64,000 bases of DNA from Paraspadella gotoi. Lineage: Eukaryota > Animalia > Chaetognatha. This document shows, one piece after another, positions 1 to 64,000 of this stretch. The translations under genes were made by a program, and so were the position numbers. The notes beneath the pieces were generated by a model. That model was not told where the DNA came from and did no database searches. It saw only the letters and a list, made by a program, of their open reading frames with translations. Positions within the stretch are counted from its first letter, which is position 1; every line of letters starts with the position of its first letter. Location of the stretch: positions 12,825,039-12,889,038 of the forward strand of contig CM119271.1 in the NCBI GenBank assembly GCA_051294375.1, in the 5' to 3' direction.

Positions 1-2108
1 CCGCAGTGCTAATGAGAGAGAAAGGTGACGACTCGTCGCAAATTTTAGAGGAATATTTTGAAAAGAAGAAAATTATTTTTACCTGGAAGCGTTTGAGATG
101 CAAAGTGAGCACGGCTGGCGGCGTGTGAATCAACAGCTGCTTCGATGCCGGACAGTAAATCGTCTTTGGCGGCGGGCGGCGCTGCTCGTCGGCGGCGGCG
201 GCGTCTTCGGAGGAGAGGCTCATCGCCGAGGACGTCTTCTCGGCGTTAGTGCAGACTTCACAGCCGAAACGATTAGAACCCGTCAGTAATTCCGCGGCTG
301 TGAACTGGTTTAAGCTGTTGTGGGCGGATGAAGAGAAGAAAGAAAAAAACTTGAGCGTAATTATAACATTGGCCGATCTTAACTATATAAACAATTTCTA
401 CTCGTAGTACATAAACAGATTGTTTACAAAGACCTTTCCAAAAAAAACAACCTGGCTAAAACAGAACACTCCTGCGGCTGCGGGCAATACTTTGACCCCA
501 ACGCCGCCGTCCCCGCCGACTTTTTCCGGTTGTGCAGCGCGGCGCCGACGTCGCTCGAACTTCCGCTCTTGGCGACGGCGCCGCCTTGATCGCCGGCGCC
601 GTCTTTGACGTCCTCGGCCACACCCTCCTCGTTGGTGACGACGAGCGCCAGCGGGGACACCGGGTATTCGACGGAGGCGTCATGTTTCCGTCGCTGTCAA
701 CGATGCGTCGGTGGCGAGGGAGAGTAATCTGCGAGTGGGAAGAGTCGAAGAAGAGATTGAGAAAACTTACTAAAACGAAGACTTTTAATTAAATACTTAC
801 GATATAAATCTATTATTTAATATCACGTTATCAGTAAGGGAAAAGTTCATACAAATTAATATTAATGGCAAACAATAATAATTAATCGTATTGTCTAATT
901 CTAATCGAGAGTAAAGTTCTTCAATTAAATGAATGTTAAACGTTCCACAAAAGTTTATGTTCAACATAAGAACAAATGCATCAACACGATACCGTGATTC
1001 CGTATCGACGTTATCCTCGACGTCCGCGTCCGAAGGCGCCTCCATCTCCGTCTCCGACAAGCAGCTTTCCTCGGCCACCCCCGACTTGGCGACCGAGTCC
1101 GCTTTCGCGGGAGAATCCGGCGCATTCGCGGGAGTTTCGGCGGAAGCGACTGGCGGAGGTTCCGACTTTGTTTCCGGCTGCGGAGAGGTAGACTCTTGGG
1201 CGACAGGTTCAGGCGGTGGGGGCGGCGTCCCGGGTGTCGCTTCGGGAGAAGGCGGGCGGGGCGGCGGCGGAGATTCTGGCGGTAATGGCGGAGGCGACTG
1301 TGACTGGGGCGGAGATTTTTGTGGCGATTGTGGGGATGACGGAGGAATTGGGGAAGACGGCTTTTTATCCTCCAACCATTCGTCAGGAGAGGTCTCGAGT
1401 GGGGCGGCTACGAAGGAAAAAATTGACATTAAAATACATTTTATAATAACGTTTTATGCAAATTTCCCTACAATCGACGATTAGTGATTCCCCGAATGCG
1501 TCTTCGGAACCAGAGTCGTCTTTGTCCTCCATCTCTTGGAACTGCTTCTCCTCCTCGAGGGCGTCCGGCGCCTCCACCGCCCCCGACTTTTCCTGACTCA
1601 ACTCCACTTTCTTCCGCGGCATCCAGAAATCCTTGAAGGACGATTCCCCGTCGAGCAATTTCTGAGAAATAGGAGGGGGAAAGCGTAAAGAAAAGTTCCG
1701 ATCGGCGATCGAGGGCGCCGTAGAAGACCTGTTCCGCCCGCTCCTTTTCCTCGCTCATCGTCAAACGCTGCAATTCCTCGGATAGCTCGTCGAAAGGAGC
1801 CATGGCGGCGGCGCCGACGCCGGGTTGTGACTCCTCTTGACTCGCTTGGCCGACGGCCGACTTCTGACGTCCTTTGGTTACAAAAGGGAAAGTTTTGGCA
1901 GATGGTATTTGAGACCAAGAGAGAAACAAAAGATGGAGCAATACCTTTCCGTTTAGACTTGGCGTCTTTCTTGGATTCTTTCTTCTTCTTTTTCTCCGAA
2001 TGTTTGGACGGTTTTTTAAACGACTCCACGTCGAGGAAATTCTCCGTCGCTCGAGCCTCTTCGCCTTTCGTCGCTCCTGATCAAATTGGGGGAAACAAGG
2101 ACGCTAAT

Positions 2109-2161
<53 letters not shown>

Positions 2162-5100
2162 CTCAACCCCGGCGGGACGCCCTTCTCCTCGACGATGGGG
2201 AGAGAGAGATCGAGGAATCCCTCGAAGACTTGGTTGACGGTGAGGCATTCGGTGCAGGTGATCGTCGAGATCAGCTGACCACCGAAGATGCTGTCGATCA
2301 CAGTGTGACTAGCCTGAAGGATTTTTCAAAGCAAAACGATTAAAATATAATTATTATTTTTACAAACAAACAAACTCGCCTGTCTTCCGTAGGCCTTGAG
2401 TTTGACTTTGGTCTTCTCGTCGACGCTTTTCGGGTTTACATTTTCCGGGAGACCGAAACTCTTCAAGATGGCCGCCTTCATTCGCTTCGCCTCCTCGGCG
2501 CGCATGGCGTCCAACAGATGGCGCAGGAGTTCGTGGGAATCCTGGGACCGTGGGCACAATCATGCATTTCTACATCATGTACATCTTTTTCACTAATTAA
2601 AGTTCGAATACTTGTTGCTGAAATCCTTTGAATCGCGGGGTTTTTTTGCAGATTTGGGTGAAGAGATTCCCGGGGCTGATGACGGAGAGTTTGGCGCTGG
2701 GGGCGTTCATCTCCGCGAAGAAGTTGACCATCGCCTGGGTGAGTTGCCCGCCGGCTGCGAGGAAAGGTTTGAGTTAATTTCATTTTCTAATACGAATATT
2801 AATTACGAGATTCGACCTGATAAAACGATGTCAAGCGGCGGAAGAGATCCGAGCGACTCTTCGGATCGAGAGGATCGTCGAGCGTCGTCGGAAGCGTCGG
2901 CGCCGATAACGTCTTCGGGAAGGTAACCGGGAAGACAGAGTTTCCTGAACAGAATAGGGGACCGGTGGTTGCTTTAAGCGTCCTTGACAAGTAGGCAATC
3001 AATAAATCTCAACGCCCTACCTGCCATTTTTGACAGTCTCGGCTAGAATGGATTCTACGAGCGGCGTCTGATTCATATTTTGAATGACGGAGTTGAAGAA
3101 ACAAGTGTTGCCAAGATTATTCAATCCTTTGATGATGACGACCTAAAAGTTTTGGAAATAATAATAAAGGATGAGATTAGTGTTAAAGATTAGGTTAGAT
3201 TTGGTAAGAAATTGGGGTTAGATAAAAACGTTAAAAAATTAAAGTTCTCAATTAACGAATAGAAATGAAACTATTGAGTATTGTGGCGGTATATTCACAC
3301 CGCCTCACGTCCACCATCCTGCAGCCAAATCCATTGGCTCAGAGGGGGAACGCACCATCCCAGGCGTTGTGTCCCATCCACAGTCCTCACGACTTCCCTC
3401 TGCGTTGGCAAAGCGAGACCGTCCTAGGGTAACCGCGCCAGTGACTGGAGGCGTCACTGAGGGTCGGAAGCCCCCAAAGCCAACAGTGAGATGCCCCATC
3501 CCAATGGGCATCGCAGGCAACCCGGCTGTTGCCATACTATCGGAAAATAGCGGCCAGAAATTTCGAAATTGAGCCGACCTTTCCAGAGAACGACATCCGC
3601 GAGGACGCGAAGGGTCGCGTCGAAAACTCCGCCTCCGGCTTTTCTCCGCTCGCCTTCTTCACGCCCTTGTGAAGTTTTCCGAGACCCGTCGCTTTGCGGA
3701 TGAAGTTGACGGCCTCCGCGAGAGCCTGGAGGATTCGGGTATGGTCGACTTCAATGTTTTAAACTTAAACTAATTAAACAATCGAGTAATAAAATTAAGC
3801 CTTGGAAGCACCTTCCCGGGTTCCGGTTGAATTTCATCGTCGCATTCGAAACAGTAGACGATCCAAGAGGTGGTGTTGACCACCAGGGCGTGGGAGGCTG
3901 AGCGAGGAACCTTTAAAAGAAAGGACTTTATTTTACATTATAACTTAAATATTATCCATTATTAAATAAGAATTGTTTAGAACAAATAGAAAGATTATCC
4001 CATTTATTTATTAATTAAGCTATCTTTTCCTCGATTATGAACAATGAAGTTATGGTGGGTTACCAACAATATACGGATTATGTAGTCGTACATTGTCATT
4101 TAACAAAATTCTCTTTCAGCGGGGTCCGTCGTCAGGACTTTACATAAGTCCATTACATTGCCCGAAAACAATATTTCACTAATCGATAAGCACTTATTTT
4201 TTCCTCCCCAAATTGCTCTCGCCTTAAAATGCGAAAAGGCGTGTCCGCTAGTGGCGCTGCCGCAGCCCTGATGCCCGCACTGCAGGCAGAGCCATATCGT
4301 TGGCGCCAGAGTCAAAGATTCTGGAGACAAAGCGACCCCGCCGTTTTGTTCCGGCGTCGTGGCCGAGGGTGATTGAGCGCCGTCGACATTCTCGGCGCCG
4401 GACGACGCTTCCTGTTTTCCGTTGGGCGTGGCCTTGCCGGCGCTCGTTTTTCGAGCGATGTTGAGACAAGAGGTACAGTCGCCGGAGACGCCGATTTGGC
4501 GCAGCGCCTTTTTAGCCGCGTTTAAGTTGACGCTCTTATTAACGTGAAGGCAAGTCTGGCCAGAGTTGACGGCGTCCGCTTGAGTTCCTTCGTCGCTCGA
4601 CTCGCTGAAGAGACAGACGAAAAAACAAACTTGAAAACAAAACGAAAAACAAAACAAAATGATAAAAAAATGGTTGTTGCCCGACCTGTTGAGCGCCTCC
4701 CGTTTTCTGAACTTGTGCTTCTTCTTCACCATCCCAGCTCCGTAGGTGAGGCTATCCTCTCCGTCGCGACCGATGCCTCCGATCGCCAATCCTGAAGCTT
4801 GAGCCTGAGACGGCAGGGAAGACTTGCATGGGCCTGAGATGGGGAGAAAATGTGGCAGGAATGATGATTTAATTAATTGATTAATGCGAAGAATATAAAT
4901 ATTCTACCATGGGAGTAGGGACCGATAGCACAAAACTACATATTTTATCGATTGAAAAATAAAAATATGAGTTTATAAACAGATAGTTTTGCTGTGTCAA
5001 TATTCTCTGGCGTGAATGAAATGAAAAGGTATAATGGTATAATATTACAAATAATGAATTAAATGCTAAACAATTCATACAGAAACAGGAGGAACACAGA

Positions 5101-5266
5101 ACAACGTCCCCTCACCGGAAACGCCGCCCGTCCCCGAGAGGGTGGGCGTGGCACGACCCGCGTTGAGCGTTAGAATCGAGGATCGGGAGACGGAGGCGCT
5201 GGCCGATGGTGAAGTCGCCGACGACGACGCCGGACGAGACTTGTCAGCCAAATCCAGAACACGCAT
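1..5266 (-). CDS. USP16/USP45: Ubiquitin carboxyl-terminal hydrolase, USP16/USP45 family (multi-exon, 3' end beyond the window)
   Basis: Spliced translation shows a ZnF-UBP domain (TCLHV...CTSC...[13 protein letters not shown]...HAFSHF...[10 protein letters not shown]), the Cys box [17 protein letters not shown] (~3120-3075), [32 protein letters not shown]...FLDLSLP and ECSVLASLNQFT...CEVC...LTLHLKRFQ. Start is either ATG 5266 (MRVLD..., splices in frame to 4833) or ATG 4732 (MVKKKHK). One unresolved frame break near 690-730. Confidence 0.93.
3404..3484 (+). ncRNA. Candidate twister ribozyme, P5-type permutation
   Basis: P5 GTTGGC(3404-09)/GCCAAC(3479-84); AAA linker; P2 GCG/CGC; GA-CCG (3417-21); short P1 hairpin; U^AA (3430-32); GC (3437-38); P3 CAGTGAC/GTCACTG; P4 GGG/CCC closing loop TCGGAAGC. 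Loop CGG can pair with CCG and loop GC with 3437-38 (the two twister pseudoknots). One A-C mismatch each at the ends of P2 and P4. Confidence 0.7.
4048..4168 (-). ncRNA. Candidate intronic box H/ACA snoRNA
   Basis: On the host strand in a USP intron: hairpin (GGACTT/AAGTCC upper stem), ANANNA box AGAGAA (4114-4109), second hairpin (ACAATGTACG/CGTATATTGT), then ATA+3 nt. About 121 nt. No target identified and the 3' box is non-canonical. Confidence 0.3.
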
Positions 5267-5299
5267 GAGAAAGTCCGGATCGAGGAGGCGGAACTGGGG

Positions 5300-5370
5300 A
5301 GCAAGCCGCCGGAAGAAAAGAGTCGAGGTGAGTGGAAAAAGGCGGAGCCGGAAGCAGGCCGCCGGAAAGA
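5300..5370. promoter_or_regulatory. ETS-type motif cluster, probable USP16/45 promoter
   Basis: Three CCGGAA cores within ~65 bp of GC-rich DNA just upstream of ATG 5266. Confidence 0.4.
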
Positions 5371-5658
5371 AAGTCGAGGACGCGAATCTCTTAAGACATT
5401 GAGCAAATATTCCGTTGATTGTGCATCATTAGTTTGTTTTTTTTCTTTTTAGTTAAAAAAAACAACAAAAAAAATAGACGAATAAATTTTCAATACGTTG
5501 AACGCTTTGCGTGCTCTTTTCGTAAGCTACATTGAAATACGCCGGGCCAACGAAAATTTATCACAATATTAAATTATCTTTTATCTAAAGAATGAAGTAA
5601 GTATCATCTAAAATGAGGAGTTTTAAAGTCTGGAATGAGTTAGTTTGTTTCCTTCCCT

Positions 5659-9437
<3,779 letters not shown>

Positions 9438-10145
9438 TTTTCAAAGACGGACGTCGACGGCAAGATTACGATCGAAGAAATTCCCGACGGAAAAAAAGAT
9501 GAAGTGGCTCGTCGAGAATCACTCAGATTAAGGGTGCTCCGGTAACATAGATTCGAATGGCTCGTCGAGAATGGCTTCTTCGACAGCCAGAGGCTTTTGA
9601 CTTCCTGTCATCGATCGATGCTTCAAAGACGAAAGAGAAAAAAAAGTGAAAAGAATCGAGTTTTGTGATGAGTCTCGACTCGGGGCGTAAATCTCTTTTT
9701 TTTTTTGCTTTCGAAGCTTAAACTGGGATCGATCCCGGGTCTTTTACGATCGCCTAGTTTGTGTTCTTTCTTCTTTTTTTTTGTTCTGAAGAAAAATATC
9801 TAAACGTCACTGAAGAAAACGAAAATATAAAAAATGCGCGAAAAAATGTGAACGAAAAAATATCGTCGGGAGAATAAAAGGATAAAAAGAGTAATAATAA
9901 TAATTGTTTAAAATATAAAAAAAATGAGAGATCGACTGAAAAAGTTTTTAAAAAAAAGTAAGCGAGAAAAATTCGTAATTAAATCTGGGATGATATCACT
10001 CGACAACCCCTCTCCCGCCGAGCCGTCCCCCCCCGGATTGTTTTGCTTTCGCAAGGTGATTTTCGGAGGCGTCGGCGGCGACGAGGACGCTGGCGGCAGC
10101 GGCGGCGGCGTGGGTCCGTTTCTCGGCCGCGCTTCCGCGCCGAAG

Positions 10146-10555
10146 CTAATTCGTCTTGGTCCGTGTTTCTCTTAATCCTTGGCCGTCCTCGACGAGGCCG
10201 TCGTCCTCGTAACCGTCAATCCCGACCCGTGCCCGACCTGGCCCACCCTTTTCTCGTCGGGGCCAAAATAACACGCTCGAAATGACGAAAAGACCTGGAA
10301 AAGTTTTTGACGAGTTTACGGATTTAAAAAAAAAAGAGAAGGAATGTTATGGATGGATGAAAAAAGAGGTTTTGATCGATATTAGTCTATCTCTCTCTCT
10401 CACCATTCTCTCACACACACAAAAAAAAAAAATCCCTCACCGAGCACAAAGAGAATCTGGGTGATGGACAATAAGTGGGACGTGAACCAGTGAAGGTTCA
10501 TCGTTAGAGTCGACATCGTCTCATCTTTGTGGGAAAATATGGCCAAGCTGTTCAT
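10146..10555 (-). CDS. Hypothetical 87-aa single-pass membrane microprotein (2 exons: 10555-10441, 10294-10146)
   Basis: Phase-1 GT-AG intron joins MNSLAIFSHKDETMSTLTMNLHWFTSHLLSITQILFVL to GLFVISSVLFWPRREKGGPGRARVGIDGYEDDGLVEDGQGLRETRTKTN*; one hydrophobic helix spanning the junction, followed by basic residues. Confidence 0.5.
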
Positions 10556-10720
10556 CTGAGAGATAGAGAGAGAGAGATCGAAGGAAAGACAAAATTGATA
10601 ATCGAATCAGAAGGACAAATCGACTTCTTAGCGGTTAAAGTACTCACAATGCCCCAGTAACATCAACATTTCGAAGATCAATGGTCATTAATTACAATGA
10701 TGTCATGAATAAAATATATA

Positions 10721-10865
10721 TGAAATTGGTACAACCAATATAAAAATTATCCATTCATTTAATAAATAAGCTATCTTGCCCCTTTGGACAGGCTTTGGTG
10801 GTTTAAGGCCTCTCTCACTCTTACAAGATAATGACATAGCAGGTCCCTGCAAGCTTTCAATCATT
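10721..10865 (+). mobile_element. Dispersed repeat family A (AT-rich short interspersed element)
   Basis: Sequence GAAATTGGTACAACCAATATAAAAATTATCCATTCATTTAATAAATAAGCTATCTTGCCC... recurs at ~11031, ~24431, ~28325-28545 (-), ~45018, ~53645, ~63448 and ~63702-63917 (-). Confidence 0.8.
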
Positions 10866-13005
10866 ATTATATGATTACTCGTCCGATAGCTATTTATCAT
10901 TTTCTTTATTATTTTGTAAAAATATAATTTTAGGAGTGTTGTCGAATGGTCAGAGTTCTAAGTGAAATGTCATTATCGTTTAACTTTTGAAGCTTTAACA
11001 TTAAGCTTTGTAAAAGCTGCAACAGATGTACGAAATTGGTACAACCAATATAAAAATTACCCATTCATTACAACAAATAAGCGATCTTGCTCCTGACTAT
11101 AAACTTCTGCTCATTCTGTTTATATTTCTTCTTCGTCGTTGAAGTTATATTCTACGGATATAACAGGTATCCATACATAATAGTTCGACGTTGCGTTAAA
11201 TAATTCGTCACACGTGAAACATTTTGCAGATCAAACGTCATTTTAATTCAAACCTCTAATTCACACATTACGTGTGTTAGATCCAAAGANNNNNNNNNNT
11301 ACCGACAAATCGCACCTAAATGATTAAACGAAGAAACCCAATGTCCATGAGGGTCATCGGCGAAACGACAACATTGCGCGACCAGATGGCAACGTCACCA
11401 ACAGATTGCAGAAGGACGACGCTAAACTTCGTCTCTTCTTGGTTTTTTTTTCGTCGATTTAATTTTCAAAAGAAGTAAGAATAACTAATATAGCGATCGA
11501 AAATCCTAAATTATTCTTAGTTTAAGCTAAATATATTAAATAAATGTTAAAAACATTGGCAAGGAATTGCACAACAAGTGCATGTGGCCGGAATCCTGGT
11601 CCAAAGGCGACGACAACGACGACGACGACGAAAACTCAAGTTAAAGAAAAACAAAAGACAAAAAGCATAAGAAATTATAATTTTAAATTTATTATTTCAA
11701 TTATTTATTACTTACCATGAATGAAAATAAATGGCAGCGGCTTTCAAGCCAAAACTCGGCATTTTAAATTTTAAAAAAATTACAAGTCATGGCGATCACA
11801 CTCTCGCATACCCACAAAACATAAGCTTCTTTTGAATGTTTTTGCCATATCTTCGCCTGTAAAAAGATCACAAAAACATACGACGAAAGTTGAGAAATTT
11901 AACTGAATTTAATTTAATTTATCACGGGAATTGTCGACTATGATCAAGATCATGATCAAGATGGCACTCTCAGTTTTCTCCCGTCCTCGTCAGTGCCAAG
12001 TGCTCCGAAGCTGTGAAATGAATACTTCTTTAGAGGGGAAATACTGCAAAGCTAAGCTCAGACGAGCATCTGATCTCGCCTCACACATTCATCGTTGAAC
12101 AGTTCAAGGAGACAATGTCACTGTATAAGGATCGGCTCCATCCATGATCGCAAATTAACCAAACGGCTCGGTCAAAGCTCGAAATTGACCAGATGCCGGT
12201 CAGCCCAGGCAGCAAAACCATTAATAAAACTTTCATTTCGAAAGGAAAGAGTAAATTCCTTGCTCTTCTTCGGAACTACTTGGATTCTAAAGACGGCTGA
12301 TACGTCAGGGTCATCGGATTTCTCATCAACATTTAATGAAGATTCCAATTCAATCGGAAGGAAGAATCAATAAAAAAAATATTAAAAAAATTCAGACAAT
12401 GCCTGACAAGATTTTTAAGTTCTCTTTTATCTCTAATTCTGAATTAACATCCTGACTTTTTTTTTTCTTTAATCTTTTCTCAGGAAACCAGAAGCAGTGG
12501 AATAGATTAAATAGATTTTTAATCTTAAAATCGATTTTCGAATCCGCGATTTTCGCGTGTCCGTCATTCTCTATTCTGATTGGTCCAAATTCTTTCGGCC
12601 TTATCTCTAGACTTGTCTCGACCCGATCCTTCAATTGGTCCAGCCGTCTAGGCAACCCGGGCGGCGTCGGCTGCGGCGGACGGCGGCGGCTGCAGCGGCG
12701 GGTCGGCGCTCGTTACCAGGCACGAGAGAGGTTTCCAAGTGGACGCCAGCGACTGGACAACTTGATAAGAAACTCTGACCAATTTTTTTTCCGACGTCGA
12801 GTAAATATCCTGGGTCTTTTTACGGACAATTCGCGATACGAAACGTGGAGACGACGATTTGTTACGAAATTGTATTCCAGATAAATTTAAGAAATAAATT
12901 AAATCTTAATATTAATATATATATTAATTAAATGAAATCGAAAATATAGTATTGAACAAACAGTGAAAATTGTTATTAGTCAGTGAGAGAACCAATATAA
13001 TTATA

Positions 13006-13081
13006 AGCAGTCCCTGAGCTTCGGATCAGTCTGTAACACCGTGTTACAGGCGGGTTAAGCGCCCCGTCCCTATTAACTGCT
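13006..13081 (-). ncRNA. Candidate twister ribozyme, P5-type permutation
   Basis: Minus strand: P5 AGCAGTT/GACTGCT; AATA linker; P2 GG/CC (third pair A-C); GA-CGG; minimal P1; U^AA (predicted cut 13057/13056); GC; P3 CTGTAACA/TGTTACAG; P4 CTGA/TCAG closing loop TCCGAAGC. Loop CCG pairs with CGG. Confidence 0.72.
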
Positions 13082-13082
13082 A

Positions 13083-13155
13083 GGCGACCACCGGGCTAAA
13101 ACCCCGGACCTTTGGGCTGGGAGGCGAATGACTTGCCTCCTGCTCCAATGGCTGC
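13083..13155 (-). mobile_element. tRNA-derived (SINE-like) Pol III head, degenerate tRNA-Gly-like
   Basis: GCAGCCA/TGGTCGC acceptor-like stem, A-box-like TGGAGCAGGAGG, TCGCCTCCCA, T-arm CCGGG-GTTTTAG-CCCGG. The anticodon stem does not pair, so it is not a functional tRNA. Confidence 0.55.
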
Positions 13156-13511
13156 TGATGAACGGTTGGTGGATTTTAGTCCACCATAGTATGTATTTTT
13201 CTTAAGCTTCTTCCATTCATTGTTTATTTCTATAATTAGCTAATTAACTAACCAAATCTAATTATTTTAATCTCTTTTTCTGTCAAGATTCGAAAAAAAT
13301 TGTGAGCAAAAAAATGGTCATCGGCAGAGGCCACCAATCGCCGCGGACAGCATCGTGACTCTGACGCGAGGGACGGTTTGGACGGTGACGATTTTTCACT
13401 ACGATCACGATTAATCACGACAAACTCAAAATTTAAAATCACGACCTCGCTGTACGCGTTGCTACGATATCGAATCTAAGATATACTGGTAGGTCTTTCA
13501 CTCTCTCTCTT

Positions 13512-13569
<58 letters not shown>

Positions 13570-13756
13570 CTATTTTAATTATAATCTTTGACGTTAAAAA
13601 TTAAAATGTATTGGCAAAAATATACAATTCGCATTTGTCAAATCCACATTCCACAATCAACAATTATTTCAATATTTTAGTAAACATTATTTACTTTCGT
13701 CTCTCTTATCGCCCAGACAATTTTATTGACGAGCTTTGATTATTTTTTTATTGATA

Positions 13757-13807
<51 letters not shown>

Positions 13808-13876
13808 AAGAGAGAGAGAGAGGATAAAGAGAGAGATTATTTTGATTATTTTTTATTGAGAGAGAGAGAGGGAGAG

Positions 13877-13986
<110 letters not shown>

Positions 13987-14312
13987 ACTCTTAAGAAATT
14001 CGGTTTATCAAAGAGATTTCGCGATACATGCTTTCGAGGTTAAAAAAATCACCAGAGACAGAGAGAGAGGGAGAGAAAGGGAGACAGACAGAGACAGACG
14101 GAGACAGAGAGAAAGAATCGCTTTTAAAGAATCACTTCGTAAAAATCTTCCGTAGAGCGTCCCATTCGTTCTAACGCTCAAAACGAACGTGACCCAAGTC
14201 CATAGTTATTTTCTTAGCTTATCCTTTTGTTTTCCTAATTTTCAAATAGGAGAGATAGAGATAGAGATAGAGGAATAAAGAGAAAGAGAGAGATAGAGAC
14301 AGAGTCGCGAAG

Positions 14313-24184
<9,872 letters not shown>

Positions 24185-24188
24185 GGAG

Positions 24189-24219
<31 letters not shown>

Positions 24220-27124
24220 AAGAAGAAGATTCCGCGTCGACCCGGCAAAAGGGAAAGGGGGCGATCCGAACCGCAATAATATACTATTCAGGAGAATACA
24301 CATTTATGAATATCAATATTTTATATCCATGAAACTCGAATCGATAATGAATAAAGACAAAAATTTCGGGAGGGAAAACAAAGAATCAACATGTTCAGTT
24401 TTTGCCCAAACCCCCCCCCTTCTCCCCCTAGTTGGTACAACCAATATAAAAATATTTATTCGAGGATTTGGTTTTGGACAGGCTTTGTCTTTTGACAGTC
24501 TTTGGATAGATTTTGGATAGACTTTGGATAGACTTTGGACAGGCTATGGTAGTTAAAATGCCTCCATCTCTCTCACAAGATAATTGTAGTTGCTGGTCGC
24601 TCCACGGTTTTATTTTTCTCCGACGAAATAAATCGTCATTTACGTGTCTTTGCTAACGATATTTTTGCACCGAAACATTTTTTTTCCTTTCTAATCCCTC
24701 AAAAACCAAAGATTTTGATTTTATGGTTCGTTTACGCCGCTTAATAAAATTAATAATAATAATATTAATAAAATAAAATACTAACTGGATCCAAACCATT
24801 GCGATAGTTTGTGCACTTTGTGTCTCGAACGGAGGATCAACGCTCAAAAAAGGAAAGGAGATTTTGTAGTATTTTTTTTTCTTTCTTGTCATTCGATTCG
24901 ACTTAATACTTTTAAGGAAATATGTACTAAAATCACGGACTAGGCATAGTTTTTTAATCGTTAACGTTTATTTTAGAAACATGGTTTTTAGAAAATATGT
25001 TGTTTTTTTTTGGAACAGTTTTTGACCATGCATGCTTTCGGGAATGAATGGTAACAATATAATTACAATGTTTCTTAAATTTTTTTAAAATGTTTACAAA
25101 ATATATTAAAGTTTGAAATTGAGCTAATGACAAAAAAAAAAGAGAAATATTTCAAGTCAGAGAAAAAGAGAGAGAGAGTCAGAAAGGTAAAGAGAAAGAG
25201 AGATAGTTTGTTGCGAAATTGTGAAACATATGATTTACAAATTTTCAAACACAATTTTCCAAAGTTTAAAATGTAAAATAAAAATATAAACAACAATATC
25301 AATCTCAATATTCTCAATACTTCCATTTAACTTAATTATTAAACGATTCGTCCCAAAAGAGAAAGCGTGCCTTTTGTTTTTTCTTCTCCTCTTCCTCCTC
25401 AGCGACATCTCTCTTCTTTTCCTAAAATCTGTTCTTAATTCGATGGCTGCATTTGGTTCGCTGCTTCGTAGCCAGTTGCGACTCTTTTACGCCAATAGTT
25501 GCCAACATTTCGAGACAAACTCTAATATTGCTTCAAGAATTACGTTCATTTTGCGTAAAAAATTCGTCGTTGTTACGATAAATTTCGTCATGAACTCATG
25601 ATTGCTGTAATTTCTTTTACTCTTTGGTATTTAACTGAGCACATGTTTCGTAATCGTTACGTAAACATGACATCATTCTTGAACGTGTAGGGATTCGTTT
25701 TTGAAATTAAGAGGTGTAGTCTTGAAAAAAAAAACATTTTACGGGACTGCACTGGGGGGAAAAACTATATTAAATTTGTCCAAACAAATCAGGGTAAGTA
25801 GATATATTTGAGGATATTTAAATAATCCTAATGCTCACTCTTAAGTTAAAACGTATCGTCAGAATTTTACTCATCGAATGATAACCTTAAATAATTTTAA
25901 TGTTATTTAAATATTTACGAATGAATGGAACGGAAAATTGACCCAGAAAAAAAAAAAAAAAAAAGATAATGAAACCATATTCATTCATAAATTATACAAA
26001 GTTGGATTTCCGATTTCGCTTTACCATTGACAAGTTCTAAACTTTGATTTAAAAATAAAACTAATTCGGGCCTGCGCTTAGACTAGTTTTTTGATGATTC
26101 GCTTAATCAGCAGAAAATTAATGAAATCGATTTGAAGAATGTGGCAAGAATCATTAGGAATCATCTGTCTTTTATCTCATTTCTCTTTTCCGCCTTGTGT
26201 CCCAAACTGTCTGTCTTTTCATTCGGTTTAATAGTATCATCTCTCTTATTTCGTGATCGGTACGTCCGATCGTCTGTCTGTCTGTCTGTCTGCCCGCCCT
26301 CTTAACGGTTCAAGCGATTATAGTTCAAACTTTTTTGTTCCAAAAAAAAACTGGTGAAGTACGAGTGCACCGACACTGTCCTAAAACAGTTAACCTTTGA
26401 ACATTTGTTACCACTAGATCTGAGAAGGCTGTCGGATCCTTTTAAATGAAAAAGAAAAAAAGATAGATTATTAAAAATGAAATCGTTTGTTCTGCTCCTG
26501 TCGTCGTAAGCTGCTGCTGTAGATTAGAGAGAAGAATGAATGAGTCATTGAACCGTAATTGGTAAGTCCGGCCTTACCCAGTTTTCGAATTTAAGCTTTT
26601 TAAAAGAGAAAAAAAAAAACTCGGACGATTATATTAAAACTGATAAGTTTATTATTGTCGGCGGAATTTTTTAAGGCGAAATAATAAACGGCGAATCTTC
26701 CCGATGTAGGAGAAAAAGAAATGTGAAACGATATTTTTTTATCCTCGTGTGCGGACAAAGAACAGATACAGAACAAAGAATAGAGACAGAGTCTTTAAAT
26801 TTTTTTTCTTTAAAATTGTTACCGCGAATTTAGTCTGCGGTTTATAGTTAACAATCTAAACATAAATTATCATTTATTAACCTCCTGATCCATGATATGG
26901 AAAAAAATAAAGAAATAAGAAAAACCGCGAATAAAAATTCCGGGCAAATTATAATTAAATTTGGCTTTAAATTACAACGGCGAGGTTAAACGAACGCGTT
27001 GCCGACCTTTTCTTTCTTGAAGCTACAACTAAAAATCAAAACGAAAAAGAAACAATAACAAAAAAAAAACAAAAACAAAAAAAACAACGTCGCTTCCTCG
27101 AAAAAAGCCTTCTGCCTCAAAACG

Positions 27125-27330
27125 TCGAAAAACGAAACTCGGGCGAAACGAAAACGAAACAGAAAAACGAAACGAGGGCTTAACGAAAACGAAACTAGGG
27201 CGAAACGACAACGAAACAGAAAACGTAATTAGGGCGAAACGAAAACGAAACAGAAAACGAAACTATGGCGAAACGACAACGAAACAGAAAACGTAATTAG
27301 GGCGAAACGAAAACGAAACTAGGGCGAAAG
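27125..27330. repeat. ~35-bp minisatellite
   Basis: GGGCGAAACGA(A/C)AACGAAACAGAAAACG... about 6 copies. Confidence 0.8.
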
Positions 27331-27448
27331 GGTTTAAAAGTTAACAGGAGCCGAATTTTAGGATTTTTCTTTTTTGTTTTCCGCACCCAAATAAAGTAGT
27401 TTATTTAAAAAAAACAAACATTATTCCTCGGTATCACGACAATCGAAT

Positions 27449-27481
<33 letters not shown>

Positions 27482-27724
27482 NNNNNNNNNNNNNNNNNNN
27501 NNNNNNNNNNNNNNNNNNNNNNNNNNNNNNNNNNNNNNNNNNNNNNNNNNNNNNNNNNNNNNNNNNNNNNNNNNNNNNNNNNNNNNNNNNNNNNNNNNNN
27601 NNNNNNNNNNNNNNNNNNNNNNNNNNNNNNNNNNNNNNNNNNNNNNNNNNNNNNNNNNNNNNNNNNNNNNNNNNNNNNNNNNNNNNNNNNNNNNNNNNNN
27701 NNNNNNNNNNNNNNNNNNNNNNNN

Positions 27725-27757
<33 letters not shown>

Positions 27758-28883
27758 CACCTGCGCAGATTTGATGGTTTCCGTCGCAGATTTTGAGAAA
27801 AATAAATAAATTATTGAAAAAAACATTTTATTTTCGCCCGTTAATTTCGACGGGCGCTAACGAACCGTTAAAAATTATTACAAATTATTACAGATTATTA
27901 CAATTCATTAGAGAGAGGCATTTACGAAATTCGCACAACCAATATCTGTTTATTTATCATTAAATAAGATATTTTGCCTTCTGAATTTGGACCGTATTAT
28001 TAAATATAATTAAATATTATTAAATATTAACCACGAAAGTAGACAAACGAGAAACTCTCTCTAATTTCCTCATAGGTCCATCGTTAGACCGAAACGAAAT
28101 TGGGTACTATTTTCCGAAAGCGGCCCAGTCCTGTTTTTAATTTTGAAATTTAATGTTATCTCAAATATTTTATTTTTTTTATATAAATATTTAATTTATT
28201 CTTTAATCCTTAACTGTAAACCTAATCACAAGTCTTAATCTCTCGAATCATTAACTAAACCTTAACCCTTAACCTTATTTAGCTTAACCATTAATTTAAT
28301 CTTTAAACTTAATCAATTATATATTGAAATATTATACCACTTCATTGATAGGGAAGCCAGGTTCACTGGGAGTGAATAAACAAGTCTGTGCGAGAGGCTT
28401 GATTAAAAGCTTGCAGAAACCTGTTATGTTATTATCTTGCAAGTGTGATGGAGACCTTAAACCACCGAAGCCTGTCCAAAGTCAGGGACAAGATAGCTTA
28501 TTTATTAAATGAATGGATAATTTTTATATTGGTTGTACCAATTTCATATTTAAGCGTAAGACACTTTAGAAAAAAAAAGACGCGGCCCAAAATCGCTTTT
28601 CTCCACCATGAGAAAAACTCGAATTAACTCGAATTTTAATCAAAACTATTTTTCTTTTTCCAGGAAAAAAAAAACAGAAAGAAAAAAATGGATCGCAAAG
28701 AATTCGATTCGATTCGTTAGTAAAAACTTTTTCTCGAATTCTTACGCTTTTTTTTTCAAATTCCGCAGGAAAATTTCAAAAAAAAAAAAAAAAAATTTAA
28801 TTAAATAAATACTACTACTAATATTTCGGATAAATAGAAAAAAAAAGGTAACAAAAAAAAAAAGTCCTTTTTTCCTCGCGTAA

Positions 28884-36620
<7,737 letters not shown>

Positions 36621-38119
36621 AATGACTAGTTTCTTTTTTTTTTTAATGAAAAAAAAAATGCGGGGACAAAATTTTTGTCAAAAAGTTAACCTGGAAATAT
36701 TACATGTGCCGTATTATTATTTCATATTAATTTATATTTAAAAGGTTTGTTTTACGATGGAATAATTATAAGGTTATCTTTTTTTTTATGACGTAGATAC
36801 ATCGTCCCGTCAGAAACCATTTTTGGGGGAAAAATTAATGATTTAATATTTTATCGGTTTTTTAAAATTTTAATTCGATTAGGTTTAATATCCTGCCGCT
36901 CCCCTCCAAGAGTATTTTTAAAAAATCGATTATAGGTCTCCATCGCTTGGCAAAAAAAAATAAGTTGTCCCCTTCAAGTTTTCCCTTCTCACCGTAGTGG
37001 ACCGCTTCGCGAGCGAAACATCCAACGATTCAATTACTATGCAATTTATCAACAGTGAAAATTCACAGATACGCATTCGTGTTGGATCGGGAGAGAGCGA
37101 TTGTGATTTTTTTTGTGTCTACGTTATTTAATGTTTTTTTTTATAAATATATGATTATTTTTTCCGATTACTAGACGTACGATTGCAAAGTTCGGGTTAA
37201 AATTTTTTTATTCGTTTTGGGGGGCAAGTGCTCTTTAACTGGAATCTTTGAATCAGAGCCTGGCAATATTTTTTTATGTATTATCTTGTCTTATATTCAC
37301 AATACTCTTTCAAACGTAACGGTACTCGTTTCTACTTTATCCATTGTTAATTTTTTTTTAGGCAATAGTAATATAATAACAATCGTTGGGATGAGCCTTG
37401 GGGTACTATTTTTTTTAATGTGTATTTTTTTTTTTGACAAATATTTAGTGATAACCAATTATTTCATGAGTGTCTCCTACGAAACTATTTGTTGATTAGC
37501 AAAAAGAACCAATGAACCAATTTCGGAGATAAATATTGCCTTAAGATTCTCTCCCTCCCTCTCCTTCCTTTATTATATTGCATTCGTGCGTACAGCACGT
37601 ACGTACATCGTTGATTATTGCATTTTATATTCCGCCGTGATTCGTACGGGATTGAAAAAAAGGATCGCTCGATCCGAATAATCCCTAACGAATTTTATTT
37701 TTAGGCATCAAATTCGGAGCGAAAGTCGCTTTTAATATATAATATTTTAATTATATATTATTAAAACAGCGTTCCTCGCTCTCTCTCTCTCTCTCTCAAA
37801 AAAAAAGTCTGCTCTCGTCCGTGGCGACGATCCGGACAACATCCTTTTGTTTTCTTCGATTTTCTCTCGCCAGGTGGCGAACGGACCGAGGCGATTTTCC
37901 AGAGAAAAAAAGAAATAAAAGAATTTGATTAATTTTTATTATTATTATTATTAATATTATAATAAACAAACAAAAGGATTTTATGTAAATTATATGTAGA
38001 CTCTTTTTTCTCGAGTTCGTGAGTCCAGAGTTGATCGTTCCTCTGAAAAAAAAAAGGAATTTACGGCTGCTCTCGTTTTTCTCTCGAATCGTCGCAAATG
38101 TAGTTTGTACTTTTATTTT

Positions 38120-38156
<37 letters not shown>

Positions 38157-38851
38157 CTCTCTTCTCTCTCTCTCCTCTCTCTCTCATCTCTTCCTCTCTC
38201 TCTCTCCTCCCGCCCACCGCTCTCAACTTTTTGCCGCGTTGAATTAGGTTATAAATACAACTTTTTTTCTTGAAAAATAAATGAAATTACATCCGCCGTC
38301 TATTATTTGTTTCGGTTGCTTGGAGACCAAAGTTAGGGAAACTCATGTATTCGAGTTTTCAATCGCTATCATTAATTTCAATACTCGTGCTTAGAAATTA
38401 AGTGGATCAAATGTTAAATAATGATTAAAGTCGATTCAAGTTAAAATTTAGGAGATCCCGTAGTACGTTGTCAGCCTTAAGACTAGTATATTCACTTGAT
38501 AAATTCATAAATTCGAAGTTAAAAAGTCTTTTGTTTTTTTTTTATTCCCCGAAACCGACCAAACGCAATCATAGCGGGACAACGCCAAACGAATACATTT
38601 TTTCCCCTTTTGTTCGTGGTTTGTTGCGTAAACAAGAATAGTAGAAACCCCCGAGAAGAAAATCTACTTATAGTATTTCTTTGAGCATAGGCAATTTCTT
38701 CAAAAAATTAATTTTTTTTATTTATTCGTTTTTAATTGAATAAAGACTCGACCCGTGGCTAGGTTCGCAGGTACGCGTAATAGTTTTATAAAGTTTAATA
38801 TATAAATGAGAATATCGTTAGTAACGATATGATTCTTACCGCGCGCGTCAG

Positions 38852-39463
38852 ATGGCGCTCCGTTGGGCTCGACTGGCGCAGCACCTGCGACCGTCCTCAG
38901 TCGCCCGGCAGGTGCCGCGACGTTTCCTGCGTCAAGGGCCGACGCCCGCGGAGCGCGGCAACCCCGTCGTTGGCCTCGTCGTCGTTGGAGCCGCGGGGGC
39001 CGGTCTAGCGTATCAGGACATGCAGTATCAGGTCATGCAGTATCAGGACATGCAGTATCAGGTGGAGAAAGGGGGTTGGGGTATAAGGACAGTATTAGGT
39101 GAAGTGGGGTATCCGGTTGTTTATCAGGATGCACTTAATCTTCGGGGAAAAGAAAGAAAAAAAAATTGGCAAAAGAAGAAANNNNNNNNNNNNNNNNNNN
39201 NNNNNNAAAAGAGAAGAGATTGACATTCCAACGCACCATAGTCTTCCTGTTTTTTTTGGGGGGGGGGGTGGGTTATGTTGTAGCGTCGGGAAAGGAGAAA
39301 GTCAGTCAGTCAGTCAGTCAGTCTTTCTTTTTCTTTCTTTCTTCTTTCTTTCTTTATCTTTCTTTATTTCTTTATTTTTCTTTATCTTTTTCTTTCTTTT
39401 CTTTTCTTTCTTCTTTTTTTCTATTTGTCAAAATGTTGATTTCTTTTTCCTCTCCACTTGTTC

Positions 39464-39516
<53 letters not shown>

Positions 39517-41103
39517 ATCGTTTCTTGTCTCTCTCTCTTTCTTCTCTCTCTCTCCTCCGTCTAAATTAGTTTAGTCGACCCTTCCAGTTTATTTATCAAG
39601 TCCTCTCCAAAACCTGCTGTCCGCTGCCATGCCTTCCAAAACCGCCCCGCAGCGAGTGGACGGACTTGCAAATTCGTCCTTGCATGTGCGCGGCGGAGAC
39701 TTGCGTCCAATGCAGATGTCGCACTAAATGCGAGTGGGAGGAACTCTGCGCGGAGGAAGAGAGAAAGAAGAGAGAGGCGGNNNNNNNNNNNNNNNNNNNN
39801 NNNNNNNNNNNNNNNNNNNNNNNNNNNNNNNNNNNNNNNNNNNNNNNNNNNNNNNNNNNNNNNNNNNNNNNNNNNNNNNNNNNNNNNNNNNNNNNNNNNC
39901 GCCGCTCTCTACGGCGGCAGCGGACGTCTCAAGGACCCTGGACCAAAGTGTCCGCCCGAGACGCCCAAGATGGCGCCACCGCCGTCGGGCGGCGCCGAAA
40001 AATGTAAGAAGGACAAGTGCGACGAGAAGAAACCGCCACCGCCGCCGCCTCCGCCGCCACCGCCGCCTCCGAAGCCCAAATCTTCAGCGCCGCCGCCCCC
40101 GCCCATGGGTAACAAAGCCTCTTGCTCCAAGGACGACAAATGCAGCGGAAATATGCGGCTGGAGTTGACGCCGCAGCCGGAAACGCCGGCCCGGAGATGG
40201 GCGGAACCGACGCCGCGGGCGGAACCCGTTCAAAGGTCGCGTCCGCCGCCGAAACCCGCCGTCTGGACGAGCGAAACCGTAGACAAGGATGCGTACGCGG
40301 CCAAACCAACGTCTTACACGTACAGCGGCGGACGCCTGTCCGCCTATCAGCCGCAGTCGGCTACGCCGCCGCCTCCGCCGACGATGCGGCCGCCGTCTTT
40401 GGAACTCGGCGGTGGCGGCGGCGGCGGCGGGGGATCTTGCAAGAAGGAAAAATCTTGTCCGCCTCCAAAGCCGTCGCCCTGCTGCGACGACCAAGACGAC
40501 TACAAGTGTCCGCCGCCGAAACCGAAGCCTTGCTGCGGCGACGAAGATGGTTACAAATGTCCGCCCCCGAAGCCTAAGCCTTGCTGCGGCGGCGAGGACG
40601 ATTATAAATGTCCGCCGCCAAAACCCAAACCTTGCTGTCCCAAGGAGGAAAAGGTGCGAGAGAAGAAAAGTTGGAACATAAATAATAGAAACGATAAAAA
40701 AATAGTAATAGTAATAATTATAATAATAATAATAGTAATAAGGGAATATATGGGAATATAAATATAGAAATAATATTTATATTCCCATTAAATATTTTTT
40801 GTATTATTTATATAATTTTATATTATTATATTATTTTATACTATATTATTTCCATCTCTTTCGTCCAATCAGAAGCCGAAATGTCCTAAACCGAAGCCGT
40901 CGGGTTCGACCTGCTTCCCGGCGGAAGTCTTCGAGTGTCCAGAGCGATCGCCGAGACCTCCGAGTGAGTCGTTGGGGGGGGACGAGTAGGAGACGATGAA
41001 GGTTGCTGAAGAGAATGTGGGATGTTCCAGAGGTCCGGTCTCGCGGTTCCAAATTTAAAATTGAATACACTTATTTTATTTCATAGCTCTTTTTCTCTCT
41101 AAT

Positions 41104-41143
<40 letters not shown>

Positions 41144-42723
41144 CCTCTCTCTGTCTCTCTCTCCCCCCCCTCTCTCTCTCTCTCTCCCCCTCTCCCTCTC
41201 TCTCTCTCTCAAATTGTCTTCTGACTCCTACAAATCCGCTTCCCTTTTGTTTTTTCAACTCAGACGTTCCCATGCTGCCCACTTGCGATCACGTGATGGA
41301 TCTTCCTCCTCTTCCTCCTCCACCTCCGTGCGGCGAGGTCCCCATCCCTCCTCCTCCTCCTCCTCCGCCGCCGGACATGCTGGTCGATCCGGAGGACGCT
41401 CCGCCGCAGCTGCCGGATCCGGTCATGGCCGAGGAGATTCCGCCGCCGCCGTGCGCTCCGCCGGACGATACCATCTTGCCGCCGCCGGTGCCTTGCTTCC
41501 CGCTCGATCCTCCGGCCGCCGCGATGAACAAATGCGACATCGGAGACGCGACGGGTAACAACAGCAGGGGCGGCGACAGCAGCGGCGGGGACGAGACGGG
41601 TAACAACAGCAGTCGCGGCATCGGCAGCAGGGATAAGACGAGTAACAACAGCTGCCGAAGCAGAGAGAGAAGGAGCAAGAACGTCAATAGAGACGAGATC
41701 AGCAGCCGCAGCAGAGACAAGACGGGTAACTACAGCATCGGCAGGGACGAAACGGGCGACAACAGCAGCGGCCTCGTCGTCAAAAAGGAAAGGGTCGTAG
41801 CGAAGTCGTCGTCGTCGTCTTCGCCGCCTCCGCCGCCGCTTCCGCCGCAGCTGCTGACGTCTGTCACCTCGTCGCCGCCAGCGTCCGTATCCTCTTTCCC
41901 GAGGGCGCCTTCGTTTGCGGCGCCATCGTCTCCGCCGGCGTCGTCGTCGCCGCGCGGCGGACTCATTGACTTGACGCCGAAATCTGAGACGCAGAGAGAT
42001 GAGGGAGAGACGACGACGATGGCGACGACGAAAGAGACGATGGCGACGACGACGAATGAGACGATGGCGACGACGAAAGAGATGATAGCGACGACGACGA
42101 CGACGACGACGACGATAGAGGGCGTTGGAGACGGAGATGACACGACAGGTTCGTCTGACGGTTTGTCTTACATGTTTCGTCCGTCTGTCTGTCCGTCGGT
42201 AAGTGCCGTCTATCTATCCGTATATGGCTCTTTGTCCGACTGTCTTTCCTGTCTGACTTTCTGCTCGTTTGCCTTATCTGTCTGTCTGATTTTTGTTGTT
42301 TTTGTTTTTTTGTTTATCACGCCTTCGTTTTCGTTCTTTTATTAACTTTTTTTAAAACTTTTTTTCTTTAATTTTTTTTTAAATTTTGTTTTTTATTTTC
42401 ATTATCACGAGCCACGAGAGCTTAGATCAATTGTTGTTGTTGTTGTTGTTTGTTTGTTTGTTTTTTTCCCTTTTTTCGTAAAAATTGAAGAAAAAAAAAC
42501 CCGATTATTTTCTCGTTATTTCTTTTTCTCTCTCCGTCCAGAGACGGACGCAGCCCTGCAGTCGCCGCCGCCACCGCCGCAGCAGCCGCCGAAGAAGAAG
42601 AAAAAGCGAAGCAAGAAGAAGAAGGAAAAGAGCGAAGACGCCGCAGCCGCTGACGAGTCCAACGCCTGGTCGTCACCGGAATCGTACGCTGCGTCTCTCA
42701 TGAAACTCTTTCCTAGAAAATGA
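38852..42723 (+). CDS. Orphan Pro/Cys-rich protein with mitochondrial presequence-like N-terminus and one TM helix (~800 aa, 5 exons, gap inside exon 2)
   Basis: Exons 38852-39061, 39588-40653, 40873-40964, 41264-42148 and 42542-42723 join in matching phases. Arg-rich N-terminus without acidic residues, hydrophobic VVGLVVVGAAGAGLAY, 3x (DDYKCPPPKPKPCC) repeats, poly-Pro tracts. Confidence 0.7.
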
Positions 42724-43676
42724 GGATAAAATAAGGGGGAGGGAGAGGGAGAGAGTGGGAGAGAGGGAGAAAGAGAGGGAGAGAGAGAGAGTGGGGAGGG
42801 AGAGGGGGGGAGGGAGGGGGAATGGTCAATGAGGAAACGTCGTCGTAAATTGAAAACTGAAAAGGAAAATAAAACTGTGTTTATTTAATTAAATATTTAT
42901 TAATTATTTTTTTATCAAGGAAATTAGAGTATAGGGATTATGATATAATGATATTGTTACAGAAAAGAAAAGAGAGGAAAAGGGGAGGAAAGGAAAGAAA
43001 AGAAAAGAGAGGAAAAGGGGAGGAAAGGAAAAGAAAGAAAAGAGAAAAAGAGGAGGAAAGAAAAGAAAAGAGAGGAAAAGGAGAGGAAAGAAAAGAGAGG
43101 AAAAGGGGAGGAAAGGAAAGAAAAGAAAAGAGAGGAAAAGAGGAGGAAAGAAAAGAAAAGAGAGGAAAAGGAGAGGAAAGAAAAGGAAAGAAAAGAGAGG
43201 AAAGAAAAGAAAAGAGAGGAAAAGGGGAGGAAAGAAAAGAAAAGAGAGGAAAAGGAGAGGAAAGGAAAGAAAAGAATAGAGAGGAAAAGGAGAGGAAAGG
43301 AAAGGAAAGAAAAGATAGGAAAAGAGGAGGAAAGGAAAGAAAAGAAAATAGAGGAAAAGGGGAGGAAAGGAAAGAAAAGAAAAGAGGAAAAGAGGAGGAA
43401 AGAAAAGAAAAGAGAGGAAAAGGGGAGGAAGTGAAAGGAAAGAAAAGGAGTGGATTGCTAAAGAAGAGTAGGGGATAGGACGAAATAGTGAAAGAACGTA
43501 GGATGTAGGAATATAGTATTTCAATTTGTTGTATTTCGTTAGAGAGGATAAAATAGTCAATATTAAAAAGTTGACAGATAAAATAGAATAGAATAAAATA
43601 GGTGAGTTTAAAGTAAGATCGGGTAGGTGAGGTTACGACAGGAGCGTGACAACACGGAGAGAAGAGAATGGTGAGC

Positions 43677-43707
<31 letters not shown>

Positions 43708-43826
43708 TGAGAGTGAGAGTGAGAGAGAGCGATAGAGAAAGCCTCTTTGAATTCATGGTCCTTTGCGACTCACGGAATCGCGTTAGTTTTTTTCCTCTTT
43801 TTTTTTGTCCGAGAAACGACTTTCTC

Positions 43827-43885
<59 letters not shown>

Positions 43886-43973
43886 TCTCTTCCATTTTCG
43901 TCCGCGTCATCGAGACCATTTCGTCTCTTCCTTTCAAAGGCTTTTCCCCCCTCGAAAAGTGTCTCTTTCTCTG

Positions 43974-44074
<101 letters not shown>

Positions 44075-44490
44075 CATCCTTCCATGTTAACCTTTCTTCT
44101 CACTTTTACCTTGGGAAGCCGTTTTTTAATATTTAACTTAGAGTTTAAAAGCTTTCTTGTGTACGGTATTGTATTTGTTTGTATTTATTTAGTATTTCAG
44201 TTCATCTCTTTTCCTTCAATTTTCTATCTGTCATTTCTTGACCATCTTTCGCTTCATCTATCAATCATATTTTTCTATTTTCTATTTTCTATTTTTCGCA
44301 TTCCATTATTTTCGTCTTTGTCCTGTCATTTCAGCCATCTTTCTTATTCCGTCGGCGGCCATCTTTGTTTTTTCTTTTCAGCCTCGTTTCCGAATTTTTT
44401 TTTTCTTCGTTTACTTTCGCTTCGTAGGAACTTTGCTCGACGACGAATCTTCTCTTTCCGTCCGTCGTCGTCGTCGTCGTCGTCGTCGTC

Positions 44491-44522
<32 letters not shown>

Positions 44523-44696
44523 CTCTCCTCTCTCGTCTCTCTCTTCTCTCTCTCTCTTCTCTCTCTCTCTCTCTCTCTCTTCATATCCACGATTCAATTC
44601 TTTGTTTTCTTTTTGTTTTCTTTTCTGTTTTATTTCCTTTCTTCGCTTGTCTCTCCGTTCCTTTCCCGGGAAAATAAACACGTTTCGCGTCGAAGC

Positions 44697-44816
<120 letters not shown>

Positions 44817-46975
44817 GAAAGGATACGATAGAAATAAAACGGAAACAAGAAGGAAGGCATGATGGAGAGAAGGAAGAAGGAAAAGAAGAAAAGCAATGCA
44901 TACAAAGTCCCAAGCCTTGGGCCAAGGCCCAAGTTCCACGAATTCAACGCTTTATCCCAACACCTCCCATTCGTTATTATTCGGCCTTGAACTTTGAATG
45001 ATAATCGCACTAATCACGAAATTGGTACAACAAATGTAAAAACTATCAATTCAATTAATATATAAGCTATATTACCACTGGCCATTGGCTACGTCCTACA
45101 CACAATGTTCTTTCTGACCTCGCGCTTTCGGGGTCGCACGTTCGAGGCGTCTCCCGTTCAAAATGTACGACCGGAGTTTTCGAATTGTAATGTTTTACTA
45201 TCCAAAAAACCCGTCGAAACTAAGTTTCAAACGGGCAGACGCCAGTACATGATTCGATCCAGAGATTGAATGACAAGCTATCAAAAGGTAAACCAATAGG
45301 TTTCATAGTCTCACGGCCAGTCGAGTTTGACCTAGACAAATCAGACGCTGAGAAAGAAAGGCGGAACTTAATATCTCTCTCACACAAACTATCAAACTAA
45401 CAAAAAAAATCTTAAAAGCATAATATCGTCGCAATCGCATAAAAAAATCTGGATTGACGACAAATTTTGATATTAAAAAAAATAAAATTTGAGAAAATAA
45501 AATTAATTTATAAACAGAAAGAAAAATTATATTTTATAAATTATAAATTAAAGTTACAGTTTCTGAAAAAAAAGAAGAAAAAAAAATGTCATTGTTAAAA
45601 AATAAACTAATCAGCAGACGCAGCCCCTGAAAAAAAAAACGAAACAAAAACCTGATGTTGCGATAGCAAAATGATAACATGCACGAATGCAGTGCTTAAT
45701 TTTACGAGTTCAATCCTATTTCAATTTTTTTTTAATAAAAACGCAGAGAGAAAAAAAGAAAGAAATAAAAAAGCAGCAGCAGAAGCAGCAGGAGAAAAGA
45801 GAGATAAAGAATAAGCCCTGCAGAGCCAGCTGCAGACTCAAAAGGCAGCAGCAGAAGCAGCAGGAGAAAAGAGAAAAAGAATAAGCCCCTGCAGAGCCAG
45901 CTGCAGACTCGTTTTTTTCCTTATGACAAGGGAAAAGAGAGAGGGAGAGAGACATGTAATTAAAAGAGAAAAGAGAGAGAGAAAGAAATATGAAAATAAA
46001 AGAGAGAAATTTTTTTTGTTTTGCTAAAACGTAAACAAAACATATTTAATAACTATCCAGACTCAATTTTAAGCACATCAATGATGAGAAGCTGTATATA
46101 AATTTTCAGCTTCATACACCCAAATTTAATCATAAAAAAGGCGATCTATAATTTGGAACGCCGACGATGACGACGACGACGACGACGCCACTTATGGGCA
46201 AAAGCGTTACAATATCGTCGCAAACGCTAAGCGATTGCGACGATAAAAATTAAAGTATCAGTATTTTTTTTAATTCAAATTATTTAAACCAAAAAAAAAA
46301 CCATCAAGTATAAAAAAGAAGCAACGTTAACGGAATGTTCAAATTTTCAACAATTTTAATTAGTAATAATGTGTTCGCTCTTTAAAGTCTCACGCGTTTC
46401 ATAGTAAGACATTTCGTAAGAAAAGAGGCTCTTTCATACCAACTACTCTATTCTACTATTCTGCCATAATATATTTTCAGATATTACAATTTACTTCGAT
46501 TCCAATTGAAATCGATCTGGGAGGAATTCGCTCAGAAATCATTGATTAGCTGAAACACACGATGAATTTTTTTCTCCTTTCCAATTACTACAATATGCAA
46601 ATGAGATTAAATTACTATAATTCGTCTCTGTTTATGATCAGAGTATAAACCAATATTTTATTAAAAACAGGAGACGTTGACAGTTTCAGCGATTTTCAAG
46701 AATTTGAGTCCAACATTTAAAGTTTTGTTTACAGCAGATTCCGGGAAGGAGTGAAAATGAGTTTAATTTAAAAAAAAAAAACCGTTTCACTATTTGGTTA
46801 TGATTTTTCTTGATATATAAATGTAAATGCAAGCTGCATTAATCAATAGATAAATTAATTAATGGAATTAATTCACCGCCAATGATCGTGGGCTCAAACT
46901 TGTTTCCTTTATATAGCTCTCTTTAATTTTTTGTTTTAGGATAAACTGCTTCTAATCCGTCTCTTCTCCCTCTCT

Positions 46976-47043
<68 letters not shown>

Positions 47044-48966
47044 ACTCTTCCTTTAAAACTTTTTCTAATCTTTTTAATCTTTCTCGTTTTGTTTTTCCGT
47101 CTCTCGCCAATTAAGTCCCGCATCACGTCCTCGTTCGTCGTCGTTGTTCGTCATCGTCGTTCGCCGTTGTTCGTCGTCGTCATCGTCCGTTATCATCGTC
47201 GTCGTCGTTCATCGTCTTAGACGTTGTTCATCGTCGTCGTCATCGTCGTCGTCGTTTTCTTCCGAGGGACCATGAGGTCAGCTGTCTGAAGCGAAAGAAA
47301 GGGATTTTTCGATTTAATTTTTTTTTTCACAAAACCATTCACAAACTTTCTTCGAGTCTAATGATCACAAACAACGCCAAGCGTTTACGGTATTAATTTT
47401 TAAACAATAACTACACTCTTTAATTTAAAAAAAAAAAGAGTAATATTTATCGAATCGGTTTTTTTTAGATGGGACGCGGGGGGCAAAGCCTCGATCGGGA
47501 TTTCCGCATTGCGGTGAATCGAATGGCCAGAGTGGTTACTCATTCGACTCGAGAAATCCGCCAAGGATGAAAAAAGCCAATTCGCGTTAAGGATGAATGA
47601 AAAAAAAAGTTTTCGTTTAGGAAAAAATATTTATAAAGATTTCAAAGAAAAATAAAATAAAGAAAACAATTTTCATTTGTAAATTTTAAGGATTTGTTTA
47701 TTTTTTTCAAAAAATATAACAATTTTTTAAAACACTTTTTTTACAAAGAAAGAAAAAAACTTTTAAAAAACCCCTTCGAATAATGATATGGAGAAATTAC
47801 CTTAAAACTTAATACTTTACGAACACAAAGACAAAGGAGCATCTTCGCATCGATTTAACTCGACGTTTACACGCGCGAGTCTTCGACTTTACATTCGAAT
47901 TAAGATCCCGGATGTAACCGCATTGTAACCAGTAACACAGACAGAGTTAATCAATCCTTCGCTGAGAATTAACGTCGGAGTTTTAAAAAGAACCCGGAGT
48001 AATGGCCAAGCGATTGATTTGCTTGATTGATCGATCGATAGTGGTTGATTCACAATTAAATATTTCTTAGGTTTCTTGCATGTACATGTACAATTGTACA
48101 TGTACATTTTACAAATGTTTCAAGCCGGCTTTTTAAAAAGTTTTCGAATTTTCCTCTGAGTTAAACTTTCTTTAATTTTTGCAGAAAATACGTGAGATCG
48201 TCGTCATCTACATCTGGACATAAAATACCTTTTTTTGTTTTCTTCGAATAAAAAAAAAAAAACAAAACAAAACAAAACAATAAACAGGATCAATTATCGG
48301 ACGAAACTGCAAAAAAAAAAACAACAAAAAGACAACCACATTTATCATTTTTCGTCATTCCATCGAAACCACGCCGTCAGCATCATGGTAAGTTTATATT
48401 GTCCTTTAATGGTCATTGCATAATTGCATATACAATAATTATATATATATACCGTTTATTATCCAACTAAATGATGATGTTAACAATTAAACATTTTTAA
48501 TGAATTTACGAAACGGTGATTTTTTTTCAAATATAATTTTTTTTTCTTCTATCCAATCGTTAAGAATATTTTAGTTACTTCGTGTTTTCGCGGGTTCAAA
48601 GAATTTAGGGTATAAAATTCCCCCCCCCCACGCCTTGCCTTTTCGTCCTTTGGCCACTTATGGCCAGTTGTTAATTATGAGCAAAAGTGTTTTTTTAAAA
48701 ATTGTTTTGAAAAACAACCTTGGGAAACATTCTACGATCTACATTCTACAAGGAGACGATGATACTGAATAATCGACAACTCGTGTTCCGTAATTTTCTT
48801 TTAATTATTATGTTTGTGAATATAAACATCTAACAAATAACAAACAACGATTCGCGAAAAGGGAAAAAAAAATAATAACAATAAAAAAAGTAAATGAGAG
48901 AGAAAAAAAAAAGTTTTTCTCAGAGGCGACGTGAGCAGCGAAAGCCTCCAGGTGCGAAACCAGAAG

Positions 48967-49005
48967 TTATTGGATTTTTTTTTTCGGCCGTGAATGGATT
49001 CCGTA

Positions 49006-49040
<35 letters not shown>

Positions 49041-49580
49041 TTTCATCTTCGTTATCGTCGTAGTAGTCGTTGTCATCATCGTCTTCGTTGTCATCATCGT
49101 TCTTGTCATCCCTTTTATCGTCTTCATCGTTGTCGATGCTAAGGTGATCCACATCAGTGATATCATCGTTGTCAGTATCGACACCGTTCCAAATGATTTT
49201 GTCATCGCCATGATTATCGTCATCAGTGTCGGCCTTTTCGTACTCGTCAACGTCGTCATCAGCATCGTCGTCGTTCTCCTTGTCAGCTTCATCCTCCTCG
49301 TCATTTCTGTCGTCTTCATCTTCTTTGTCAACTTCATCATTCTCATCGTCTTCGTCATTCGTCGTCTTCCACATAGTAATCTCTGTCATCTTCATCGTTC
49401 TCATCGTCGTCGTTTTTGTCATCGTCGTCGTCCTCATCATAATCTCCATCGTCTTCGTCGTTCTCATCGTCGTCGTCTTCGTCATCGTCGTCGTCATGAT
49501 TGTCGTCGTCATCGTCCTCGTCATCTCTGTCGTCGTCGTCGTCGTCGTCGTCCCAATATATCCTCGGTTTCCACGGCGAG
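48967..49580 (-). other. Asp/Glu/Asn-rich coding-like segment (possible acidic protein exon or decayed GAC microsatellite)
   Basis: Two D-rich frames separated by a frame switch/TGA at ~49355; second copy at ~57640-58230. Confidence 0.35.
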
Positions 49581-50119
49581 AGTCAAAGGAGGTCGAAGGT
49601 CAAAGGTCGAACTTCTTTCCCGTCGACGGAACAGAGAATGAGGCCGATGCGGTCAAAGAAGGTGCAGGCAGATAAGGTGCAGGCAGAGAAGGTGGAAGGG
49701 GAAGGGTCGTGCAGTGAGAGAAGGTGCAGGCAGAGAAGGTGCAGGCAGAGACGGTGGAAAAGGAAGGGTGGTGCAGTGAGAGGTGCAGGCAGAGAAGGTG
49801 CAGGGCAGAGACGGTGGAAGGGGAAGCGTCGTGCTGTGAGAGAAGGTGCAGGCAGAGAAGGTGGAAGGGGTAGGGTTTTGCTTACGTTGATTGCAGCAAC
49901 CCTAGGTTTTACTTGCGTTGATTGCAGCAAACGAAGGTTTTGTTTACTTGGTTTGCAGCAACCCTGGGTTTTGTTTACAAGTTTATTGCAACAAATCTTG
50001 GTTTTGTTTATGTCGATTAAACGTCGGCGTTTTGCGGCAACTTTGGTTCAAAGGTAGCGATTTATTGCAGTTAATAGCAGATGGCGCTAAGCTAACTCAG
50101 ATCAAATTGCGTTACGTCG

Positions 50120-50275
50120 ATGAAATAGTGACGCAACGTCAATGGCGCAAAGACGCTTCGTCGATGACGCAGTGACGCCACATAATTTGCGCAACGAACC
50201 GGAAATCCCGAAGCGATTTTTCCTCGATCTTCGTTTCTCGTCATTTGAGCCTAAAATGGCGACACTCGACGTACA
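50120..50275. promoter_or_regulatory. Housekeeping-type promoter motif cluster
   Basis: Several TGACGC motifs, CCGGAAAT (ETS-like) and AAAATGGCG (YY1-like); duplicated at ~58840-58985. No gene assigned. Confidence 0.35.
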
Positions 50276-50302
50276 CGTATTCGACCTTTGAGAGCGAGAG
50301 GG

Positions 50303-50353
<51 letters not shown>

Positions 50354-50359
50354 TCTCTC

Positions 50360-50490
50360 TATCCATCCAAATGTGAAAATTTGTCACTTGAACCTACGTA
50401 GTCGTCTCTCTGTCTCTCTCTGTCTCTCTCTCCTCTCTCCCTCATCCATCCAAATGTGACAATTTGTCACTTGAACCTACGCAGTCGTCT

Positions 50491-50553
<63 letters not shown>

Positions 50554-50656
50554 CTCTCTCTCTCTCTCTCTCCCGTCATCCATCCAAATGTGACAATTTG
50601 TCACTTGAACCTACGTATCGTCTCTCTCTCTCTATCTCTCTCTCTCTCTCTCTCTG

Positions 50657-50719
<63 letters not shown>

Positions 50720-50765
50720 TCCATCCAAATATGACAATTTGTCACTTGAACCTACGTAGTCGTCT
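50360..50765. repeat. 4 copies of a ~45-bp unit with an internal palindrome, separated by (CT)n
   Basis: CATCCATCCAAATGTGACAATTTGTCACTTGAACCTACGTAGTCG; again at ~59073-59475. Confidence 0.85.
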
Positions 50766-51242
50766 CTCTCTCTCTTCTCTCTCTCTCTTCTCTCTCTCTT
50801 CTCTCTCTCTCTTCTCTCTCTCTCTCTCTCTCTCTCTCCTCCCTCTCTGTCCTCTCTCTTCCCGTCTTTTAACTCTCTTTCTCCCTCATAGCTCGACACG
50901 TCTGCCCTTCTATCAAAATACCGCCTTTCTCGAAAATAAAATTCGTAGATTCGTCGTTGTTTGATGGGCGCCGCCTAAGGGACGCCGCCTAATGGGCGCC
51001 ACCAAAATAGCGCCATCTTGTGGGGTCGACGCCGTCCAGATTCTCTAAATGTTAAGAAAGGAAATGAGAACGAAATCTCACACCTGCGCTAAGGGGAAAA
51101 AACTAATCTTTTTTTCTCTCTCTCTATCTCTCTCTCTCTCCTTCTCTATCTCTCTCCCTCTCTCTCTCTGTCCCTCCCTCGCCCTCAATCCGGCACAAAC
51201 AAACAAACAAAACTCGACCGAGTGACTCTCGCGAGTGAAAAC

Positions 51243-59948
<8,706 letters not shown>

Positions 59949-59995
59949 GTGATTTTCGCTTCGTCACCTAAGTTGATGATTCTTGGGCAGATTCG

Positions 59996-60031
<36 letters not shown>

Positions 60032-60398
60032 CTCTCTCCCTCTTCCTCTTCCTCTCTCTCTCTCTCTCTNNNNNNNNNNNNNNNNNNNNNNNNNTCTCTC
60101 TCTCTCTCTCTCGTCCACCTGAGCTGATGAACAACAGAGAAGGGGATTCACTCAAGCTAAGTCTTGGTTAAGCCGTCTGCCAGATGCCTGATTCCATTGC
60201 CCTTTTGACATATTCGCCTGTCGCCATTTGTCAATTGCCAGTTGCCATTTGCCACCGGTCAGAGGCCATTCGTCAGATATCAGATGTCTCTTGCTAAGTA
60301 CAAGATGCAAGTTTCTTTATCTGCCAGCTGCCTAAGGTCATTAGCCAGATACCGATTGCGGGGCTTAATTTTTCTTCAATGACCCGTTTTCTTTTAAG

Positions 60399-60795
60399 TT
60401 GCGCCGCGAGTACTCACGGAGCAACTCTATTGATCACTTTTCGGTCCGTTGGTCCTTCTGTCCGTCGGTCTGTATTGTATTGTATTGTATTTATTCATAC
60501 AGCGGGTCCGAGGACCATGGGCCACAGTGGTTTAACTTACGTTAAAAATGTTCATTTGTTAAGACAGGATAAAACCTCAAATTTATGGGACTGCTAGCGC
60601 CGCCTTCAGGAAATAAAAGACAAAAGACAAAATTCCGACGCAGTGCTTGTCATAAATACACGGGCTCAGAAAGTTATGGGAGTCATATAGTCATGTCAAG
60701 TCACGTCATGTCATATAATGTCATGTCGTGTCACGAGAAACACATGTGATAAGGCAGTCACTGCGGCGCAACATATTTGAATTACCGTTCTTGTT
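60399..60795 (+). mobile_element. Non-autonomous Helentron-like element, second copy
   Basis: Same 5' palindrome, CTGCTAGCGCCGCCTT internal block and 3' CACTGCGGCGCAAC...GAATTACCGTTCTTGTT as 35106-36075. Confidence 0.65.
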
Positions 60796-61614
60796 ATTTT
60801 AATATTTCGCTTACATCGGTCCAAATTACTAAAATATATATATATTATATATATAACAGATATATGCATCGATGAACAAACGGGAGAGAAGAAAAAAAGA
60901 TAGGTTGAGCCGTGAAAGAGAGGAGAAGAGAGGTCGAGCCCTTGGGAACGGCGAGTGTGAAAAGTAGAAGAGGGTCAAAGCGATAAAGAGGGGAAAAGGC
61001 GATTAGAAGGAGGAAGAGGAGGAGGAATAGGAGGGGGGGAGGAGGAAGAGGAGGAAGAGAGGGAGGAAGAGGAAAAAAAACCCGGTGAAGATGTTGTCGA
61101 TAAAAAAGTCAACGATGACGGCTGAGGCGGCTGCTGAGGCAGTGAGGCGGCGGCTGAGGCGCAGGCTGCGTGGGCGGCTGAGGCGGCGGCTGAGGCGGCG
61201 ACTGAAGTTGAGGCTGCGGCTGCGGCTGCGGCGACAGCGGACGATGCTGCTATAAAAAGAAAAGTAAGTAAAGGAGATAAAAAGGAAAGAGAGATAAGAA
61301 AAAAAATGGAAAAGAAAAATGGAAAAGAAAATTTCGAAATAAGAAATTAATATACACATAACTACAAAAAGAAATTAAAGGATTAATTAAAAAAAAAATA
61401 CATAAAAAACCTTTACCTTTACGGTCGGTCGGTCTGTTAAAAGAAAAAAAAAGGCTCTTCGTCGTTTTCTATTCTGAAAATTGATGGAAAAATGGAGAGA
61501 GAGAGAGAGGGAGAGGGAGAGAGAGATAGAGGGGGGAGTTAGGGAGAGAGAGAATGGGGAGAGAGAAGAGAGAGACAGAGAGAGAGAGATAGTCAGAGAG
61601 AGGGGGGGTGAGAG

Positions 61615-61649
<35 letters not shown>

Positions 61650-61835
61650 GAGGACAGAAAGGCATAAAGAGAGAGACAAGCTAAACTGATTACGTTTATT
61701 TAATCTCTTTCAGTTTTCTATTTATTTTTTGTCTCAGAACAAAAGTTGAAAAAAAAAGAAAAGTAAATTTCCTTTTTCATTTCCTTTGTTTTTTACGAGA
61801 AAAAAACCTGAGCGACTTTGGTGGAGAAAAAAGAA

Positions 61836-62340
61836 AACAAGATCGGTCCATCCAATGTGTTGCGCCGCAGTGAATTTCCCTGTGATCACATGACTACATG
61901 ACTCGGAAATTTATGTATAACAATTGTCTTATGGTTGATTACTACTCTGCACAGTTTCATTTCAAACAACCAGACATTACACGAAATGTGCCGCATTTAC
62001 TTTGTGATCACCTGACTGTAGTTTTGCGTGACGTGGTCACGTGACTACATAAGTATGAAACGCATGCACAAGAAGTATTTCAAATGTAATGTCCTACCTG
62101 TCTACCAAGTATTAACTAAAATAACTTTCTTAGCCCGTGCATCGGAATTCCGTCTTTTATTTCAGTCTCTTAGATTCCAGGTTTTTTCCTGTCTTAACTA
62201 TACTATAGAGCCAAACTATACTTAGGGTTAGGGTTAGGGTTATAAGCATTTTGAACAAAAGTGGGATAGACCTACCGTCATATCGACCGACCGATAGACC
62301 GACCAAAAAGTGACTTGTAGAGTTGCTCCGCGAGTACTCG
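61836..62340 (-). mobile_element. Non-autonomous Helentron-like element, third copy (5' truncated, different interior)
   Basis: Reverse-complement termini: AACAAGATCGG...TTGCGCCGCAGTG and AAGTGACTTGTAGAGTTGCTCCGCGAGTACTCG. Confidence 0.6.
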
Positions 62341-62644
62341 GGAAAGGGAAGGGAAAAAAAAGTGACGGTCGGTATAAAAACGAAAGAGGACGAGAGGGCG
62401 AAGGCTCTTGGCGACATCGTCGTCGTCATCGTCGTTGTCGTCGTCGTTGTCGTCGTCGTCACCGTCATCGCACACGCTCAGACCATTATCCTGCGTAACG
62501 CTCTTATCAAGATAATACTGTTACAACTTTATTCGTCCAACGAGTAAAACACTGTTTACAATTACACCGAGGAAGGACAAACATCCAATTCCACATTTTT
62601 CTTCGGTTTCGTCTTTTCAGGTGAAACCGAAAACGAGGCAGTAA

Positions 62645-62705
62645 AAAAAATGGCGGCCATTTTGGCGGGAATCCGTTTGCGTTCGGGCGTCGCTTAGCAA
62701 CGTCC
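62645..62705. promoter_or_regulatory. YY1-like and X-box-like motifs, probable promoter of a gene not resolved in this window
   Basis: AAAATGGCGGCCATTTT palindrome and GTCGCTTAGCAAC; donor-like GTAAGT at ~62834. Confidence 0.4.
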
Positions 62706-63405
62706 CGACGCAGCGTGAAAATATCGCTGGCGCCAAAAGTGAGAGAGAGAGAAGAGATAAACCATTGAATAAATTGTGTGTTGCTTTCTGTTGTGCTTTT
62801 TTTTAGGTTGTGTTATTTATTGTGTTGTATATGGTAAGTCGGTGTGTTGTGTTAAGGCAACTGTTGTGCGTTGTGCCGTTTTTATCCTTTGTGTTATATT
62901 GTGCTGCGAGAGTCGCAACTAGAAAGTGAGAGTCGAAATCCGAAATTCGCATGAGATAAACCTTGGAATCAATCATTCATTTAGTGACCATTCACGCAAC
63001 AATTCTTTCACTCATTCGCTAACTTATTCAGTCACTCATTCGCTCACTGTCTCACTTATTGTCAAGTCACCAATTTACTCACAAACTCGTCTTCTATAAT
63101 CTTCGATAATCTTTTTCACGATGAAAAGATTCTCACCGCGAGACATTTTGTGAACGGATCAGTCATTTTGTTCATTTTGGCGAGTGATTGTCTTCGTCGT
63201 CGTCTTCGTCTTCGTCGTCGTCGTCGACATCGTAGTCGTCGTCGTCTTCTTCAACGTCGTCGTCGACATCGTCGTCGTGGTCGTCGTCTCAAACGGAAAT
63301 ATCTTTTCAAGGTCAAAGTTTCGTGAGAAGAAATTTGTCTTTAAAGTCGATTAAGCAGAATAAGGAAATATATCTCTTTTTTTCTTAATCATAAGAAAAA
63401 GAAAA

Positions 63406-63436
<31 letters not shown>

Positions 63437-63447
63437 GGTAAAAAGGA

Positions 63448-63917
63448 TATAAAATTATCCATTCAGTTAATAAACAAATAATGTCCCAGACTTTGGACCG
63501 GCTATTGTTTTTTAAGGCCTCCTTCTCTCTTACAAGGTAATAATATTGCAAGACCCTGTAATCTTTAAATCGAGACTCTTTCAAAGTCTGGTTTATTAAC
63601 TTGCAGAGTACCTGGCCTCCCTATCAATAAATTTATATAATGTATTTTAATAATACTTAAGCTTAAGGTAGTGGTCTTTTCATAAAATTGAAACATTCTT
63701 TGAAATATTATACCACTTCATTGATAGGGAAGCCAGATAATCTGGGAGTGAATAAACGAGACTGAGAGAGAGTCTTGATCAAAAGCTTGCAGGGACATGC
63801 TATGTCATTATCTTGTAAGAGTAATTGAGGCCTTAAACCACCAAAGCCTGTCCAAAGTAAGGGGCAAGATAGCTTATTTATTAAATGAATGGGTAATTTT
63901 TATATTGGTTGTACAAG
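63448..63917. mobile_element. Inverted pair of repeat family A (MITE-like foldback)
   Basis: 63448-63660 is a diverged reverse complement of 63702-63917. Confidence 0.6.
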
Positions 63918-64000
63918 TTTTTTTTACATCTCTTGTCGCGTGACATTTCGCCTCATGTCATGATTCTAAGTTGGATGATGACGAGGATGAGAAGGAGGAA

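What the first reader, a model, noticed from the sequence alone, without database searches (positions are those of the whole stretch)
13006..13187. tRNA-headed Pol III-like element carrying a P5-type twister ribozyme
Seen (minus strand): a 5' hairpin TGGTGGA/TCCACCA, a degenerate tRNA-like head with A/B-box-like motifs, then immediately a motif with all twister elements in P5-permuted order. Known: the common twister core reads UAA-P2-GC-(P3)-CCGG-UCCCAAGC-CCGG...GAGGG. Here P4 is CUGA/UCAG and the 3-bp pseudoknot is CCG/CGG, so the changes are compensatory in both. Twisters are known from animal non-LTR retrotransposon UTRs, and P5 is, to my knowledge, the rarest permutation. Inference: a SINE-like or stand-alone Pol III RNA that self-cleaves at 13057/13056, separating the tRNA-like head (2',3'-cyclic phosphate) from a 5'-OH fragment. 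P1 is minimal and P2 has one mismatch, which could be a homopolymer error.
Basis: partly seen in the sequence, partly recalled or inferred. Interest (0 to 1): 0.86.

Follow-up and report, generated by a model that had tools for sequence, protein, structure and literature searches.

The report
Mobile repeat carrying permuted twister ribozyme
A short, very abundant DNA repeat of an invertebrate joins a tRNA-like head to a predicted self-cutting RNA (a twister ribozyme in an unusual arrangement) and likely spreads as DNA with the help of a rolling-circle transposon, which would scatter a promoter-plus-ribozyme cassette through the genome.

Summary
The motifs are real. On the minus strand a 72-nt tRNA-shaped head (13155-13084) is followed by every twister core base in type-P5 order, with both pseudoknots complementary. 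It is the only match in 128 kb; 1 of 2000 shuffled windows match under a descriptor written after seeing it. The locus is one copy of a dispersed repeat of about 220 bp (summed depth 2,600-24,000 times the flanks). Rfam misses it. Its 3-nt P2 is normal for type P5 (26 of 37 phage examples). Its long P3, near-absent P1 and family-wide P2 mismatch are not, and the twister fold costs 5.8 kcal/mol, so activity is uncertain (about 40%). The mismatch is no sequencing error. The repeat starts 33 nt before the head, shows no copy ends at the cleavage site, and no tandem majority. Read on the + strand it ends in a 9-bp inverted repeat plus hairpin, like Helitron2/HINE elements, though the other arm lies too far inside. 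Best reading: a HINE-like DNA element carrying an Sm-alpha-like Pol III/twister cassette. This copy's B box is broken. No expression or cleavage data.

The parts
12970..13192 (.). whole dispersed repeat copy (both ends approximate; the 12970 end is poorly defined)
   Evidence: depth step and loose ends; the tail seen in other copies aligns by eye to 12970-12993 (2 mismatches in 15 at 12979-12993)
13167..13186 (+). terminal hairpin (7-bp stem, 6-nt loop), 2-6 nt from the shared end; Helitron2/HINE-like 3' hairpin on the + strand
   Evidence: loose ends at 13188-13192 with heterogeneous A/T-rich flanks
13159..13167 (+). 9-bp inverted-repeat arm directly upstream of the hairpin, 21-25 nt from the end
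   Evidence: its perfect complement stands in the loose-end consensus before 13002 in runs X1, X5, X6, X8 and X9
13084..13155 (-). 72-nt tRNA-derived head (acceptor and T arm at canonical spacing, D/anticodon arms rearranged; not a functional tRNA)
   Evidence: no ARAGORN or Rfam tRNA hit
13136..13148 (-). degenerate A-box-like stretch
   Evidence: sequence, compared with a recalled consensus
13093..13103 (-). B-box-like stretch; this copy has a private change at 13099 that adds a second mismatch and makes a T4 run (13101-13098)
   Evidence: (98% of depth differs at 13099)
13007..13080 (-). twister-like motif in type-P5 order: P5 13080-76/13011-07; P2 13071-69/13054-52; G13068; T1 13066-64/13024-22; P1 remnant 13063-58; predicted cut 13057^13056; T2 13051-50/13019-18; P3 13049-42/13038-31; P4 13029-26/13017-14
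   Evidence: compared with Table 1 of PMC8501958 and natural type-P5 loci
12970..13002 (+). decayed second inverted-repeat arm (lost in this copy) and about 20-nt terminal segment
   Evidence: loose ends

Best explanation
The locus is one copy of a very abundant dispersed repeat of about 220 bp that holds a tRNA-derived head and a twister-like motif in type-P5 order, and that likely moves as DNA, as a non-autonomous Helentron/Helitron2-like (HINE-like) element. Shown: the repeat nature, the shared ends, the motifs, and the inverted repeat plus hairpin. Inferred: a Rep-helicase of an autonomous partner would recognise the inverted repeat and hairpin on the + strand and copy the element by rolling circle, so full-length copies spread whatever the RNA does. 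The passenger on the minus strand was probably an Sm-alpha-like unit (Pol III tRNA-type promoter followed by a ribozyme related to the RTE-retrotransposon twisters). In copies with an intact B box, Pol III would start near 13155 and the twister would cut at 13057^13056 (activity about 40%). That would give a roughly 99-nt tRNA-like RNA with a 2',3'-cyclic phosphate and the same 3' end at every insertion site. This window's copy is probably silent or stops at the T4 run.
For: Depth over 13022-13176 is about 18,700, 23,600, 3,200 and 2,600 times the flank in X1, X5, X6, X8; 8382 contigs laid in X1. Sharp end at 13188-13192 with flank agreement of only 0.40-0.48 in most rows. A perfect 9-bp inverted repeat sits directly upstream of a hairpin and 21-25 nt from the end. 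PMC3627910 describes the Helitron2 3' end as an 8-15 bp repeat 20-30 bp from the end, immediately upstream of a hairpin. 33 shared bases lie upstream of the head, outside an expected Pol III transcript. No listed loose-end class or consistent depth step at the cleavage site. One X8 contig at about 70 times flank depth carries a deletion in the G run at 13068, so altered cores also multiply. Two other HINE-looking families occur in the window. Twister identity; a 3-bp P2 is typical of type P5. Changes above 5% lie only in the P3 loop end, the linker and the acceptor stem, where two keep the pairing.
Against: The second inverted-repeat arm lies about 11-20 or more nt inside the other end, against 0-2 nt (Helitron2) or 2-4 nt (mite HINE). 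No clear 5' hairpin. 9 bp is shorter than the 11-15 bp of HINEs. No autonomous partner, empty site or individual flanks could be examined (no genome held). A 7-bp direct repeat flanks this copy (13192-13186 and 12952-12946) and could be a target-site duplication. Its left arm overlaps sequence shared by other copies, and my arithmetic puts the chance at about 0.2-0.3. A tRNA head with a variable A/T-rich tail also fits a SINE. Against activity: no covariance-model hit; family-wide A.C in P2; P1 of 6 nt against 16-39 in 37 phage examples; a competing 4-bp hairpin makes the P2+P4 fold 5.8 kcal/mol worse than the minimum (9.3-9.6 with the head), against 0-5.5 in 34 controls, 26 of them 0.0; 1-3% decay changes also hit core bases.
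Confidence: 0.5

Rival explanations
1. A tRNA-derived SINE: Pol III transcript, twister-derived body that is inactive or slow, and a LINE-recognised tail at 13002-12970, copied by target-primed reverse transcription.
For: tRNA head with A/B-box-like stretches; size; variable A/T-rich tail; a possible 7-bp target-site duplication; poor predicted twister folding would spare the template.
Against: 33 shared bases upstream of the head with a sharp end cannot come from an internal Pol III promoter of the same copy. The inverted repeat plus hairpin is unexplained. No poly(A) or clear microsatellite tail in the 30-letter loose ends.
Confidence: 0.25
2. An Sm-alpha/retrozyme-type element: a few tandem master loci are transcribed by Pol III, the twister cuts multimers into monomers that circularise, and reverse transcription of the circle from a fixed point gives the dispersed copies.
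For: Promoter followed by ribozyme is the Sm-alpha layout (PMC6765202); monomer size fits metazoan retrozymes (PMC7761336); it would explain sequence upstream of the promoter and an intact internal ribozyme.
Against: Flanks at 13188-13192 are heterogeneous, not tail sequence. No head-to-tail joint among those listed (15 shown, 20 not shown). No copy ends at the cleavage site. Short contigs could hide rare arrays.
Confidence: 0.15
3. The twister resemblance is coincidental; the stretch is an ordinary structured body of a repeat, and the competing 4-bp hairpin is its real fold.
For: No covariance-model support; P2 probability 0.0 in nested folding; descriptors written after the fact.
Against: 1 of 2000 shuffled windows; both pseudoknots complementary with two-sided changes; P3, P4 and the junction resemble the Schistosoma twister in sequence; the 3-nt P2 co-occurs with P5 order as in natural examples.
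Confidence: 0.1

Closest known systems
Type-P5 twister ribozyme (Rfam RF02684)
   Same: Order of blocks, core bases, T1 and T2, P4 and L4; 3-nt P2, which 26 of 37 phage type-P5 loci have fully paired, four of them above the Rfam cut-off.
   Different: Has an 8-bp P3 (phage examples: a 3-5 nt junction in 36 of 37), a real P5 helix, a 6-nt P1 remnant (16-39 nt there), a P2 mismatch, T1 CCG/CGG; no model hit; sits in an animal repeat.
Schistosoma mansoni type-P1 twister of Perere-3 (RTE clade) retrotransposons (PMC8501958)
   Same: Similar P3 sequence, P4/L4 layout and junction; mobile-element context; weak P1 is tolerated there.
   Different: Those are type P1 with a 4-bp P2, at the 5' end of an autonomous LINE, and cleavage defines the element end; here the motif is permuted and internal.
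Sm-alpha-type SINE-like repeats with hammerhead ribozyme; metazoan retrozymes (PMC6765202, PMC7761336)
   Same: Short non-coding repeat with a Pol III promoter and a self-cleaving ribozyme.
   Different: Twister, not hammerhead; dispersed single copies, not tandem arrays; ends not at the cleavage site; inverted repeat plus terminal hairpin.
HINE / DINE-1 / non-autonomous Helitron2 (PMC4067079, PMC3627910, PMC7492417)
   Same: Short, non-coding, very high copy; asymmetric inverted repeat; 3' arm directly upstream of a terminal hairpin; T-rich flank at that end.
   Different: 5' arm too far from the end, no clear 5' hairpin, no microsatellite or tandem core; carries a tRNA head and a ribozyme instead. 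None found in print.
Theta ribozymes (tRNA-linked HDV-like ribozymes of gut phages; recalled, the search gave no paper on them)
   Same: Ribozyme directly 3' of a tRNA-like unit.
   Different: Different class; here the predicted cut is 27 nt past the acceptor stem, and the head is no functional tRNA.

Membership tests
twister ribozyme | Conserved core bases (U^AA, GC, G-A, 8-nt L4 ending AAGC) in a circularly permuted order | tested here: met
   reference layout
twister ribozyme | Pseudoknots T1 and T2 complementary | tested here: met
   3/3 and 2/2 Watson-Crick
twister ribozyme | P4 helix | tested here: met
   4 bp, pair probability 0.75-0.89; the family-majority base at 13030 would add a fifth pair
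twister ribozyme | Fully paired P2 (4 bp in PMC5408937; 3 bp common in type P5) | tested here: not met
   length normal for type P5, but only 2 of 3 pair; the family-majority G at 13072 could pair with A13071 bulged (inference)
twister ribozyme | P1 helix (typically at least 2 bp; inefficient cleavage without it, PMC8501958) | tested here: inconclusive
   6 nt, 1-2 possible pairs around a very short loop
twister ribozyme | Score above the Rfam twister models | tested here: not met
   own model R2
twister ribozyme | Site-specific self-cleavage | not testable with these tools
   needs in vitro assay
HINE / Helitron2 non-autonomous element | 3' inverted-repeat arm 20-30 bp from the end, directly upstream of a hairpin | tested here: met
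   13159-13167, then hairpin 13167-13186, end 13188-13192
HINE / Helitron2 non-autonomous element | 5' arm 0-4 nt from the 5' end, part of a hairpin or palindrome | tested here: not met
   11-20 or more shared bases precede it in most loose-end classes; only a weak internal palindrome
HINE / Helitron2 non-autonomous element | Insertion in T-rich sites without target-site duplication (empty sites) | tested here: inconclusive
   T-rich flank consensus at the hairpin end; one 7-bp flanking repeat; no empty sites available
HINE / Helitron2 non-autonomous element | Autonomous Rep-helicase partner with the same ends | not testable with these tools
   no genome held
tRNA-derived SINE | tRNA-related head with A and B boxes | tested here: met
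   boxes degenerate, consensus recalled
tRNA-derived SINE | 5' end at the Pol III start, close to the head | tested here: not met
   shared sequence runs 33-37 nt further upstream
tRNA-derived SINE | Poly(A) or short-repeat tail related to a LINE, and target-site duplications | tested here: inconclusive
   only 30 letters of loose ends visible
Sm-alpha / metazoan retrozyme | Tandem monomers or ends set by the cleavage site | tested here: not met
   not for the majority of copies; rare arrays not excluded
Sm-alpha / metazoan retrozyme | Abundant circular or monomeric RNA | not testable with these tools
   no RNA holder listed

The most novel reading that the evidence does not exclude
A rolling-circle DNA transposon family has spread thousands of copies of a working Pol III promoter plus an active animal type-P5 twister (with P3, a 3-nt P2 and almost no P1). 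Each intact copy makes a tRNA-like RNA with a ribozyme-defined 3' end. This would be the first ribozyme-bearing Helentron-type element and a natural minimal-P1 twister form that current models cannot see.
Probability: 0.25. Interest if true: 0.85.

Novelty: new variant of a known kind. Interest (0 to 1): 0.68.

Why it matters
It points to a twister form (P5 order with P3 and a vestigial P1) that three Rfam scans and a purpose-built model miss, so animal genomes may hold many more twisters than counted. It links a ribozyme to what looks like a DNA-mobilised element, whereas the eukaryotic ribozyme-element links in the papers read here are all to retroelements. It offers thousands of natural variants and a one-afternoon assay to ask how far P1 and P2 can shrink, and whether such a ribozyme supplies 3' ends for dispersed Pol III RNAs.

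Tried and rejected
Rfam scans: whole window gave only an SRP RNA; local scans at E<=10 gave chance hits. ARAGORN: none. No genome held. No RNA holder listed; X6 is only guessed to be RNA and was treated as DNA. Runs X10 and X11 (other organisms) laid nothing, which is no proof of absence. Gapped motif scans: 83 metagenome and 3 viral matches, none of 86 similar to the element or with both P2 and P4. A 20-mer found nothing in viral or prokaryote contigs. No second copy in the window. Model R1 included the window's own sequence and was not used; R2 was built without it from 34 of 37 type-P5 loci (dropped L109, L122:86-170, L198) and did not find the locus. The folding part had P4 off by one and is replaced. 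I first took the 3-nt P2 as disqualifying (PMC5408937 says 4 bp); reversed that. A class of copies ending right at the inverted repeat (13004 rows) was considered, but its consensus changed, so it is not claimed. A 21/25 match to the SRP gene (E 0.88) was treated as chance. Earlier-findings look-ups were empty. Not done: no Pfam scan of all frames for a Rep-helicase, and no folding of the family-majority sequence.

Full report
Setting. The window is animal DNA: a metazoan SRP RNA gene at 18739-19039, and exons of a tektin, a cation-efflux transporter and a zf-UBP protein. The named tektin relatives are molluscs, a brachiopod and a nemertean at 64-73% identity, with one unnamed protein at 97%, so the host is an invertebrate, probably protostome. 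The locus lies about 3 kb upstream of what look by eye like the first tektin exons (that exon has no Pfam hit). No genome is held.

Observation. The twister descriptor finds only this site in both strands. Shuffles give 18 of 150 windows for the loose form with P1 or P5 order, and 137 of 2000 (loose) or 1 of 2000 (strict) for P5 order. The tRNA geometry is also unique. These descriptors were written after seeing the motif. Rfam finds no twister or tRNA at E<=10, and ARAGORN finds no tRNA.

It is a repeat. Laying public contigs shows summed depth over the element about 18,700, 23,600, 3,200 and 2,600 times the flank in X1, X5, X6 and X8. The tool warns that this is no copy number, so I read it as thousands or more. 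One end is sharp at 13188-13192 with unrelated A/T-rich flanks. At the other end most copies continue past 13002 with the perfect complement of 13159-13167 and about 20 further bases, of which 12970-12993 is a decayed version. The window's copy differs from the family majority at 13030, 13072, 13099, 13117, 13141, 13144 and 13153. 13153 breaks an acceptor pair; 13099 spoils the B box and makes a T4 run.

Is it a twister? Against Table 1 of PMC8501958 (section 17), the core bases match, P3 is similar in sequence, and T1 and P4 differ on both sides of pairs. PMC5408937 (passages) gives P2 as 4 bp and warns that a changed length may disturb the active site; here P2 has 3 nt. I therefore collected natural twisters with one 16-base core motif (133 loci, 113 distinct contexts). 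The script classed 58 as type P1 (1 with a 3-bp P2), 37 as type P5 (26 with a paired 3-bp P2, 10 with 4 bp, 1 doubtful) and 18 as neither. Of the 20 loci scanned, 6 passed RF02684, four of them with 3-bp P2. The sample is biased by the motif, but a 3-nt P2 is plainly normal for type P5. The Rfam type-P5 model has a long P1 and no P3, the reverse of this motif, which likely explains the miss; my model from 34 of the 37 loci shares that shape and also misses. Descent from a twister: about 90%.

Is it active? Against: the P2 mismatch is family-wide (no variant at 13071 at 1%); P1 is 6 nt against 16-39; a 4-bp hairpin joining the T1 and P2 strands makes the P2+P4 fold 5.8 kcal/mol worse than the minimum, against 0-5.5 in 34 controls, 26 of them 0.0 (pseudoknots are not modelled, and only this copy was folded). 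Decay changes of 1-3% reach T1, T2, P2 and U13057, and one high-depth X8 contig has a core deletion. For: changes above 5% fall only at the P3 loop end (13041, 13042), the linker (13081) and the acceptor stem (13084, 13087, both keeping pairs); none is listed at 13055, 13056, 13067, 13068 or in P4/L4; the majority bases at 13030 and 13072 would strengthen P4 and perhaps P2; weak-P1 twisters still cut (PMC8501958, sections 17 and 19). About 40%.

How does it move? A SINE route must explain 33 bases upstream of the promoter and an uncut template. A retrozyme route predicts tandem arrays or ends at the cut; neither appears among listed rows (many rows are not shown). On the + strand the end reads inverted-repeat arm, hairpin, 2-6 bases, T-rich flank. 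PMC3627910 (passages) describes this for Helitron2, and PMC4067079, PMC5148889 and PMC7492417 (passages) describe related ends. The other arm lies 11-20 or more bases inside, which fails the 5' criterion, so I say it works like a HINE and do not file it as one. Two other families in the window show HINE-like hairpins and a (GTCN)n microsatellite, which suggests the machinery has acted in this genome. A 7-bp flanking repeat is the main point for a retro route and is weak. Odds: HINE-like 0.5, SINE 0.25, retrozyme 0.15, coincidence 0.1.

What is known. The closest layout is the Schistosoma SINE-like repeat with a Pol III promoter and hammerhead (PMC6765202, passages and section 11 part 2; the name Sm-alpha is recalled). 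PMC7761336 (passages) mentions truncated active twisters at RTE 5' ends. PMC10085705 (passages) recounts the three circular permutations without taxa. Searches for twister with SINE and tRNA-derived (0), ribozyme with Helentron (2 reviews, listing only), self-cleaving ribozyme with Helitron and twister (0), type-P5 with eukaryote (2), and searches showed no report of this combination. The library lacks most subscription papers, and I read no supplements; the original twister lists could contain eukaryotic type-P5 cases.

Verdict. A real, abundant mobile repeat with a tRNA-derived head and a twister-derived motif of an unmodelled shape. A new variant of known kinds; mechanism and activity are inferred. 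Interest 0.68.

Noticed in passing
window 35100-35230 (+), 60392-60473 (+), 62239-62340 (-): Repeat family with a 13-bp-arm hairpin after a T run, followed by a (GTCN)n microsatellite, like the left end of DINE-1/HINE elements.
   Followed up: partly
window 28324-28544, 63700-63920, 63447-63652, 10715-10863, 11020-11098, 45018-45079, 53646-53704, 3962-4043: Second repeat family of about 220 bp with an imperfect subterminal inverted repeat and a short terminal hairpin followed by TTT; many pieces keep only that end.
   Followed up: partly
window 18739-19039 (-): Full-length metazoan SRP RNA gene (218 bits), lying between exons of the tektin gene on the opposite strand.
   Followed up: no
window 42596-51242 and 51243-59948: Adjacent 8.7-kb duplication at 94.7% identity; a tandem duplication or two haplotypes assembled in series.
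   Followed up: no
L089, L093, L103, L104 and other loci: In phage contigs a 3-bp P2 is the commonest form of type-P5 twisters (26 of 37) and nearly absent in type P1 (1 of 58), although a review gives P2 as 4 bp. Many sit just upstream of a ribosome-binding site and start codon, and several contigs hold two.
   Followed up: partly
window 13040-13068, run X8: One contig at about 70 times flank depth carries a 1-nt deletion at 13068, a 2-nt deletion at 13040 and a change at 13061: an amplified subfamily with an altered ribozyme core.
   Followed up: no
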